Shown here: positions 1 to 64,000 of the stretch, in pieces
How positions within the stretch are numbered: position 1 is the stretch's first letter
How the letters are laid out: each line of letters begins with the position of its first letter
Source: a virus
Lineage: Duplodnaviria; Caudoviricetes
Virus record (IMG/VR): IMGVR_UViG_3300026549_000004
Coordinates: 5,916 to 69,915 of that record
DNA: 64,000 nt
Strand: one strand, 5' to 3'
Made by a program: the position numbers and the translations under genes
The notes under the pieces: generated by a model
What the model saw: the letters and a program-made list of their open reading frames with translations, nothing else
Database searches by the model: none
Told to the model about the DNA's origin: nothing

Positions 1-1
1 C

Positions 2-304
2 GAGAGGATATTAGATCGTTATGACAAGGATTCTCCCGACAATAAAATCATTTTTGAACGGTACATAACAAAGCGATATGCAATCATAGAAGTCCTTAAC
101 AGTGTGGTGCGAATTGCGAGAGACACACAGTATGGATTTCCTGCCGAAAAATCCGAGGATGGCATGATAGCAGAGTGTATATGGGATGCTATCAGAGTGG
201 CAAGAGGAACAAGCAGATATGGGGAGGTTCTGCCGATAGGCTCAGAGCCTGTACCGAAGATTGATGCGATGAAAGAAGAAGAACAGGGAAAGGATAAAAA
301 ATGA
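2..304 (+). CDS. Hypothetical protein, 5'-truncated by window edge
   Basis: Frame is open from base 2 through the track ORF 104..304; stop overlaps the dUTPase ATG (ATGA). Confidence 0.6.
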   Translation, partial: ERILDRYDKDSPDNKIIFERYITKRYAIIEVLNSVVRIARDTQYGFPAEKSEDGMIAECIWDAIRVARGTSRYGEVLPIGSEPVPKIDAMKEEEQGKDKK

Positions 305-813
305 GATTTGAAAAAGTAACCTATGAAACATTCCAAAGAGACATGACTAAACACGGTTTCGGATGGATGCCAGAACAGGAGATACAACAGGCATGGGAAA
401 ATATCAAACTGCCTGTGAGGAAAACGAAGTTCAGTGCAGGTCATGACATATGCACTCCCATAGATTTTCACATCCTGCCACATGGGGACGTTGTTATACC
501 TACTGGAATCAAGGCTTATTTTGCCCAAGATGAGATGGAGGCATGGCACTTAGAACTGTATGTGAGAAGTTCCGTTGGAATCAATAGAAGGGTCGTTATG
601 TCCAATCAGACAGGCGTGATAGATTCCGACTACTACGGCAACGAGGACAACGAAGGAGATATGTTGATTGCTTTGACCAATATGAGTGATCACGTAGCAA
701 AGTTCAAGGCAGGAGACAGAATCATCCAAGGAATTTTTGCCTTACATGGAATAACAACCGATGACCATGCCTCTGGTGAGCGTGATGGTGGAGTAGGATC
801 AACAGGAAGGTGA
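301..813 (+). CDS. dut: Trimeric dUTPase
   Basis: Motifs SAGHD, RSSVG, GVIDSDYYG, GDRIIQGIF and C-terminal RDGGVGSTG. Confidence 0.95.
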   Translation: MRFEKVTYETFQRDMTKHGFGWMPEQEIQQAWENIKLPVRKTKFSAGHDICTPIDFHILPHGDVVIPTGIKAYFAQDEMEAWHLELYVRSSVGINRRVVMSNQTGVIDSDYYGNEDNEGDMLIALTNMSDHVAKFKAGDRIIQGIFALHGITTDDHASGERDGGVGSTGR

Positions 814-833
814 TACCATGAAAGGAAGGGAGA

Positions 834-1010
834 ATGACTAAGGAAGAATTAGCAGAATATCTGCGGAAAAAAGGCTATGATGCTGTGGTAGAAGAGGGAA
901 CAGTTCATGTTCTTGTAGATGAGCCGATGAGCAAGAAGGAGCATAGGAAATTTGAGAAAGACATCAAAGAATCCGGGTACAATTCCAGCTACGGCTGGCG
1001 AAGAAAATGA
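834..1010 (+). CDS. Small hypothetical protein (58 aa)
   Basis: RBS GGAAGGGAG then ATG at 834; open to TGA at 1008-1010 (below the track cutoff). Confidence 0.6.
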   Translation: MTKEELAEYLRKKGYDAVVEEGTVHVLVDEPMSKKEHRKFEKDIKESGYNSSYGWRRK

Positions 1011-1212
1011 TTCTTTCGTTAGGGAACATCCGACATTGGGCAGAAAGAATGCCATCGGATCTCATGACAGCTTGTGTTGGTACTGCGACAATGCGTTAGG
1101 TGGATGCTCATGGTCGATGGATTTTGAACCTGTAGACGGTTGGGACGCAAGGCACACGGCAAAATACAATGCCTACAGGGTGTTCAACTGTCCACGGTTT
1201 GTGAGGGGATGA
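952..1212 (+). CDS. Small Cys-rich putative Zn-binding protein (start uncertain)
   Basis: CWYC...C...CP pattern common in Clostridial phage accessory ORFs. Confidence 0.55.
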   Translation: MRKTSKNPGTIPATAGEENDSFVREHPTLGRKNAIGSHDSLCWYCDNALGGCSWSMDFEPVDGWDARHTAKYNAYRVFNCPRFVRG

Positions 1213-1213
1213 T

Positions 1214-1438
1214 ATGGCAAGCGTAAGATTTGACAGAACATCGGATGAGTTTCGATTCTTTACGGAGTTTTGGCAGATGGTACAAAAATACTATCTGCCG
1301 GATGATTCCGCAGAATATTGGGAACCCTTGCTGACGGACGCAGCTATGCTTGGCAAAAAGTATGACGGGATCTTCTATCGGAACATCATCCAGGGATTCC
1401 TCAACTATGCGGAAGAGTATTGTAAGGAGAAAGAATAA
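1214..1438 (+). CDS. Hypothetical protein
   Basis: RBS GAGGGG, ATG, and translational coupling to the next ORF (TAATG). Confidence 0.65.
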   Translation: MASVRFDRTSDEFRFFTEFWQMVQKYYLPDDSAEYWEPLLTDAAMLGKKYDGIFYRNIIQGFLNYAEEYCKEKE

Positions 1439-1596
1439 TGCCAACGATCAAGATCGAGGATGCCGTTAAGGTCGCAGTCGAGTATTTACGTCGGCTTGAT
1501 GAAGAATACGGCATAGAGACTGATGACGGATACGAAGAAGCCACGGAAACCCTGACAAGGTGGATGACGGAAATGGCTGAACTGAAATCGGAATAA
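1438..1596 (+). CDS. Small acidic hypothetical protein (52 aa)
   Basis: ATG overlaps the upstream stop; open to TAA at 1594-1596. Confidence 0.55.
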   Translation: MPTIKIEDAVKVAVEYLRRLDEEYGIETDDGYEEATETLTRWMTEMAELKSE

Positions 1597-3583
1597 CAAC
1601 ACTAAATCAAAGAGAAAGGAGAAAACGCCTTAATTTACATGGCGTACGACACTTTCCTGAAAATGCACAAAGGAGAAATGGATAGAAGACCTGTGATGTA
1701 ATGTTGCAGGTCTTATTTTTTTTGCCATTTTTTAGAAAATCACCCTTTTTGCGAGAGTGTCACCCTTCATTTTTTCCGTAAAAAAAAACGGGACCCCACC
1801 CACCCTTAATTTTTCGCACTGAAAATAACAGACCCCCACCACCTTCCGGGCGTTGCGTGGGTCGCACAATAATTCCAAAATTCTCGCCTTGATTCTACAC
1901 ATTCTATTTTCGCCAAATTCGGCTTTTAACTTTTCAACGAAGAAATACTCAAAGAAATGATTCAAATGGAAAATTGAACGGATTGAGATGTCACAGAGTC
2001 GATCACCACAACCAATGAGAGCGTCAGGCAGATGTGATCCGCACTGGACAGAAGCCGTTGGCTTGTTCGTGGCTTACCAAGGATCAGCTGCCGAAAGATT
2101 TGATTACTAATCAAAGCGTAGCTTTTGAAGTTTTTGAATTTTTGGAATGATCGATTTTGGCATCCGAATTCGGCTTTGAATACGAAAGCCTGTCAAGTTA
2201 TTGAAAGAAGAGCAAAACTGCGAAATCGGAAAGATTGCAATGTGAAGCTGACCAAAACCGTAACCAAGTATTGCGTTGTGAGTGGGAGAAACTTCATAGA
2301 TTTTTCGGATGTGTGCGAGAACCGCACCTAGGACGTGTCTGCCAGAGGCGTGGCACATACGATGGATCTGCATACGGATGCGACAGGGGAGTGCTGTGGA
2401 ATTTTTGAAAATTTTTCGGGTCTGTCGGGGCGATGCTCCCAAAATTTTGCACGCCTTTTAACCCCCGGGGAGGGTCACCCCCTACCCCCGAAACCCTCAA
2501 AACAAAAGTCTTAAAACGAGAGTTGCCCAGATTTTTGAGATTTTCGATACCAGAAATGTTGTTCCTGGAAATCTCTCCCAAAAGTGATCCGGCTGGGAAA
2601 TGAGGTTGAACCTGTGTTTGGTTTGCTGTTTTTCCTGGACTTTTTGCCCGGTCCGGCATAGATCTATCCAGCGCAACGATTGTTAATAGTCCAGCTTGCT
2701 TTTTCTATCAATACTTCCATAGCTGCAGACAAGTCATAATAGACTATATACAGATAACCACATTAGAGAAAATGTTATTGTTATATAGTCCTATATAGTC
2801 AAACCTTGTCTAATAGCCTTATATGGCTTTTAACGGGCTTTTGTGGCTTTATGCTATCCCTGTATAGCTTATATATAGCCATAGCTTAAAAGGGCTTATA
2901 ACAGGCTTAAAAGGCAAGTGTATATCATGGCATAGCTATAGCATGATAGAATAGCCTGGATAATACATAGATATATATAAGATTATTAGAGGATGTTTAT
3001 ATATTTCTCTAATTTGCCCCGGCACTATTCCAGGAATAGAAATAATCTGGAATAATTCACAACGCTTTATAATAGCCCTGTTTTGCCATGTATTGCCCTT
3101 TAACGCTTTGGGCTATACTTATATAGGCTATAATCATATAAGGCTTAAAACGCCTTATATAGCCTTATAAAGGCATACGGCAATTTTTGCATAGTCCGGC
3201 ATAGAATAAACCTATGGTTATAACGGCCCTGGAATAGTCTTGTAAGGCTTGTATATCCTTTTGAGCTGCAGAAACATAAAATATACCATAGCAAGCGAAA
3301 ACAGGCATAAAAAGCCATATAAACGCAATACAGGCATAGTAAACCATATAGTATACCGGCAAAAAGATATAATAAGCCTGTATATCATACTATTATAGCA
3401 TAAGACCATAGCACAAGGAAAGCTATATATAAATATATACAATTTTCCCTTGTTTGGCTGCCATAATAGCATATCCGGGAAAGATCTTTATCAAGTTATC
3501 AAGGTACAATCTGCAATCATTGCAGAAAAAGCCCTTTTTAAAGTCATGAGCTTTTGCCGCCTGGAATACGGAAAAAGGCAAGG

Positions 3584-3610
3584 AAAAAAGCCCCGGAAAA
3601 ATACCGGGGC
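3584..3610 (-). terminator. Intrinsic terminator closing the minus-strand early operon
   Basis: GCCCCGG/CCGGGGC stem followed on the minus strand by a U-run. Confidence 0.75.
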
Positions 3611-3617
3611 TATATAC

Positions 3618-3746
3618 CTATTTATTAACCCTATTATAGATATATCCATCAAGGACATATTTATTATAAAAGGGCACCGCATTTTCATTTCCATATTCTT
3701 TTTCTTCCTTTGTTTCTGGGTCTACCCATGTGCGTAAAATATTCAT
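3618..3746 (-). CDS. Small early protein (42 aa, MNILRTWVDPETKEEKEYG...)
   Basis: RBS AGGAGGG, ATG, TAG; same leader as the two upstream ORFs. Confidence 0.6.
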   Translation of the reverse strand: MNILRTWVDPETKEEKEYGNENAVPFYNKYVLDGYIYNRVNK

Positions 3747-3757
3747 TTTTTACCCTC

Positions 3758-3847
3758 CTAAAATCTATTAATATAGTTATAAAGTGCGATATAAAGAATA
3801 TGAATAGCAATAACAGATAATTCTACAATGATAATGTTGCCTAACAT
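3758..3847 (-). CDS. Small hydrophobic peptide (29 aa, MLGNIIIVELSVIAIHILYIALYNYINRF)
   Basis: RBS AGGAGGG; single hydrophobic stretch. Confidence 0.55.
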   Translation of the reverse strand: MLGNIIIVELSVIAIHILYIALYNYINRF

Positions 3848-3955
3848 GTTTTACCCTCCTATATTAAATTGTTTTTAGTTTCCACACCGGCCGGAAAGAT
3901 CCGGCCACGCTTGCGGCCTAAATGGCTTTTTATAGTCGCCGCAACGACTGAAGTA

Positions 3956-4366
3956 TTAGCAATAATAAAGCTCCTGAAAACAATCGTTGATACTTTCAAT
4001 TACTTCTCTTGAAAGTTCGTATTCTGCATAATCGGTCCACCAATACAATTTTACTTTCCCGTCATTAGTATCAATGTAAATATTGGGACCGCCGAAAGCT
4101 ACTAACAGTTGCACGCCGCAAAGCGTTTTATCGCTGCTAATTGTGTATTTAATGTCATATACATCTGAAAAATAATCCCACATTGTAAAAGGCTCTACGT
4201 CCTCCATATCTTCAGTGATATTATTTTCGTTAATTATGTCCCCGTCTTCAGTCATGTAAACCGTACCCGCTGCTATAGCCTCCAGCTCTTCAGCGATATG
4301 CTTACAATGGTTATAGTTTTCTTCAGTCATAACGATTTCCTTTTTGATTGTTAATTCTTTTGTCAT
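3956..4366 (-). CDS. Highly acidic early protein (136 aa), possible DNA mimic
   Basis: RBS AGGAGGG; by hand count 29 D/E versus 9 K/R; first gene behind a consensus promoter. Confidence 0.8.
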   Translation of the reverse strand: MTKELTIKKEIVMTEENYNHCKHIAEELEAIAAGTVYMTEDGDIINENNITEDMEDVEPFTMWDYFSDVYDIKYTISSDKTLCGVQLLVAFGGPNIYIDTNDGKVKLYWWTDYAEYELSREVIESINDCFQELYYC

Positions 4367-4448
4367 AATAAAACCCTCCTATAAAATCCGGCTTTTTGCC
4401 GGTGGCGTTTCCAATAGCTGGAAACAACTGTTTTTTTAACTTGTCTGC

Positions 4449-4477
4449 ATTATATCTAATAATAGATATTATGTCAA
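4449..4477 (-). promoter_or_regulatory. Perfect sigmaA/sigma70 promoter with overlapping inverted-repeat operator
   Basis: Minus strand reads TTGACA-N17-TATAAT; ATATCTA-ATAA-TAGATAT inverted repeat in the spacer; related copy at ~4484-4503. Confidence 0.85.
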
Positions 4478-4572
4478 GAGAAAAATATCAAAAAATAGAT
4501 ATTTTTTTTAATTGCTTTATTTTCTATTATGTGATATCATTTTTATATATTTTTAGATTGGAGGAAAAAAGA

Positions 4573-4800
4573 ATGATACAATATAAAATTGATATTATTG
4601 CAGCATTGAAAGAACATGGATATACTCCAGGCATGATAAACAAAAACAGACTTTTGCCGGGGCAAACAATGCATAATATAAGGAATGGCAAAATGGTATC
4701 AATGGAAACATTGAATAAGATTTGTTGCATGTTACGTCTCCAGCCTGGAGATATAATTGAATGTATTCCAACGGATGCAGAAAAAATAAAATATTATTGA
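4573..4800 (+). CDS. Cro/C1-type HTH regulator (75 aa)
   Basis: RBS GGAGG, ATG at 4573; ...IRNGKMVSMETLNKICCMLRLQPGDIIE is a typical XRE-HTH C-terminus. Confidence 0.85.
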   Translation: MIQYKIDIIAALKEHGYTPGMINKNRLLPGQTMHNIRNGKMVSMETLNKICCMLRLQPGDIIECIPTDAEKIKYY

Positions 4801-4810
4801 ACATGAAAAC

Positions 4811-4840
4811 AGCCCGGATTTTTTCCGGGCTTTATTTTTT
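4811..4840 (+). terminator. Intrinsic terminator after the HTH gene
   Basis: AGCCCGG/CCGGGCT stem plus T-tract. Confidence 0.75.
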
Positions 4841-5137
4841 GCTGTTTTTAAATTGTTTGAAAATTCTGTATAATGGGAAATTCTATTGAACTATTTTCGA
4901 ATATCATTATAATTGCTTTTTGAGTTTGAATAAGATCCAGGGCAACGCCTGTTAACAGATCCGGCCCGGTCCCCGGTGGATCTTATGGACTTTGGCAAGG
5001 ATCTGCAGAAACTGGAATTGTGACGGGTCCTTTTGCCGGGTCTGCAGACGTTTTCCAGGCCCTATAAATATATGTATTAGATATATGTATATTCTGTATT
5101 GTGTGAGATGTATTTATATATATAAAGGTTTGATATT

Positions 5138-5821
5138 ATGGCAAGACGAAAAAAAGCAGAAGATAATACAGAAGTAAATAATAATCCAGTTATACAGGAT
5201 GACATAGACTATTATTTTATAGAATTCTGCAATATGCATAATATCAAAGATATATATAAGATCCCGTCAACTCAATTTGTAGCGGCTCTAATATATATAA
5301 ACCATAAATATATAAGACCTAACAGGATTATATATAATAATGCTTTAGCTGGATATAAATATAATTTATTAGCTATTGACCAATTAGTTGATAGATTTTT
5401 ATACATGTCTTATATGTATAATCAACCTATAACCTTGTTAAACTTCTCTCATTTTTCTGGAATAGGTTATGAATATATTTGTAGGTGGAAGAATGATAAT
5501 AATGTTTTTGTTATAGATCTATTAGATTGTACGGATAATAAATATATATATAATATCAAGAACTTGTTGCCGGGTAAAAATAAACTAACTATTAGCTATA
5601 AATCAATGTACGAAAAGTTGATTAGTAATCAAATAAATAACGCGGATCTATTAGCAAGTTATAAGTCCGGTGTAAATAGTATCGCCTGGGCTAATAGAGT
5701 GCATGAAAGACATGACAAGGACCGAAACAATAACAAACCTGTATTTGACATGGTTTCTGCTGCTGATTCTTTAGGGATAGCGGATAAATTGCACGCATTG
5801 GAAGACAAAAAGCAACAATAA
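5138..5821 (+). CDS. Candidate terminase small subunit / DNA-packaging protein
   Basis: Basic MARRKK start; lies upstream of terL and no other terS candidate is present. Assignment is positional inference. Confidence 0.4.
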   Translation: MARRKKAEDNTEVNNNPVIQDDIDYYFIEFCNMHNIKDIYKIPSTQFVAALIYINHKYIRPNRIIYNNALAGYKYNLLAIDQLVDRFLYMSYMYNQPITLLNFSHFSGIGYEYICRWKNDNNVFVIDLLDCTDNKYIYNIKNLLPGKNKLTISYKSMYEKLISNQINNADLLASYKSGVNSIAWANRVHERHDKDRNNNKPVFDMVSAADSLGIADKLHALEDKKQQ

Positions 5822-6095
5822 AGTATCATTTATCAATATATAGTTGTTTAATACAACTAACAATCAATATATTGTGTTGCAATTGTGCGCGAAAGAGTAA
5901 TTTTGCGACGAGTTTATGCTTTAAAGGATTAAAGCGAGCGTTTCTGGTTGACCGGGGGACACTGTTCGCCACCCATGTCAAGGTCGGGGGTTAGTCACTC
6001 ATCGTTGTACGGCACTGGTTCTTGTGCCACATAATAGCTATATATAATATATATATTTACACCATACAACAACAGTATATAGAGGACATATACCA

Positions 6096-6201
6096 CCACT
6101 ACATATAGGAGTTACATATAGACCACGTATATACACTACATAACTTACCATTGAATATATAACCACTACATAGTGGAAAGCCATATAGAATACCACTACA
6201 C
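6096..6201 (+). repeat. Four (C/A)CACTACA(T/C) direct repeats
   Basis: Copies at 6096, 6133, 6163, 6193 (spacing 37, 30, 30). Confidence 0.75.
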
Positions 6202-6227
6202 ATCATATAAGCAAAGGAGAGATATAT

Positions 6228-6416
6228 ATGAGTAAAGTATGTTGTAGCTGTAGGTCCAATATAGAGGTACAGGAGATATATGTAGTACCTTTAGAATTTG
6301 GTGGAAGAGATATACCTACGAACAAGGTACATATCTGCAAGAGGTGCAAAGCATTGTTAGACAGCATGACACCGGAAGATCATGCGGAAGAATACGAATA
6401 TGAACACAACATCTGA
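6228..6416 (+). CDS. Small Zn-finger-like protein
   Basis: CCSC...CKRC; RBS AAGGAG. Confidence 0.65.
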   Translation: MSKVCCSCRSNIEVQEIYVVPLEFGGRDIPTNKVHICKRCKALLDSMTPEDHAEEYEYEHNI

Positions 6417-6585
6417 TCCGAAAGAACACACAATCAGGGTTCGTCTGAATGATGAGATGTATGACCACGTTCTGCGGAAGTCTGCCGGAAGGACGATATC
6501 TGACTATATACGATCCATAATTCAGAGAGATATATACCAAGAGCATTTTCAAAAATCCGAAAATTCTAAAAAGGGGGCTATATGA
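6400..6585 (+). CDS. Ribbon-helix-helix-like DNA-binding protein
   Basis: TIRVRLNDEMYDHV...TISDYIRSII RHH pattern. Confidence 0.65.
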   Translation: MNTTSDPKEHTIRVRLNDEMYDHVLRKSAGRTISDYIRSIIQRDIYQEHFQKSENSKKGAI

Positions 6586-6812
6586 TCGAACCAAGAATCA
6601 GAATAGAAAGTGACGGGACATTCACCAGGCTGTGGATTAATGATGTAGAAATACCCGATGTAACGATGCTTGATTTTCATGCGGAACCGTTTTGGGCAAG
6701 CTGCGAGTATTATCAGCACAAAAAGACCGATGGTGGCAAGTACATGATCCACGGTGGTGATATTCTGTCGGAGAAACATAAAGTAGATTTTAAGTTAAAG
6801 GAGCAACAATGA
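6582..6812 (+). CDS. Hypothetical protein
   Basis: Coupled start/stop overlaps on both sides. Confidence 0.65.
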   Translation: MIEPRIRIESDGTFTRLWINDVEIPDVTMLDFHAEPFWASCEYYQHKKTDGGKYMIHGGDILSEKHKVDFKLKEQQ

Positions 6813-6940
6813 AGAGAGGAATCTTAGAGACAGTAGCTGCGATTGTCTGCTTCAGCGGATTGATTGCCTATCAGAACAATCCGTACTGGCTGATCCCGAT
6901 GGTTGCACTGGTATTTATATTTTTGGGGTTTAATCAATGA
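6809..6940 (+). CDS. Small membrane protein (43 aa)
   Basis: RBS AAGGAG; two hydrophobic segments. Confidence 0.55.
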   Translation: MKRGILETVAAIVCFSGLIAYQNNPYWLIPMVALVFIFLGFNQ

Positions 6941-7115
6941 GCGGAACAGAATTTTACAAACACGCCTCTGCGGTCAAGCAGGCATATGTAGAAGACATAG
7001 ATTTCAGACAGGCGGCAATTGCAAGCGTTTTGTCTGCCATAAAGGAACTGAAGGGAAGTCACAGTGACGAGGAAGTTGCCGTGGCAATCTGCGAAAGGTT
7101 ATTTGGTGATTCATA

Positions 7116-7388
7116 ATGAGCAATACACAGGAACATAGCAAGGTTTGCACGAAGCTCAATCAGATTTACGCACAGAAAAATGCAGTTTACGGGGATGCCT
7201 TTGGCGAAACCTACGATAAACTTGGTTTGATTTCTGCGGTTACACGCATGACGGACAAAATCAATCGGCTTCAGACCATCTGCCGGAATCCCGACATCGA
7301 CACAGGGGATGAAGCTGCACTCGACACCTGCATGGATCTTGCGAATTACGCAATCATGACGGTGATGAAGTTACAGGAAACAACATAG
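7116..7388 (+). CDS. DUF1599 / nucleotide-modification-associated domain protein
   Basis: KNAVYGDAF...TRMTDKINRL...DLANYAIM signature. Confidence 0.75.
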   Translation: MSNTQEHSKVCTKLNQIYAQKNAVYGDAFGETYDKLGLISAVTRMTDKINRLQTICRNPDIDTGDEAALDTCMDLANYAIMTVMKLQETT

Positions 7389-7517
7389 GTGTATTCGACA
7401 CCGATTGCTTTTCTCATTTCTTTTACCTCTTGTGGAATTCAACCTTGGTTGTGGTTTTCTTAACCCCTTTCCATGATCAAGCCGTGACAGGCGGCAAACA
7501 CAGAAAGGAGCATACAT

Positions 7518-8051
7518 ATGGCACGATTGAAACTTTCTCCTCCGTGGGACATCTATTATCGGGAATTAAACTTATTGTTAGGATCAGATCCTGAGATCCA
7601 GATTCTATACGATGAGTATGAACAGGAAATCAAGATTTATTCCGAAAACGAAGCCAAGACCGATGCATTGAACGCCATTCTTCCGTCCGAGAAGGGGTTC
7701 GGCAATGTCAAGCTGACCATCACAATTGTCCCGGCTAACAGCAAACGGCTGAGAACCAAGGAATACTCACCTGAGTTGTTCGAAGACTTATTTGAAGGAA
7801 ATTCATGTGTCGCTGACATTGAGCATAGCACCGGCATTTACGAAGCAACATACGTTGTCTTTGTGAAGGAAGTTGTCCAGTACCACAACGATGACATCGG
7901 AGACATCAACGGCAACTGCTCTACCCTGTATCAGGATATTGCTGAAAGGATCTTTGAGAATCATCCCGGAGTCCATTTCTGTACAGCATCGTTACCGGAA
8001 CTTCCCTTTATGACAACGACCGCAGAGGCTACTCGTTACGGTTGCGTGTAA
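7518..8051 (+). CDS. Conserved phage hypothetical protein
   Basis: RBS AGAAAGGAG; 177-aa ORF. Confidence 0.75.
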   Translation: MARLKLSPPWDIYYRELNLLLGSDPEIQILYDEYEQEIKIYSENEAKTDALNAILPSEKGFGNVKLTITIVPANSKRLRTKEYSPELFEDLFEGNSCVADIEHSTGIYEATYVVFVKEVVQYHNDDIGDINGNCSTLYQDIAERIFENHPGVHFCTASLPELPFMTTTAEATRYGCV

Positions 8052-8060
8052 TATAGAGTG

Positions 8061-8143
8061 CGGCAGATATGCAAGTGGTTAAAGCAGGCAGACTGTAAAT
8101 CTGTCCCCTTCGGGGTTCGATGGTTCAAATCCGTCTCTGCCGA
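8061..8143 (+). tRNA. tRNA-Tyr(GTA), long variable arm, C1:G72, no encoded CCA
   Basis: Cloverleaf CGGCAGA/TCTGCCG; D arm TGC/GCA; GCAGA-CTGTAAA-TCTGT; T arm GATGG-TTCAAAT-CCGTC; discriminator A. Confidence 0.92.
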
Positions 8144-8640
8144 GTTTCCCTGACGAGGGGTTGTGTGGACGCACACAAGGCAACAGGCCGTGGGTTTAGC
8201 AACTTGCGGTATACCTAAAGATGCTTGGTATTGTTGCCAACCGTCCAACCGCATGAGGTGAGGAGGTTAAATAATACCCACATGCACATTGCTTAGATTA
8301 GTGAAACATCGAATGGTGCGTAGCTGGTTGGTTGAAAGCTATTCCAAGGCAGTGAGGAAGTAAACAACATTCTGTATAGCCCTATAATCATCAGTATGAG
8401 CCACGATGATCATGTGGTTTTGGAATTCCTGAGGACGAGTGTGCCGACACTTATAAAACGGCTGTGAAGTCCATCACGGATAGACGGAAACGGACATAAC
8501 ACAGTATGGGAACTGATGTGTCGCTTGTACATCGGTGGCAGAGGGGGAATGCACTGACCGAAAGCTCTGTAGAGTAGTCGGAACAGGTCGAGTGGTTCAA
8601 ATCCGCTCCCGGTGTAGTGTGTGTTTGGTATCCAAATACA
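8144..8640 (+). ncRNA. Candidate large structured ncRNA (GOLLD/ROOL-like class)
   Basis: ORF-free; many nested stems, a potential pseudoknot and a 3' T-loop hairpin GAGTGG-TTCAAAT-CCGCTC; located between tRNAs. Confidence 0.65.
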
Positions 8641-8691
8641 TTACTCTACCTTTCGTGCGGTCTTGGGGAGAACCGTAAATCTCCCCAACAT

Positions 8692-8805
8692 GCCAGCATG
8701 GTGTATTTCAAGCCGAGCGGTTGTGTGGCAGCCGACATTCCTTGCCTTTAGACGGGACAACTGCCATGACACTTGAAATAACAGGTTCGATTCCTGTAGC
8801 TGGCT
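8692..8805 (+). ncRNA. tRNA-like element (acceptor stem + T arm, long arm replacing D and anticodon arms)
   Basis: GCCAGC/GCTGGC; TATTTCAAG/CTTGAAATA; GTGGCAG/CTGCCAT; ACAGG-TTCGATT-CCTGT. Confidence 0.6.
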
Positions 8806-8874
8806 TGTAGGTTTTATCCTACTTGTTTTAATCTCCTTTGCATGGGGTGGGTATAACACCTGCCCCTATATATC

Positions 8875-8946
8875 AGGGGTGTAGCCAAATGGTAAGGCAC
8901 AGGATTTTGATTCCTGGTATTATGGGTTCGAATCCCATCATCCTTG
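8875..8946 (+). tRNA. tRNA-Gln(TTG), no encoded CCA
   Basis: AGGGGTG/CATCCTT; CAGGA-TTTTGAT-TCCTG; ATGGG-TTCGAAT-CCCAT. Confidence 0.92.
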
Positions 8947-8959
8947 CTTGGAGGGCAAT

Positions 8960-9103
8960 ATGGATTCTATAACGAAAAACCTCATGATTGACCTTGGTAA
9001 AAATGCCGAGAAGATCGCCAAATTACTGAAAAAAGGCGATGTTGAACTGCGAAAAGACGGTAATAAAATCAAGGTAATCGCAATTTCAAAGAAACAGATG
9101 TAG
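8960..9103 (+). CDS. Small basic protein (47 aa) preceding terL
   Basis: RBS GGAGGG, ATG, TAG. Confidence 0.6.
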   Translation: MDSITKNLMIDLGKNAEKIAKLLKKGDVELRKDGNKIKVIAISKKQM

Positions 9104-9169
9104 TGGTCTGCCTAATGTGTTGGCAGATGAACAAGTCGGGTGTGACTTTCTGAAGGGAGGGTTGCACCT

Positions 9170-10873
9170 TTGCTTTCTGAGCAAGAACAATTATTCGCAG
9201 ATGCATTTCAGCAGAAACTGTTGACTGAAGCTGATCCGATGGAATTGGATACAGGATTGATTCAGCAGTTTATCCTTTTTGGTCATCAGGTTATCCGGGA
9301 TAACTATGATAACCGTGGGCCGATCTTAACAATTTCAAATTATCTCAAGAGAAAATGTCAATATATCGTGTCCAATACGGACAAGAAGGGCAAACAGAAG
9401 ACTGCCGTGAAGACGATATGGGATCTCAGGCTTTTTGAGGCCCAGAATCGTCAGCTTGACAGTTATCTGCTATTCTTGGAGAAGAAAAGAGATCCGAAAG
9501 AGAAATTCTATCAGCCTAAAAGGAAACAGTTTTGGAAAACTGGCATAATTCCTGCTCTACAGGATATGCTTGATGATAAACTTGACTTGTTAACGATATC
9601 AATGCCTCCGGGAACTGGAAAGTCGACCATCAGCCGATTCTTTATAACAGGAGTCATTGGTTGGTTTCCGAATGAGTACAATTTGTTCTTCTCTCATTCA
9701 GACGGAATCACCAGAAAATATTATGACGATGCCCTAAAAATTGTTACTGATAGGTCCGAGTATGCTTGGCAACAGATCTTCCCGGATCTCAAGGTCAACC
9801 ACCAAAATGCCAAGGCACAGGAATTTAATGTCGGCAAAGAGAAGATTTTTAACTCTCTTCAATGCAGTACCAGGGGAAGTAATAACGCTGGTATGGTTCG
9901 TGCATCAAAGTATCTTCTTGTTGATGACATGATCGCAAAGATTGAAGAAGCACTAAACAAAACTACGTTAGACAAGTTGTGGGGAGTATATTCTACAGAC
10001 GCCCGACAAAGAAAGACTGTTGATGTAAACAAGAAACCATGCAAGGAAATCCACATCGCAACACGATGGTCAGTGCATGACATCATTGGACGGCTCCAAG
10101 TAATCTACGATGGTAATGAGCGGTGCCGATTCATTGCTATTCCTGACATTGATCCCGACACAGGTAAGTCGAACTTTGACTATGACTATCAGGGCTTCAC
10201 GACAGAGTTCTTTCACGACATTGAACTGACAATGGATGACATCTCTTACAGATGTCTTTATAAAAATTCGCCCATCGAAAGAGAGGGTCTTTTGTATCAT
10301 GAGGATGATTTACGGAGATTCTACTCTCTGCCGGATGGAGAACCTGATGCCATCATATCTGTCTGCGATACGAAGTCCAAGGGAATTGACTATATGGTTC
10401 TTCCTGTGTTGTATAAATATGGCGATGATTTCTATATGACTGATTGTGTTTGCGATGATAATTCTGACTTTGCGGTTCAGAAGAGAAAATTGACGGATAT
10501 TCTTGTCAATCACGGAGTTCAACAATGTGAATTCGAATCTAATGCCGGTGGAGATCGATTGGCTGCTGATGTTGCCGAAATGGTTAAGTCAGAAGGTGGT
10601 CGGTGCAACATTACCACCAAGGCTACCGAAACAAATAAAGAAACAAGAATTATCGTTAATTCCGATTGGATCAAGAAGCATGTGCTGTTTCGGTCAGAAG
10701 ACCAATACATGAAGAAGAGCGACTACGGAAGGTTTATGAATTTCCTGACAACATATACCGTAGCTGGAAAAAATTTACATGATGATGTTCCCGATTGCAT
10801 GGCGAACTTTGCACTGTTTGTTACTCGCAGTTTATATAGACGCAAGACAAGAATCATGAGAAGTCCGATATAA
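9170..10873 (+). CDS. terL: Terminase large subunit
   Basis: Walker A ISMPPGTGKST, Walker B LLVDD, nuclease VCDTKSKGIDY...HDDVPD. Confidence 0.93.
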   Translation: MLSEQEQLFADAFQQKLLTEADPMELDTGLIQQFILFGHQVIRDNYDNRGPILTISNYLKRKCQYIVSNTDKKGKQKTAVKTIWDLRLFEAQNRQLDSYLLFLEKKRDPKEKFYQPKRKQFWKTGIIPALQDMLDDKLDLLTISMPPGTGKSTISRFFITGVIGWFPNEYNLFFSHSDGITRKYYDDALKIVTDRSEYAWQQIFPDLKVNHQNAKAQEFNVGKEKIFNSLQCSTRGSNNAGMVRASKYLLVDDMIAKIEEALNKTTLDKLWGVYSTDARQRKTVDVNKKPCKEIHIATRWSVHDIIGRLQVIYDGNERCRFIAIPDIDPDTGKSNFDYDYQGFTTEFFHDIELTMDDISYRCLYKNSPIEREGLLYHEDDLRRFYSLPDGEPDAIISVCDTKSKGIDYMVLPVLYKYGDDFYMTDCVCDDNSDFAVQKRKLTDILVNHGVQQCEFESNAGGDRLAADVAEMVKSEGGRCNITTKATETNKETRIIVNSDWIKKHVLFRSEDQYMKKSDYGRFMNFLTTYTVAGKNLHDDVPDCMANFALFVTRSLYRRKTRIMRSPI

Positions 10874-10882
10874 GGAGAATAT

Positions 10883-11299
10883 ATGAATACAAAACGATAT
10901 CTGGAGCAGATTAAACGATGCGAAATCATGATCAAGAACAAGCAGGAAGAGCGAAAACGCATCATGGATATGGGCATCAGCACCACGGTTCCGACAGACA
11001 GAGAGAGAGTACAGACCTTCGGCACAAGTGATTTAACAGGAAAAGCCGGAACCGAATTGGCTCTTTTGTCTGAACAGATCGACTTTCTTGCCAACAGGAG
11101 AGCAAAGATTATCAGCCAGATTGACGGAATGGACGAACTTCAGCATTATGAGATCCTGACCTATCGGTATGTTCACCATATGTCGATTTTTGAACTGATG
11201 GATCATTTTGGTTATTCCGAGAGACATATTGAGAGATTGTTAAAGGCTGCTCACACTGCATTTGAGGAAAAATACCGTGGGCAGTGTGTTTTTGCCTAA
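10883..11299 (+). CDS. ArpU/RinA-like late transcriptional activator
   Basis: YLEQIK...ILTYRYV...GYSERHIERL C-terminal HTH. Confidence 0.75.
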   Translation: MNTKRYLEQIKRCEIMIKNKQEERKRIMDMGISTTVPTDRERVQTFGTSDLTGKAGTELALLSEQIDFLANRRAKIISQIDGMDELQHYEILTYRYVHHMSIFELMDHFGYSERHIERLLKAAHTAFEEKYRGQCVFA

Positions 11300-11302
11300 T
11301 AT

Positions 11303-11359
11303 TTGTCGGTAATTGTCGGAGATTGTCACTTGATAATTTTTAAAACTACAAAATATACT
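11303..11359 (+). promoter_or_regulatory. Putative activator-dependent late promoter
   Basis: TTGTCG/TTGTCG/TTGTCA at 11303, 11313, 11323 (10-bp period), then TTGATA-N18-TATACT. Confidence 0.6.
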
Positions 11360-11379
11360 AATATTGAAGTTATGTCCAT

Positions 11380-11410
11380 AGCTCCTGCTTTTCAGCAGGA
11401 GCTTTTTATT
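11380..11410 (+). terminator. Terminator-like hairpin
   Basis: AGCTCCTGCT/AGCAGGAGCT plus TTTTT. Confidence 0.7.
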
Positions 11411-11420
11411 TGGTAAAATT

Positions 11421-11600
11421 ATGGAAAAAATTGTCTGCCCAAAATGTGGCACTGAGTACAAACTGAAAACAGCTCACAAAGACCGCTCTGTCAAATGGAA
11501 GTGTGCAAGATGTGAAAACATTTTGCTCCACAGTGTTCAACAGGGAAAATCCTACCTGATACATGACCGTGAGACATCGAGTGGCGTTAGATTTTGGTGA
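11421..11600 (+). CDS. Zn-ribbon protein (59 aa)
   Basis: CPKC...CARC; stop overlaps the portal start. Confidence 0.65.
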   Translation: MEKIVCPKCGTEYKLKTAHKDRSVKWKCARCENILLHSVQQGKSYLIHDRETSSGVRFW

Positions 11601-13222
11601 TTACCATGGAAATGTACGGAAGAAGCATCGTCTGGACGGATGTGCCAGAGGTGACAAGCGAAAATATCATAGACGTTCTGACCAAGGCTTTCCCTGTGCA
11701 TCTGAAGAATTTTAGAGACATCAAATTCCTTGATGAGTATGAGAAGGGCAAACAGCCGTTACAGAGGAAAGAACCGAAGTCATACAGGCCAGACATCGAT
11801 TTTGAAACGGTGGACAATGTGGCTGCAGAAGCCACGGAGTTTAACACAAGCTATCGATGGGGAAATCCGATCACGTTGATCCAGAGGGGAGAGATTGATG
11901 CCGGTGAAGGGAAAAACGAGTCTCCTGATGTAGCCTTGCTGAACGAGTGCTACGATGCGGAAGATATCAATTCAAAGAACCAGGAACTGGGCAGATGGGT
12001 TGAAATCTGCGGAGTTGGATACACATTTGTTGATATTAATTCGGAGTACGAAGATGGGGACAGCTACTTTACGGTAGATATCCTTGATCCGAAGTATGCA
12101 TTTCTGATTCGCTCCAACTACTATGTGGATCACAGACCGATGGTTGGTGTATCTTTCCGAATTGATGATAATGGACTGCGACATATCACTGCCTTTACGA
12201 AGTATCAGAGGTTCGAAATTGAAGAATCCAAAATTATTAACGGAAAATCCGTAGATAATTCTGAGATGCATCATGGTAATCGCAGTGGGGAAACTAATCC
12301 TCTTGGCATTATTCCGATTGTTGAGTACATAAGGTCTTATGATCGAACTGGATGCTTTGAACGGCAAATCGCAGAGATGGACGCATTGAACCTTCTGGAA
12401 TCCAATGTGTTGAATCAGGTGGATCAGCAGACACAGGTTGTATGGCACACCAACGATGTTGACTTCCCTGTGGAAGAGGTCGAAGTTCAGAACGAAGACG
12501 GAACTACCACTGTTGAAGAACGTGTAGTTAAACCAGAGAGTAACGACTGGCTTCAGACTTATACAACCCCTGACGGTAAACAGCCGTTCATCAGACCGTT
12601 AGCCATGGAGTATAACTATCAGGGCATTCTTGAAAACATCATGAGTAAGAGATCCCTGATTCTTCAGAAATGTGGTGTTCCTGAGAGAAATTCTGCCAAT
12701 GGCGGTTCGACCGGGGTTGCCATGAGTGATGCCACAGGATGGTCAGCTGCGGAATCTTCAGCCAATAAACAGCAGTTGATTACCGAGTCTGCAAAGATGC
12801 AGGAAGTCAAAGTGGTTCTCAGAGCCATTAAGAAATCTGCGGATGTTCCGGCAGACAGTCCACTTCTGAATCTGAAGTACAGAGACATCCGTCCGAATGT
12901 GAAGAGGAACCGTTCGTTTGATCTGATTACAAAGTCCAATGCTCTTGCAACTCTGCTGAGTCATGGAGTAAACGGTCTTCATGCATTCAAGACGGTTAAC
13001 CTGTTTGAGGACAATACGCAGGTATGGGTTGATTCTGAGGAAATGATTACAAAGTATCAAAAGAAACTTTTTGAAGAAGAAAAACAGGAGTCTTCCGGGA
13101 AGAACGAAGCAGAAAAGATTCCCGACAGAACAGCGTCGGATATCAGTGATCAGAAAGATGAATCCCCTGTAGTTGATGGCAACAACCAAATCAATTACTC
13201 CGAAAAGAATCGTAAGGGGTGA
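11594..13222 (+). CDS. Portal protein, SPP1 gp6-like
   Basis: Size and position; PIVEY, ANGGSTGVAM motifs. Confidence 0.9.
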   Translation: MVITMEMYGRSIVWTDVPEVTSENIIDVLTKAFPVHLKNFRDIKFLDEYEKGKQPLQRKEPKSYRPDIDFETVDNVAAEATEFNTSYRWGNPITLIQRGEIDAGEGKNESPDVALLNECYDAEDINSKNQELGRWVEICGVGYTFVDINSEYEDGDSYFTVDILDPKYAFLIRSNYYVDHRPMVGVSFRIDDNGLRHITAFTKYQRFEIEESKIINGKSVDNSEMHHGNRSGETNPLGIIPIVEYIRSYDRTGCFERQIAEMDALNLLESNVLNQVDQQTQVVWHTNDVDFPVEEVEVQNEDGTTTVEERVVKPESNDWLQTYTTPDGKQPFIRPLAMEYNYQGILENIMSKRSLILQKCGVPERNSANGGSTGVAMSDATGWSAAESSANKQQLITESAKMQEVKVVLRAIKKSADVPADSPLLNLKYRDIRPNVKRNRSFDLITKSNALATLLSHGVNGLHAFKTVNLFEDNTQVWVDSEEMITKYQKKLFEEEKQESSGKNEAEKIPDRTASDISDQKDESPVVDGNNQINYSEKNRKG

Positions 13223-13226
13223 TTAG

Positions 13227-13934
13227 ATGCCTACTTTACAGACATTTGATGAGTTGAATTCTCTTCAGAAAAAGGGAATGGACATCAGCACATGGTCTAT
13301 CCCAATCAACCAGTATTTCAATGAAATGAAGCTGACAAGAGATCAGAAAAGAGAACGAATAGCACTTGCGGAAGATATAGAAGATGCAGTGCTATTCTTT
13401 TTCTCTCTTGTTTTATTACAAAGCCAATATTCTTATCTCGCCGCCATGGATTCTGCCGAAGCAAAAGAAGAGTTTCGACAGAAAATCACGGATGCTGTTG
13501 CAAAGCATACAGAAATCAACGATGACGTGCGATATGAGATTAACCAATATGTCGAAGATGTAACCGACACCACAACGGAGCATTTGATTATCCTCAATGC
13601 TCTTACAGAGGATGCCGAAGAGGAACAACGGCAGAAGGAACGGCATTACATATCCGAAGACAGGGCAAGACTTCTGGCTGAAGAAGAGTCCAATACATTG
13701 TTTAACTGTTCTGACTTTTATAAGGCCAGAGAGTTAGGATACCAATACAAGACATGGATCACTATGAGAGACAGCCGTGTGAGAGAAACTCATGCGAGAG
13801 TGGATGATAAGACGATTCCTATCAATGATTATTTCCTGGTTGGAAATTCAATCATGTTGTATCCACGACAGCCCGGAGCATCCGCAAAGGAAACTGTCGG
13901 ATGCAGATGTAGTTTGAAATATACAAAACAATAA
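13227..13934 (+). CDS. Minor head protein (SPP1 gp7/Mu F-like)
   Basis: KTWITMRDSRVRETHARVD...CRC. Confidence 0.85.
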   Translation: MPTLQTFDELNSLQKKGMDISTWSIPINQYFNEMKLTRDQKRERIALAEDIEDAVLFFFSLVLLQSQYSYLAAMDSAEAKEEFRQKITDAVAKHTEINDDVRYEINQYVEDVTDTTTEHLIILNALTEDAEEEQRQKERHYISEDRARLLAEEESNTLFNCSDFYKARELGYQYKTWITMRDSRVRETHARVDDKTIPINDYFLVGNSIMLYPRQPGASAKETVGCRCSLKYTKQ

Positions 13935-13941
13935 CAAATCA

Positions 13942-13965
13942 GAGCCACTTCGGTGGCTCTTTTTT
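13942..13965 (+). terminator. Intrinsic terminator
   Basis: GAGCCAC-TTCG-GTGGCTC plus T-run. Confidence 0.8.
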
Positions 13966-14076
13966 ATATGGTGCGGAGATGTCACCTAAAAAAGCCCACG
14001 CAGTCACAGAAGACTGAGAAACAAAAAAGCCAAATCTTGGTCAGACAAGACCTAAAAATCGGAAAGGAAAAACACT

Positions 14077-14706
14077 ATGGCAGAAGTAAACATCAACACG
14101 AATGAGCCGAATACCGATCCGGCACAGAACCAGACCGAACCTGTTAACCAGACAGCCAACGAAACTGACAACAACGAGTCTGCAAATGATCCGCAGGACG
14201 TTGCCGAACTTGTGAAGCGGATAGCAGAGCTGGAAGTAACCAATAAGCGTTACAAGGCATCAATTGACAAAAGCCGAAGCGAAAACAAGAAACTCACTGA
14301 ACAGCTACGGGCGAGGATGTCTGTTGACGAACAGGCAGAGATTGACAGGAAAGAAGCCGAGGAAGAACAGAAAGAATACATCAAGTCCTTGGAAAATTTC
14401 GTAAACGTAGCAAAGGCCCGTGCAAGGTACGCACTTCAGGGGATGGACCCGGAAATGGCTGAACAGGCAGCTGAAGCCGAAATCAGTGGGGACATGGATG
14501 CGTTGGCATCTATTCAGAAGAAGTACACAGAACAGGCATTGAAAAAGGCTGAAGCCGAGTGGATCAAATCTCGTCCACAGGTCAGTGCAGGTGGAAATGG
14601 TTCTGTGAATGTGACACAGGAGCAGTTTAATGCGATGGGCATACAGGAAAGAACAAAGCTCTTCCGTGAACATCCTGATGTTTACAATGCACTGCTCAAG
14701 AAATAA
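14077..14706 (+). CDS. Capsid scaffolding protein
   Basis: Acidic N-terminus, coiled coil, immediately before the major capsid gene. Confidence 0.8.
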   Translation: MAEVNINTNEPNTDPAQNQTEPVNQTANETDNNESANDPQDVAELVKRIAELEVTNKRYKASIDKSRSENKKLTEQLRARMSVDEQAEIDRKEAEEEQKEYIKSLENFVNVAKARARYALQGMDPEMAEQAAEAEISGDMDALASIQKKYTEQALKKAEAEWIKSRPQVSAGGNGSVNVTQEQFNAMGIQERTKLFREHPDVYNALLKK

Positions 14707-14727
14707 TAACAAGAAAGGAATGATATT

Positions 14728-15702
14728 ATGCCAGCAACACAGAATGCTACACTGCTCAGGGATCTCGCTGATCCCCAGGTTATTGCAGACTATATCGAAC
14801 TTAAGTACACAGATGCCATCAGATTGAGTCCGTTAGCACGAATCGACAATACACTGGTTGGAAGACCCGGTGATGAAGTGACCATGCCCCAATACACCTA
14901 CGTTGGTGCCGGAGCTTCTGTTGCAGAAGGAACTGACATTCCGATTGCAAAGCTGGGACAGACCACAAGAAAAGTAAAAATCTACAAGATTGGTCGTGCT
15001 ATCGAGTTCTCCGATGAAGCACTGCTTTCCGGTTATGACAACGACATCGCTACCGAAGCAGCTAATCAGGTTCTTACCGCTATTGCTGACAAGGTAGAGA
15101 TCGACCTGCTTACTAAGATGGGTGACGATGCTACACTTACTTCCACCATCGCAGCCAGTGCTGATGCATCTGACGGTATCGCAGATGCCCTTACTCAGTT
15201 TGGCGAAGATATTGATGGTGAGAAGGTTATTGTTATCCCTCCGGCTCTCTATGCTCGTCTTAGAAAGACTAAGGCGTGGATTCCGAATACTGAGATTGGT
15301 GCTAATGCCATCATCCGAGGAACCATTGGTATGATCCACGGATGTCAGGTTGTAACTTCCAACAGACTTGCATCCGCTCCTACAGGAACATTTGCCAAGA
15401 CTTCTGATAGTTCTGTGTCTACATCCAAGACCTATTACATGAAGGACGTTGATGGCAGATATGTGCCTGTTCCGAACCCTGTAGATACCGGTCTTGATGA
15501 CTACTATGAGAGAACAGGTGCTACCGGTTCCGTGGCTTACATCGTTAAGCCTGGTGCTTTAGCCATCTACTCCAAGAGAGATACCATGGTTGAGTTCGAC
15601 CGTGACAAGATTTCTCAGATGAACTACATTATCGGATCTAAGATGTTCGCTCCGTACGTCTATGACCTGTCCAAACTCATCAAGGTTACGATCGCATCCT
15701 AA
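14728..15702 (+). CDS. Major capsid protein (HK97 fold)
   Basis: TLVGRPGDEVTMPQY, GTIGMIHGCQVV; internal TSD..KTYY..YYE insertion. Confidence 0.92.
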   Translation: MPATQNATLLRDLADPQVIADYIELKYTDAIRLSPLARIDNTLVGRPGDEVTMPQYTYVGAGASVAEGTDIPIAKLGQTTRKVKIYKIGRAIEFSDEALLSGYDNDIATEAANQVLTAIADKVEIDLLTKMGDDATLTSTIAASADASDGIADALTQFGEDIDGEKVIVIPPALYARLRKTKAWIPNTEIGANAIIRGTIGMIHGCQVVTSNRLASAPTGTFAKTSDSSVSTSKTYYMKDVDGRYVPVPNPVDTGLDDYYERTGATGSVAYIVKPGALAIYSKRDTMVEFDRDKISQMNYIIGSKMFAPYVYDLSKLIKVTIAS

Positions 15703-15845
15703 TGAGTATGATGATTCACAGGGCTGTGAAGCGGATCAATGAAGCAACACAGCCCAAAGAAGTTAATAAGCCGTCCGAGAAAGCAGAAGGTGCTGAAAAC
15801 GGAGCAGGCACTACTGCAAAGAAGGGCAGGAAAGCCAAAAGGTGA
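15702..15845 (+). CDS. Small basic protein (47 aa)
   Basis: ATG overlaps the capsid stop (TAATG). Confidence 0.55.
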   Translation: MSMMIHRAVKRINEATQPKEVNKPSEKAEGAENGAGTTAKKGRKAKR

Positions 15846-15850
15846 TGTGA

Positions 15851-16189
15851 ATGACGATTGACGAACTGAAAGAATCAATCACTGAAGGGCTGACGGTTGA
15901 GTTGGAAGGTGATCCTGATTTCTCCGAGGAAATTCTTGAGGAGAAGGTTAACAATGCGGTGAATGAAGTTATCTTGGCAAGACGTTATAAGATGGCGAAG
16001 TATTCTGATGAACAGATTAAAGCCGACATTGAAAACTATAGATCCAACATCCGAGATATTGCCCTTTACGATTACAATCAGTCCGGCATGGATTTCCAAA
16101 GCAATCATCAGGAGAACGGAATTAATCGCTCTTACACAAGCAGACACAGGCTGTTTTACGGCATTGTGCCGCTTACAAGGCTGGTTTAG
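15851..16189 (+). CDS. Head-tail connector (adaptor)
   Basis: ALYDYNQSG...ENGINRSY adaptor motif. Confidence 0.8.
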   Translation: MTIDELKESITEGLTVELEGDPDFSEEILEEKVNNAVNEVILARRYKMAKYSDEQIKADIENYRSNIRDIALYDYNQSGMDFQSNHQENGINRSYTSRHRLFYGIVPLTRLV

Positions 16190-16272
16190 CCGTAAGTGCT
16201 TGCCTAATGGCGAAGGGTTGCCACATTATTTGGTGGTGGGCTGTGGCATATATAAAGCAGACAGGAGGACTT

Positions 16273-16575
16273 ATGTCGTTGGAAGTGTTGGCTATTGCGA
16301 TAAGTTTTGTGTCCTTCTGCTTTGCGGTCTGGATCGGCCTTAAAGGTGATAAACGGACTGATACGAAGGACATTGAGGAACGGGCGAAAGAAAATGCGAA
16401 GATCAATTTCAAACTTGATGAAATATCAGGAACAACGAGAGAGATCAAGCAGGACATATCGTCCATGAATGATGACATCAAGCATCATAATGATAGAATT
16501 ATCGAACTGGAATCGTCCGTTAAGCAAGCACATAAGCGGATCGATTCTGTTGAAAACCGCATCGATGGAAAGTAG
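16273..16575 (+). CDS. Membrane-anchored coiled-coil protein (XhlA-like)
   Basis: RBS AGGAGG; N-terminal TM then coiled coil ending SAHKRID-like. Confidence 0.7.
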   Translation: MSLEVLAIAISFVSFCFAVWIGLKGDKRTDTKDIEERAKENAKINFKLDEISGTTREIKQDISSMNDDIKHHNDRIIELESSVKQAHKRIDSVENRIDGK

Positions 16576-16579
16576 GTGA

Positions 16580-17053
16580 TTGCCTATGATGACATCGAGG
16601 AAAAACAAGCAGAAACTTCTTTACAGTTTACAGGGCGATACGATACCTGTGTACGAAACTGACGATGAAGGAGAAGTTGTTTACGAAGAGATTGACGGGG
16701 AGCAGATTCCGGTAGAAACAGGCGATAGCTTTACTGGATATCAGACACCCGTCCCTTTTTATGGCAATCTTTCTTTCTATACGGGGTGGAACTATCCGGG
16801 TGTGTGGGGTGTTACGCTGAACAACGCTGATGCCATACTGCTGATGGATAAAAACGAACTTCCGATTGATGAAACCAGTCGGATCTGGTTCAAATCCACT
16901 CCTGTTCAGAAAACGGTACAGGTCTATGACGAAGACGAGAAGAAGATGGTTGAAAAGACCGTCATAGATGCTGATTCGGCAGACTTTTCCGTGTCAAGGA
17001 TCATTCCAAGCATCAACTGCGTGAGATATGTGCTGAAAGGTATTGAGAAATGA
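16580..17053 (+). CDS. Head closure protein
   Basis: Position in the neck module. Confidence 0.6.
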   Translation: MPMMTSRKNKQKLLYSLQGDTIPVYETDDEGEVVYEEIDGEQIPVETGDSFTGYQTPVPFYGNLSFYTGWNYPGVWGVTLNNADAILLMDKNELPIDETSRIWFKSTPVQKTVQVYDEDEKKMVEKTVIDADSADFSVSRIIPSINCVRYVLKGIEK

Positions 17054-17559
17054 AGCTGCAGATTAGCCTTTCAAAACCATCTATACAAAAGGCTCTTAAT
17101 CAGGCAAGAGAATATCAGCGAAAACTTAACGATAAGAACAGGCTGTTTGTAAAACGGCTTGCCGAATCTGGCATTCCTGTGATTGATTCGAACATTGAAC
17201 GGGCAGACGGTGACAGTGATAAGTATCATGATACCAAGATTATTCTGCATTCGTATGGCGATTATTCACAGGCAACACTTCAAGTCAGTGGCAAAGACAT
17301 CCTGTTTATTGAGTTTGGAGCAGGTATTCATTACAACAATTCTCCAATTCCTCACGCAGATAAATTTGGCTATGGCATAGGTACATATAATCCGGGTTCT
17401 GATAATGCATTTAACCCTGATGGATGGTGGTACAAGGATGATTCTGGAGCATCTCAGCATTCCTATGGTACTGAAGCCACCATGCCGATGCTGAAAGCCA
17501 GTAACGAGATAATCAACAACATTCGTAGGATTGCGAGGGAAGTATATGGCAGTAACTAA
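17050..17559 (+). CDS. Neck/tail completion protein (HK97 gp10-like)
   Basis: ILFIEFGAG motif. Confidence 0.7.
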   Translation: MKLQISLSKPSIQKALNQAREYQRKLNDKNRLFVKRLAESGIPVIDSNIERADGDSDKYHDTKIILHSYGDYSQATLQVSGKDILFIEFGAGIHYNNSPIPHADKFGYGIGTYNPGSDNAFNPDGWWYKDDSGASQHSYGTEATMPMLKASNEIINNIRRIAREVYGSN

Positions 17560-17959
17560 ACCATGGTGGGCAGAACTTGAATCAAGGCTGTTTACCCTGT
17601 ACAAGTCCAGAATGGGCAAGGCTCTCAAAGAGAAGTTTCCGAAACTGTACTGTACGGCTTCTCCCATGACGAAAGCTGCTTCGCAATTTCCTACGGCATA
17701 CTTCCGTATGGTCGATTGGATTGAACAGGGAAATGACCTTGAAAACACGGATGTCAATGCAATCTTGGCAACCGTGCAGGTGGATGTGATCGCCAATACA
17801 TCACTAAATGATTGTAAAGAAGTGGTTTACGAAACAACAAATATTATGAAATCGCTGAGTTTCAGCATTATTGGAATGCCTGTTTACTCAGCTCAAAATA
17901 ACTTATATGTAGGTGTTATTCGCTTCCGCAGGATGATTGGTGGGAGCGATTCTTTTTAG
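17546..17959 (+). CDS. Tail terminator protein
   Basis: Position before the major tail gene; SQFPTAY...QVDV. Confidence 0.65.
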   Translation: MAVTKPWWAELESRLFTLYKSRMGKALKEKFPKLYCTASPMTKAASQFPTAYFRMVDWIEQGNDLENTDVNAILATVQVDVIANTSLNDCKEVVYETTNIMKSLSFSIIGMPVYSAQNNLYVGVIRFRRMIGGSDSF

Positions 17960-17978
17960 TTAGAAAGGAGTGCTAATT

Positions 17979-18434
17979 ATGGCAGTACCTGGAGTAAGTT
18001 CTCTAAAAATGGAATTAGGAATGGGTGCATGGTCTGCAAGTGATAAAGGCCCGGCAAATGCCTTTACCAAGATGGGCAGAATCAATGCTATCGGTGGTAT
18101 TGAACTTTCTCAGGAGAATATCGATGCATCCGCAATTTCTGATGATGTATCTCAGTATGTTGCCGGTCGTGCCGACACAGGCGGTGAGTGGACAATCACG
18201 GTCAACGTAACAGATGAAACAATTACTGAGTGGGAGGCTATTGCCGGAACCACCAAATGGTTTGAGGTATACCATCCCAATCTTACAAAGGCATGGTTCG
18301 TAGCTGCACAGGTTCCGGGCAAGATTCCTGTACCTGAGATCGGACAGAACGAACTTCTGACGATGGAAATCAGCCTTACCGTACAGACACTGCATGGAAC
18401 GGCTACCAAAGTCACACCGACCGATCCGACATAA
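17979..18434 (+). CDS. Major tail tube protein
   Basis: ENIDASAISD...YVAGRADTGG; followed by a terminator. Confidence 0.85.
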   Translation: MAVPGVSSLKMELGMGAWSASDKGPANAFTKMGRINAIGGIELSQENIDASAISDDVSQYVAGRADTGGEWTITVNVTDETITEWEAIAGTTKWFEVYHPNLTKAWFVAAQVPGKIPVPEIGQNELLTMEISLTVQTLHGTATKVTPTDPT

Positions 18435-18449
18435 TAAGTTTTGTTGATC

Positions 18450-18495
18450 AGGGGGAGGGCCATCCTTCGGGGTGGCCCTTTCCCTTGTTTTTTTT
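18450..18495 (+). terminator. Intrinsic terminator after the major tail gene
   Basis: AGGGCCATCC-TTCG-GGGTGGCCCT stem plus long T-run. Confidence 0.8.
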
Positions 18496-18522
18496 AGTTT
18501 TTTACAGGGAAAGGAGCTACAC

Positions 18523-18861
18523 ATGAAAACATATATCGAATTAAACAAAAGGCGTTACGAAGCTGCGGAGTTCGACTTCAATACCGTGTGCGATCTGTAT
18601 GAGATGGGTGTTGACCTTGACAAGCTTCAGAAAGCACCTGCCCCGGCAATTCGTGCTTACATCGCAATTTGCATGGGTGCAGATAAAGACATTGCAGGAC
18701 GTGAGATTCAGGAGCATATCATTGGCGGTGGCACACTTGAAGAAGTTGGTGCAGTCATGGCACAGATGCTTGAGAAATCTGATTTTTTTCAGGCTCTCAA
18801 CAAGAGCAAGGAAAAGACTACTCCAGCAAGGAAAGCAACGAAGAAAGAAAAGGAAGAGTAA
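18523..18861 (+). CDS. Tail assembly chaperone (G-like)
   Basis: RBS GGAAAGGAG; position; slippery site near the 3' end. Confidence 0.8.
   Translation: MKTYIELNKRRYEAAEFDFNTVCDLYEMGVDLDKLQKAPAPAIRAYIAICMGADKDIAGREIQEHIIGGGTLEEVGAVMAQMLEKSDFFQALNKSKEKTTPARKATKKEKEE
18783..18789 (+). other. Putative -1 programmed frameshift site T-TTT-TTT (G/GT fusion)
   Basis: The -1 frame from 18783 has no stop and joins ORF 18918..19217. Confidence 0.75.
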
Positions 18862-18917
18862 AATTATATCCTTCCCTGCGTGAGTTCTATCGAAGCGAAG
18901 TTCTTCCTGAATGCTTA

Positions 18918-19217
18918 ATGGCAGGAATGTCTGAGGAAAGATTCTGGAGATCAAATCCGAGAACCATTGAGCCGTATTTCATAGCCCGTGAAAAGCGGAT
19001 CTTTGAAATTGACAGGCTTTCTCATGTGATGGGTGCTTATGTATATAATGCCGTGTCTGCAGCTATGACAGGATTAGGCAAACATCCGAAACCATACAGA
19101 GACAAGCCTTTCCTTGCTGAAGAAGAAGAACGTTTGCGGATTGAACGAATGTCAGAAGAAGAAAAGTTGCGAGAAGTGGAGAAGATCTTCGAACAGCTTG
19201 ATCGTAACGTCAGATGA
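18918..19217 (+). CDS. Tail assembly chaperone T portion
   Basis: GMSEERFW...PY motif; no good RBS; in the -1 frame of the G gene. Confidence 0.75.
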   Translation: MAGMSEERFWRSNPRTIEPYFIAREKRIFEIDRLSHVMGAYVYNAVSAAMTGLGKHPKPYRDKPFLAEEEERLRIERMSEEEKLREVEKIFEQLDRNVR

Positions 19218-19232
19218 TAAGGTGGTGATGGA

Positions 19233-20861
19233 ATGGCAGATAATGTTATTGACACCCTATCGATAGAAATCAAATCAACAAGTTCGTCAGCCAACAGAGC
19301 CATAAACTCTTTGGTCAGCGGTCTTGAGAAACTCGACAATGCCTTGAATTCCTACTCAGGAGGAGCATCTGCCTTTGAAGGTGCATTAAATAATCTTGAG
19401 AAGGGATTTAATCGTCTAAACAGCATCATCAATTCTGTAGACGTTGGAAAGCTGACAAGCATCTCAGGTGCGATCAATTCGCTGTCCAACGCATCGTCAA
19501 AAGCAAACGGTGATAATCTTGTCGGTCTTGCTAATGGCATCAGGGATGTTGCAAGTGCGTCAACAGGTATCAGTAATGGTTCGAATCTTGATGGCTTTAT
19601 AAAAACTGTGTCATCTTTTGGCTACAAAACTGTATCCAATGCGGCACAGAACATGCCACAGCTTTCCAAGGGGCTTCAGCAGTTAAGTGGGGTTACCATT
19701 CCGAACTTCGGAGACTTATCCGGCTTAAGCAATTTCATCAACACTATCAGTCAGCTTGGATTGAAGAAGGGAACGGGAGCTGCATTTAACATTCAGCCTC
19801 TTGTTGCCGGATTGCAACAGTTATACTCTGTGGCAGGTCAAGCACCGCCTGATGCTTCTGGCATACTGAACATTGCGAATGCGTTCTCCGTCATGGGAAG
19901 AGATACAACACTTCGTGCAGTTCAGAACATGCCACAGCTTGCCGATGCTTTCCGAAAACTGGTTTCTTCGTTAGCAAACGTGCCGAAAGTACGGTCCGAT
20001 GTGATTGCTCTGGCAAATGCCATGGCAAAAATGTCTGCCAACGGTTCAAAGGTAGGCAGTTCTTCAAGAAGCCTGTCAAGTGCGTTAAGGCAACAGCAGG
20101 CATCCCAAGAGAACCTTGCCAAGTCTTTCCGTAATATTATTTCCAATACACAAAAGACAAGCAAGGCAATCACAGGATTTGTCAAGAATCTGCTCTTCTC
20201 ACGGCAAGGTGCAGATCAAGCAGGCAGAAGTTATAGCACACTGGCTGCAAAAGTTGGTTTGCTATATGCCAAGTTTTGGATGCTTTTAAGAGCGGTCCGC
20301 ATGGTCGGCAGACTGATGGAAGTCGCATCGTCACTTACCGAAGTTCAGAATGTAGTTGATGCTACTTTCGGTAATATGTCGAAGAAAATTGAGGATTTTT
20401 CCAAGAATGCGATTAAAGACTTCGGTATGTCCGAACTGTCTGCTAAAACATTTGCATCGCAATTCCAAGCGATGGGAACTGCGATGGGTATTACAGGATC
20501 ACAGGTAGCTAATGCTCAAAAGATGCTGAATACCAAAAAGACCATGGAAGGTAATGTTTTGGGATATAATGCTGCTTCAAAGTCTATGGCTGACATGTCA
20601 GTGAATTTAACGAAGTTAACCGCTGATATGGCTTCGTTCTACAACGTGTCTCAAGAGACAGTTGCCAAGGCTTTGCAGAGTGGTGTAATGGCTGGACAAA
20701 CCAGACCACTAAGACAATACGGTATTGATCTTTCCCAAGCGACATTACAAGAGTGGGCATTAAACCACGGAATACAGGCGAACTTTAAGACAATGACGCA
20801 GGCTCAAAAAGCCATGATAAGATATCAATATGTGATGAGTCAGAGTGCGAAAGCCCAAGGT
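19233..20861 (+). CDS. Tape measure protein, exon 1 (543 codons, ends ...AKAQG)
   Basis: TMP repeats; the frame stops shortly after entering intron 1. Confidence 0.88.
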
Positions 20862-21185
20862 AGTCGGGTGGTAGCGTGATCAATGCTTAGTTATCATCCT
20901 TGCCGTCTACGGTGAATCCAACAAGTAGACCGTAGATTATAACCGAAGGATTAAGCGGAGAACTGCTTTGCAAGCACAATCCGAGAGTGAAGGTCATCCG
21001 CAAAAAGATGGTCAACCGCAACGCATAGATGGTGATCCTTATGCTGAGATGCATAAGACCATAACCCATCCAAGAGACTTCGGCATCGGTTGGAATGTTC
21101 CGCAGAGGAACATGGTGAAAATATATGCTCGTCTATACTGTAATGGTATAGGGTATGGATAAAAAGCCATGCCATGAAGATTACG
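20862..21185 (+). ncRNA. Group I intron 1 (324 nt, no ORF)
   Basis: Exon ends in U, intron ends in G; P4 CGGA/TCCG; P3 AAGGAT/ATCCTT; P7 GCATA(21023)/TATGC(21124). Confidence 0.82.
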
Positions 21186-21206
21186 GACTTCGCTCGCACT
21201 TCCGGT
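21186..21206 (+). CDS. Tape measure protein micro-exon 2 (21 nt, DFARTSG)
   Basis: GACTTCGCTCGCACTTCCGGT restores the QG-DFARTSG-TWxNQ tape-measure motif in frame. Confidence 0.85.
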
Positions 21207-21497
21207 AGAATAAAACGTGCCGCCTAACACAGTAATGTGTTATGGAAAAACCGGGCAATATCGGTGAATCCTAAGTTCAATGAATATGGCAACACCGAGA
21301 TAACACAGGGAATTAAAGAGCCTTGTGCATCGTAGAGAGTAGGAACTGAAACTGTTTTAGCAGAATATAATGTTTCCCAAGAGTGTCCGGCATCCCAAGA
21401 GGATGATGATGTACTCCAACCTGGGGATGAAATAACATCCCATCATGCGAGGAAACTCCCAGAAATGTAGGATAAAAAGCCTGCATGGTAATATTGG
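21207..21497 (+). ncRNA. Group I intron 2 (291 nt, no ORF)
   Basis: IGS ACGTGCCG (21215-21222) pairs both exon ends (CGGU|ACGU); P3 CCGGGCA/TGTCCGG; P4 TCGGTG/CACCGA; P7 GAGTA/TACTC; terminal G. Confidence 0.88.
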
Positions 21498-24188
21498 ACG
21501 TGGCATAATCAGATTGTTATCTTAAAACAGCAGTTACAACAGCTTGCGGCAGTCATTGGTTCAGGCTTAATACAAGCCATAAAACCATTCGTACAACAAT
21601 TTAACGCAGCCCTGTCCGGGTTGATTGCATTTGCACAGAAAGTAGTCAACGCATTAGGCAAAATCTTTGGATGGGAGATGGAAGTCAACACCAAAGGACT
21701 TGCCATTGATGATGATGCTATCGAAGATGGTGCAGATGCTATGGGTAACCTTGGTGATGCAGCCGATAAAGCATCCAAATCCACCAAGGAACTGAACAAA
21801 CAGCTACAGGGCTTTGATAAGCTGAATGTCCTGACCACAAAGAAAGATAATTCTTCATCCAAGAAAAAGGACGATGATTCGAAGTCTGGAACTGGAACGG
21901 CTGTCGTAGACACAGGAGATGCTACCGCAGCACTCAAGAAAACCAAGGGTGTATTTGAATCTGAGATTGACAACCTGTTTGATCTTGGAAGATACATCAG
22001 CAATGCTCTGTCAAAACAGATGGAGAAGATTAACTGGAATGCGGTTTACGAAAAGGCAAGGAGTTTTGGAGCAGGTCTTGCGAACTTCCTAAACGGATTG
22101 ATCACGCCAAGGCTTTTCTATAACGTAGGAAGAACAATCTCAAGTTCAATCAGTACGGCTTTCCATTTCCTTGATTCGTTTGGTCAGACGTTTGATTGGA
22201 AAAACTTCGGAAAGTCTATCGGTGCCGGTATCAATGGATTTCTCGCAGGATTCGATTGGGTAACCATCAAGAGTGCTGCGAAGAATTGGGGATCTGGACT
22301 TGCCGATACAATCATGAGTGCAGTGGCAGAAACCGATTTCCATGGCATTGGCGAAGCACTGATGCATGCCCTTGATACGGCACTGACCTTTGCTTTCGAG
22401 CTTGGAAGTGGACTTGATTTCACGGAAATCGGTACAAGGCTTGCTGATGGTATCAATGGAGCAATCGAAAACTTCCCAGCAGAGAAATTTGCTAATACCA
22501 TTGACGAATGGGTTCAAGGTCTTTGGGATATGATTGTTTCGTGCCTAAGTCAGATTCACTGGGATGACCTTGGCGAAAAGATCAAGGAATTTGTTGGCAA
22601 CATTGATCCAAAGACATGGCGAATTCTGGTTGGTGGACTGATATTACTGAAGGCTGGTAGTTTTGCTATATCTCTTTCAGAGGAAATAATTAAGCAGGCC
22701 GGGTTAAACATTGCTACGTCATTGGCTGCAAAACTTCCTGGAATTTTAGGTGGTAACGCAGCTCTTCAGGGAGCTATCGGTACTGGCCTTGGAGACGCAG
22801 CAGCAGCTGCCACGGGTGGTGGAGCATTGGCTGCAGATGGTGCAGGAGCAGCAGCAGAGGGAGCAGGAGCAGCAACGGCACTTGAAGGGCTTGGTGCATC
22901 TGCAGGAGCAGCGGCAGCCCCAATAGGGGTGCTTGTGGCTTTGCTTGCATCTCTTGCTGTTGGCCTTGGATATGTTTATGCAACATCGGAAGAAGTCAGA
23001 CAGGGTTTTTCGGATGCAGTAACTACAATTCAAGAATCCATGCAACCAGCTTTGCAGTTTATGACCGACACGGTTCTTCCAGACATCCAAAATGGATTCC
23101 AAGGATTGATGGATATATTATCGCCACTTGGGGATTTTCTTAACGATGTGTTTAAATCCATATGGATTGATATGATTAATCCCGGATTAGAGTATTTAGG
23201 CACAACAATTCTGCCCCTGTTGACGGATGTGTTTGAGGAATTGTGGAATCAGGTATTGGTTCCGTTAGGCAAATTCTTGGGTGATGTGTTCAGACCAATT
23301 ATCAGCACATTGTCAAAAGTGCTTGGTACGTTGTGGAAGAATGTAGTAGTTCCTCTCGCTAAAGCGGTTGGCACAGTTCTTGGTGGTGCTTTTGAAATTA
23401 TTGGCACTATATTCAAAAATGTTATCATACCAATTGTTAATGTAGTTATAAAAGTATTCAGCTTTTTGTGGAATAATGTGTTGGTTCCAGTAGGTAAGTT
23501 TGTTTCCACAGTTTTAGGGCCGGTATTTGAAACTGCATTTAAAGCGATTGGAGATGTAATAGGGAATATTACAGAAATATTTAGCGGTCTGATTGATTTT
23601 ATTTCTGGAGTGTTTTCCGGGGATTGGAAAAAGGCATGGAATGGCATTAAGAAGGTATTTAAGGGAATATGGGATACACTTGCAACAATTGTTAAAACTC
23701 CCATCAATTTGATTATAGGATTGTTTGAAGGACTTGTTAATGGAATTATCGGTGCCTTTAATGCGATAAAACGTGCGTTGAATCATCTCCATTTCACAGT
23801 TCCTGATTGGGTTCCTGGCATTGGTGGCTCAGAATTCGGATTCAATTTTAGCATGACATCAAAAATGAAGATCCCACGCCTTGAAAAAGGTGGATTCCTT
23901 CCGTATGGATCATCGATGTTCATCGCAGGTGAACACGGAATACCTGAGTTGCTTGGTACTGTCAATGGCAAGAATGCCGTAGCAGGCGGTGCTGAAATCA
24001 CAGGTATTCGTGATGAAATCCACGATTCCAGTAATCGTCAGCTTGCCAACGATAATCGGATTATTCAGTTGTTGACAATCATAGCAGAAAAGGAATTCGG
24101 CATCACACAAGATGCTATGTTCCGAGCAGTAAGAAACAGTGCTTCTGACTATACGATGCGTACAGGCAGAGGTGCTTTTGAATTTTAG
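21498..24188 (+). CDS. Tape measure protein, exon 3 (spliced product about 1446 aa)
   Basis: Frame is open from 21498 (TWHNQIVILKQQ...) into track ORF 21621..24188. Confidence 0.88.
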   Translation, partial: TWHNQIVILKQQLQQLAAVIGSGLIQAIKPFVQQFNAALSGLIAFAQKVVNALGKIFGWEMEVNTKGLAIDDDAIEDGADAMGNLGDAADKASKSTKELNKQLQGFDKLNVLTTKKDNSSSKKKDDDSKSGTGTAVVDTGDATAALKKTKGVFESEIDNLFDLGRYISNALSKQMEKINWNAVYEKARSFGAGLANFLNGLITPRLFYNVGRTISSSISTAFHFLDSFGQTFDWKNFGKSIGAGINGFLAGFDWVTIKSAAKNWGSGLADTIMSAVAETDFHGIGEALMHALDTALTFAFELGSGLDFTEIGTRLADGINGAIENFPAEKFANTIDEWVQGLWDMIVSCLSQIHWDDLGEKIKEFVGNIDPKTWRILVGGLILLKAGSFAISLSEEIIKQAGLNIATSLAAKLPGILGGNAALQGAIGTGLGDAAAAATGGGALAADGAGAAAEGAGAATALEGLGASAGAAAAPIGVLVALLASLAVGLGYVYATSEEVRQGFSDAVTTIQESMQPALQFMTDTVLPDIQNGFQGLMDILSPLGDFLNDVFKSIWIDMINPGLEYLGTTILPLLTDVFEELWNQVLVPLGKFLGDVFRPIISTLSKVLGTLWKNVVVPLAKAVGTVLGGAFEIIGTIFKNVIIPIVNVVIKVFSFLWNNVLVPVGKFVSTVLGPVFETAFKAIGDVIGNITEIFSGLIDFISGVFSGDWKKAWNGIKKVFKGIWDTLATIVKTPINLIIGLFEGLVNGIIGAFNAIKRALNHLHFTVPDWVPGIGGSEFGFNFSMTSKMKIPRLEKGGFLPYGSSMFIAGEHGIPELLGTVNGKNAVAGGAEITGIRDEIHDSSNRQLANDNRIIQLLTIIAEKEFGITQDAMFRAVRNSASDYTMRTGRGAFEF

Positions 24189-24233
24189 GGATGGATGTAA
24201 TGTCCATCCCTTTTTGATTAAGGGGGACGAATC

Positions 24234-24644
24234 ATGGCTTTCAATGGTTCTTTAATTAAACTAAGCGGTGATAACTTCCCGTTGAAATATGTATACAAGG
24301 AATCATACAAGGTTACGCCAAACAGACGGCAAGACCTTGATCCTTATCGTGACGCAAACGGATTGCTTCACAGAAACACGCTTTCGCACACAGCTACCAC
24401 GATTACTTTCCAGACCAAGCCGATGTGGAATGACGAATTTGATGCCATGATGAGCTTCATTCGGTCGCACTATACGAAGTCGCTTGAGAAAAAATTGCAT
24501 ATCACGTACTTCAGCCCGGATCTTAATGATTACAGGACGGGCGATTTTTATGTTCCTGATGTCGAGTACAACATGGATCTGGTTGATACGGTCAAGCGGA
24601 AAATCTTTTATCTGTCTACTACTCTTGAGTTCATTGAGTATTAG
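24234..24644 (+). CDS. Distal tail / baseplate-proximal protein
   Basis: Follows the TMP; DPYRDANGLLHR motif. Confidence 0.7.
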   Translation: MAFNGSLIKLSGDNFPLKYVYKESYKVTPNRRQDLDPYRDANGLLHRNTLSHTATTITFQTKPMWNDEFDAMMSFIRSHYTKSLEKKLHITYFSPDLNDYRTGDFYVPDVEYNMDLVDTVKRKIFYLSTTLEFIEY

Positions 24645-24656
24645 GGGGGTGGTTCT

Positions 24657-27600
24657 TTGATTGATATAACCGAACTTGTCCAAAGTGCGTTTCAAGGGCC
24701 ATATCCTAAAGAGCTTACTCTTGAATTTCCAATAGGCAGAACGCTCACAAACGAAAACATTCTCACGGAATCCATGTCACTGGAGCAATCGGTATGCGAT
24801 GAAAGCAATCTGACTTTCGGCATGGTGTATTCCACATGTTTTTCCGTGACGATCTTTGATGACGGATTGTCATATACAGGACTAAAGGTTAATCCAAAGA
24901 TTACTGCGGTTTATGAATCGGCAGACACTGGTGCGATCAGTCGGTTTTATCGTGAACTTGGCTCCTATACGGTCAAATCCGATAATTTGACAGCCGACAA
25001 GATGTACCGTGAGCTGAAGTGCTATGACGCCTTGGCTGATGTTCTTTCGTTTGATTATTCAGAGTGGCATAACTCCCTTCGTGCATCTTCGTTTACGTTA
25101 AAGACGTATCGAGATGCATTTTTTAGTTATGTAGGTATTCAACAGGAAGAAGTATCACTGCCAAACGATTCGGTAACACTACAAAAGTTTACCGTAGATA
25201 AGTTAAGTGGATCGCAAATCATCGGCACGATTCTTCAGTTAACCGGCACTTTTGGATTCATTCGAATCAACAATGGGAAGTTCACCTACGTTCATCCGTC
25301 TACTACACCACAGACAACTATCGATGACAGTTCATACATCCAAGGATCTTTAAGCTACGAAGACGAACAGATGGTTGCGATATCGGGCGTTAAGGTTGTC
25401 GGATATTCCGACAGCTATACCGGTGATGATGGCGAAACAGAAGACAGGGGCATGGACAATGCTGTTGCCGGAACAAGTAACGGCAGTGTTTATGAGGTTC
25501 CTGACAATTTTCTGATTCACTTATCTGACCTGAGTACACGTTTGGAAATCGCAAGGGCGATATTTGCCAAGGTAAAAAACTACACCTATCATTCGGTTGA
25601 TGTCGAACTTCCACCGTATATGGGATTAGAACCTGGGGATGTCGTGCAAATCGTTACTGACCGAAAGACGGTTACGTTTCCGATACTCCACAGATCATTA
25701 AGTGGCATTTCTGCTCTCAGGGATCACTTTGAAGCAAAGGGCGAAGGGCAGATTTCCAGTAATGCTGGATCGGTATCTGGCGGTGTCAGTTCAACTGCAA
25801 TGGCGGTGAATCAGATCCGCTTAAGTGTTTCTGAGCTTCTGGCAAGAAAAGCATCGGTCGAGTCCCTGACCGCATCCAATGCAAGAATTACAACGCTTGA
25901 AGCATCAGATGTGACCATCAACAACGTGTTGAACGCACATAAGGCAAACATCGAAAGCCTTGAGGCAAACAAGGCCAATGTGACAGACCTTAGTGCTTCG
26001 AACGCAAGGATTGCCACACTTGAAACAGGATATGCAAGCGTCAGTCAGCTTGAAGCCAACTATGCAAACATCAAGACGATACTGTCAGGAAACATCGGAA
26101 CAGGTGATTTGCAGACCATTCATCTGACATCTGCAAACTCCGTTGTGGATCAGGCGGTCATTCGAAACCTTGTATCACAGTACATATCGGTTTCCGATTT
26201 GCTTGCCGGGACAATCAGCACGAATAAGTTTACTGTTGCTTCGGACGATGGTGCTTTTAGCATTGACGGTGCTACTCAAACCATTAAGGACGGAAACGGG
26301 AATGTCCGTATCCAGATGGGACAGGATGCAAGCGGAAACTTCACTTTTGTTCTCTACGATGCAACGGGGCAAGGCGTCTTGCTCGATGCTACAGGCATTA
26401 AGGAATCTGCGATAGCTGATGGTTTGATCAAGGATGCCAAGGTGGCTTCTGATGCAGGAATCAAGGGTAGCAAGCTGGATATCGATTCAGTTGTTACCGA
26501 GATGAATAAGCCGGGTACAACGGTTATTAAATCCAACAAGATTTGGTTTGATGATTCAAGCCAGACGCTGACACAGGCTTTTTCAGCAGTGTCCACATCA
26601 GTTACCAATGCAACCACGCTTGCAGAAACGGCTAATGCCAATGCGGATGCAGCTATCCGAGCCATTGAAGGTATTTCTTCACTTGACAATGTTACTGCGG
26701 TATTAAGTAGCGATAGTCATGTAGTCCATACAAACTACGATGGAACGGGCGGTGTTTACACATACGCAAATACCCAAGTGTCTGCCTACAAAGGCGATGC
26801 TGACATTTCTTCACAGGTCAACATAACATATACGGCATCCACAGGACTGACAGGCACATGGACAGCATCGACAAGAACCTACCAAGTAACCTCTCTAACT
26901 ACGGATAACGGATATGTGGATTTCACGGTTACATATACTCCGCAGAATGGCAACGCTGTCACTGTAACAAAGAGATTCTCTATTGCCAAAGCTCCTGACG
27001 GACGTGCAGGATCAGCCTACACACTGCAATCATCGGTGGACGTTGTACAGAAAAGATCTGGTGGAATCTTCCGACCGGAAACCGTGGTCTTTTCATCGTT
27101 GGAATCTATTGGATCAAGCACGTTGCCGTATACAGGCATTTATCAGATAGAGGAATCGGCAGATGCGTCTACATGGGTGCAGAAATACATCTCAGGGAGT
27201 GCTGAATCAACCGTAACTTACAGACCGACATCATCGGCTGAATACATACGATGCACGTTGTTTGATTCCTACAATGTCTATCTTGCATCCAAGACATTGA
27301 CGGCTATTCCAGATGCTTCGGAACTTGCTGACGAAATCTCTGAAGCACAGGGAACGATCCAAAGCATATCTTCAAGGGTTGGTGTGGTTGAATCAGGCAT
27401 CAATGGGTTAAGTGTTGATCTTGCTGACACCAAGGAAGAACTTCACGGTTTGGCAGACAACACTCTGCTTTATCAGGTGATCACAAATTACAACGCATCC
27501 GACATCGTAACTCTTGAAGCAAGGATTTACCAGAACGGATTAGACATCCACACGGATTATCCTGCACCATGGTTCTCTTGGCATAAAAAGACGGAAGATG

Positions 27601-27770
27601 AGCTGAAAACGATTGGCTCCGGCTATTCCATAACCATTGACAAAACGGACTTTGGTTATGGTGGAACAGTAGTTGGCATATTTGAAACCTTCGAAGAAGG
27701 ACTTCTTGTTCTTCCTGATAATAAATACCTGGTTCTGCCCGATGGCAACAGGTTGAAACTTTACTACTAA
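24657..27770 (+). CDS. Baseplate hub / tail tip protein (Tal-like) with coiled coil
   Basis: 1037 aa; hub-like N-terminus, coiled coil, beta-rich C-terminus. Confidence 0.75.
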   Translation: MIDITELVQSAFQGPYPKELTLEFPIGRTLTNENILTESMSLEQSVCDESNLTFGMVYSTCFSVTIFDDGLSYTGLKVNPKITAVYESADTGAISRFYRELGSYTVKSDNLTADKMYRELKCYDALADVLSFDYSEWHNSLRASSFTLKTYRDAFFSYVGIQQEEVSLPNDSVTLQKFTVDKLSGSQIIGTILQLTGTFGFIRINNGKFTYVHPSTTPQTTIDDSSYIQGSLSYEDEQMVAISGVKVVGYSDSYTGDDGETEDRGMDNAVAGTSNGSVYEVPDNFLIHLSDLSTRLEIARAIFAKVKNYTYHSVDVELPPYMGLEPGDVVQIVTDRKTVTFPILHRSLSGISALRDHFEAKGEGQISSNAGSVSGGVSSTAMAVNQIRLSVSELLARKASVESLTASNARITTLEASDVTINNVLNAHKANIESLEANKANVTDLSASNARIATLETGYASVSQLEANYANIKTILSGNIGTGDLQTIHLTSANSVVDQAVIRNLVSQYISVSDLLAGTISTNKFTVASDDGAFSIDGATQTIKDGNGNVRIQMGQDASGNFTFVLYDATGQGVLLDATGIKESAIADGLIKDAKVASDAGIKGSKLDIDSVVTEMNKPGTTVIKSNKIWFDDSSQTLTQAFSAVSTSVTNATTLAETANANADAAIRAIEGISSLDNVTAVLSSDSHVVHTNYDGTGGVYTYANTQVSAYKGDADISSQVNITYTASTGLTGTWTASTRTYQVTSLTTDNGYVDFTVTYTPQNGNAVTVTKRFSIAKAPDGRAGSAYTLQSSVDVVQKRSGGIFRPETVVFSSLESIGSSTLPYTGIYQIEESADASTWVQKYISGSAESTVTYRPTSSAEYIRCTLFDSYNVYLASKTLTAIPDASELADEISEAQGTIQSISSRVGVVESGINGLSVDLADTKEELHGLADNTLLYQVITNYNASDIVTLEARIYQNGLDIHTDYPAPWFSWHKKTEDELKTIGSGYSITIDKTDFGYGGTVVGIFETFEEGLLVLPDNKYLVLPDGNRLKLYY

Positions 27771-27782
27771 GGTGGTGGAAAT

Positions 27783-28286
27783 ATGGCAGATATAAACGCT
27801 GTTGATCTTGCACAGGAAACAGCATTAACACTTGATGGTGCGGAACAATTTGTGATGTTTGACACATCGCAAGGCAAGAGATCCACTGTCGAGGAAGTAG
27901 GCAACTATATATTAAACAGGCAGAAAGCCATCGGTACAAAAACGGTCAGTGAACACTTTGATTCTGTTGATCAGGAAGTTTCAGAAATCAGAGCATCGGT
28001 CGGCACACCTCTTGTTGCCAATACGGCAATCGAGATGACAGACCGAACAAAGATCTACGTCTATACAGGATCGGAATCAGGATATTCCAATGGGCATTGG
28101 TATTACTGGAACGGTTCTTCTTGGGAAGATGGTGGAGTTTATCAGGCCACGGCAATACAAACCGACAAAACATTACTTCTGTCTGATCAACCTGCCGATG
28201 CAAAGACCGTAGGAGATATCCTTCGAAGTATAACAGCTACTGATACGACAGGCGAAGGGGACATCGTTCTTTCCTTCGGAATGTAA
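27783..28286 (+). CDS. Tail-associated hypothetical protein
   Basis: VYTGSESGYSNGHWYYWNGSSWEDGGVYQ; DKTL...PADAK fibre-type motifs. Confidence 0.65.
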   Translation: MADINAVDLAQETALTLDGAEQFVMFDTSQGKRSTVEEVGNYILNRQKAIGTKTVSEHFDSVDQEVSEIRASVGTPLVANTAIEMTDRTKIYVYTGSESGYSNGHWYYWNGSSWEDGGVYQATAIQTDKTLLLSDQPADAKTVGDILRSITATDTTGEGDIVLSFGM

Positions 28287-28290
28287 GGCG

Positions 28291-28680
28291 GTGATTGTTT
28301 TGGCTTATATCTATGAGAACAAAAATCCTTTTAATCACAGAGTTGGCGATTGCGTGATCAGGGCAATTGCCAAAGTCTTAAATATGTCTTGGGATGATGT
28401 GGCGATTGATCTTTCCATGATGATGGTCACAAAGAAAGACATCATAACATCGAACAGTTTATGGGGAGAATACCTTGCGCTGAATGGTTTCAGACGTGGT
28501 GTTCTCCCTAATACTTGTCCTGATTGTTTCACACTGAAGGATTTTTGCAGAGAGTTTCCACATGGAACGTATGTGGCCTGTACGGGATCTCACGTTATAG
28601 CGGTAATTGATGGCGATTATTTTGATGTCTTCGATAGTGGGGACGAGATAATCACTTATTTTTGGGAAAGGGTGGAATAG
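28291..28680 (+). CDS. Putative papain-like Cys peptidase (GDCVIRA family)
   Basis: GDC...SHVIAV...YFDVFDS, a possible Cys-His-Asp triad (inference). Confidence 0.55.
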   Translation: MIVLAYIYENKNPFNHRVGDCVIRAIAKVLNMSWDDVAIDLSMMMVTKKDIITSNSLWGEYLALNGFRRGVLPNTCPDCFTLKDFCREFPHGTYVACTGSHVIAVIDGDYFDVFDSGDEIITYFWERVE

Positions 28681-29115
28681 ATGGCAATCAACTACGGACA
28701 GAATTACAACTATGGAAATACATTTCCGGGTAATCAGAATCCAATGGGATTTCAAAACCCGATGATTTACGGCAATCAACCGATGCAACAGGATGACAAT
28801 TCCATCATGGCTGTTTTTGTACAGGGAGAAGCCGGAGCGACAAATTATCTTGTTCGAAGCGGAACTACGGTTATGCCGATTGATTTTCAAGCAGGTAAGT
28901 TTTGGCTGAAATCCAACACAGGTGGCATTCCGCAGAGGATGAGACACTTTGTATTTAAGGAAATCTTCCCGGAACAGGAACAACCATCTGGTCAGACTGG
29001 TGCAGATGGTGGTGTGTCGAGAGAAGAATTTGATTCTTTAACAAAGAATGTTTCGACTATTGCAAACAATCTGCAAAAACTTCTTGCGGATTTAGGAGGT
29101 GGATCAAATGAATAA
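28681..29115 (+). CDS. Hypothetical protein with N/Q/Y-rich N-terminus
   Basis: MAINYGQNYNYGN...; coupled to its neighbours. Confidence 0.75.
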   Translation: MAINYGQNYNYGNTFPGNQNPMGFQNPMIYGNQPMQQDDNSIMAVFVQGEAGATNYLVRSGTTVMPIDFQAGKFWLKSNTGGIPQRMRHFVFKEIFPEQEQPSGQTGADGGVSREEFDSLTKNVSTIANNLQKLLADLGGGSNE

Positions 29116-29311
29116 CTTCCTTCAGAGATTTGGCGGTATACAGAACTTTATGAATCAATTCAACCAGTTTCGCCAGAATTTCGGTAATCAGCAAAACCCA
29201 CAGCAGATGGTTCAGCAACTTCTTGATTCCGGCAAAATGAGCCAACAGCAGTTCAATCAACTGAATCAAATGGCGAATCAGATTCTGAACATGAGAGGTG
29301 GTAAGCGATGA
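29108..29311 (+). CDS. Q/N-rich small protein (67 aa)
   Basis: RBS GGAGGTGG; 29 of 67 residues are Q or N. Confidence 0.75.
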   Translation: MNNFLQRFGGIQNFMNQFNQFRQNFGNQQNPQQMVQQLLDSGKMSQQQFNQLNQMANQILNMRGGKR

Positions 29312-29889
29312 TTATTGACGTAACGTCAACCAAGACATTTACGATCAATCTTGGAAGACAGGGCGAAAATGATATCACTGAAATTGTGTTCGACTACAGC
29401 GGTCTTGTGGAGGAATATGGCGAAGGAACTTTGTCCTGTATCGTCCAAAGGAAGAAAACGGATGATCCTTATCCAACTGTTCTGACAGCAGTAGACCACA
29501 TGGCAACATGGAATGTATCGAGTGCTGACACAGCATACGCAGGCACAGGAAAGATTCAGCTTTCTTATGTTGTGGATGAACAGGTAAAAAAATCCATTAT
29601 CTACAAAATCAAGGTCGAACCATCCATCCTTCCAACAAGTGAAGAACCACCAGAGCCAATCAAAAATTATCTTGACCAGATGGTGGAGATTGGCACACAG
29701 GTTCATGCCGATGCCGAATCGGTGAGCGGTTTGGCAAGTGAGATTACGGAAACGGCTACGTCAGCCGTCAACACTATCAACGCAAAGGAGGAACAGGTCT
29801 TGCAAGATCTTACATCCTTAATAACCTTCTCCGATGATGGGGACGGTAACATAACCATCACGATAGGAGGTGAAACAAATGGCAACTAA
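29308..29889 (+). CDS. BppU-like baseplate/fibre attachment protein
   Basis: LGRQGEN...WNVSSADTAYAGTGKIQL. Confidence 0.7.
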   Translation: MIIDVTSTKTFTINLGRQGENDITEIVFDYSGLVEEYGEGTLSCIVQRKKTDDPYPTVLTAVDHMATWNVSSADTAYAGTGKIQLSYVVDEQVKKSIIYKIKVEPSILPTSEEPPEPIKNYLDQMVEIGTQVHADAESVSGLASEITETATSAVNTINAKEEQVLQDLTSLITFSDDGDGNITITIGGETNGN

Positions 29890-31528
29890 ACCTTTAAAAA
29901 CTTTAACCTTTGAAGGGCTTGACGATACCTATACAATTCCACAGATAGATTCCACCCTATCAGTAACAGGTGGTGCTGCCGATGCCAAAGTCACAGGAGA
30001 CGCCATCAACAGCCTTGATGCCCGTGTTACAACCATTGAAAATGAGGAAGGGCTTCACAGATACGGTGTCACGGGGATCGGACAGTCGGCGGCAAGCCTT
30101 ACAAGGATATGGGATTCTGTAGGAATGACCGCACAGGTTGGCACGGATGGAGACAACTCCAATGTAATCAATGACTTCGATGACGTAGCACCGTTTAACC
30201 GTAGAAAATGCGTGGGGCATTGGAAGAAAGAAGATAATAGGGCTGTCTTTGTAGTAGAGTCCTACTATGGTGACGAGGATTATACCGAGGATGGGACAAA
30301 GGGTGACTATGTTGCCGTGGAATGTCCAAAGGCTTACTACTATCTGAAAGACGGAAGGTTGGGCGTTTCTGCCCATCAATATGACGGATGGAAACCTTTT
30401 GATATATTCTGTCATAAACATAACCCCAATGAGGTGATGGACAAAGTATACATTCCTGCCTACGCTTTAGCTCAGAAGGATGGTCATGCCGTATCGTTGC
30501 CCAACCTTGATAACTTACAGGGAAATTACAAACAACTTCTTGACGCTTGTCGGACTTATAACGGAGATGCATCAGACCTCGCAGTAATGTATCCTGCGGC
30601 AGTAAATTTCTATGAATGGGCATTGTTTACCGTGGAATTCGCAACACAGAACTGTCAAAGCGTCATGTATGGCTGTGGTATATTGAGACATTCCAATGAT
30701 GACAGTGCAACTCTCAGATCGGACGGCAAATGGTTGTTGAATAACTATTATGCGTCAAGGGTGGTTGGTGAATATGTATCCATTCAAGACGCAACCATAG
30801 ATCAGAACGATGTTTCCTACTATGCATCGCACAAAATCACGGCAATCGTTCAATGTGATGCGGAAGGAAACGAATCTTCAAGTGGTGCATATCAGCTTGT
30901 AACAACGGAATATTTGGGATCTGAAAGAGCTTATGAAGTAGGAACAGCATACAGGTTCGTTGCAAGACCATACAGGACAGGAGCTTGTAATGGAGTATCA
31001 ACCCCATCAGGCTCGCCTGTAAGCAATACTAATGGCTATTATCCATGCAAATACAGATGGCGTGAAAACCCATATGGCAATCAATTCAAAACATCCGTAG
31101 ATCTGTTTAACATGAGAACAGGTACGGGTGGTAGCGACTATTATTGTGAGTGGTATTATCTTGACGATCCGTCAACATATACACCAAGCACAACATCCAA
31201 GCCTGACGCAACAGACCTTGCATCGGATGCGTTTAGATTGTTAGATTGTCAGACCGATCATGACAATTATGTTAATGGCTATATTAAGGTGTTGGAGTAT
31301 TCAGATGAGTATCCGAATATTAGAGTACCAAACGGAACAACAGGAGGGTCAGCCAGTACATATTATTGCGATTATGCCTCCCTCGTTGATTCCTACGTAG
31401 TTCGTGCTGTTCGTTTTGGTGGTATTTGGGCCTATGGTGCGAACGATGGCTTTTCGTCCTTCTATGCGCATTACGCTCCCTCGTACGGCACTGCGAAGGC
31501 CGGGTCTGACCTTTGCTTCATCCAATAG
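29879..31528 (+). CDS. Receptor-binding tail protein, DGR target (C-terminal CLec-like domain)
   Basis: C-terminus GGIWAYGANDG... is the VR; N-terminal fibre motif DSTLSVTGGAADAK. Confidence 0.85.
   Translation: MATKPLKTLTFEGLDDTYTIPQIDSTLSVTGGAADAKVTGDAINSLDARVTTIENEEGLHRYGVTGIGQSAASLTRIWDSVGMTAQVGTDGDNSNVINDFDDVAPFNRRKCVGHWKKEDNRAVFVVESYYGDEDYTEDGTKGDYVAVECPKAYYYLKDGRLGVSAHQYDGWKPFDIFCHKHNPNEVMDKVYIPAYALAQKDGHAVSLPNLDNLQGNYKQLLDACRTYNGDASDLAVMYPAAVNFYEWALFTVEFATQNCQSVMYGCGILRHSNDDSATLRSDGKWLLNNYYASRVVGEYVSIQDATIDQNDVSYYASHKITAIVQCDAEGNESSSGAYQLVTTEYLGSERAYEVGTAYRFVARPYRTGACNGVSTPSGSPVSNTNGYYPCKYRWRENPYGNQFKTSVDLFNMRTGTGGSDYYCEWYYLDDPSTYTPSTTSKPDATDLASDAFRLLDCQTDHDNYVNGYIKVLEYSDEYPNIRVPNGTTGGSASTYYCDYASLVDSYVVRAVRFGGIWAYGANDGFSSFYAHYAPSYGTAKAGSDLCFIQ
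31375..31514 (+). repeat. DGR variable repeat (VR)
   Basis: 140-nt ungapped match to the TR with 16 mismatches, 12 at TR adenines. Confidence 0.93.
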
Positions 31529-31536
31529 GGGGTGAA

Positions 31537-31562
31537 TTGCGAAGCAAGAGGGGATCTCCCCT
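31537..31562 (+). promoter_or_regulatory. DGR post-VR hairpin(s)
   Basis: TTGC-GAA-GCAA and AGGGGA-TC-TCCCCT just past the target stop codon. Confidence 0.65.
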
Positions 31563-31607
31563 TTAAATAAAATCCACAATGACTTATAAAAGGGATCGAG
31601 GATGCAC

Positions 31608-31747
31608 TGCCTCCCTCGTTTATTCCTCCGTAGTTCGTGCTGTTCGTTTTGGTGGTAATTGGAACAATGGTGCGAACGATGGCTTTTCGAACTTCAATGC
31701 GAATAACGCTCCCTCGAACGGCAATGCGAATTACGGGTCTGACCTTT
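31608..31747 (+). repeat. DGR template repeat (TR)
   Basis: AAY-codon-rich non-coding copy of the VR upstream of the RT. Confidence 0.93.
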
Positions 31748-31865
31748 AATCCTAACCATCGCATACAATCACCAATAAAACCGTGATGTATTTATATAAA
31801 ACTATGACCATTGAAAAAATGGGCATCCTCTTTTCCTTGGTTCGGAAGAACTGAAATAAATCCGA

Positions 31866-33098
31866 TTGGACTGGCTTAGTAGGAAAACCGAAAAGACAGA
31901 GGATAAGCAAAGAATGAAACGCATTAAAGATATATGGAAAAACGTAGTTGATGAAAACAACGCTTATATTGCATTGGTTGAAGGAACAAAAAGAAAGCGT
32001 TCCAAAAGAAGCGTTAAAAAACTTCTTTATTGTGACGAAGAAGTAGCAAAAGACAGGACAAAATGGCACAGGATAGACCCTGTTAAAGGGAGAAGATACG
32101 CCAAAAACATTGTGGCTAAACTCCAGAACGGAACATGGGTTCACGCCAAGCCGAGATATGAACACCGCTATTGCAAAAACAGAGCATCCAGCGGAGGTAA
32201 ATGGCGAGACTTGTATGTCCCGACACTGGAAGACCACGTAATTCACCACATGGTTATGAGTGCAAGCATGAAAGCATTCACAAAAGGGATGCACCCACAT
32301 TGTTGCGGTTCTGTTCCAAACAGAGGAATCAGACATATTGCAAAAACAGTATCACATTGGATGCAGGACGATCTTCAGTGTCGATATTTTGTGAAGCTGG
32401 ACATCAAGAAATTTTTTGACAGCATTGACGCTGATATCTTGAAGACAAAACTTCGACAAAAAATCAAGGATAAAAACGTGCTTCAAATTCACGATGCTAT
32501 CATTGATTCTGCTCCTGTTGCCTGCCCTGTTGGCTATTACCCGTCACCATGGTATGCGAATCTGTACCTTGAAGATCTGGACTGGCATGTTGAACAACAT
32601 TTATACAAAGAACGGAGAGGAAAAAGAATCAAATTTGTTCGCCACTTTCTCAGGTATGTTGACGATATTTTGCTGATCGGAACATCTAAAGCAGACCTGT
32701 ACAAGGCTATCGCAAGCATCAAAAAATATCTTATGGACAACTATTCTCTTGAAATCAAAAATTCATGGGAGATTAAAAAAATTGGAAAACATGAGATGGT
32801 TGATGGAGAATGGAGATTAAAAAAAGATACTTACTGGTGTGATATAGGTGGTTATAAATTCTGCAAAGACGCAACTATCATGAGGGATGGGATCTATCTT
32901 TCGACCAAGAGACTTGCGAAGAAAATGGGAAAACAGGAATATTATACTTTGCATCAATGTCAGTCCATCAACGCCAAAGTCGCATGGGCAGAGCAATGCA
33001 ATTCCAAAAATTTTATTCAAAAGGACGTTCTTCCATATGTCAACCTTAAGCAAACGAAAGGAGTTATAAGCCGTGTGGACGCTAACAAGCAACGGTGA
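31866..33098 (+). CDS. DGR reverse transcriptase (probable ATG at 31914)
   Basis: KLDIKKFFDSI, VGYYPSPWYANLYL, RYVDD; adjacent to the TR/VR. Confidence 0.93.
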   Translation: MDWLSRKTEKTEDKQRMKRIKDIWKNVVDENNAYIALVEGTKRKRSKRSVKKLLYCDEEVAKDRTKWHRIDPVKGRRYAKNIVAKLQNGTWVHAKPRYEHRYCKNRASSGGKWRDLYVPTLEDHVIHHMVMSASMKAFTKGMHPHCCGSVPNRGIRHIAKTVSHWMQDDLQCRYFVKLDIKKFFDSIDADILKTKLRQKIKDKNVLQIHDAIIDSAPVACPVGYYPSPWYANLYLEDLDWHVEQHLYKERRGKRIKFVRHFLRYVDDILLIGTSKADLYKAIASIKKYLMDNYSLEIKNSWEIKKIGKHEMVDGEWRLKKDTYWCDIGGYKFCKDATIMRDGIYLSTKRLAKKMGKQEYYTLHQCQSINAKVAWAEQCNSKNFIQKDVLPYVNLKQTKGVISRVDANKQR

Positions 33099-33321
33099 GC
33101 CGATCCAGCCACCGAAAAAAGAAGTGTCAGGTAACTATGTAATAATTCGCAAGGATTTTAAGTTGATTCCTGTCACGGAAGAATTTCCAGAACACTATGA
33201 GTATCTGGAGTGGCAGATGACCAAGGAACAATACGATGTCTATAAGGATTTTGAAGAAAAGCTAAACGAGCAGGATGACGCTCTTATTGAGTTAGCTTCA
33301 CTCATCAGCGAGGTGATATAA
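33073..33321 (+). CDS. Small tail-fibre-associated protein
   Basis: ...QDDALIELASLI C-terminus typical of fibre-downstream ORFs. Confidence 0.6.
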   Translation: MWTLTSNGEPIQPPKKEVSGNYVIIRKDFKLIPVTEEFPEHYEYLEWQMTKEQYDVYKDFEEKLNEQDDALIELASLISEVI

Positions 33322-33564
33322 ATGGCTAAAATCTATGTGCGAAAGATTAAAGCAGGACAGATGAGTATTGATGATGTCCCTGATAGGTGGAGAGAGGAAG
33401 TCGCAAGATTGTTAGAGGAGACAGAGTAGAATTAAAAATCTAATATTCGTTTACAAGGAATCGGGTTAATTCCCGGTTCCTTTTTTATTGTTTGTAATGT
33501 TTTGGCCAAACATTCAATAAAGTTTCTTTTAAATCTTTTCTTATACAGAAAGGAGTGATGTCGT

Positions 33565-34404
33565 ATGGCATTAACAGACACTGGTAATGGCGGTCTTTCC
33601 GCAGCAGACGTAGCAGCAGTCGTAGGTAACAATGGTGGTTTTGGTTTCGGAGGCAACAATGGTGACCTTGGTTGGATTCTGATCCTTTTCCTGTTTGGTA
33701 TCTTCAACGGAGGATGGGGAAACGGAGGATATGGTGGATATGCCAATGTCGGAAGTGAAATCTATCCGTGGATGAACCAGTCCCAGCAGGTTAATGACGG
33801 ATTCCGTGACCAGATGATTAACGGCAACATCCAAGGTATTCAGCAGTCTGTAACAAGCGGATTCGGTGATGTGGCTCTTGGTATTGCCGGGATCAACCAG
33901 AACATCTGTCAGGCAAGCAACGCTAATCAGGTAGCCATGCTTCAGGGATTCAACGGTATGCAGGCACAGGTTGCTCAGTATGGTGCTAATGCCCAGTTGG
34001 CTTCTTGTCAGACACAGAATACCATTCAGAACGAGGGCAACATGACACGGTTCGCATATGCGAATAATACCCGTGACATCATTGAAGCGAATAGAAACGG
34101 TCAGCAGATGATCATGGATAAGCTGTGTCAGTTAGAACTTGATGGTGTTAAGAATCAGCTTGCACAGGCACAGAGAGAAAATACTGCTCTTCAGAATCAG
34201 GTAAACATTGCCATGTTTGAAAAATCTCAGGCTGACCAGAACGCACTGTTTGCTCAGGGAATGAACAATGAAGTAGACGCTTTATACAACAGACTCAAGA
34301 ATTGCCCCGTAGGTACTACTCCTGTATATGGCAATACTCCTATCTTTACTTGCAATGGCAATAATGGTGGATGCGGATGTGGCAATAACAACTTTATCAA
34401 CTAA
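33565..34404 (+). CDS. Gly-rich / TM / Gln-rich coiled-coil protein with C-terminal CGCG
   Basis: RBS AGAAAGGAG; WILILFLFGIF hydrophobic segment. Confidence 0.85.
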   Translation: MALTDTGNGGLSAADVAAVVGNNGGFGFGGNNGDLGWILILFLFGIFNGGWGNGGYGGYANVGSEIYPWMNQSQQVNDGFRDQMINGNIQGIQQSVTSGFGDVALGIAGINQNICQASNANQVAMLQGFNGMQAQVAQYGANAQLASCQTQNTIQNEGNMTRFAYANNTRDIIEANRNGQQMIMDKLCQLELDGVKNQLAQAQRENTALQNQVNIAMFEKSQADQNALFAQGMNNEVDALYNRLKNCPVGTTPVYGNTPIFTCNGNNGGCGCGNNNFIN

Positions 34405-34416
34405 GGAGGTGTGATT

Positions 34417-34872
34417 ATGCCGAGATATCTCACTTCAGCCGACCAGAATGTCACCTTGAATGGTACGTTTCCATTCGATGTTGTGTCTATCCCTTGCAAT
34501 AACGGAAATGTTATTCCGCTTACAACGGGGGTTCTTTCTTTGCGTGGTCGCACTTCCAATAAGTTTGCCAGATATTTGGTCACTGTTCAGGGAAACGTGG
34601 CAATTCCGACAGGTGGTGCTGTTGCTCCGTTGGCGGTCGGCATCACCATTAACGGAATCGTAATCCCTGAGAGCGTTGCTATTGTAACTCCAGCTGCGGT
34701 TGGTGATTATTGGCACGTCAATACATCTATACCAATCACAGTTCCGTCTGGGTGTTGCGTATCGGTATCAGCAGCCTATGTGGATGCAACAGAGGATGAT
34801 GCTTCAACAACACCTACGCCATCTATTATGGTCAGACGCAGGGCATCGTTAGACGTAGAAAGGATAGCTTAG
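34417..34872 (+). CDS. Beta-sandwich protein (BclA C-terminal-like)
   Basis: RBS AAGGAGGTG; alternating beta pattern, SGCCVSVS. Fold assignment is inference. Confidence 0.6.
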   Translation: MPRYLTSADQNVTLNGTFPFDVVSIPCNNGNVIPLTTGVLSLRGRTSNKFARYLVTVQGNVAIPTGGAVAPLAVGITINGIVIPESVAIVTPAAVGDYWHVNTSIPITVPSGCCVSVSAAYVDATEDDASTTPTPSIMVRRRASLDVERIA

Positions 34873-34877
34873 AGGAG

Positions 34878-35408
34878 GTGAATGTCATGAATAAAACTTT
34901 AGAAAATCTGAAGGAGACTCTTGAAGATGAGATTAAAGCCATCATTAAGAAGGGTGACATGACACCTTCCGAATTAGAGTCTGTACAGAAAGCCGTATGT
35001 ACCATCGAGATGATTGATAAGATGGAACGTGGTGGTCAGAGCGAAGTAATGATGATGGACGGCTACTCAAATCGCCATATGTCTTATCGTCACATGCCGT
35101 CTTACGGCAGTTATAATGACCGTTCTTATGGTGACGAGTATGGCGATCACAGCGGTCGCAGATATTATCATGATTCCTACGGTTACGATGAATCGTATCA
35201 TGGTGACAGCTATCGCAGAGGTAGATCTCCCGTGACCGGAAGATATATCAGCCGTGGTGAAGATCATATGAGTTATCGTGATGGTTATAGCGGTCACTCC
35301 ATTAAGGATCGGATGGTTGCAAGACTTGAAGATATGATGGATGAAGCTAAAACTGATCATGAGCGTCAAACTGTCTCCGAATGGATTAACAGATTGCGGA
35401 GCAACTAA
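34878..35408 (+). CDS. Protein with Tyr/Ser/Arg/His/Asp low-complexity core
   Basis: RBS GAGGAGG; ...RGRSPVTGRYISR; followed by a terminator. Confidence 0.8.
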   Translation: MNVMNKTLENLKETLEDEIKAIIKKGDMTPSELESVQKAVCTIEMIDKMERGGQSEVMMMDGYSNRHMSYRHMPSYGSYNDRSYGDEYGDHSGRRYYHDSYGYDESYHGDSYRRGRSPVTGRYISRGEDHMSYRDGYSGHSIKDRMVARLEDMMDEAKTDHERQTVSEWINRLRSN

Positions 35409-35419
35409 TCAATGATTAT

Positions 35420-35452
35420 GCGGTGGGTGTTTCGGCATCCACCGCTTTTTTT
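35420..35452 (+). terminator. Intrinsic terminator
   Basis: GCGGTGGGTG-TTTCG-GCATCCACCGC plus T-run. Confidence 0.75.
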
Positions 35453-35471
35453 CAAGGCAGGTGAATAAATC

Positions 35472-38400
35472 ATGCGTTTTGAGCAAGAAGTTAATATTTT
35501 TAATCCATCTGCATTGAACAGAAAGTTCTCTGCAATCCAAACAGATTTCGATGTAACTCTTGGCAAAATTTCTGCCATCATTTCTGATTCTGATATTGAA
35601 CAATACCAGGATGGTCACACCACGATGAACAGCAGGCTGTCGGCTACCATTCAAGACCTTGACGGATTTCATGATCAGGTCAGCGAAATGAAGACCGATT
35701 ATGATGGTCAGTTTGAATCCGTGGACAGCCGATTGACTACATTTGATGAAACCCTTGAAGGAATCACAGCAAGCGTTTCTACGGTTTCACAATCAGCTAT
35801 TAAGTCTGATCAAATACATTATCTTGCCACATCTGCAAGTTCTGGAGTAACCACAGAAACGGCAGGATGGACTACTACACCACAGCGGATTACGAGTACA
35901 AACAGATATCTTTGGACGTACCATACATATACCAAAGGTGATAACACTACCGTGAATACTACTCCTGTGATAACCGGTGTGTGGGGAGATCAGGGTCTTC
36001 GTGGTGATACAGGTGTCAGTATTGCAGGTGTAACGAATTACTACTTGGCATCACCTTTATCAAGTGGTGTAACAATAGATACAAGCGGATGGACTACAGG
36101 CATTCAAACCATGACTTCCACAAACCAATACTTGTGGAATTACGAAATTGTTTATGGTAGTGACGATACGATTATCAGCACATCCGATCCTGTAATCATC
36201 GGCAGATATGGTCAGAATGGTGCAAATGGCATTAACGGTGCAGATGGCAGGGGAATCAGTTCAATCACAGAACATTATGCAGTGTCATCAAGTAATACCA
36301 CTGCACCAAACAGTTGGTCTGACACCATGGTGAACACCACCACAACCAACCGTTATCTGTGGAACTATGAAACCATTCTGTACACTGACGGAAATACCGA
36401 AGACAGCACCAAACGTGTTATCGGAACACATGGCGAAAAAGGTGATGCGGCAACCACCTATGAGATCAGGACTTCGGTTGATGCCATTATTCGTAGTCAG
36501 GCAGGTGCTCCATCTCCGGCATTTGTTACCTTTACATGCTATAAGCGTGTCGGTGCAGGATCTGCAACTACTCAGTCCTGTTACTGGTCGATTGAAGAAT
36601 ATGTCAACGGGTCTTGGACAACGATAGAATCTGGCGGTTCTTCTGCATCATCTAAGACAAGATACGTTGGTACGGGTGCTACATTGGTACGTGCCACGGC
36701 ATATCTTGAAAGTACGATGTCAAGTGCATCGCTTATTGATCAGCAGGATGTTCCGATCATATCCAATGGTGCAGACGGCTATACCGTGGTTTTGTCGAAT
36801 GAGTCCCATACGTTTGCCGGTAATGTTTCTTCGGCAGTTTCCGGCAGTACGTTCAGCAACGTCATTGCTTATAAAGGATCGACAAGGGTAGCAGCTACGA
36901 TTGGCACGATCACAGGTCAGCCGACAGGCATGACTACATCAATTAGCTATAACGGCACTACCAGTGCAAGGTTTAATGTTGAAGTTTCGACATCCATGAC
37001 TACGAAGTCAGGAACACTGTCGATCCCGGTGACGGTTGATGGAAACACGTTTGCTTTGACATTTAGCTATGCGGTGGCATTTAAGGGCGAAACAGGATCA
37101 AACGGTGTAAATACGGCTACGGTATATCTGTACAGGCTTCTGACAACGACCATTACTCCGCATGCTCCTGTTAACCAGACTACCTATACGTTCTCTACGA
37201 AGACGTTAAGCGGCAATCCGGGCGGCTCATGGGTAACTACACCGCCATCAGGAACAGGCACGCTTTGGATGGCTGTGGCTACGGCAAGTTCCAATACAGA
37301 TACAGATACCATTGAAGCGTCAGAATGGACGGTGGCGAAACTCGCCCGTGACGGATCAAGCGGAGCGAATGGTGTTGACGGCTATAACAAAGCTACAATT
37401 ACCCTGTATCGCAGATATGCTTCGACACCGAGCAAGCCTACCATACAGACCGTGTATACTTTTTCGACAGGCACACTGGATACAATTCCTTCGGGATGGT
37501 CAACATCTATTCCTGCTGTTGACGCTAATCATAATCCTTGCTATGCGACTTCGGTTTCTGCTGTAAGCCGTGATGATACATATACGATTGCGTCATCTGC
37601 TTGGACAACACCTGTGAAGATCGTGGAAGATGGTGAAGATGGAATCGGTATTACGGCAACAACTCCGCTTCGGTATGTTTCGTCTTCAACAACCGCACCT
37701 GCCAAGCCTACGGCAAATGTGAAGGTTACGGAAGATCGTGCGATTACAGGCGTGTGGACAAAAGCGCTTCCTGCTCTGACAAACACTTATAAGTATATCT
37801 ACACCTGCGACATGATTGAGTGGGATGACGGCACCACAATTACCTTTACGGATGTCGTGCTGAACAATGCCCTGTCCGACTTGGTAACAAGGGTAGCTGC
37901 GGCTGAGTTAAAGATACAAGATGATCAAATCGTGGCTACGGTTCGAAAATCTGAAAGTTATAAATCAGACTTGGCTTCAAAAAATACCAACTACACAGGT
38001 GATTATATTCCGACAAACAGCAATTCTCCTGCAAGCGGATGGTCTGATGACGATACGAAGAGTAGTCACGTCAATGATATTTTCATGACCAATTCCGGCA
38101 AATCATATCAGTATGTTCAAGGCAGAAACGGATGCTGGATCAAGTTCAACGAAAAGTCGGAGCTGTCTTCTTATGTCGGCAACTTTGTTCGTATTTACTA
38201 TCAGATTGATGGCGAAACCTACGCATTGCCACTCATGCGGAGGATAGAACTGTCTGGTGCTATTGTCTTTGTTCCGTCTAACATTTTCTGGGTGCAACTG
38301 GGTGCAGGCAGTAACAGTAGTAACAAGTGGGGCTTTGAAATTAATTCTGTCGGTTGGGGATATGGTGCAATTCCTAAAAATGCAATATTGACGACCTTGC

Positions 38401-39383
38401 CATCTATTACGCCAACAGAAGTAAGCGGAGCTAACTATCCTAAAACTGAACATCCTTATGCGTCTAATGTTTCTCTTTTGTGGAAATACACATCTTCCAA
38501 CAGTGCGGATTCTGCCACAACCTATGGTTGGGCTGACAGAAACACAAGAATCGATGACATTGAAGAAAGAATGTCTTCTGCTGAGTTGAAGATTACGGAT
38601 AGTGCTATTGTTTCCACGGTTACATCTTCTAAGTTTGGTAAGGTTATGACTTCTGCTATTAAGCAGACGGCTGACGGAATTCACTTGGATGCTAAGTATG
38701 TTTCGTGGGATGCTGATTATTCCAGTATGACAAAGAACGGGATACTCTCTTGCAAAAATGCAAACATTCATGGTGTTGTTCAAACAATAGATGTAGACAA
38801 TTTTGAGAAGACAAGCCTGTCAGGTGGAGAATTAAACTTTTACAGACACCTAAACGGGGAAGATACCGCTACGGGATATATTAGAGCTTATAGCGGAGAT
38901 ACCGGAACGGGACTTGCCGATTCGTTTGGCATAGCCATGATTAGCACAGCAAACACAGACACATTGAGATTTGGGTTTCAAAACGGAACTGGTGAAAGTA
39001 TTCGCTTAAGGTTATATAGGAACGCAAATCCTCTTAACGGATATATGATCGAACTGATGGGTTCTACATATGTGTCTTCTGGTATGGATGTAAATGGAAC
39101 TCTTAAAACCTATAACATAAGGCATGGTAAAAGTGGCATTATTCAAATGACATTAGCTGCGAATTCTATCACTTATAAAGGGCCAATTACATTTACTGCT
39201 ACAACTAATAAGCCACTTGTTTTTGTCACTGTAAACACTGGTGATTCATATAAAAGAGGGCTAACTCCAATTGTTTATAGTGTGAATCGAACAGGCTTTT
39301 ATGTGGCTGTTAATAATCCAACCTCAGAAGCTATTGACGTTTCGGTTTATTATTTTGTGTTGGAACATATTTATTCGGACTAA
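35472..39383 (+). CDS. Long tail fibre / host-specificity protein
   Basis: 1303 aa; coiled-coil N-terminus, repeated T-N-x-YLWNY units and short Gly-X-Y segments. Confidence 0.82.
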   Translation: MRFEQEVNIFNPSALNRKFSAIQTDFDVTLGKISAIISDSDIEQYQDGHTTMNSRLSATIQDLDGFHDQVSEMKTDYDGQFESVDSRLTTFDETLEGITASVSTVSQSAIKSDQIHYLATSASSGVTTETAGWTTTPQRITSTNRYLWTYHTYTKGDNTTVNTTPVITGVWGDQGLRGDTGVSIAGVTNYYLASPLSSGVTIDTSGWTTGIQTMTSTNQYLWNYEIVYGSDDTIISTSDPVIIGRYGQNGANGINGADGRGISSITEHYAVSSSNTTAPNSWSDTMVNTTTTNRYLWNYETILYTDGNTEDSTKRVIGTHGEKGDAATTYEIRTSVDAIIRSQAGAPSPAFVTFTCYKRVGAGSATTQSCYWSIEEYVNGSWTTIESGGSSASSKTRYVGTGATLVRATAYLESTMSSASLIDQQDVPIISNGADGYTVVLSNESHTFAGNVSSAVSGSTFSNVIAYKGSTRVAATIGTITGQPTGMTTSISYNGTTSARFNVEVSTSMTTKSGTLSIPVTVDGNTFALTFSYAVAFKGETGSNGVNTATVYLYRLLTTTITPHAPVNQTTYTFSTKTLSGNPGGSWVTTPPSGTGTLWMAVATASSNTDTDTIEASEWTVAKLARDGSSGANGVDGYNKATITLYRRYASTPSKPTIQTVYTFSTGTLDTIPSGWSTSIPAVDANHNPCYATSVSAVSRDDTYTIASSAWTTPVKIVEDGEDGIGITATTPLRYVSSSTTAPAKPTANVKVTEDRAITGVWTKALPALTNTYKYIYTCDMIEWDDGTTITFTDVVLNNALSDLVTRVAAAELKIQDDQIVATVRKSESYKSDLASKNTNYTGDYIPTNSNSPASGWSDDDTKSSHVNDIFMTNSGKSYQYVQGRNGCWIKFNEKSELSSYVGNFVRIYYQIDGETYALPLMRRIELSGAIVFVPSNIFWVQLGAGSNSSNKWGFEINSVGWGYGAIPKNAILTTLPSITPTEVSGANYPKTEHPYASNVSLLWKYTSSNSADSATTYGWADRNTRIDDIEERMSSAELKITDSAIVSTVTSSKFGKVMTSAIKQTADGIHLDAKYVSWDADYSSMTKNGILSCKNANIHGVVQTIDVDNFEKTSLSGGELNFYRHLNGEDTATGYIRAYSGDTGTGLADSFGIAMISTANTDTLRFGFQNGTGESIRLRLYRNANPLNGYMIELMGSTYVSSGMDVNGTLKTYNIRHGKSGIIQMTLAANSITYKGPITFTATTNKPLVFVTVNTGDSYKRGLTPIVYSVNRTGFYVAVNNPTSEAIDVSVYYFVLEHIYSD

Positions 39384-39416
39384 TAATAAATAAATTACAG
39401 GGAAAGGAGCAAACCA

Positions 39417-39626
39417 ATGAACAAACCAATCACCATCGCACGTCAGGAATTCACACAGGCAATTGTAGACGCAGTGAATGGTGCGGAACTGCCGATGTTT
39501 GTAGTATCGGACATCTTAAAATCCGCACTTGTGGAAGTCGATAAACTGGCACAGGCTCAGTACGAAGCTGATGTCAAGGCATGGGAAGAAGGTCAGGAGA
39601 AGAAAGATGAAAATCACGAAGACTAA
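39417..39626 (+). CDS. Small fibre chaperone-like protein
   Basis: RBS GGAAAGGAG; follows the fibre gene. Confidence 0.6.
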   Translation: MNKPITIARQEFTQAIVDAVNGAELPMFVVSDILKSALVEVDKLAQAQYEADVKAWEEGQEKKDENHED

Positions 39627-40122
39627 ATCTGCACCATATCCGAGGAAGGTTACTTTCAACAATGGCAGAGTTTCGCCTGTTCCCAATCAGAAAAAGTTTA
39701 AGTCGGATTTTATTAAACACCATGGTTGCTCAATGGCAGCCTTTTATATTGCTCTGCGTTTTTGTGGAGTCAAGATGAAGATGAATCCGCTTCTGAAGTG
39801 GAGCAGGTCACATCTGAAGAAGTATATGAAATCCAAATTGACCATCAAAGGTGTTGCCAGAGGGCTTAACAAGCAGAGTGGTCGCAAGGTGGCTACCTAC
39901 TACAAGAAGCCAACACTGAAACGTGTGAACGATGCTCTGGATCACGGTCACCTTGTTCTTATGGAACAGGGTGGTCCGATTCATACACTTGTTCTGTATA
40001 GAGCTAACGGCAAGACCTATAAGTTGGATCACGGCAACGTATCCAAGGTGTCCACTAAATCTGTAGTCAAAAAAGCAACTACCAACTCCACATATCGTGG
40101 CTTAGTAATTGTGAAAGGGTGA
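39607..40122 (+). CDS. Basic C39-like cysteine peptidase
   Basis: HGCSMAAFYIAL...IHTLVLY...LDH. Confidence 0.55.
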   Translation: MKITKTKSAPYPRKVTFNNGRVSPVPNQKKFKSDFIKHHGCSMAAFYIALRFCGVKMKMNPLLKWSRSHLKKYMKSKLTIKGVARGLNKQSGRKVATYYKKPTLKRVNDALDHGHLVLMEQGGPIHTLVLYRANGKTYKLDHGNVSKVSTKSVVKKATTNSTYRGLVIVKG

Positions 40123-40129
40123 TTTTGTT

Positions 40130-40423
40130 ATGAACGAGAAGCAGAAGTATTTTTGGAAATGTGCCGGTGTGAGGGCGATCAAAACAATCTGTCAGACAGC
40201 CATAGCTACCATAGGGACGGCATCTGTACTTGGTGCTGTTGATTGGAAGATGGTTCTTTCTGCATCCGTACTGGCAGGAATCCTGTCCTTACTGACAAGC
40301 ATCGCAGGAATCCCCGAAGTAGATCAGAAGGAATACATGGATGATGCCAAAGAAGCCGTCTACTATGAAGACGATGACGAGCCGGAGGATGATGAGGATG
40401 AAGATATCACAGAAGGGCATTGA
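40130..40423 (+). CDS. Holin (r1t-like)
   Basis: RAIKTICQTA...VDWKMVLSASVLAGILSLLTSIAGIPEV. Confidence 0.9.
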   Translation: MNEKQKYFWKCAGVRAIKTICQTAIATIGTASVLGAVDWKMVLSASVLAGILSLLTSIAGIPEVDQKEYMDDAKEAVYYEDDDEPEDDEDEDITEGH

Positions 40424-41114
40424 CCTGATTAAGGAGTATGAGGGATGCTCATTGACGAGCTATCAGGATGCGGTCGGAGTGTGGACAATCTCTTACGGCA
40501 TTACGTCTGCCGACAAATCAGTAACCGGAACCACCATTAAGAAGGGGATGAAAATCTCCCAAGCTACGGCAGACAAGTGGCTTGTGGAATGCCTTGATAA
40601 GATCTATGCTCCCAAGGTTATGAAGTACAATGATATTTATCATTGGAATCAGAACCAGTTCGATGCCCTGATGTCATTCTGCTACAACATCGGCTCCATC
40701 GACCAACTGACCGATAACGGGACAAGATCCATCAAGACCATAGCTGAAAAAATTCTGGCCTACAACAAGGCAGGCGGTAAGGTTCTCAAAGGTCTTGTCA
40801 GACGCAGAGAAGCGGAACACAAGCTATTTTGTAAACCTACAAAGAATCCGTATCCGGGTAAGTTTCCTGCCTTGCCGAAGCGTGGCTACTTCAAGTATGG
40901 CGATGGGATCTACAGCAACATGAGTTATCAGACCGATATCAAGCGTGTTCAGAAGATAGTCAACTGGGTCATGGATTTTAACCTGTCAACTGACGGAAAG
41001 TACGGTGAGAAAACTGACAAAGCCGTCACCAAAATGCAACAGCGATTCGGACTTTCTGTGAACGGGTGCTTTGGCAACAAGTGTTTGAAGGTTGCCAAAG
41101 ACTACAGGAAGTAG
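40398..41114 (+). CDS. Endolysin (GH24 lysozyme plus peptidoglycan-binding domain)
   Basis: YEGCSLTSYQDAVGVWTISYG; NQNQFDALMSF; DGKYGEKT. Confidence 0.9.
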   Translation: MKISQKGIDLIKEYEGCSLTSYQDAVGVWTISYGITSADKSVTGTTIKKGMKISQATADKWLVECLDKIYAPKVMKYNDIYHWNQNQFDALMSFCYNIGSIDQLTDNGTRSIKTIAEKILAYNKAGGKVLKGLVRRREAEHKLFCKPTKNPYPGKFPALPKRGYFKYGDGIYSNMSYQTDIKRVQKIVNWVMDFNLSTDGKYGEKTDKAVTKMQQRFGLSVNGCFGNKCLKVAKDYRK

Positions 41115-41148
41115 CTTTACATTATCAAGCAAACATAAAGCATCAACC

Positions 41149-41210
41149 GATTTTGGCTTTTAATGGCTTTTAGGTATATTTCCTCATATGAATCATTAGA
41201 AGCCAAAATC
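41149..41210. repeat. Imperfect palindrome (15/16-bp arms); homologous copy at 56938-56998
   Basis: GATTTTGGCTTTTAAT...ATTAGAAGCCAAAATC. Confidence 0.75.
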
Positions 41211-41249
41211 ACTCCTTTCTAAGATATTAAAGTGTGATTATGTATTCTG

Positions 41250-41280
41250 CCCCTCTTCGGAGGGGCTTTTTTTTTATTTT
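41250..41280 (+). terminator. Lysis-cassette terminator
   Basis: GCCCCTC-TTCG-GAGGGGC plus T-run. Confidence 0.85.
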
Positions 41281-41282
41281 AT

Positions 41283-42752
41283 CCAATTCTCGGAAGAATA
41301 CCCCCACTTCTAAGCGAAGCGAAAGTGGGGGATGAATGCCGATTGCTTTTACTGAAACTATTGACGTTCAGTAAAATATATGCTATAATAGATACATAGG
41401 AAATGTCCTAAATCTAAAAGGAAGGAGAAAGACTATGTATCTAACGGTAAAGCAACAAGCGAAACATCTATCAAAGGAAGAATACAGCATTTTGAGAGAA
41501 TTGTGCCATACAGCAAAAAATCTTGCCAATGAAGCAATCTACAATGTCCGTCAGTATTACTTCACAGAGAGAGAATATCTAAAATACGAAAAGAATTACG
41601 CATTGCTGAAAGACAGTCCCAATTACAAAATGCTCAACTCCAATATGGCACAGCAGATTCTGAAAGAAGTGGACGGCTCATTCAAAAGCTTTTTCGGGCT
41701 GCTGAAACTGGCAAAAAAAGGCAAATATTCTTTCAGAGACTGTAAATTACCGCATTATCTGCCAAAAGACGGATTCACAACACTCGTGATAGGATTTGTC
41801 AGGCTTAGCGGAAACAAGCTGATTTTGCCGTATTCCAATACATTCAAGAAAACACATAAGCCTGTTGAAATCAAAATGCCGCCGATACTTGCTGGAAAGC
41901 ATATCAAGGAAATCAGAATCATTCCGAAATCAGGAGCAAGGTTCTTTGAAATTCAGTATACTTACGAAGTTGAATGTGTTCAGAGAAATCTTAATAAAAA
42001 CAATGCACTTGCTCTGGATTTGGGTGTGAATAATCTTGTGACTGCTGTATCAAATCAGGGCAGAAGCTTCATTATTGACGGCAGGAAGCTAAAAGCTGTC
42101 AATCAATGGTTCAACAAGGAAAATGCACGGCTGCAAGGTATCAAAGACAGACAGGGTGATAAAAGAAGAACAACAAACCGTCAGAAAATCTTAGCTGATA
42201 AAAGGAACAGACAAGTCAATGATTATATGAGCAAAACTGCAAGAAAAATCATTGATTATTGTATTGCTCATGATATTGGAACGCTTGTAATCGGATATAA
42301 TGAAACATTTCAGCGTAATTCTGACATGAACAAGCGTAATAATCAGAATTTTGTCAATATTTCGTATGGGAAACTGCGTTCCAAACTGGAATATCTTTGT
42401 GAACTGAATAGCATTGTTTTTGTAAAGCAGGAAGAAAGCTATACTTCAAAAGCATCATTCTGGGATAATGATACAATTCCTGTCTATAACGCAGATAATC
42501 CGAAGTCTTACAGTTTCAGCGGAAAAAGAGTGCAGAGAGGACTATACAGAACTGCTGACGGAAGATTACTCAATGCGGATGTCAACGGTGCATTAAATAT
42601 TTTGAGAAAAAGTAGCGTTGTGGACTTAACAGTCCTATACAGTAGTGGCGAAGTGGACACGCCTGTAAGAATAAGGGTTGCCTGAAAAGGTGGAAACTTA
42701 AATACCAATCTTCTTACGAAGCCCCCACCTCTACAGGTGGGGGAGAGTTCAC
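41283..42752 (+). mobile_element. IS200/IS605-family element, tnpB-only (IS1341-like)
   Basis: Follows TTTAT; left hairpin CCCCCACTT/AAGTGGGGG (41301-41331); right hairpin CCCCCACC/GGTGGGGG ending TTCAC; no tnpA. Left boundary is inferred. Confidence 0.88.
41435..42685 (+). CDS. tnpB: TnpB RNA-guided endonuclease
   Basis: N-terminal HTH, ALDLGVNN, EESYTSKAS, NADVNGALNI; own promoter TTGACG-N17-TATAAT at 41361-41389. Confidence 0.93.
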   Translation: MYLTVKQQAKHLSKEEYSILRELCHTAKNLANEAIYNVRQYYFTEREYLKYEKNYALLKDSPNYKMLNSNMAQQILKEVDGSFKSFFGLLKLAKKGKYSFRDCKLPHYLPKDGFTTLVIGFVRLSGNKLILPYSNTFKKTHKPVEIKMPPILAGKHIKEIRIIPKSGARFFEIQYTYEVECVQRNLNKNNALALDLGVNNLVTAVSNQGRSFIIDGRKLKAVNQWFNKENARLQGIKDRQGDKRRTTNRQKILADKRNRQVNDYMSKTARKIIDYCIAHDIGTLVIGYNETFQRNSDMNKRNNQNFVNISYGKLRSKLEYLCELNSIVFVKQEESYTSKASFWDNDTIPVYNADNPKSYSFSGKRVQRGLYRTADGRLLNADVNGALNILRKSSVVDLTVLYSSGEVDTPVRIRVA

Positions 42753-42772
42753 CGTTACAAAGCATCAATAAG
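42600..42772 (+). ncRNA. Predicted TnpB omega/reRNA scaffold plus flank-derived guide (CGTTACAAAGCATCAATAAG)
   Basis: Established TnpB biology: the scaffold overlaps the tnpB 3' end and right end, and the guide is the flanking sequence. Boundaries approximate. Confidence 0.6.
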
Positions 42773-43015
42773 ATCACGCACCAATTCCGGCTTGGTCTGT
42801 CCCCTTGCTTCTGAATAGTCTTCTAACTTCCTGTACTGGGAATCTGTGACCCTGACCCTCAAATCATGCGTCAGCCTGTCCTGCGTGGGTCTGCCACCGA
42901 CAGAAACCAACCGCCAACCGTCAGAATCCTTTACCGCTAAAGTCTTGCCCTTACTGGTAGTAATGTTATTGTGATTGCCTACCTTCAAGGTCTTGTCTTT
43001 ATGCTCCGGATACAA
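42755..43015 (-). CDS. Protein with C-terminal ribbon-helix-helix motif
   Basis: GGRPT...HDLRVRVTD...TKPELVRDLI; minus-strand TTGATT-N17-TATTAT upstream. Confidence 0.7.
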   Translation of the reverse strand: MYPEHKDKTLKVGNHNNITTSKGKTLAVKDSDGWRLVSVGGRPTQDRLTHDLRVRVTDSQYRKLEDYSEARGQTKPELVRDLIDAL

Positions 43016-43574
43016 TGCCAGGAACTCATTGATTAAATCATTTTTCAGACAATCACCGCCCTTCTATCTGCTATTAAGTTTTGAGTGACAAAACTATAAT
43101 ATCATGTATTCCCTTAACAATCAAGGAAAGAATTATTGCAATATTTCCCATTATTTGTTATAATTAACATAGTTAATCATTTGATCACAGAATCTATCGT
43201 TAATCTGCTGAGACTGATTTACCCCTTATCCTGCTAATTGTGATTCTGATTGCATCAAAGGAAGCCTTATCCCAAAAATCCGTTATACCGTTGCTATGTA
43301 CATTAGGGCAGTTCTCTTTATGGGAATTGTCCTTTTGTATATTCTGTACACTTTTGGCAGCGGAATACTCTGCGATCCATGCCGGATCAGCTGATTCTGT
43401 TTGTGAAAACTGCATAAAGGCTTTTTGTTTCTTGTCGGATATCGAACGGCTTACCTGACAATCAAAAGCACCCCCTAAACAGTGTGTACTGGGTCTTTTC
43501 TGCGACCGTAACAAAGAAAATACTCCGACAAAACGAATCAAATCATCGAATCATCGGAGCAAATAGCATCTGTA

Positions 43575-43941
43575 TTATGCTTGCTGTTCTTTCACAATAG
43601 AAATATATTTCTTTAATGTATTGCGACTAATGTTATGCTTTCGCATCAGGTCAACCTGTTTGATACTGCGATCACTAAGGAACTTCTTAATATCTTCCCT
43701 TAGTTCGTCATTCATCTTGTCAAGCTGTCCGAACTTGCGTCCTGACTTCTTGTTACTGGCAGCTATGCCGTCATTGATTCTCTTAACCGTAATCTCACGC
43801 TCACGCTCTACCCTGTCCAGTTCGACCAATATCAGAAGATCAATAGTATCTCTCAGGCTTTTCTTTGCGATCCTGTTAGATTGATTCTCTGCAATATCCA
43901 TCATGTTCTTGATATACTCTGTAGAAATAACAGGATTATCA
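43575..43941 (-). pseudogene. Serine resolvase/recombinase, 5' half missing
   Basis: Frame reads DNPVISTEYIKNMMDI...ELDRVERERE..KRINDGI...GRK plus a C-terminal HTH and begins directly at the IS-end palindrome; no catalytic N-terminus. Confidence 0.78.
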
Positions 43942-43981
43942 GTGAACTCTCCCCCACCTCTACAGGTGGGGGAGAGTTCAC
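43942..43981. mobile_element. Perfect palindrome of two fused IS right ends (scar)
   Basis: 17-bp arms GTGAACTCTCCCCCACC/GGTGGGGGAGAGTTCAC with loop TCTACA; 43951-43981 is identical to 42722-42752. Confidence 0.9.
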
Positions 43982-44011
43982 TATACAGACTTCAAAAAAA
44001 TTCAATGCCGA

Positions 44012-44063
44012 ATACAATATTTTTGAATTTACTATTGACAATTCAATATGATTGAATTATACT
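44012..44063 (+). promoter_or_regulatory. Early lytic promoter with operators
   Basis: TTGACA(44035)-N17-TATACT; ATNCAA-N5-TTGAAT at 44012 and 44041, third copy at 44290. Confidence 0.85.
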
Positions 44064-44095
44064 ATCATTAGAAATTGAGGAAAGGAGTGAATGAG

Positions 44096-44299
44096 ATGCC
44101 AAGAATTTCATTAGAATCTGCGAGGGTAAACGCAAAACTCACCCAGAAAAAACTGGCTGAAATACTGGGTGTAACACAGCAGACGGTCAATAATTGGGAG
44201 AATGGAAGAAGCGAACCTACTCTTTCTCAGCTGAGGAAAATCAGTGAGCTTTCTGGTATCCCGATGGATTTTATTTTTGTGCCTGAGAAATCCAATTAA
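44096..44299 (+). CDS. Cro-like XRE HTH regulator
   Basis: LTQKKLAEILGVTQQTVNNWENGRSEP. Confidence 0.9.
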   Translation: MPRISLESARVNAKLTQKKLAEILGVTQQTVNNWENGRSEPTLSQLRKISELSGIPMDFIFVPEKSN

Positions 44300-44320
44300 A
44301 TTGAATTAACAACTCAATAC

Positions 44321-44473
44321 GGTGTCCTCAGTTGGGCGGTCAGGCAACCAATTGTCATTTGCTTGCAAAATGCCTCTTGCTATAAGTCCAGTTGAGATAG
44401 TGATCCTCCTCAAAAATCACTGAAAATAATCGGTTTAACTGCCAGTCACACTGACCGTCCTGCCGAGGGCATC
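44321..44473 (+). ncRNA. Long structured leader element
   Basis: GGTGTCCTC/GAGGGCATC and GGGCGGTCAG/CTGACCGTCC nested pairings. Confidence 0.5.
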
Positions 44474-44619
44474 GTAAACAACTGAATAATCCGGTGCATC
44501 TGCACAGCCGGACGGGGCATTAAAGGTAACGGTAACTTTCCCATTTGTCCAACCGTGTTGTATGTGGTTCTAAAGTCCTCGCCCGGTTCTGTGGGTGCAT
44601 CGGTAGCAAAGGAGAGAAA

Positions 44620-44802
44620 ATGTTTAAGTACGGCATGAGATTGAGGGGCTTCTCCCCCGGTTGTCAGCCTATGGATGGCTTTGACCACAGGGAAGACGAT
44701 CCGAGTGGATGGTATCATGACATCCTTGTATACAACAGGGAGCTGTCGCAGAAGGAAATTAAAGACTTTGAATTAGACTTCATCGAGGAGGTGAAATCGT
44801 GA
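44620..44802 (+). CDS. Small protein resembling the DarA C-terminal-like family
   Basis: RBS AAAGGAG; YGMRLRGFSPGCQP...DILVY.R.L..KEIKDFELD. Family recalled, not searched. Confidence 0.5.
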   Translation: MFKYGMRLRGFSPGCQPMDGFDHREDDPSGWYHDILVYNRELSQKEIKDFELDFIEEVKS

Positions 44803-45235
44803 AATTCAAAATTGCATCCGGCATTCATCCGGGTCAGGAAGTATGGTCGGGCATTCCGGGCATATACCTGACAGCTCCCGAAGAGAGCGGAACCTACACA
44901 CTGTTTGAAACTGCTTATGAGGATGAGAACGGTAATCCCGTTCACGATGACTTCGTATTCGAGAAGGAGGTTTTATGAATGAAAGGATTATGGGCAGAAC
45001 GGATCGCAAAAACCGTTTCGGGGATATCCGGGTTAGGACTGACATGGATTCTATTAAGCTGGGTAGACGTGATCTGTCACAATGCCAGCGACTTTTCCTA
45101 CGCATCATGGAATCTATTCACGCTACTGTTGAAATAAAAAAAGAGCATCACTGATCCCGGTAAAGATAGAGTGATGCCCTGCCACGGCTGTGGCTCAAAC
45201 TGCATCATAGCAGAGAAAGGGAAAGGTGTCAACCG

Positions 45236-47179
45236 ATGAAAATAAAAAGAATAAACGCTGAGAACTTCCGTGGTGTAAGGAATGCAACATATGAGCTTTC
45301 GGATAAAACCCTGATTAAGGGCATGAACGGAAGTGGAAAGTCCACGATTCCATCCATGATCTACTGGACGTTCGTGGATCGTGACGTGTCCCTGACGGCT
45401 AATCCGCAGGTCAGAACCATCGGTGCTATCGATGAGCAACAGACGGTGGTCACGATTGATTGTGACTTTGACGGAAAACCTGTGCAGATTCAGAAGTCTC
45501 AGAAACTGAAGAGATCCAAAGCCGGGACCGTGGCTTTGACCAATTCGTACATGATCAACAGTGTGCCGAAGTCTGAGAAAGACTTTAAGGCATATCTGAC
45601 TGAGTTAGGAGTTGATTTTGATAAATTCCTTCCATGTTCGCATCCGAGCGTGATGTTGGCAGGTATTAACAACAAGAAAGAGAGAACGGCTCTTCGGAAC
45701 TTGCTGTTTGAGATGGCATCGGATATTACGGATGTGGAAGTTGCTAAACAGTGTGGCGAAGAACTTAAAGAGTTGTCTGTATTGCTTCAGCAGTACGAAG
45801 CTGCGGAGATTGAAGCGATGCAGAACGCTACTCTGCGGAAGATCCGTGAAAACTACGGCAAAGAGGGTGAAATCCTCAGAGCCAAAATTGAGGGAATGGA
45901 AAAAGCCAAGGAACATATCGATTTGGCTTTCCATAAAGAAAAGGCAGATGAACTGTCTGCCGACATCGACAAGGTTAAAGGGCAGATCGAGTTACGGCAG
46001 AAGGAAATCGAAAAAGCAAAGGATGCCCAGAAGAAGGTTCTGGAACTTTCCTTCAAACTGACCGAAATCGAAAACAGAGCCAATTCCGACAGGGCAAAGG
46101 CAAAGAGTGATGCGGAAGATGAGTTGTTCAAGTTGGAAACTCAGAAAGCATCACTGGAAGATAGCATCAGGTCTTCCGAAAGACAGTGTGCGGCTGTTCG
46201 GAAAAACATTGAAGATGCTCAAAACAGCATCAGCAATCTTATGACTAAACGCCAGAAATGCATCGAGTACAGATTCGATGCATCCAAGGCAGTATGCCCG
46301 ACATGCGGGCAGGTTCTTCCACAGGACAAGCTGACCGAACTGAAAGCCGAAAATGAGCGGAAAGCACAGGAGATGGCTCAGAAGTACGATGAGTCCATCA
46401 AAGCCGGAGAAAAGGCCATCAGGGAAAGTGAGACACTGATTGCTGAAAACAAGAAGTTAGTGTCTGATTCCGTGGCAGAAGTTGCACGGCTTGACAACAA
46501 AATCAAAGAAGCCAAGAAGGTGGTCGAGGATGCCGTGAACATGCCAAAGGCTGATATGTCCGAGAACGAAGAGTATCAGCAGACAATGGCTGAAAAGGAA
46601 GAATGGAACAAGCAAGCAGACGAAACTGGCATCCGTGTTGAGATCCGGGAACTTGAAGGACATATCGAGGCTCTGAAAGAAGAGCGTGATGCTCACTTCA
46701 TGGAAATCGCAAAGGACAAACAGAATCAGAGAATTGATTCTAAAATCGCACAGCTTCGGGAAGACCAGAAGAATTATGAGCAGAGCAAGGCTAATGCCGA
46801 GATGATTTTGTATCAGCTTAAAACGCTGAATATGAAGAAGAATGAGTTGCTCCAGGAATCTGTCAACAAAAACTTCAATCTGATTAGTTGGCGGTTATTT
46901 GATTTCCAAAAAAATGGTGAGACTTTTGACACTTGTATACCGATGATTGACGGCAAGGCTTTTGGTGAATCCATGAATACGGCACTGGAAATTATGGCGA
47001 AGATCGATGCCATAAATGGTATTCAGAAGTTCTTCGGATTTGATTATCCGATCATACTGGATGATGCAGAGCATCTTGATTCTGCATCCATGAAGAAATT
47101 GGAAACCGATCATCAGTTAATCATGCTCTGCGTGAGTGACGATCCCGAGTTGGTCTTTGAGAAAGGGGGAGAGGAATGA
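45236..47179 (+). CDS. Rad50/SbcC-like AAA ATPase
   Basis: Walker A GMNGSGKS, CPTCG zinc hook, long coiled coils, Walker B IILDDAE. Confidence 0.9.
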   Translation: MKIKRINAENFRGVRNATYELSDKTLIKGMNGSGKSTIPSMIYWTFVDRDVSLTANPQVRTIGAIDEQQTVVTIDCDFDGKPVQIQKSQKLKRSKAGTVALTNSYMINSVPKSEKDFKAYLTELGVDFDKFLPCSHPSVMLAGINNKKERTALRNLLFEMASDITDVEVAKQCGEELKELSVLLQQYEAAEIEAMQNATLRKIRENYGKEGEILRAKIEGMEKAKEHIDLAFHKEKADELSADIDKVKGQIELRQKEIEKAKDAQKKVLELSFKLTEIENRANSDRAKAKSDAEDELFKLETQKASLEDSIRSSERQCAAVRKNIEDAQNSISNLMTKRQKCIEYRFDASKAVCPTCGQVLPQDKLTELKAENERKAQEMAQKYDESIKAGEKAIRESETLIAENKKLVSDSVAEVARLDNKIKEAKKVVEDAVNMPKADMSENEEYQQTMAEKEEWNKQADETGIRVEIRELEGHIEALKEERDAHFMEIAKDKQNQRIDSKIAQLREDQKNYEQSKANAEMILYQLKTLNMKKNELLQESVNKNFNLISWRLFDFQKNGETFDTCIPMIDGKAFGESMNTALEIMAKIDAINGIQKFFGFDYPIILDDAEHLDSASMKKLETDHQLIMLCVSDDPELVFEKGGEE

Positions 47180-49212
47180 ATTTTGTAAAATTCAGGGACA
47201 AATTGATTGACCATTTCAACGAAATAACCCGTGATGCAAAATGCTTGTTCATGGTGAATCTCGACAAAGATGAATTATGGGAAACATATCTTGATAGTTT
47301 CCCAAAAGGAACAAATGAAATCTTCCGTGAAAGAAGAGAGCATGATTGTTCGTGCTGTCGGAGTTTTATAAAAGCCATGGGAAACGTGGTGGTGATTAAA
47401 AATCAAGAAATTCACACCATATGGGGCTTTAATGCTGATAGTGCAACATATCAGCCGGTCGTTGATTCCCTTGATCGTTATGTGAAGTCTCATCCTGTTT
47501 CGGATGTGTGGTTCTCAAAGGAAAAATCCGTTGGGTGCAAAGAGAACCATGAGCATGACGGTGATTCGATTCTTACATGGACACATTTCTATATTCCTGA
47601 TATCCCTGTTCGGTTTAGAACCAATAGGTCACTTGGTGATATTCAGAACACTTACCGAACACGGAAGGAAATTTTCAAGCGGTCGCTGGATGAAATATCT
47701 CTTGACGCTACGGACACACTATTAGAATTAATCGCACAAAATAGTCTATATCGTGGCGAAGAATGGAAAAACATACTTTCTGAGTTCAGAAGGTATCAAA
47801 AAGAATATGCAAAGGTTTTAGGAGAAAAAAAGGAACTGTTGGCATGGGAAAAATCTGTAGAAGCAGGTGATGTAATCGGCAGAATGAGAAACCACTCAAT
47901 AGGAGTGCTGCTTGCAGATATTTCTACAGGTTGCGATCTTGAACAGTCTGTAAGGCGATATGAAAACATCGTTGCTCCGGCAAACTACAAACGCCCAAAG
48001 GCAATCTTTACGAAGAAAATGCTTGAAGATGCCAAGAAGACCATTACAGAACTGGGATACTTAGATTCCCTGGGACGCAGGTTTGCAACCTTGGATGATA
48101 TCACGGTCAATGACATCCTGTTCTGCAACAAAGACAGTGTGAAACGTATCTCTGGTGGCATGGACTTGTTTGCCGAGATGGAAAAAGATGTGAAGGTCAA
48201 CCCTAAGAAATTTGACCGGGTAGAAGAAATCGGAATTGAAAAGTTTGTATCTTCCGTTTTGCCGGAAACTCAGGAGTTAGAAGTTTATCTGGAAAACAAG
48301 CATCAAAGCAATCTTGTTTCACTCATCGCTCCAACAAACAAGGATGCAAAACCCATGTTTAAATGGGGGAATAATTTCTCATGGGCATATAGTGGCAATG
48401 TTGCCGATTCCATGAAAGAAAGAGTAAAAGCAGCTGGTGGAAAAGTGGATGGAGTGCTTCGGTTTTCTATCCAGTGGAATGATATTCCGGGAGATTATGA
48501 TCCAAACGATCTCGATGCGCACTGTATACAACCCAATGGATATCGTATTTACTTTTCCGATAAACACGACCGATATACAGGAGGTGAACTTGATGTAGAT
48601 ATCATCAACCCAGTAAGAAACGCTCCGGCTGTTGAAAACATTACATGGCCTGATTTGAGAAAGATGCCAGAAGGGAAATATGAATTCTTTGTGCATCAAT
48701 ATAGTTACCGTGGAGGAAACAATGGGTTCCGTGCGGAGATTGAGTTTGATGGGAAAGTTTATTCATACGATTATCCGAATAAGGTTGTAGGAGACGTTAA
48801 GGTTGCAACGGTTACTTTAAAGAATGGAAAGTTTTCTATCGATCATAAACTCCGAGAAAATATGGTTTCTAAGGAACTGTGGGGATTGACAACATATACA
48901 TTTATCCCTGTTTCTGTAGTGATGTTCAGCCCTAATTATTGGGATGCTGTCGAAAACAAGACAGGAAATAAGCATTATTTCTTCATGCTGAAGGACTGCA
49001 TAAATGAAAATAATCCAAATGGATTTTTCAATGAATATCTTAAACAGGAACTTGTTCAGCATAAAAGGGTATTTGAAGCCCTTGGTTCAAAGGCAAAAGC
49101 AGAAGATTGTGCGGATCAGCTTTCTGGTCTTGGTTTTAGTTCTACTCAGAGAAATGAGTTGATTGTCAAAGTTAAAGGTGCAACAGAGCGTGTGTTAAAA
49201 GTTAAATTTTAA
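47176..49212 (+). CDS. Conserved 678-aa phage protein of unknown function with TerD/YfaP-like segment
   Basis: HDCSCC; SIQWND...DLDAHC..P...LDVDII.P..AVENITW. Confidence 0.75.
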   Translation: MNFVKFRDKLIDHFNEITRDAKCLFMVNLDKDELWETYLDSFPKGTNEIFRERREHDCSCCRSFIKAMGNVVVIKNQEIHTIWGFNADSATYQPVVDSLDRYVKSHPVSDVWFSKEKSVGCKENHEHDGDSILTWTHFYIPDIPVRFRTNRSLGDIQNTYRTRKEIFKRSLDEISLDATDTLLELIAQNSLYRGEEWKNILSEFRRYQKEYAKVLGEKKELLAWEKSVEAGDVIGRMRNHSIGVLLADISTGCDLEQSVRRYENIVAPANYKRPKAIFTKKMLEDAKKTITELGYLDSLGRRFATLDDITVNDILFCNKDSVKRISGGMDLFAEMEKDVKVNPKKFDRVEEIGIEKFVSSVLPETQELEVYLENKHQSNLVSLIAPTNKDAKPMFKWGNNFSWAYSGNVADSMKERVKAAGGKVDGVLRFSIQWNDIPGDYDPNDLDAHCIQPNGYRIYFSDKHDRYTGGELDVDIINPVRNAPAVENITWPDLRKMPEGKYEFFVHQYSYRGGNNGFRAEIEFDGKVYSYDYPNKVVGDVKVATVTLKNGKFSIDHKLRENMVSKELWGLTTYTFIPVSVVMFSPNYWDAVENKTGNKHYFFMLKDCINENNPNGFFNEYLKQELVQHKRVFEALGSKAKAEDCADQLSGLGFSSTQRNELIVKVKGATERVLKVKF

Positions 49213-49223
49213 GGAGGGAAATC

Positions 49224-49601
49224 ATGGGATTATTTGAAATTGCAACAAAGAAAAAATATCGTTTCCCATACAAGGGACTTATCAGTGTGGAAGACCTTTG
49301 GGATCTCAACGTACTGGCTTTAGACCGGATTTATAAGGCACTGAACAAAACTTTAAAAGATATGGGCGAAGAAAGTCTCCTGAAGACAAAATCGACAGAA
49401 GAGAAAGATGTCGAGAATATGGTTGAGATTGTTAAACACATTGTGTCCGTTAAGGAGCAGGAAAAGATTGATCGCCTGGCTAAGAAAGAAAATGATGCTA
49501 AGAAACAGAGAATCATGTCAATCATTGCCGACAAAGAGGACAAGGCATTGACCGAACTGAGCACAGAAGAACTTCGTCAGATGCTTGACGAACTTGGGTG
49601 A
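49224..49601 (+). CDS. Coiled-coil partner of the 678-aa protein
   Basis: RFPYKGLISVEDLWDL; RBS AAGGAGGG. Confidence 0.75.
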   Translation: MGLFEIATKKKYRFPYKGLISVEDLWDLNVLALDRIYKALNKTLKDMGEESLLKTKSTEEKDVENMVEIVKHIVSVKEQEKIDRLAKKENDAKKQRIMSIIADKEDKALTELSTEELRQMLDELG

Positions 49602-49629
49602 TTAGAATCGTTATGGGAGGAAAAGAAGG

Positions 49630-49908
49630 ATGATTCAAGTTGACAATCACAACATCACAATTTCTGGGAACAGAATTGATTTATCAGTGGGTTTGATAAT
49701 ACTGTTTTCGGCCCTGATGAGAGAGAAGGTGCTGAGTTATGAAGTGATTAAAAGCATATTGGACTATGCGGAAAGCCCGGAAAATAATCCGATTCCGATT
49801 ATTGAATCGCTGATCAAAATGAGAGATGACGCTATGAAGGAAGATGCAAGAGAATCTTTCGTCAACCTGATGGATGGCGTGTTTAGAAGGGGGACTAATA
49901 ATGATTAA
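49630..49908 (+). CDS. Hypothetical protein
   Basis: RBS GGAGG; paralog-like start shared with the next ORF. Confidence 0.65.
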   Translation: MIQVDNHNITISGNRIDLSVGLIILFSALMREKVLSYEVIKSILDYAESPENNPIPIIESLIKMRDDAMKEDARESFVNLMDGVFRRGTNND

Positions 49909-50149
49909 AACAAAAGAAGGAGAAATTGATATTAAAGGTCTTACCGTTGAAGTTATGGCTGACATATCAGTCATTATTCAAACCTTAAGACAACACAAAT
50001 TGATGTCTGATGACCGGATAATGATAGCCGTCATAAACGGTTTTAACGATAACATCGTGGAGCTTTCGCCAGAAGAAGAGGATAAGATGGAAGATTTTCT
50101 GAAAAATGCGAGAGAGAAAGCAGAAGGGGAAATAAAGTATGGCAACTGA
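49901..50149 (+). CDS. Hypothetical protein
   Basis: RBS AAGGGG; coupled overlap. Confidence 0.65.
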   Translation: MIKTKEGEIDIKGLTVEVMADISVIIQTLRQHKLMSDDRIMIAVINGFNDNIVELSPEEEDKMEDFLKNAREKAEGEIKYGN

Positions 50150-50864
50150 AAACATTCAGAACGAGCAGAACACACAGGTAGCAACACAGGGTGGCACGAA
50201 GCCTGCCCGGAAACTTGAAACTGATTATAGCCTTGGTATCTTCGGAACTTCCGATAACTTTACCATGGCCTATCAGATGGCAAAAGCATTAGCATCTTCC
50301 ACTATTGTTCCGAGGGATTATCAGAACAATGCAAGTAACTGTCTGATTGCTATTGAACAGGCTCAGAGATTGGGCGTATCACCCATGATGGTCATGCAGA
50401 ATCTGTACATCATTCAGGGCAGACCTTCTTGGAGTAGCAAGTTCCTTATCGCAGCCATTAACAATTCCGGCAAGTTCGATATGGAACTTCAGTATGACGA
50501 GAAAAATGATAAGGACGGAAAGCCGTACTCATGCTTGTGTTGGACGATGAAAGATGGCAGACGTGTAGAGGGCATGGAAGTCAACATGGATATGGCAAGA
50601 GCCGAGGGATGGCTTAGTAAGAATGGCTCTAAGTGGAAGACCATGCCGAAACTGATGCTTAGATACAGAGCTGCGTCCTTCTTTTCCAATTTGAATTGCC
50701 CAGAGCTTACTCTTGGACTTTACACGCAGGAAGAAGCCTATGACACCAGTTTCCACGACAATAAGTATCCTGCCGATGTCGAAGCAGATGTCAGGGAAGA
50801 GATTAAGGCTCATGCAAACCAAATCGAGTTTGACATTGATGCGGATGAAGAGGTGATGGAATAG
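50139..50864 (+). CDS. RecT/Beta-like single-strand annealing protein
   Basis: IVPRDYQ...MMVMQNLYIIQGRPSWSSKF...KWKTMPKLMLRYRA. Confidence 0.8.
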   Translation: MATENIQNEQNTQVATQGGTKPARKLETDYSLGIFGTSDNFTMAYQMAKALASSTIVPRDYQNNASNCLIAIEQAQRLGVSPMMVMQNLYIIQGRPSWSSKFLIAAINNSGKFDMELQYDEKNDKDGKPYSCLCWTMKDGRRVEGMEVNMDMARAEGWLSKNGSKWKTMPKLMLRYRAASFFSNLNCPELTLGLYTQEEAYDTSFHDNKYPADVEADVREEIKAHANQIEFDIDADEEVME

Positions 50865-51199
50865 TGGCAAACATGGTTAATATCATTCCTGAAAAACTGG
50901 AATATGAATTGAAGGTCAGGCATCTATCGAACGGTGACGTATCAGATTCATTAGGTCACGGACGCAACTATATTACTGACGCATACAGAAGAAAAAGGAT
51001 CAATGCTCCTTCCATAAAGCTGTTAGATATGCTTTACAACATCAAGCCAGAATCCTATACGGTGATTGAAAAGGCTGAGGAAGAGGATTCCGAAGATATT
51101 GAGCCTGTCAGGGAATCAACCGTCATTGATTATGACCGATTAGAAGCAACGATATTCCATGCTGTGTATGCGGCTGTGAAGAAAGCGTGGAGTGAATGA
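50864..51199 (+). CDS. Hypothetical (possible HTH) protein
   Basis: Coupled on both sides. Confidence 0.6.
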   Translation: MANMVNIIPEKLEYELKVRHLSNGDVSDSLGHGRNYITDAYRRKRINAPSIKLLDMLYNIKPESYTVIEKAEEEDSEDIEPVRESTVIDYDRLEATIFHAVYAAVKKAWSE

Positions 51200-51620
51200 T
51201 TGATCGTGAATTAACCACATCGCTTATTGAGGCGAACCGAATGAAAATATATGCCGTAGATTTTTTGATGGCACAATCACTCGTCATTCCAGGTATCCAA
51301 ATATCGGAGAAGCCAATACAGAATTCATTGATTGGCTGAAGGAGCAGAAAGAGGATGGGGTAAAACTCATCCTCTGGACATGCAGAACAGGGCAACTGTT
51401 ACAAGAAGCCGTAGAATTCTGCGGAAAATATGGATTAACATTCGATGCCGTGAACGAGAATCTTCCTGAGATTAAAGAGAAGTTCGGTGAGAATCCGAGA
51501 AAGGTTTTTGCCCATAGGTATATAGACGATGCGTCTGCTGTCCCGTGGGAAATTGTGAAACCAAAGTCGAAACCAAAGGTAGAACCAAAGATTCCAAGGA
51601 GAGCAAGGATTGTGAGGTGA
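51196..51620 (+). pseudogene. HAD-like hydrolase, frameshifted in a T6 run
   Basis: AVDF-DGTI is restored by removing 2 T from 51261-51266; continues LILWTCR...AVNENLPE...YIDD. Confidence 0.8.
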
Positions 51621-52314
51621 TGGCATTGATCGAATTAAACTGCGGTGGGAGCGGATCTTCCGGAAACTGCTATTCCATTACAGACGAATCAGGAAAGATC
51701 CTTTTGCTCGATGCAGGAATCCCTCTGCCGGATATAAAGAAGTTAGCGAGGTGGAAGGTAGGTGATGTGGTGGGAGCGTTCATATCGCATTCCCACACTT
51801 AGCTGACCATAGCAAATCAACAGATAAGCTGCGGAAGATGGGAATACCTGTTTTTGAGCCATACAAGACCGATAAAGATAAGGCTTTTGGCAACATGATT
51901 CCATGCTTTAAGCTGACGGCGTTCCGATTGCCACATGACGGTGAAAGCAATTTTGGCACTCTGATTTATACGAAAAGCGGTCACAGAATGGTTTATCTGA
52001 CGGACTTTGAATATTGCCCATATGTGTTTGCTAAACAGAAATTAAATACGATTCTGATTGAATGCAACTATACAAAAGTCGATGAAAATGCGGATGAGTC
52101 AAAGAAAAACCACGTTTATCGTGGGCATTGTTCTCTTGAAACGTGCAAAGCATTTCTGAAAGCAAATCAAACGGATGCCCTAAGAAATGTGATTCTCTGC
52201 CATTTGTCATCCGATAATGCTGATCCTGTTGAGATGGTCAGTCAGGTGCAAGAAGTAGTCGGATCATCTGTAAAGGTGATCGTAGCAAGGAAGGGGGTGA
52301 GCATCACTTTATGA
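51620..52314 (+). pseudogene. Metallo-beta-lactamase-fold nuclease split inside HxHxDH
   Basis: GSGSSGNCY...LLDAG...HSHT then TAG-CT then DHSKS in the next frame. Confidence 0.8.
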
Positions 52315-52667
52315 ACCGCAAAGACAGACGCAAATTAGGCATAAAGGAAAAGCCCAAGACCATAACGATCACTGCTGACTATTTGGAGCAGTTGAAGAAG
52401 GAAATTTCCCTGGATGCCACAGAAACAGCATTCGAATACATGATGTGTATTCCGCTGATTATTCTGCATGACCACTACGGCAGGCTTAACAAGAAGGAAG
52501 TCGATGGGATGTGCAGAGAAGAGAGATTTTTCGAACTGTGCTTAGACCAGTTTGAATCATTCTCGCAGAAGTATGTATCCCTACAGGATATGGCAGAAGC
52601 AGTTAAGACTGAGACAGGATTTGATGTTATAGGCAGATTTAAACACAAGAAAGGATTCAAAATATGA
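52311..52667 (+). CDS. Hypothetical protein
   Basis: MNRKDRRK start; coupled. Confidence 0.7.
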   Translation: MNRKDRRKLGIKEKPKTITITADYLEQLKKEISLDATETAFEYMMCIPLIILHDHYGRLNKKEVDGMCREERFFELCLDQFESFSQKYVSLQDMAEAVKTETGFDVIGRFKHKKGFKI

Positions 52668-53131
52668 GAAATTACTTCATTATCCTTGTGGCAATGGTAA
52701 CGATGTTTGCCATTCCGCATGATGCACTTGCACGAACGCAGAATGTTGATGACAGGCATTATGTCATCACGAAAGCACCGAAAGCTGAAAAGAAAAAGGC
52801 TAAAAAAGCCAAGAAGAAAAAGAAGAAGAAAGCTAAGAAGATCGACTACGGAATTATGAAGTGTACAGCCTATTGTGATTGCCCAGAATGTAGTTCTGGC
52901 TACGGAAGGCATACACACAGTGGTACTACAGCAGAAGCCGGACGCACGATAGCTGTTGATCCTGATGTCATAGACATAGGGTCTAAGGTCGAAATAGACG
53001 GTCAAATCTATGTGGCTGAAGACGTAGGCGGTCTGGTTACAGGCGATCATATCGACATTTTCTTCGATACTCATGACGAGGTTGAAGAGTGGGGAACACG
53101 CTACCTTGAAACGAAGGTGGTGAGAGATTGA
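52664..53131 (+). CDS. Exported 3D-domain (MltA-like) cell-wall protein
   Basis: Signal peptide, Lys-rich linker, TAY...TIAVDPDVI...AEDVGG...IDIFF. Confidence 0.85.
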   Translation: MRNYFIILVAMVTMFAIPHDALARTQNVDDRHYVITKAPKAEKKKAKKAKKKKKKKAKKIDYGIMKCTAYCDCPECSSGYGRHTHSGTTAEAGRTIAVDPDVIDIGSKVEIDGQIYVAEDVGGLVTGDHIDIFFDTHDEVEEWGTRYLETKVVRD

Positions 53132-53132
53132 G

Positions 53133-53489
53133 TTGAAAGTATCAGAACAATTAAAGGCGTTCCTGGATTATCTGACCGAGGTTGAAAACTCATATCCCTA
53201 CTACAAACAGGAAGTCGAAAGGGAAAACCTTCGTACGTTTGATTTTGTGCATGAGATCGAGCAGGAACCGTTGGCACCTGAAAGAAGCAAATTGGCAACA
53301 AAGTACAGGTTGACAAGACTACACAGGAGAGCCTGTAAAGATGCAATGGAGGATATTGAGCCAATCTATGATGTTCTTCAGATGCCTGAGTGCAAAAAGG
53401 TTAGAAATGCTCTCAATCAGGCGTTAGGCAAATGCAGAAAGTCAGAGAAGTACCATGAAAACAGAGAATATAAAAACAAAGTCGAATAG
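53133..53489 (+). CDS. Hypothetical protein
   Basis: Coupled to neighbours. Confidence 0.65.
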   Translation: MKVSEQLKAFLDYLTEVENSYPYYKQEVERENLRTFDFVHEIEQEPLAPERSKLATKYRLTRLHRRACKDAMEDIEPIYDVLQMPECKKVRNALNQALGKCRKSEKYHENREYKNKVE

Positions 53490-53501
53490 GAGTGAATAAT
53501 T

Positions 53502-53927
53502 ATGGGTTTATGCATGTCGCTTTTTATCGGCAGAACAACAAAGGGCGTTGATCTGAAGTATACATCCGGCAACAAGCCGATGGCGGTTGCTACGGTTAAT
53601 CTTGCTGTCGATACGGGATATGGTGATAAGAAGCGTTCGAACTATTTCAAATTGAAAGCTTTTGGTAAAGTTGCCGAGAACATGAATAAGTATATACCGA
53701 AAGGAACGAAGATCCGTGTCACTTGTGTTCCTACTCAGGAAAGATGGGAAAACAAGGAAGGTAAGACGGTTACCGCAGAATGGCACTATGTACAGGATTG
53801 GGAATTCTGCGAATCCAAATCGTCCCATCAGGAGAAACCTTCTGCTCCCGAACCTGCACCTGCTCCAGTGAACCAGCCGTGGATGACTGTGCCGGATGGG
53901 ATCGAGTCAGAGTTGCCCTTCGTGTGA
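53502..53927 (+). CDS. ssb: Single-stranded DNA-binding protein
   Basis: IGRTTK..DLKYT...NLAVD...AFGKVAE; C-terminal ELPF. Confidence 0.9.
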   Translation: MGLCMSLFIGRTTKGVDLKYTSGNKPMAVATVNLAVDTGYGDKKRSNYFKLKAFGKVAENMNKYIPKGTKIRVTCVPTQERWENKEGKTVTAEWHYVQDWEFCESKSSHQEKPSAPEPAPAPVNQPWMTVPDGIESELPFV

Positions 53928-53939
53928 TGAGGTGAGTGG

Positions 53940-54646
53940 ATGAAAGTTTTAGTAGCGTGTGAAGAATCTCAAAGAGTATGTACCGCATTCAGAGAACGTG
54001 GACATGAAGCATATAGCTGTGACATTCTGGAGTGTTCCGGCGGACACCCGGAGTGGCATATACAGGGAGATGTGCTGCCGATTATCAACGGTAATTGCGA
54101 GTTTGAAACTGCTGATGGTCAGAGACACAGAATTGATGGGAAGTGGGATTTATTGATTGCTCATCCGCCTTGTACCTATCTCAGTAATGTAGCCACAAGG
54201 CAATATTCTTTGAAGTGTTGCACGGCAGAGAAGGTCATAGCCAGGTGGGAAGAAAGAGCAAGAGCCGCTGTTTTCTTCATGCAATTCGCCCTGGCTGACT
54301 GTGACCGTATTGCAGTAGAAAATCCGGTCGGCTTTATGAACTCGTCATACAGAAAGCCAGACCAGATTATTCACCCTTACTTTTTTGCAGAAAGTGAGTG
54401 CGATGCTGAAAACTACCACAAAAAGAGGACGTGTCTTTGGCTGAAAGGACTTCCTCAACTTGAAAGAAGCAAAGCCTACCACCGCCACCGCCCATGTACA
54501 TTTTGCAAGGTGAGAAGGGCAAGGGCAAAAAGATTGGTTGGTGCGAAGGAATGAGAAACATCAAAGGCGGTCAAGCTGAACGCGCAAAAGCCAGAAGCAA
54601 AACTTTCCCAGGCATTGCCAAAGCAATGGCGGAACAGTGGGGATAA
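53940..54646 (+). pseudogene. Phage DNA cytosine-methyltransferase-like protein with a frameshift near 54470
   Basis: VLVACEES...AHPPCTYLS...AVENP; the C-terminus ...RSKTFPGIAKAMAEQWG lies in another frame. Confidence 0.75.
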
Positions 54647-54657
54647 AGGAGAACAAT

Positions 54658-54846
54658 ATGGCAAGCATTGAGAATAAGCCACAGGTCAATCACATTGACG
54701 GCAACAAATAGAATAACTCTTTCACGAACCTTGAATGGGTGACGGATGAGGAGAATAAGGAACATTCTGACACACTCACGGAATACGCAAATCTTCTATA
54801 CGATACATACTGCAAAGGTATGAAGGAACTTGGATTTGAGGTGTGA
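54658..54846 (+). pseudogene. HNH endonuclease fragment with in-frame TAG
   Basis: PQVNHIDGNK*NNSFTNLEWVTDEENKEH; TAG at 54709-54711. Confidence 0.7.
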
Positions 54847-54850
54847 ATAG

Positions 54851-55105
54851 ATGATTGAAATTTCGAAAGAGCAACTAACAGAATTCAATGGTTTCACCGT
54901 CTACGATGCGGTGACTGGAGATCCGATTGAGCCAAAAGACATTAGCAACCATTTTGAGCGATTAGATTCGTTTGTGTTGGATATGGATGGTGTTTTGTGG
55001 GTATCTCCTTATGCCGCAGATGATTGGAAAACCGGATTGATTGAAGTTAAAAAAGAAGGTAAATATATCATTCAATTCGCAGACGGAAAGTATATGAGGT
55101 GGTGA
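54851..55105 (+). CDS. Hypothetical protein
   Basis: ORF with RBS GAGGTG. Confidence 0.6.
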   Translation: MIEISKEQLTEFNGFTVYDAVTGDPIEPKDISNHFERLDSFVLDMDGVLWVSPYAADDWKTGLIEVKKEGKYIIQFADGKYMRW

Positions 55106-55160
55106 TTGATTGCCAAATTACAGACAACTTTATGCGTTTCAAAAGAAGGGGAGTGATTGA

Positions 55161-55895
55161 TTGCCTAAAAAGGGTTGTTATAAAGATTTGTCTGGGCAAA
55201 AGTTTAACAGACTTACCGTAATTAGCTTTAATGGGATCTACAGGAATAAATCCGGCAAAACAAGAGCAATGTGGAAATGTAAGTGTGATTGTGGCAAAGA
55301 AACAATTGTTGATGGTTCCCATCTTCAAACAGGACACACAAAATCATGTGGCTGTTACTTGAAAGAAATCCAAGGACAGGCAAGCAGGAAAACAGGTATG
55401 TCTGGTAGTAAATTATATCTCACTTACTACAACATTAAGCATCGTTGCTACGACCCTGACAATCCAGGAAATAAGTATTATGGCAGCAGAGGAATCACAA
55501 TGTGTGACGAATGGCTTGGCGAACATGGATTTGAGAATTTCATGAAATGGTCTTTTGAGAATGGCTACGAAGAAAACAAAGGATTAAGCATTGACAGAAT
55601 AGATAATGACAAGGGTTATTCCCCCGAAAATTGCAGATGGGTTAATGCTTATATCCAACAAAACAACAAACGAAATAATAGGTTTTTGTGTATCAACGGA
55701 GTGGTTGATACAGTTGCTAACCATGCTAGAAGACATAACGTGGATTACTGGAACCTGATGCATTACTCAAAAGGCGGTAAAAACTGCAAATATCCGCACT
55801 TGAACATAAGGATGGTGACAGATGCAGAAATCAAAAAATATCGCAAGAATCAAAGCTATAGACCAAAAGAATCTAAAGAGACTTCTTGCGGTTAA
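55161..55895 (+). CDS. Free-standing HNH-type homing endonuclease
   Basis: DLSGQKFNRLTV..WKCKCDCG..TKSCGC..YGSRGITMCDEW..SIDRIDNDKGYSPENCRW. Confidence 0.85.
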   Translation: MPKKGCYKDLSGQKFNRLTVISFNGIYRNKSGKTRAMWKCKCDCGKETIVDGSHLQTGHTKSCGCYLKEIQGQASRKTGMSGSKLYLTYYNIKHRCYDPDNPGNKYYGSRGITMCDEWLGEHGFENFMKWSFENGYEENKGLSIDRIDNDKGYSPENCRWVNAYIQQNNKRNNRFLCINGVVDTVANHARRHNVDYWNLMHYSKGGKNCKYPHLNIRMVTDAEIKKYRKNQSYRPKESKETSCG

Positions 55896-56412
55896 TCCGC
55901 AACTTGATGACAGAAGCGGTATCTATTTTCTTACAAGAGTAGATCCTGAAACTCAGATTAAATATTCGTATGTGGGGCAAGCTAGGCACATAAAACAGAG
56001 GATGTTGGGGCATATGAGAGGTTTCCAGCACATCGATTTGTCATTGAAGGCTCACGGGTTGTATTCGGATGAAAATCCTGGTGGATGGAAAATCGGTTTC
56101 AAATATTTTCCTGTATGGCAACTTGATGAGATGGAACGAAAATACATCATCATGTATGCAAAAAGCGGATATCAAAGCCGGAATAAGGACACAGGCGGTG
56201 GTAAGGGCAAGTCTGAGTTAGGTGAACGCAAGCAGCCAAAAACCTACACACAAGGCAAAGTCGAGGGTAAAAAACAACTCGCAAGAAGCCTGAAGGGAAT
56301 CATCGACAAACACTTAGAAGTGAATCTGAAGCCTGAGAAAAAGAATAATAAAGTCTCTCAGAAGCAGGAAGAGAAGTTCTGGGAGATGTTGGATGAAAGG
56401 AGTTACGAATAA
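55822..56412 (+). CDS. GIY-YIG-like nuclease
   Basis: SGIYFLTR...YVGQARHIKQRM...E...N. Confidence 0.75.
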   Translation: MQKSKNIARIKAIDQKNLKRLLAVNPQLDDRSGIYFLTRVDPETQIKYSYVGQARHIKQRMLGHMRGFQHIDLSLKAHGLYSDENPGGWKIGFKYFPVWQLDEMERKYIIMYAKSGYQSRNKDTGGGKGKSELGERKQPKTYTQGKVEGKKQLARSLKGIIDKHLEVNLKPEKKNNKVSQKQEEKFWEMLDERSYE

Positions 56413-56597
56413 TGCCTGATTTCGATGTTTGGTTGGAAGGATATGCTGCGACAGGTGAATATTGGCCTGACAGATATCTTGGAAATTATTCTGCCAGAAC
56501 CTTCAAAAGTGCCTGTGTGAAAGCATTACATGATAATTGGTTTTTGGAAGAGGATATAAAGAAGTATTACAACAGACAGAAAAACACCTTTTGGTGA
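56412..56597 (+). CDS. Hypothetical protein
   Basis: Coupled start (TAATG). Confidence 0.55.
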   Translation: MPDFDVWLEGYAATGEYWPDRYLGNYSARTFKSACVKALHDNWFLEEDIKKYYNRQKNTFW

Positions 56598-56646
56598 TGC
56601 AGATTTTTTGATCATAATCCCCATAATTTTTAGGGAGGAGCTACGA

Positions 56647-56973
56647 ATGACTTATGTACCAAGTGTAACAGAAAACACGATTGAATGGATCAAAAACGAA
56701 GACAGAGCAACAGTAACCTTTTGTCAGCCGAGATTTATCACCAGGATTCGGAAACTGGCAGAAAAGTATCCTGATGAATGCCGGATTACCCATGAGAACA
56801 AAGACGGTTCTATCGTGGCTCACATTCCTGTGAAGTGGATCAAGATCAGCAAGGTTGAAAGGCATCTGTCGGAAGAGCAGATCGAACTTGCCCGTGAAAG
56901 AATTAAAATCGCACAGGAACACAAACGAAATGCTCTTAAATCGGCTTTGAGTGATTTAGGCAAGGAAGTGTAA
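56647..56973 (+). CDS. Hypothetical protein
   Basis: RBS GGAGGAG; ENTIEW...IVAHIPVKWIKI. Confidence 0.7.
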   Translation: MTYVPSVTENTIEWIKNEDRATVTFCQPRFITRIRKLAEKYPDECRITHENKDGSIVAHIPVKWIKISKVERHLSEEQIELARERIKIAQEHKRNALKSALSDLGKEV

Positions 56974-56998
56974 GGGCAAGGGCTTAAAAGCCGAAATT
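56938..56998. repeat. Second copy of the ~61-bp imperfect palindrome (opposite orientation)
   Basis: TCGGCTTT...AAAGCCGA; reverse complement aligns ungapped to 41150-41210. Confidence 0.65.
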
Positions 56999-57163
56999 GA
57001 GTTAATAGCGATGTTACGGTGACCATTATTAATAGGTAGAAAGAGGTTTAGATGAGTGCAGGAATCTTAGGATTTATTATCGGCTTCATGATTGGTGGCA
57101 TGTTCGGAGTGATGATGCTGGCATTGTTGATGGCTTCAAGAGATGACGATGAAAGGAGATTAC

Positions 57164-57376
57164 ATGAAGAAAACTCACGCAAAACAGATTCTGGATTACA
57201 TGAAAGAACATGGATCAATCACAAGCCTTGATGCGATTCGGTGTTTCGGATGCACAAGGCTATCCGGTCGGATCTATGACCTGAAGAAAGCCGGATACAA
57301 TATCGAGAAAACTATGCAGACCGTTCCAACCAGGGGCGGTTCTGCAAGGGTAGCGGTTTACACGTTGGGAGAGTAG
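57164..57376 (+). CDS. Winged-helix DNA-binding protein
   Basis: ILDYMKEHGSITSLDA...RLSGRIYDLK. Confidence 0.75.
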   Translation: MKKTHAKQILDYMKEHGSITSLDAIRCFGCTRLSGRIYDLKKAGYNIEKTMQTVPTRGGSARVAVYTLGE

Positions 57377-57383
57377 AGATGAT

Positions 57384-58103
57384 ATGAGAGTTCAATCACA
57401 TAATTACAACAACGTCCAAGGATGGATGGTAACTGAATTAAAACTGTTTGGTGGCGAGTTGTTAATTTACTCCGCTATTTATGGATTCACCCAGGAACAG
57501 AACCAGTGGTACACGGGGGCAAGACAATATCTTGCAGATTGGACAGGATGCACAAAGCAAACCGTCACAAAATATTTGAAAAGTCTTGTGGAAAAAGGAT
57601 TGATAATTAGAAGGGAAAGGGCAGAGAACGGGGTAATATTTGTAGACTACAGGGCGAATATTTCACCTACGGTAGCTGAAAAAATCACCGGGGTAGGTGA
57701 AAATTTCACCTACGGTAGTAAAAATAATCATCTGGGGGTAGGTGAAAATTTCAACCCAATAAATAATAGTAATTCTAATAATACTAAAACATCTAATAAA
57801 AATAATATATGTAAGCACCGATACGGTGAATACAACAATGTTTTATTGACCGATGAGGAATACCATAAGTTGCAAAAAGAAGTTCCTGATTATGAAGAAT
57901 GGATTCAGAAATGTTCTGAATATGTGGCAAGCACAGGTAAATCTTACAAAAGCCACTATGCAACGATAAGAAAGTGGATCAGGAAAGAACAGAAAGAGCA
58001 AATGAAACCATCAAAGAGAAGTCAGGAATTTACCTCTGAATTGGCACAAATAGCATCTTGGGCAGAAAGGAGCGAAGGGCATGACCAGACAGGAATTTGG
58101 TAA
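57384..58103 (+). CDS. Replication initiator (N-terminal wHTH)
   Basis: ARQYLADWTGCTKQTV; internal iterons; KSYKSHYATIRKW. Confidence 0.8.
   Translation: MRVQSHNYNNVQGWMVTELKLFGGELLIYSAIYGFTQEQNQWYTGARQYLADWTGCTKQTVTKYLKSLVEKGLIIRRERAENGVIFVDYRANISPTVAEKITGVGENFTYGSKNNHLGVGENFNPINNSNSNNTKTSNKNNICKHRYGEYNNVLLTDEEYHKLQKEVPDYEEWIQKCSEYVASTGKSYKSHYATIRKWIRKEQKEQMKPSKRSQEFTSELAQIASWAERSEGHDQTGIW
57660..57760. repeat. Putative replication origin iterons inside the initiator gene
   Basis: GTAGGTGAAA-A-TTTCACCTAC palindrome (57693-57713), repeated half-sites at 57661 and 57735, then an AT-rich tract. Confidence 0.75.
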
Positions 58104-58713
58104 GATTGCGATGGCAATCAGGACATACTATCCGAGAGAAAGAATCCTTCCCGATGATTACGCTGTTGAATTATGGTATGACGCATTGAAGGATCTCGAT
58201 TATCAGACGGCTCGTTTTGCGATTAAGAAATGGGCAGAAACAAACAAATGGTCACCATCCATTTCAGATGTTCGAGGAATGTGTGCAACATTGATTCGTG
58301 GTGAATTTAACACATGGGAAGAAGAATGGCAAAAGGTTTGCAATGCAATCAGGTACTACGGATATATGCGTGAAACAGAAGCCTTGAACAGCCTGACGGG
58401 TATTACAAAAACAATTGTTGCTCGTCTTGGTTATCAGAATCTATGTTCGTCAGAGAATCCTGCTGTGGATCGTGCGAACTTCCGGGACATCTATAACAAT
58501 CTTGCCAACAAGCAGAAAGAAAGAGAACAGATGTCTGCACCGATCCGAACCGTACTGGACACGGCTACGGAAAAGAGATATGCGATCCAGAAGCAGGAAA
58601 CCAAGGCAATCAGCAATAAGGTCGAAGAAAAAATCAACGAGGATTATGTTGAACTGAGCGATGCCGTACAGGAAGGCCTGCGAAAGCTGAGAGAAGGATT
58701 GAGAAGTGAATAA
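58081..58713 (+). CDS. Helicase loader/inhibitor (G39P-like)
   Basis: ELWYDALKDLDY...KWSPSISDVR; follows the initiator. Confidence 0.7.
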   Translation: MTRQEFGKIAMAIRTYYPRERILPDDYAVELWYDALKDLDYQTARFAIKKWAETNKWSPSISDVRGMCATLIRGEFNTWEEEWQKVCNAIRYYGYMRETEALNSLTGITKTIVARLGYQNLCSSENPAVDRANFRDIYNNLANKQKEREQMSAPIRTVLDTATEKRYAIQKQETKAISNKVEEKINEDYVELSDAVQEGLRKLREGLRSE

Positions 58714-58903
58714 AGTCGTAGAACTTGTATTGGCAATTGTCCTGCTGATCATTGGATGGAAACTTGAAAAGTTAGCAAAGGAGATGGATGAGGATGAAGA
58801 AGAACAGCACATGGGTTAACAGTACGTTTATGGTGGAATGGGATTATGTCTGCCGGTTGCTCCGGGAAATCATGACACATGACATTCCCCTGGTTCCGGT
58901 CGA

Positions 58904-59167
58904 GTGATGCCTATGGAAGAGATTTTAGAGGTTGACATCAGATCGCCAAGGTTTGAGCGATTGATGATGGGAAAAGACGATGAAGAACTAAAGGATATAG
59001 CCGAATTGATCAAGAATGTTGACATTGAAAGGTTTAATGCTATTCACAAGGAACTTGCGTCAAGGTATAACAAAAAACTTACCATGACCGATGACTTTGT
59101 AAGTGATTGGGAGCAGACAACAAGAGAGCTGCGGAAGAAGCTGATGGGGAGATGGGTATGGATTTAA
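58904..59167 (+). CDS. Hypothetical protein
   Basis: ORF track. Confidence 0.5.
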   Translation: MMPMEEILEVDIRSPRFERLMMGKDDEELKDIAELIKNVDIERFNAIHKELASRYNKKLTMTDDFVSDWEQTTRELRKKLMGRWVWI

Positions 59168-59442
59168 CTGAAAAAGAGCAGGAAGTGTATGATGCCATTG
59201 TTGATTACATGATGCATTACGGCTTTGCTCCATCCGTAAGGGATATATGTGATATGACAGGGTTAAAGTCAACATCAAGTGTGCATCACTACATGATGGG
59301 ATTGAACGCAAAGAAAATGATCAAGACGTATGGTTCACCAAGAGCCATAAAGCTGATTGGATACAAGTTAGTGAAGGAGACAAAAGATGCAAGATGTACC
59401 ACAGGTGGGAGAAATCTTAAAAGTAATAGCAGGTATGCCTGA
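59158..59442 (+). CDS. LexA-type N-terminal DNA-binding domain protein (no peptidase domain)
   Basis: LTEKEQEVYDAI...APSVRDICDMTGLKSTSSVH...SPRAIKL. Confidence 0.8.
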   Translation: MDLTEKEQEVYDAIVDYMMHYGFAPSVRDICDMTGLKSTSSVHHYMMGLNAKKMIKTYGSPRAIKLIGYKLVKETKDARCTTGGRNLKSNSRYA

Positions 59443-59617
59443 GAGACAGAATTCCAAACTCCTTGAAGCCGGTGACGTGGTTGAAGTGATTGGAAACTAT
59501 GAACACATTTTTATGGTCAGGAAACTGAAAAAGGGTAAAGACGGATATCAGATGCGACAGTGCTATCCCAACAACAGTTGGAAGATCAATCTTGAAAGAT
59601 TGGGGGGCAAACAATGA
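59387..59617 (+). CDS. Hypothetical protein
   Basis: RBS AAGGAG; coupled to the next ORF. Confidence 0.55.
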   Translation: MQDVPQVGEILKVIAGMPERQNSKLLEAGDVVEVIGNYEHIFMVRKLKKGKDGYQMRQCYPNNSWKINLERLGGKQ

Positions 59618-60015
59618 GCAAAGACTATGTAAAAGCAATGCACAACATTTTCGACAAAGATTACAAGGACGAGGTGAGCAGGGAAGAACATTGCCAGTAC
59701 AAGGGAAAGGGTGATGAATACTGTCTTTGCACCACGCAAAAATCTTGTCGTGGATGCAGGTTCTTTACACCGACAACACAATCACAGTTAAAGATTGTGG
59801 TTGAAAAAACAGAGCAACTTAAGAAGAAGATTAAAAGCCGTGATATGACGATTGCAAAATTCCAGGAAGAGATTTCACGTCTGAAGAGCATTGTTGACCA
59901 GAAGGAAGACAGGATCGGTGAATTGGTTGGAAAATTAGCGGATGTTGCGGAAGAACTGATTGAGTACAAGGAGAAGGTGTATGAGTTACAAGGTAAGCCT
60001 GACAACAAAGATTGA
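59614..60015 (+). CDS. Cys-cluster plus coiled-coil protein
   Basis: C..Y...CLC...CRGCRFF then heptads. Confidence 0.65.
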   Translation: MSKDYVKAMHNIFDKDYKDEVSREEHCQYKGKGDEYCLCTTQKSCRGCRFFTPTTQSQLKIVVEKTEQLKKKIKSRDMTIAKFQEEISRLKSIVDQKEDRIGELVGKLADVAEELIEYKEKVYELQGKPDNKD

Positions 60016-60715
60016 TCCGAAAAAGCTAAAGCAAGGATCGGGCATTATTGTTTTGGAATCGGATGACTATAAGGATTCTCAGATCAAGGCCATAAAAAAC
60101 AAGGGCTATAAGGTTCTTGCGTACCTGTCAATCGGAACGATAGAGAAAGAGCGGTCATGGTACAAGGAATTTGAGAAGTATAGGTGTAAGCGTCTGGAAG
60201 ATTGGCCCAAAGAATACTATATGAACATGCAGAAAACTGTATGGCAGAAATTCCTTGTCAGCCGTGCCACAGCACTGAAGAAACGTGGCTTTGATGGTTG
60301 GTGGTGCGACAATCTGGATGTTTACAGTGAGTACAAGAGCGGAAAGGAATTTACGGCCTGTTACGGTTTGCTCCAGAAGATCAAGAAGATCGGTGGCTAT
60401 GTCATGGTCAACGGTGGATCAGAGTTTCTTGACGATGCCATAGACCGTCAGGCTGAACTGAAGTATATCCTAAATGGCTACACGCAGGAAGAGGTTTTCA
60501 GCAGGATCACCGATTATGACGGCAAGGGTAAGTTCGGAAAGCAGAAATCGGCAGACAGGAAATTCTATCAGGGACTAATCAAGAAGTTGGAGAAAAAAGG
60601 AATCAACTGTTATTGCCTTGAGTACACAAGGGACAAGGCTCTGAAGGAATCTATCAAGAAATGGTGCAAGGAGCAAAAGGTAGGCTACTGCATCAGTGAG
60701 GATGTGAATTTGTGA
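59981..60715 (+). CDS. GH114-like (endo-alpha-1,4-polygalactosaminidase) TIM-barrel glycoside hydrolase
   Basis: KVLAYLSIGTIE...DW..EY...GFDGWWCDNLDVY...MVNGG...EEVF. Confidence 0.75.
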   Translation: MSYKVSLTTKIDPKKLKQGSGIIVLESDDYKDSQIKAIKNKGYKVLAYLSIGTIEKERSWYKEFEKYRCKRLEDWPKEYYMNMQKTVWQKFLVSRATALKKRGFDGWWCDNLDVYSEYKSGKEFTACYGLLQKIKKIGGYVMVNGGSEFLDDAIDRQAELKYILNGYTQEEVFSRITDYDGKGKFGKQKSADRKFYQGLIKKLEKKGINCYCLEYTRDKALKESIKKWCKEQKVGYCISEDVNL

Positions 60716-61338
60716 GCAGATACAATTCCGAGAAAAAGAAGGAAAGACGGGAGAAGGGACTGTGTACTATCTGCGGAAAGCCTGTGGATGACCAAAACTA
60801 CGTGATGTGTTCCAAATGCCGTGAAGAGCAGAGGGAAGATTGGCGATACTACCAGAGCATGGGTGTATGCCCGAAGTGCAGAAAAAATCCGCTGATTGGC
60901 GATGAAAAAATGTGCTTGGACTGCCGGACTAAAAAAATTGAGTACAACAAGGCTCACAGCATCAAGAGGACAAAAGAAGATCGCAGAAGGTATGACCAAA
61001 ACCTAAAAGCCAAGAGGATCAGCCTTGGCCTTTGTCCGAGATGCGGAAAGAGAGAACCTGCGGAAGGGAGAACAAAATGCTCTTACTGTTTACGGAGAGA
61101 CACATTGAGGCATCGGAAAGGAACAGACATCAGGAGAGAGCGTGAAGAACGTGGGTTGTGCAGATGGTGCGGAAAAGAAGTCTTGCCAAAAAAGAAGTAT
61201 TGTAAAGAGTGCTACGAAAGGCTGTGTAATCAGCTTGAAGATGCAAGAAACAAGCGAACAAATGATGTTTTCAGAAAGCTGAACAGAATCCACTTTGAAA
61301 GGAGAGAACATGAACCACGGATTAAAGCTACATCCTGA
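60712..61338 (+). CDS. Protein with repeated GxCxxCG Zn-finger units
   Basis: Four GLC/GVC..C units each followed by C..C. Confidence 0.75.
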   Translation: MSRYNSEKKKERREKGLCTICGKPVDDQNYVMCSKCREEQREDWRYYQSMGVCPKCRKNPLIGDEKMCLDCRTKKIEYNKAHSIKRTKEDRRRYDQNLKAKRISLGLCPRCGKREPAEGRTKCSYCLRRDTLRHRKGTDIRREREERGLCRWCGKEVLPKKKYCKECYERLCNQLEDARNKRTNDVFRKLNRIHFERREHEPRIKATS

Positions 61339-61678
61339 CGGCACGCTGGAGATCACGATGCCGAAAGGAAAGAAGGTGACAAGAGTGCTTGTGTGTGAAT
61401 CGGGAACGCAGAACGGTGTATTAATGTATCCAGATGCAATGGCTTATGATGAATTTATTAAAACAATGGACTTTGCTATAGAAGCCACCACTGGAAATGA
61501 TGCATATAGCATAGGAATGAGAAATGGAATTAGATATGCCAAATCCGTTGTCGATAATGTTGATCCAGAGTATGAAAGCGTGAATGAAGAAAAAAGAATG
61601 AGTGATGTTATTTACAGACAGGATGCCATTGATGCAGTAGCAGAAAGGAGAGGTGATCAGGATGAACGATCTGATTAA
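61310..61678 (+). CDS. Hypothetical (mosaic) protein
   Basis: RBS AAGGAG; ends in an SDVIYRQDAIDA module. Confidence 0.55.
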   Translation: MNHGLKLHPDGTLEITMPKGKKVTRVLVCESGTQNGVLMYPDAMAYDEFIKTMDFAIEATTGNDAYSIGMRNGIRYAKSVVDNVDPEYESVNEEKRMSDVIYRQDAIDAVAERRGDQDERSD

Positions 61679-61916
61679 CAGACAGGATTTTCTTCGTGCT
61701 TTTGAAGAAATGTGTTCATGCACGGATTATGGATGGGATGAAAGAGATTTTCGTAGTTTGATAAAAAGATTTCCATCCGCAGAACCAGAAATAAAGCCAA
61801 TATCCTACGCAGACTGTTCAAATGCTATGCTTAAGATGTGGATAGACAATGTTCTTACTGACGGTGAGTATAACAAGATTATGGATAAGCTAAATGCAAA
61901 ACATAGAGGTGAATAA
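61662..61916 (+). CDS. DLIxRQ-module hypothetical protein
   Basis: MNDLINRQ...FPSAEPE. Confidence 0.65.
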   Translation: MNDLINRQDFLRAFEEMCSCTDYGWDERDFRSLIKRFPSAEPEIKPISYADCSNAMLKMWIDNVLTDGEYNKIMDKLNAKHRGE

Positions 61917-61918
61917 GA

Positions 61919-62293
61919 ATGAAAACATTGGAGTACGTTATTAATCATTACGAAGAATTTGAGGAAGATACTTTTCTGGATAGAAGATGGACAAAAAGAT
62001 TTTTGGACTTTCTGCCATATGAGGAATGGGGGAAATATGGTTTCGAAATTAAAGAAGGTGTAACCCACACACCTATTGAATGGACAGAGGAGAACATACT
62101 GAAACAACTCAAAAGAGATGTGGAGTTTGGAAAAGAAAAAGCGGAAGGTGAGCGGGGAATCTCGTCAGAACTAATGGCAATGGTTGTCAATGCTTGGTGT
62201 AAGGTTTTGGAGAACGGTCTTAATCTTGATGGAGATGACGGATGGTATCATCACAGGCAGTTCGATATAGTAGCTGAACATTACGGATGGTAG
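61919..62293 (+). CDS. Hypothetical protein
   Basis: RBS GAGGTG; ERGISSELM motif. Confidence 0.7.
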   Translation: MKTLEYVINHYEEFEEDTFLDRRWTKRFLDFLPYEEWGKYGFEIKEGVTHTPIEWTEENILKQLKRDVEFGKEKAEGERGISSELMAMVVNAWCKVLENGLNLDGDDGWYHHRQFDIVAEHYGW

Positions 62294-62306
62294 AGAGGTA
62301 AAAAAG

Positions 62307-62525
62307 ATGAGTGATTTTAGGTTTCCTATTGATTGTCCGTTAGACTGCAAGTATCACAAAGCATGGGACTTGTCTGTTGATGACTGGACTCATGTTTGCA
62401 CAAAGCTAAACATACAGATTGATGAATATGATTGTGGATTCACTGGATTATTACCGATGTGTCCAATAGAGAGAGAACCGATGAGGCTGATTGATGCGGA
62501 TATCCGAGGTGAACAGGATGAATGA
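62307..62525 (+). CDS. Small Cys-rich protein
   Basis: CPLDCKYH...C...C...CP. Confidence 0.6.
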   Translation: MSDFRFPIDCPLDCKYHKAWDLSVDDWTHVCTKLNIQIDEYDCGFTGLLPMCPIEREPMRLIDADIRGEQDE

Positions 62526-62859
62526 TTTAATCAGCAGACAGGCGGCGATTGATGAAATCAACGAACGGCAGAGAAAGTTGATTTATTGTTTTGGCTTTGA
62601 GAATGATATGGTCAAAATAATGGATATTGCAAAAAGCATTATAATCGCCATTCCATCCACACAGCAAGAACGTCCGAAGGGCGAGTGGATAGACCTTGAT
62701 TCTGACAATGAAAAACATGATGACATTATGTGTTCTAATTGAAACCAGAGCTTTACGGTGGATGCGTACAGATGGTGCGATATAGGGTTTACGGTAGATG
62801 ATATGAAGTTCTGTCCGAACTGCGGAGCGGATATGAGAGGTAATTCAGATGACGTATAG
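62518..62859 (+). pseudogene. DLISRQ-module / Zn-ribbon protein with TGA at a CxxC cysteine
   Basis: CSN*NQ...FCPNCGADM; TGA at 62740-62742, frame continues to TAG at 62857. Confidence 0.7.
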
Positions 62860-63031
62860 CGAAATATTAGATAAATTTAAAGACAGTTTTCCTTTTGTTA
62901 ATGTTGAAGACTATAGACCTGTTTGTCATGAATTATTTGAGAACGGAAAAGAAGGTTGTACGATTTGGCTCGATAATGGGGACATGGTTGTCTACTATCC
63001 CAATCAAGAGAGAGGTGATTTAGATGATTGA
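62849..63031 (+). CDS. Hypothetical protein
   Basis: ORF track; coupled overlaps. Confidence 0.55.
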   Translation: MTYSEILDKFKDSFPFVNVEDYRPVCHELFENGKEGCTIWLDNGDMVVYYPNQERGDLDD

Positions 63032-63272
63032 CATGATTAGCAGGCAGGATGCGATTGATTCGCCAGTAAAAATGGTTAGTGAAGGACTTGAATGGATACC
63101 TGTTTATCACATCAAAGAGTTGCCATCCGCACAGCCAGAGCGGAAGAAGGGGAAGTGGATAGATGACAAATGCTCTGCTTGTGGATACAAATGCTCTGCT
63201 TGTGGATATAGGGTGGAACCATGGAACAATACACCATACTGTCCAAACTGTGGGGCAAAAATGGAGAGGTAA
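63024..63272 (+). CDS. DLISRQ-module / Zn-ribbon protein with a 21-bp tandem duplication
   Basis: LPSAQPERKKGKW; KCSACGY twice (63166-63207); YCPNCGAKM. Confidence 0.7.
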   Translation: MIDMISRQDAIDSPVKMVSEGLEWIPVYHIKELPSAQPERKKGKWIDDKCSACGYKCSACGYRVEPWNNTPYCPNCGAKMER

Positions 63273-63285
63273 AGAGGTGAATAAT

Positions 63286-63723
63286 ATGGTTAAAGTAAAA
63301 GCTCCATTATCATCATTAGAAGCCTGTACCATAGACGGCATAAAAGATATTCAAGCAAACAATATCAAGTTTCATAATATTGCTTTTGACTGCTGGACAA
63401 TCGAAGATTGTGAAGGGCGGGTCTTTATGCGAAAAAAGACGGGGAAGTGGATACTAAAAAAAGAATTAGTGCCATTACCGTGGGATTCTGGCCCTTTAAA
63501 CTGGGATAACTATGATGAAAAAACACATTCAGAATGGAAAGAATATTATCATTGTTCTAATTGTGATTGGAAATCTGGAGAATTTAAAGGTGGTAATTTC
63601 TGCTCTAACTGCGGAAGTTATAACGGAGGTGAACAGGATGACGAAAGCAGAAGCAATAGCAATGCTCAAACGGATACAAGAGCCAGAGGCATTGGAGCCA
63701 CAGATAAATCAAGCGGCATTTGA
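63286..63723 (+). CDS. Mosaic Zn-ribbon protein
   Basis: RBS GAGGTG; KKTGKWI...CSNC...FCSNCG. Confidence 0.55.
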   Translation: MVKVKAPLSSLEACTIDGIKDIQANNIKFHNIAFDCWTIEDCEGRVFMRKKTGKWILKKELVPLPWDSGPLNWDNYDEKTHSEWKEYYHCSNCDWKSGEFKGGNFCSNCGSYNGGEQDDESRSNSNAQTDTRARGIGATDKSSGI

Positions 63724-64000
63724 AGCACTCGACATGGCAATCGAAGCACTCAGTCAGGAATCGAGTGAGGACGTTATAAGCAGGCAGGCGGCGATAGATG
63801 CGCTGCATATGCACCTTATGTACCGCATGGGTACAGATAGCAACAAAAAACGGCTTGATGATTGGATTAACGGTTTGCCATCCGCACAGCCAGAAATCAT
63901 CTACTGCGGTGAATGTAAACACATGATGCCAAACGGAAAGTGTCGACAGTTTGCGGATAGCACGATAAGACCGAGCGCAAGTGATTTTTGTAGCGCAGGA
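63638..64000 (+). CDS. DVISRQ-module protein, 3'-truncated by window edge
   Basis: MTKAEAI...ALDMAIEAL...VISRQAAID...LPSAQPEIIYCGECKH. Confidence 0.65.
   Translation, partial: MTKAEAIAMLKRIQEPEALEPQINQAAFEALDMAIEALSQESSEDVISRQAAIDALHMHLMYRMGTDSNKKRLDDWINGLPSAQPEIIYCGECKHMMPNGKCRQFADSTIRPSASDFCSAG

Follow-up and report, generated by a model that had tools for sequence, protein, structure and literature searches.

What is encoded in the interval between the two tRNA genes of this phage, just upstream of its large terminase gene? The window analysed here, 64,000 nucleotides long, covers positions 5916-69915 of an IMG/VR phage genome that is complete at 69,915 bp and has terminal repeats. The phage is of the gut or rumen type. 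Clostridia MAGs from animal guts (Oscillospiraceae, Lachnospiraceae) hold prophage-like relatives of its terminase, and many relatives, at 78-95% identity, are found in ENA/Logan. Several of the terminase homologues carry LAGLIDADG intein domains.

An earlier, sequence-only reading of the interval saw a single ornate non-coding RNA of ~500 nt (8144-8640), possibly continuing to 8805. What had looked like one RNA is better divided into a module of ~385 nt (8144-8528) and a separate tRNA-like element (8529-8616). The cassette does continue, to ~8830: past this element come a pseudoknot, another tRNA-like element and a hairpin resembling a terminator. Judged against its relatives, the cassette is genuine and rare, and its central RNA is conserved and modular.

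The account preferred here, with a probability of about 0.55, is that a non-coding RNA of ~385 nt has its own, stand-alone gene at 8144-8528. This RNA is probably structured, belongs to a family outside Rfam, sits in a tRNA operon upstream of the terminase gene, and would be released from that operon by tRNA punctuation.

The interval and its relatives

The entire 69.9-kb genome holds only two tRNA genes, both on the plus strand and both recognized by ARAGORN and Rfam. These are tRNA-Tyr(GTA) at 8061-8143 (52 bits against the Rfam tRNA model, CCA not encoded) and tRNA-Gln(TTG) at 8875-8947. The first hairpin of the cassette starts 3 nt past the 3' end of tRNA-Tyr. Immediately downstream of the cassette region lie a small ORF and the large terminase gene (phrog_38, 9170-10873), the latter being the next large gene after tRNA-Gln. 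CCA is encoded by none of the tRNAs or of the tRNA mimics described below.

Terminase-guided and pattern searches found related sequence in only three other IMG/VR contigs. One of these, L003/L008, is a 70-kb phage having the same tRNA-Tyr/tRNA-Gln frame. In L007/L094, the cassette stands elsewhere in the genome, 3' of a dUTPase gene and a small gene, and 5' of a ParB-like gene. A partner protein encoded beside the RNA was considered and dropped, since the neighbours in the window differ from those in L007. In the last, L004/L006, the same two tRNAs stand closer together, and of the RNA module only a central block of ~40 nt is retained. Here, a 74-aa hydrophobic (membrane-type) ORF (L004 1671-1896) replaces most of the RNA between tRNA-Tyr and tRNA-Gln. 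It is followed by an ~85-nt mini-version that contains the ~40-nt block, and then by a terminator-like hairpin; the second tRNA-like element (TL2) is located after tRNA-Gln. Full copies of the cassette therefore number three (window, L003, L007), the cores of two being nearly identical.

Wider searches gave no further members. Neither blastn against 50,697 phage records (INPHARED) nor BLAST of 802 sampled genomes from two Clostridia orders found a homologue, and an nhmmer profile search of 125 related or neighbouring loci added none. The exact pattern of the ~40-nt block recurred in IMG/VR in the same contigs only, in the JGI metagenomes as one chance match in coding DNA, and in the GTDB species genomes not at all. 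Given that absence from GTDB, an attP site or a host tRNA fragment was dropped as a candidate identity. Scanning IMG/VR for the TL2 motif gave chance coding matches only. A published phage catalogue (PMC10690425) counts 10,006 csRNAs and 8,495 IMG/VR candidate RNAs.

The sequence-only reading had named GOLLD, ROOL, RNase P and tmRNA as families to check with cmscan. In this region Rfam 15 matched only the two tRNAs, at gathering thresholds and also at E<=10 with permissive filters (7900-9100). At E<=10, cmscan gave no match to RNase P, tmRNA, GOLLD, group I, group II, hammerhead or twister, and the ROOL model matched nothing in the whole phage genome. The sensitivity of Rfam in this phage is limited, as one of the two group I introns reported in the tape-measure gene (20700-21700) goes unmatched at E<=10. 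That is the first intron; the second (21181-21462) scores 38.2 bits, against a Rfam cut-off of 50 bits.

Other elements of the window include a full-length pistol self-cleaving ribozyme (RF02679) in the early region, at 3882-3949 on the minus strand, scoring 62.2 bits against a cut-off of 34.5. A reverse transcriptase (RVT_1, 31866-33098) lies in the tail-fibre region, consistent with a diversity-generating retroelement, and a TnpB-like protein with OrfB_IS605 and Cas12f1-like TNB domains is encoded at 41435-42685. Among related loci, L041 carries a RAGATH-18 RNA and L088 an int-alpA RNA.

Neither strand of the interval 8144-8874 is coding. Its 731 nt contain no ORF longer than 72 aa, and 8144-8528 has 3-10 stops per frame in all six frames. 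Relatives differ from 8144-8528 by at least eight indels of 1-2 nt and by one of 50 nt, and substitutions among them show no 3-nt codon periodicity. A coding function for 8144-8528 was dropped, given stops in every frame, small indels and aperiodic substitutions.

Folding energy no better than that of shuffled controls had been named in advance as a reason to abandon the RNA. Taken whole, 8144-8640 does barely better than such controls: its MFE has a z of -1.36 on the plus strand and -0.90 on the minus strand, and 11 of 100 shuffles fold as well. Parts of the cassette fare otherwise, 8144-8240 having a z of -3.2 and the pseudoknot region, 8640-8700, a z of -4.7. When the substitutions of L003 are laid on the MFE structure computed from the window only, eight double-compensatory pairs are seen where 1.3 are expected, and eight were reached in 0 of 2000 permutations. 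Pair retention exceeds chance on the plus strand (P 0.01) and not on the minus strand (P 0.49). This strand specificity fits an RNA that is transcribed with the tRNAs.

Elements of the cassette

The cassette opens with two adjacent plus-strand hairpins that have identical GACG loops, one at 8147-8160 (TCCCT/AGGGG) and one at 8161-8178 (TTGTGTG/CACACAA). Both had been picked out by eye, and both bear comparison well. All 11 of their 11 pairs are kept in three sequence versions, with four pairs changed on both sides; one position is U-A, G-C or C-G, depending on the version. In slid controls, pairing falls to 33-64%. Across 1.56 Mb of related sequence, no locus other than the three homologous ones has these twin hairpins.

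A variable branched hairpin follows (8179-8238, plus strand), closed by GGCAACA/TGTTGCC (8179-8185/8232-8238). This stem, also proposed earlier, is present in the window but is reduced to GGTA..TACC in L003 and L007, where a 50-nt deletion leaves only the 10-nt GGTATATACC.

Next comes a sequence-conserved core of ~265 nt (8239-8504, plus strand), with 83-85% identity to L003 and L007. Its substitutions and indels concentrate in predicted loops, and invariant blocks of 14-24 nt are seen. The ~40-nt block at 8295-8335 consists of AGTGAAAC, a CATC-GAAT-GGTG hairpin and CGTAGCTGGTTGGTTGA. It is kept even in the distant relative L004 (E 5.5e-7), and its hairpin stem becomes CACC/GGTG and CAAC/GTTG in relatives.

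The overall fold of the core is tentative. In a consensus of 69 predicted pairs, one is compensatory, nine are changed on one side and seven are broken, with a covariation term of approximately zero; as far as these few sequences can tell, covariation does not support the core fold. Several stems of the sequence-only reading may be judged on the same alignment. CTGTGA/TCACGG keeps one compensatory pair, and GCCAC/GTGGT is real in part. TTCCAAGG/TTTTGGAA is unsupported as it was drawn and is ambiguous, being rivalled by a local TTCC/GGAA hairpin and having a G.G mismatch in relatives. ACTGATGT/ACATCGGT is not supported: it is broken in L003, deleted in L007, and competes with the conserved acceptor stem of the first tRNA-like element. 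Its ACTGATGT arm lies in a variable linker (8505-8528, plus strand; 61-75% identity), which has a 10-nt deletion in L007.

Two further possible pairings within the core deserve mention. CCAACC (8245) is complementary to GGTTGG (8326), the potential pseudoknot of the sequence-only reading, and the CCAATC of relatives still pairs via G.U, with no compensatory change; a complementarity of 6 nt is, by itself, insignificant in a region this large. Positions 8422-8429 hold a perfect 8-nt palindrome, GGAATTCC, which in L003 and L007 has become GGAGCTTC by three substitutions that leave it self-complementary with G.U. By chance, ~1.5 perfect 8-nt palindromes are expected in 380 nt. Copies of the RNA might pair with one another at GGAATTCC, or the palindrome may simply be accidental.

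The tRNA-type T-loop that the sequence-only reading placed in a terminal junction proves to be part of a complete tRNA-like element, TL1 (8529-8616, plus strand). TL1 has a 7-bp acceptor stem, a 3-bp D stem and a canonical T arm (GGTTCAAATCC). An arm whose length varies among versions, a 4-bp hairpin at its shortest and ~11 bp at its longest, takes the place of the anticodon arm, and the 7-nt anticodon loop is absent. None of the 15 pairs is lost in any of three versions, and five are changed on both sides, against 18-42% pairing for slid controls. ARAGORN calls TL1 at a relaxed threshold only, with an "11-nt intron", and the Rfam tRNA model (RF00005) gives no match to it at E<=10.

Downstream of TL1, a local hairpin, TGTGTTTGG-TAT-CCAAATACA (8620-8640, plus strand), is found in the window and L003 only. 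It is followed by an H-type pseudoknot (8658-8686, plus strand), whose stems are CGGT/ACCG (S1) and GGGGAGA/TCTCCCC (S2). The corresponding stems are CGGC/GCCG and GGGAGT/ACTCCC in L007, and CGGT/GCCG and GGTGTGT/ACACATC in L004.

The second tRNA-like element, TL2 (8692-8805, plus strand), has a 6-bp acceptor stem, a T arm (GGTTCGATTCC) and one long arm with helices H1 and H2. Its acceptor, H1, H2 and T stems are kept across three differing sequence versions; together with the pseudoknot, this makes six helices, all kept with three different sequences. Against the tRNA model, the T arm alone scores, with 12.4 bits (E 0.6), where membership needs at least 29 bits. Neither TL1 nor TL2 was accepted as a tRNA (RF00005), for which a cloverleaf with a 7-nt anticodon loop and at least 29 bits is expected. 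The long arm of TL2 contains an internal loop, CGA opposite NNTGAC, that is conserved in the window, L007 and L004. Its layout, in which C-GA precedes H2 on one strand and the opposite strand has a 3-nt bulge and GA past H2, appears to resemble that of a kink-turn. It could, as such, be a candidate binding site for an L7Ae-type protein. In L010-L092, the regions upstream of the terminase genes contain 43 orphan T-arms, which have acceptor strands to match but receive no tRNA call from ARAGORN.

The cassette ends in a weak terminator-like hairpin, GTAGG-TTTTAT-CCTAC (8807-8822, plus strand), then TTGTTTT, the whole spanning 8807-8832. The terminator call is weak because the count of such terminators is no greater than in shuffles. 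A conserved 9-bp hairpin, GGGGTGGGT-ATAAC-ACCTGCCCC (8844-8866, plus strand), precedes tRNA-Gln; in L007, it precedes the ParB-like gene.

On the evidence of these alignments, then, the twin hairpins, TL1, the pseudoknot and TL2 are clearly backed by compensatory changes.

Exchange, proposed release and rival readings

The identities between copies form a mosaic. Between the window and L003, the flanks (tRNA-Tyr, TL1, spacer, pseudoknot, TL2, terminator and tRNA-Gln) are 93-100% identical, with the core at 83% and the 5' hairpins at 75%. Between L003 and L007, the pattern is reversed: the core is 97% identical and the flanking elements 44-75%. This implies that the stretch from 8144 to ~8528 was swapped in one piece, the breakpoints falling within the linker and where the tRNA meets the module. 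Exchange independent of the flanks, in turn, marks 8144-8528 as a discrete module. In L007, a different tRNA (9013-9081, minus strand; 48 bits in Rfam, without an ARAGORN call) sits 2 nt before the first hairpin. The RNA therefore begins 2-3 nt past a tRNA 3' end in two genomic contexts.

How might such an RNA be made? In Firmicutes, RNase Z trims precursors that lack CCA, and RNase P cuts the 5' ends of tRNAs. Because the tRNAs and their mimics encode no CCA, and because these rules hold in Firmicutes, tRNA-punctuated release is the simplest model. Here, the operon would be transcribed from the plus strand, RNase Z would cut after the CCA-less tRNA-Tyr, and RNase P would cut at the 5' end of TL1. 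The two cuts together would fix the ends of the RNA, much as tRNA punctuation does elsewhere. Under this model TL1, and possibly TL2, would be processing signals, or might have roles of their own. Both fail the tRNA covariance model, so that their shape is the sole reason for supposing that RNase P and RNase Z would recognize them. Once freed, the RNA would presumably work in trans while the phage infects its host, like ROOL and GOLLD, which it most resembles by context; one terminase relative, L038, has a ROOL upstream of its terminase gene. One possibility is a scaffold, either self-associating or binding the tRNA machinery, centred on the invariant ~40-nt block.

A bolder version of this, against which the odds stand fairly clearly, is that 8144-8528 founds a new class of RNA-only machines, with TL1 and TL2 as RNase P and RNase Z excision signals. 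The machine might be a self-assembling particle of the ROOL/GOLLD kind, with CCAACC/GGUUGG and the self-complementary GGAATTCC (GGAGCTTC in relatives) as candidate contacts. Alternatively, it might be a docking platform, with tRNA elbows or tRNA-processing enzymes docking on the invariant ~40-nt block.

Other readings must be weighed against the stand-alone gene. The conserved sequence could be evolutionary debris, that is, decayed tRNA genes and spacer that look conserved through the recent kinship of four contigs, with structure in the tRNA-like pieces only. Every copy does come from a few closely numbered IMG samples, in related phages the tRNA islands commonly contain orphan T-arms and odd tRNA-like elements, the ~40-nt block looks like a tRNA D-arm (TAGCTGGTTGGTTGAAAGC), and the core lacks covariation. 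Debris would not, however, be expected to keep the ~40-nt block in L004 when its surroundings were replaced, nor to show compensatory changes in hairpins that are not tRNA-like, nor to spare long blocks while substitutions cluster in loops. The L003-L007 contrast between core and flanks likewise argues for selection on the module or for its recent transfer. We regard debris as unlikely. A catalytic RNA is a good deal less probable still. Here, a degenerate or free-standing group I-like element, or some other ribozyme, would account for the exchange by intron-like mobility; the module does move independently of its flanks, the phage has both a pistol ribozyme and tape-measure group I introns, and the Rfam group I model is not fully sensitive in it. 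Group I, group II, hammerhead, twister and RNase P were nonetheless unmatched at E<=10, inspection reveals neither a P3-P7 type core nor the conserved group I sequence elements, and no gene or RNA is interrupted by the module, because tRNA-Tyr is complete.

Just as improbable as a ribozyme is a highly diverged and shortened ROOL or GOLLD homologue that the Rfam models missed. The genomic niche matches, namely a tRNA island of a phage, close to the terminase. Among terminase relatives, L038 (TerL 59% identity) has a bona fide ROOL at 1722-2318, which also served as a positive control (301.5 bits against a membership threshold of 99.1 bits). That ROOL is not strictly syntenic, because it lies ~1.7 kb upstream of the terminase gene. 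Short motifs are shared by eye with the ROOL consensus (AGUGAA, GAAUG.UG.GU...UUGG and GUAUA...GUA..AGCC), and a model family that misses one tape-measure intron at E<=10 might miss other RNAs. Yet these motifs are not collinear, because their order differs from that in ROOL; neither the permissive 1.2-kb search nor the search of the whole genome gave a ROOL or GOLLD match at E<=10; and 385 nt is far from the ~580 nt of ROOL or the 800 nt of GOLLD, with the 5'-3' terminal helix of ROOL not seen. Least credible of all is a site that acts as DNA, for example in packaging (pac) or replication, with the hairpins serving as inverted repeats for protein binding. Such a site would suit inverted repeats that are conserved and lie directly before a small ORF and the large terminase gene. 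It would not explain why G.U-type pairs are tolerated on the plus strand alone, nor why canonical T-loops, acceptor stems and an H-type pseudoknot, which are sensible in RNA only, are present; and in L007 the cassette does not adjoin a terminase gene.

The stand-alone RNA gene, if true, would be of interest for several reasons. ROOL and GOLLD have lately been shown to form RNA-only nanocages, and a third RNA from this niche, one unrelated to them and far smaller, would offer a simpler system in which to ask about the role of such RNAs. Clean tRNA and tRNA-like boundaries, exchange of the module from phage to phage, and the ~85-nt mini-version in L004 all add to its usefulness. The cassette would, in addition, furnish cases from nature in which tRNA mimics lacking an anticodon punctuate RNA processing in bacteria. 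Should the core have no conserved fold, the finding shrinks to a phage tRNA operon that carries a pseudoknot and a pair of unusual tRNA mimics.

Comparison with known RNA systems

The RNA is best filed as a new family among the structured RNAs of phage tRNA islands, neither ROOL nor GOLLD, its novelty being judged against Rfam. The sequence-only reading had offered a new class of structured non-coding RNA among phage tRNAs as its other option. This option is the one supported, by the non-coding status, the peripheral compensatory changes, the clustering of substitutions in loops and the modular exchange. A compact member of the GOLLD/ROOL class is unsupported, given no covariance-model match at E<=10 and motifs that are not collinear with those of ROOL.

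Several other assignments were considered and rejected. For tmRNA, permuted forms included, default ARAGORN and Rfam gave none; relaxed ARAGORN offered a "permuted tmRNA" whose tag could not be identified, no credible tag reading frame being found in the cassette, and the acceptor stems lack G3.U70. A Y RNA of the YrlA type had no Rfam match, and the phage genome has no Ro60/TROVE domain at E<=1. For RNase P RNA, there was no match at E<=10, and the resemblances GAAGTCC and GAAACGGAC lie ~20 nt apart, unlike P4 strands. CUGANGA-like strings are present, but the remainder of a hammerhead core is absent, by inspection and by Rfam at E<=10. Group II domain 5 was dropped by inspection and for want of an Rfam match at E<=10. 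A group I intron (RF00028) had no match at E<=10, by a model that also missed one of the two tape-measure introns, and no interrupted gene was seen.

ROOL (RF03087) is a large multi-helix non-coding RNA of phages and prophages, first found in rumen metagenomes near tRNA islands and of unknown function (PMC5737381, PMC12286853). ROOL and GOLLD form RNA-only cages and lie near phage tRNA islands (PMC5737381, PMC12286853). The RNA described here shares the context of ROOL, that of a phage RNA adjoining tRNA genes, in this case between tRNA-Tyr and tRNA-Gln. It differs in form. ROOL has ~580 nt (581), six multistem junctions, three pseudoknots and a terminal closing helix, whereas the RNA here has ~385 nt, with no 5'/3' helix evident in its consensus fold, and has a tRNA on one side and an anticodon-less tRNA-like element on the other.

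GOLLD (RF01998) is likewise a phage or prophage RNA found beside tRNAs, and some GOLLD RNAs carry tRNAs covalently in a linker region (PMC12286853). These linker tRNAs are comparable to the tRNA and tRNA-like punctuation here. GOLLD is, however, ~800 nt long and has a universally conserved 3' domain that is absent from the RNA here, which has no match to the model at E<=10.

Phage T4 encodes RNAC and RNAD in its tRNA gene cluster, where they are matured with the tRNAs. These phage-encoded stable RNAs still have no known function (PMC9697503). They are much smaller (~120-140 nt) and come from another host group; the likeness drawn here is one of description.

The idea that a tRNA-like element can define the end of another RNA is familiar from mascRNA, where the tRNA-like element of MALAT1 sets the 3' end of an upstream long RNA via RNase P. 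In bacteria, tRNA-like modules are known from tmRNA and YrlA (PMC4201824). TL1 and TL2 are like these modules in keeping the acceptor stem and the T arm, without an anticodon loop.

Follow-up and report, generated by a model that had tools for sequence, protein, structure and literature searches.

Two predicted ORF-less group I introns of one family around a 21-nt micro-exon in a phage tape measure protein gene

The closest described counterpart of the locus presented in this study is orf142, the tail tube gene of phage Twort, which in the accounts cited here is interrupted by three group I introns (Landthaler & Shub 1999; PMC10136302, PMC3073962, PMC11878797). Two of these accounts report that a 23-nt exon, lying between the IA2 introns I2 and I3, is either skipped or retained (PMC10136302, PMC3073962). 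Group I introns have also been described in the tape measure protein (TMP) genes of Bacillus cereus-group prophages, in which IVS1-3 occupy three sites (Tourasse & Kolsto 2008, PMC2504315). A very short exon between group I introns is known, moreover, from the 23S rRNA of Coxiella burnetii (34 nt; as cited in PMC10136302) and from mitochondrial cox1 (micro-exons, e.g. PMC5436844), but these are non-phage cases, placed in rRNA or organellar genes and involving introns of other subgroups. Exon skipping has been observed with engineered tandem Tetrahymena introns, where distinct splice-site recognition sequences suppress it effectively (PMC10136302).

The stretch of DNA analysed here (the window; 64,000 nt) comes from an IMG/VR phage record of 69,915 bp, which has terminal repeats and of which it covers the greater part. 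In its TMP gene we found what are, with high confidence, two independent ORF-less group I introns of one family, placed 21 nt apart around a translated micro-exon. The layout is not new, since it closely repeats that of Twort orf142, and group I introns of TMP genes have already been published (PMC2504315). As in Twort, two ORF-less, IA2-type introns of the same family enclose an exon of approximately 20 nt in a tail structural gene. However, the host gene is a different one (TMP), the exon is 21 nt long, so that its skipping would be in-frame (a point already made in the original prediction), and the introns, known here from sequence alone, share only about 42% identity, unlike the highly similar I2 and I3. 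The locus resembles IVS1-3 of B. cereus in that IA1/IA2 introns reside in a siphophage TMP gene, related introns fit nearby sites through changes in P1 and in the internal guide sequence (IGS), and ORF-less copies are common to different phages. In contrast to our case, the B. cereus strains named carry IVS1 and IVS3 or IVS2 and IVS3, and the combination of IVS1 with IVS2, as well as a micro-exon, is not described (PMC2504315).

The long tail gene starting at position 19233 was identified as the TMP gene by matches to tape-measure profiles (PHROG), as well as by tblastn. Exon 1 ends with ...GCC CAA GGT, the last base of which is U20861, and its frame runs into a stop at 20879; the TMP frame resumes at 21498 with the codons ACG TGG CAT AAT (TWHN). 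The PHROG profiles match exon 1 to its last residue and then the start of exon 3, with 7-8 profile positions missing between them. In the gap lies a 21-nt segment coding for DFARTSG, which ends, like exon 1, in U (21206). The break and the resumption of the frame, the junctions, the U at both 5' splice sites and the terminal G residues (G21185 and G21497) are all as given in the original prediction. The predicted micro-exon exactly rebuilds the conserved TMP motif, and because it supplies the missing near-invariant residues in the right frame, a chance origin is ruled out. Joining of the three exons (543+7+896) would yield a protein of 1446 aa, the size that had been estimated beforehand. The peptide spanning both junctions of the fully spliced form is predicted to be AQGDFARTSGTWHNQ, and its exon-skipped counterpart AQGTWHNQ.

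About 130 uninterrupted homologues read ...QGDFARTxxTW(A/H)NQ... across the junctions, so the proposed reconstruction of QG-DFARTSG-TWxNQ agrees with the homologue alignment suggested as a check of it. Intron-less TMPs of Anaerostipes, Streptococcus and Solobacterium phages, for example, read ...GDFARTSDGWANQ.... Among 80 relatives from IMG/VR, a strict search for the contiguous motif matched 61, and closer inspection showed an uninterrupted reading in six more, among them L084 with QGDFARTSGTWANQ. The motif was contiguous, with no intron match, in 67 of the 80 metagenome relatives; L231 reads through too.

Table 1. Exons of the TMP gene and elements of the two predicted introns (positions in the window)
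Feature	Position	Strand	Remarks and basis
TMP exon 1	19233..20861	+	543 aa, ends ...SAKAQG; tblastn and PHROG matches to residue 543
Intron 1, predicted ORF-less group I	20862..21185	+	324 nt; putative divergent member of the Twort-like IA2 family; terminal G 21185
Intron 1 P1	20859-62/20901-04	+	alignment A3
Intron 1 P1a	20866-75/20890-99	+	alignment A3
Intron 1 IGS, UGCC	20901..20904	+	pairs with G20859 G20860 U20861 and, across the splice site, A20862; read from sequence
Intron 1 P2	20906-13/20929-36	+	alignment A3
Intron 1 P3	20943-48/21078-83	+	alignment A3; at family position
Intron 1 P4	20956-59/20980-83	+	alignment A3
Intron 1 P5	20964-68/20972-76	+	alignment A3
Intron 1 P6a	20992-98/21007-13	+	alignment A3
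Intron 1 P7	21023-27/21124-28	+	alignment A3
Intron 1 P7.1	21028-32/21066-70	+	alignment A3
Intron 1 P8	21084-87/21114-17	+	alignment A3
Intron 1 P8a	21095-101/21107-13	+	alignment A3
Intron 1 P9	21133-38/21146-51	+	alignment A3
Intron 1 P9.2	21152-58/21167-73	+	alignment A3
Micro-exon, DFARTSG	21186..21206	+	21 nt; motif in uninterrupted homologues; identical in sister phage G001
Intron 2, predicted ORF-less group I	21207..21497	+	291 nt; RF00028 (below gathering score), R1, R2; homologues at the same site
Intron 2 IGS	21215-21222	+	sequence reading, family models
Intron 2 P3	21251-56/21385-90	+	sequence reading, family models
Intron 2 P7	21337-41/21412-16	+	sequence reading, family models
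Intron 2 terminal G	21497	+	sequence reading, family models
TMP exon 3	21498..24188	+	896 aa plus stop; starts TWHNQ

Members of the intron family were collected by a scan for the J8/7-P7'-P9.2 signature, which revealed family introns in more than 105 IMG/VR contigs. Relatives were also found by blastn in phages of Staphylococcus, Clostridium perfringens, Clostridioides difficile, Streptococcus and Arcanobacterium, the last of these matches lying inside a TMP gene. Two covariance models were built from contigs other than the window: R1 for the 5' half of the introns (P2, P4, P5 and P6) and R2 for the 3' half (P7, P7.1, P8, P9 and P9.2). The helices of the 5' half covary across the family, and 33 of 34 members show covariation in the long-range helix P3, the partner of P7 in the pseudoknot. 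The helices of the 3' half are 95% paired and 21 of 29 pairs are changed on both sides, values that none of 500 shuffles reached. At its gathering score, RF00028 did not match 11 other loci bearing family introns and, since intron 2 also falls below that score, this model under-detects the family.

The family is related to introns of Twort. R2 matched Twort positions 17099-17238 and 17458-17547, both in the orf142 region, which has a virion structural gene on one side and an intron-encoded nuclease on the other, as well as 57537-57626, between two nrdE fragments. These matches reach 34-39 bits, and P7, J7/9, P9, P9.2 and the 3' tail align. In addition, P7.1 (in intron 1 also P7.1a) and P9/P9.2 are present and covary, as in IA2 introns. 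The R2 matches to the orf142 and nrdE introns, together with the P7.1 and P9.x helices, indicate that introns 1 and 2 belong to the Twort-like IA2 kind.

The IGS of intron 2, ACGTGCCG (21215-21222), base-pairs with the ends of both exons, as described in the original prediction. Its P1 (CGGUA/UGCCG) contains the wobble pair U21206.G21219, P10 is formed by ACGU/ACGU and covaries in relatives, and P7 by GAGTA/TACTC. Scanning with group I models, which had been proposed as a check, gave a divided result. Neither the window nor the entire record gave an intron match to Rfam at its gathering thresholds; intron 2 scored 38.2 bits (E 6.5e-8) against RF00028, under the gathering score of 50 bits, and intron 1 gave no match. 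With the family models, intron 2 scored 111.7 bits (R1) and 91.9 bits (R2), and R2 matched intron 1 as well.

Approximately 24 of 160 TMP relatives (12 from IMG/VR and about 12 from metagenomes) contain an intron at the exact site of intron 2, the interruption falling between DFxRTxx and [T/S]WxNQ. Some of these copies are ORF-less and about 300 nt long, while others, of about 1.2 kb, encode a 296-aa GIY-YIG/NUMOD1 endonuclease placed in the P5 loop. All of them have U as the last base of the 5' exon and G as that of the intron (the latter in 12/12 of the IMG/VR relatives). Moreover, both P1 (GGT/GCC, GAT/GTC, GCT/GGC) and P10 (ACAT/ATGT, AGTT/AACT and, in the window, ACGT/ACGT) covary with the exon. 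In the loci L009, L029 and L073 and in similar ones, the last codons of the endonuclease gene (...KWISQ, stop) enter the 3' strand of P5a, which means that coding sequence and ribozyme structure overlap.

With their GIY-YIG/NUMOD1 ORF of about 296 aa, the long copies resemble mobile introns of the I-TevI type. In contrast, the introns of the window carry no endonuclease ORF. None of the ORFs inside introns 1 and 2 matched a Pfam family, in line with what had been predicted, whereas the intron ORF of a relative, used as a control, matched GIY-YIG. The introns of the window could move only by recombination or with the help of an endonuclease acting in trans.

Intron 1 is the most divergent member of the family (42-56% identity to the others) and was found only in the phage of the window and in one sister phage, G001 (IMGVR_UViG_3300021387_000158), which was found via a 16-mer specific to this intron. 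G001 is a separate IMG/VR record of 70,285 bp, also with terminal repeats. Searches with intron 1 by blastn gave only two weak 3'-end matches in 50,697 phage records and a single 70-nt 3'-end match in a set of 185 loci; an exact 25-mer of the intron was absent from the metagenome contigs searched, and no other intron was seen at site 1 in the 160 TMP relatives. The 5'-half model R1 did not detect intron 1. R2 matched it over the full model length (21018-21190, 72.1 bits, E 4e-14), up to the predicted 3' splice site, the next-best match in the window being 11.6 bits, and nhmmer gave an E value of 1.4e-15. It should be borne in mind that the scan pattern was partly derived from intron 1 and from L035, so that about 25 nt of the R2 match are not independent. 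In intron 1, J6/7-P7 (CAACGCAUAGA), CCAAGAG, J8/7-P7' (GAAAAUAUAUGC) and the P9.2 loop AUAAAAAG correspond to the family consensus.

The 5' half of intron 1 was modelled solely from a three-sequence alignment (A3), in which the intron is set against two G001 sequences, namely the corresponding intron and a paralogue with 69% identity. The model of the whole intron contains 15 helices with 87 pairs (P1, P1a, P2, P3, P4, P5, P6, P6a, P7, P7.1, P7.1a, P8, P8a, P9 and P9.2); it is 99.6% paired over this alignment, and 32 of its pairs are compensatory, changed on both sides. None of 500 shuffles reached these values, and slid controls were 33-46% paired. P3 is a perfect 6-bp helix (CCGAAG/CUUCGG) at the family position, and P7 consists of GCATA/TATGC; its covariation, like that of P7 of intron 2, had been noticed from the outset. 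The ViennaRNA centroid fold shows P1 with P1a, P2, P4/P5, P8a, P9 and P9.2. The 15-helix fold, the covariation and the R2 matches to both introns bear out the proposal of two separate group I introns.

An IGS of intron 1 had been sought in the original prediction, but none as clear as that of intron 2 was found. We identified it as UGCC, which pairs with GGU↓A (the arrow marks the splice site) in a P1 that includes the wobble U20861.G20902. Neither the IGS nor the pairing of P1 varies among the three A3 sequences, and the IGS lies directly 5' of P2, at the place where alignment A1 puts the IGS of the family. The P1 loop holds an additional hairpin of 10 bp, which covaries. Only P10 is weak, comprising 2 bp at most; P10 is dispensable in some group I introns. 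Earlier assignments of TGCCG to P3 and of the hairpin 20906-36 to P4/P5 were dropped, since the family alignment places P3 at 20943-48. The complementarity of AGUC (20862-65) to GACU (21186-89) was considered as a substitute for P10 and rejected because of its wrong geometry; it is likely due to chance.

The two phages are 90-97% identical over positions 17000-27000 (10-kb divergence of 3-10%), and the block consisting of intron 1, the 21-nt exon and intron 2 is also present in G001. Across 20844-21508, which takes in this block together with 18 nt of exon upstream and 11 nt downstream, 14 of the 665 positions are different, none of them in the 21 nt of the micro-exon. In the adjoining exon sequence, in contrast, the divergence is 19-24% (26/108 positions upstream, 20736-20843, and 8/42 downstream, 21509-21550). 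All substitutions in stems keep the pairing, and P9.2 of intron 1 has four changed pairs. The low divergence and the kept stem pairs fit selection on the RNA fold. The conservation of the block may also reflect a recent transfer or gene conversion: a segment with about 2% divergence inside exon sequence diverged by 19-24% is the pattern that would be expected of intron transfer with co-conversion.

The G001 paralogue of intron 1 (327 nt; L286:1491-1817, minus strand) is inserted after ...ADTG (GGU↓) in the homologue of the window gene 17970-18434, at the equivalent of approximately position 18182, and the window copy of this gene is uninterrupted. The window gene (154 aa) has a Pfam tail-tube match, which is sub-threshold only, and a search of PHROGs gave no name for it (17970-18431). 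The G001 gene hosting the paralogue is a probable tail tube gene, which would parallel the intron-rich tail tube gene of Twort. Two further introns, 0a and 0b (L195, reverse complement, 441-1956), are present in the TMP gene of G001 and absent from the window. Between them lies an exon of 14 nt, TAAGACAATACGGT, which contributes ...L-RQYG, and whose window equivalent (20710-20723) is uninterrupted. Intron 0a (1254 nt) contains a GIY-YIG ORF and gave a weak match to RF00028, and intron 0b (248 nt) is an ORF-less family member (R2, 131.8 bits). The TMP gene of G001 thus holds four introns within about 175 nt of coding sequence.

Closely spaced introns seem to be common in such phages. On an 89.8-kb IMG/VR contig (L105, minus strand, 401-2030), a 1.6-kb stretch holds three introns of the family, and what looks like an exon of only about 35 nt lies between two of these. 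At another locus (L122, 6369-6950), an RF00028-type intron (85 bits) lies about 80-100 nt upstream of a family intron, and a TMP gene in L157 (19-826) is interrupted by a second intron of the family, about 185 nt before site 2. Among other RNA elements, the window contains a match to the Pistol ribozyme (3882-3949, minus strand; 62.2 bits versus a gathering score of 34.5) and two tRNA genes on the plus strand (8061-8143 and 8875-8946; 52 and 66.7 bits), the first with a long variable arm.

From these data we infer that each intron would fold as its own ribozyme, with its guide sequence (UGCC; GUGCCG in intron 2) pairing with the ...GGU end of its 5' exon. Each would be removed independently by two guanosine-initiated transesterifications, and the joining of exon 1, the 21-nt exon and exon 3 would then produce an mRNA for the 1446-aa TMP with QGDFARTSGTW. 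The original prediction had also suggested that the two events are ordered and might gate the timing of lysis. Nothing was found that indicates an obligatory order, nor did we find any basis for a role in lysis timing. Within the micro-exon, the first bases provide the 3' exon contacts for intron 1 and the last five enter P1 for intron 2, with no overlap between the two. Intron 2 probably occupies a recurrent homing site of the TMP family, served by the GIY-YIG-bearing copies in relatives, and would have lost its endonuclease ORF in the window. Intron 1 would represent a rarer, secondary invasion of the neighbouring ...GGU site.

The reading that deserves most attention beside this one is that exon skipping is substantial or regulated: intron 2, or a composite ribozyme, would use the 5' splice site of intron 1 and give an in-frame TMP without DFARTSG. 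The two 5' splice sites share the sequence GGU↓A and the two guides UGCC, so cross-recognition would cost no base pairs, which makes skipping mechanistically plausible; the 21-nt exon keeps the frame, and precedents exist in the 23-nt exon of Twort orf142 and in the engineered Tetrahymena introns (PMC10136302). We nevertheless consider it unlikely. Skipping would remove some of the best-conserved residues of TMPs of this family, from an exon without a single substitution in G001, where the exon sequence close by has diverged by 19-24%, and the low identity of the two introns, unlike that of the Twort pair, makes a composite ribozyme less likely. A bolder version is more doubtful still. It assumes that intron 1, the micro-exon and intron 2 form a transferable cassette in a hot spot for introns in siphophage tail genes, to which the four closely packed introns of G001 with their 14-nt and 21-nt exons would belong, and that the sharing of GGU↓A and UGCC yields a skipped, in-frame TMP isoform that is used, e.g. 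to tune the amount of functional TMP.

It is very improbable that intron 1 is a decaying, splicing-defective remnant, which would leave the TMP broken or reliant on a host or phage splicing factor. Its divergence, its failure to match RF00028 and R1 and its weak P10 could be taken in this sense, but all 15 helices are intact, J6/7, J8/7 and CCAAGAG follow the family consensus, and the compensatory changes show selection on the fold. Moreover, TMP is an essential tail gene, and the two records, which have terminal repeats, represent complete phage genomes. That no introns are involved at all, and that the gap is explained by one 636-nt insertion or a twintron, by translational bypass or by an artefact of assembly, is improbable in the extreme. 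A broken frame alone would be compatible with it; the locus, however, contains two ribozyme cores, both complete and both with a P1 and a terminal G of their own, an exact and conserved 7-codon coding segment between them, and the same arrangement in the independent record G001. Known bypass gaps are far shorter than the one seen here, in which every frame is closed by stops. A twintron was rejected, as was a single composite intron, because the ribozymes are complete and adjacent, with coding sequence between them, and neither lies inside the other. Two independent introns around a translated exon thus remain the preferred reading.

To conclude, the splicing mechanism proposed here is itself textbook and implies no new principle. 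The annotation of such genes is directly affected, as annotation pipelines split this TMP into two or three broken ORFs, and the two introns with the 7-codon exon would give the correct protein of 1446 aa. The locus offers a natural tandem pair of group I introns with a middle exon that is a multiple of three, by which inclusion and skipping could be read at the protein level, and in this respect it complements Twort orf142 and the engineered Tetrahymena systems. G001, with its four TMP introns and 14-nt exon, and the multi-intron contigs illustrate that this intron family can pack densely into one conserved stretch of a tail gene.
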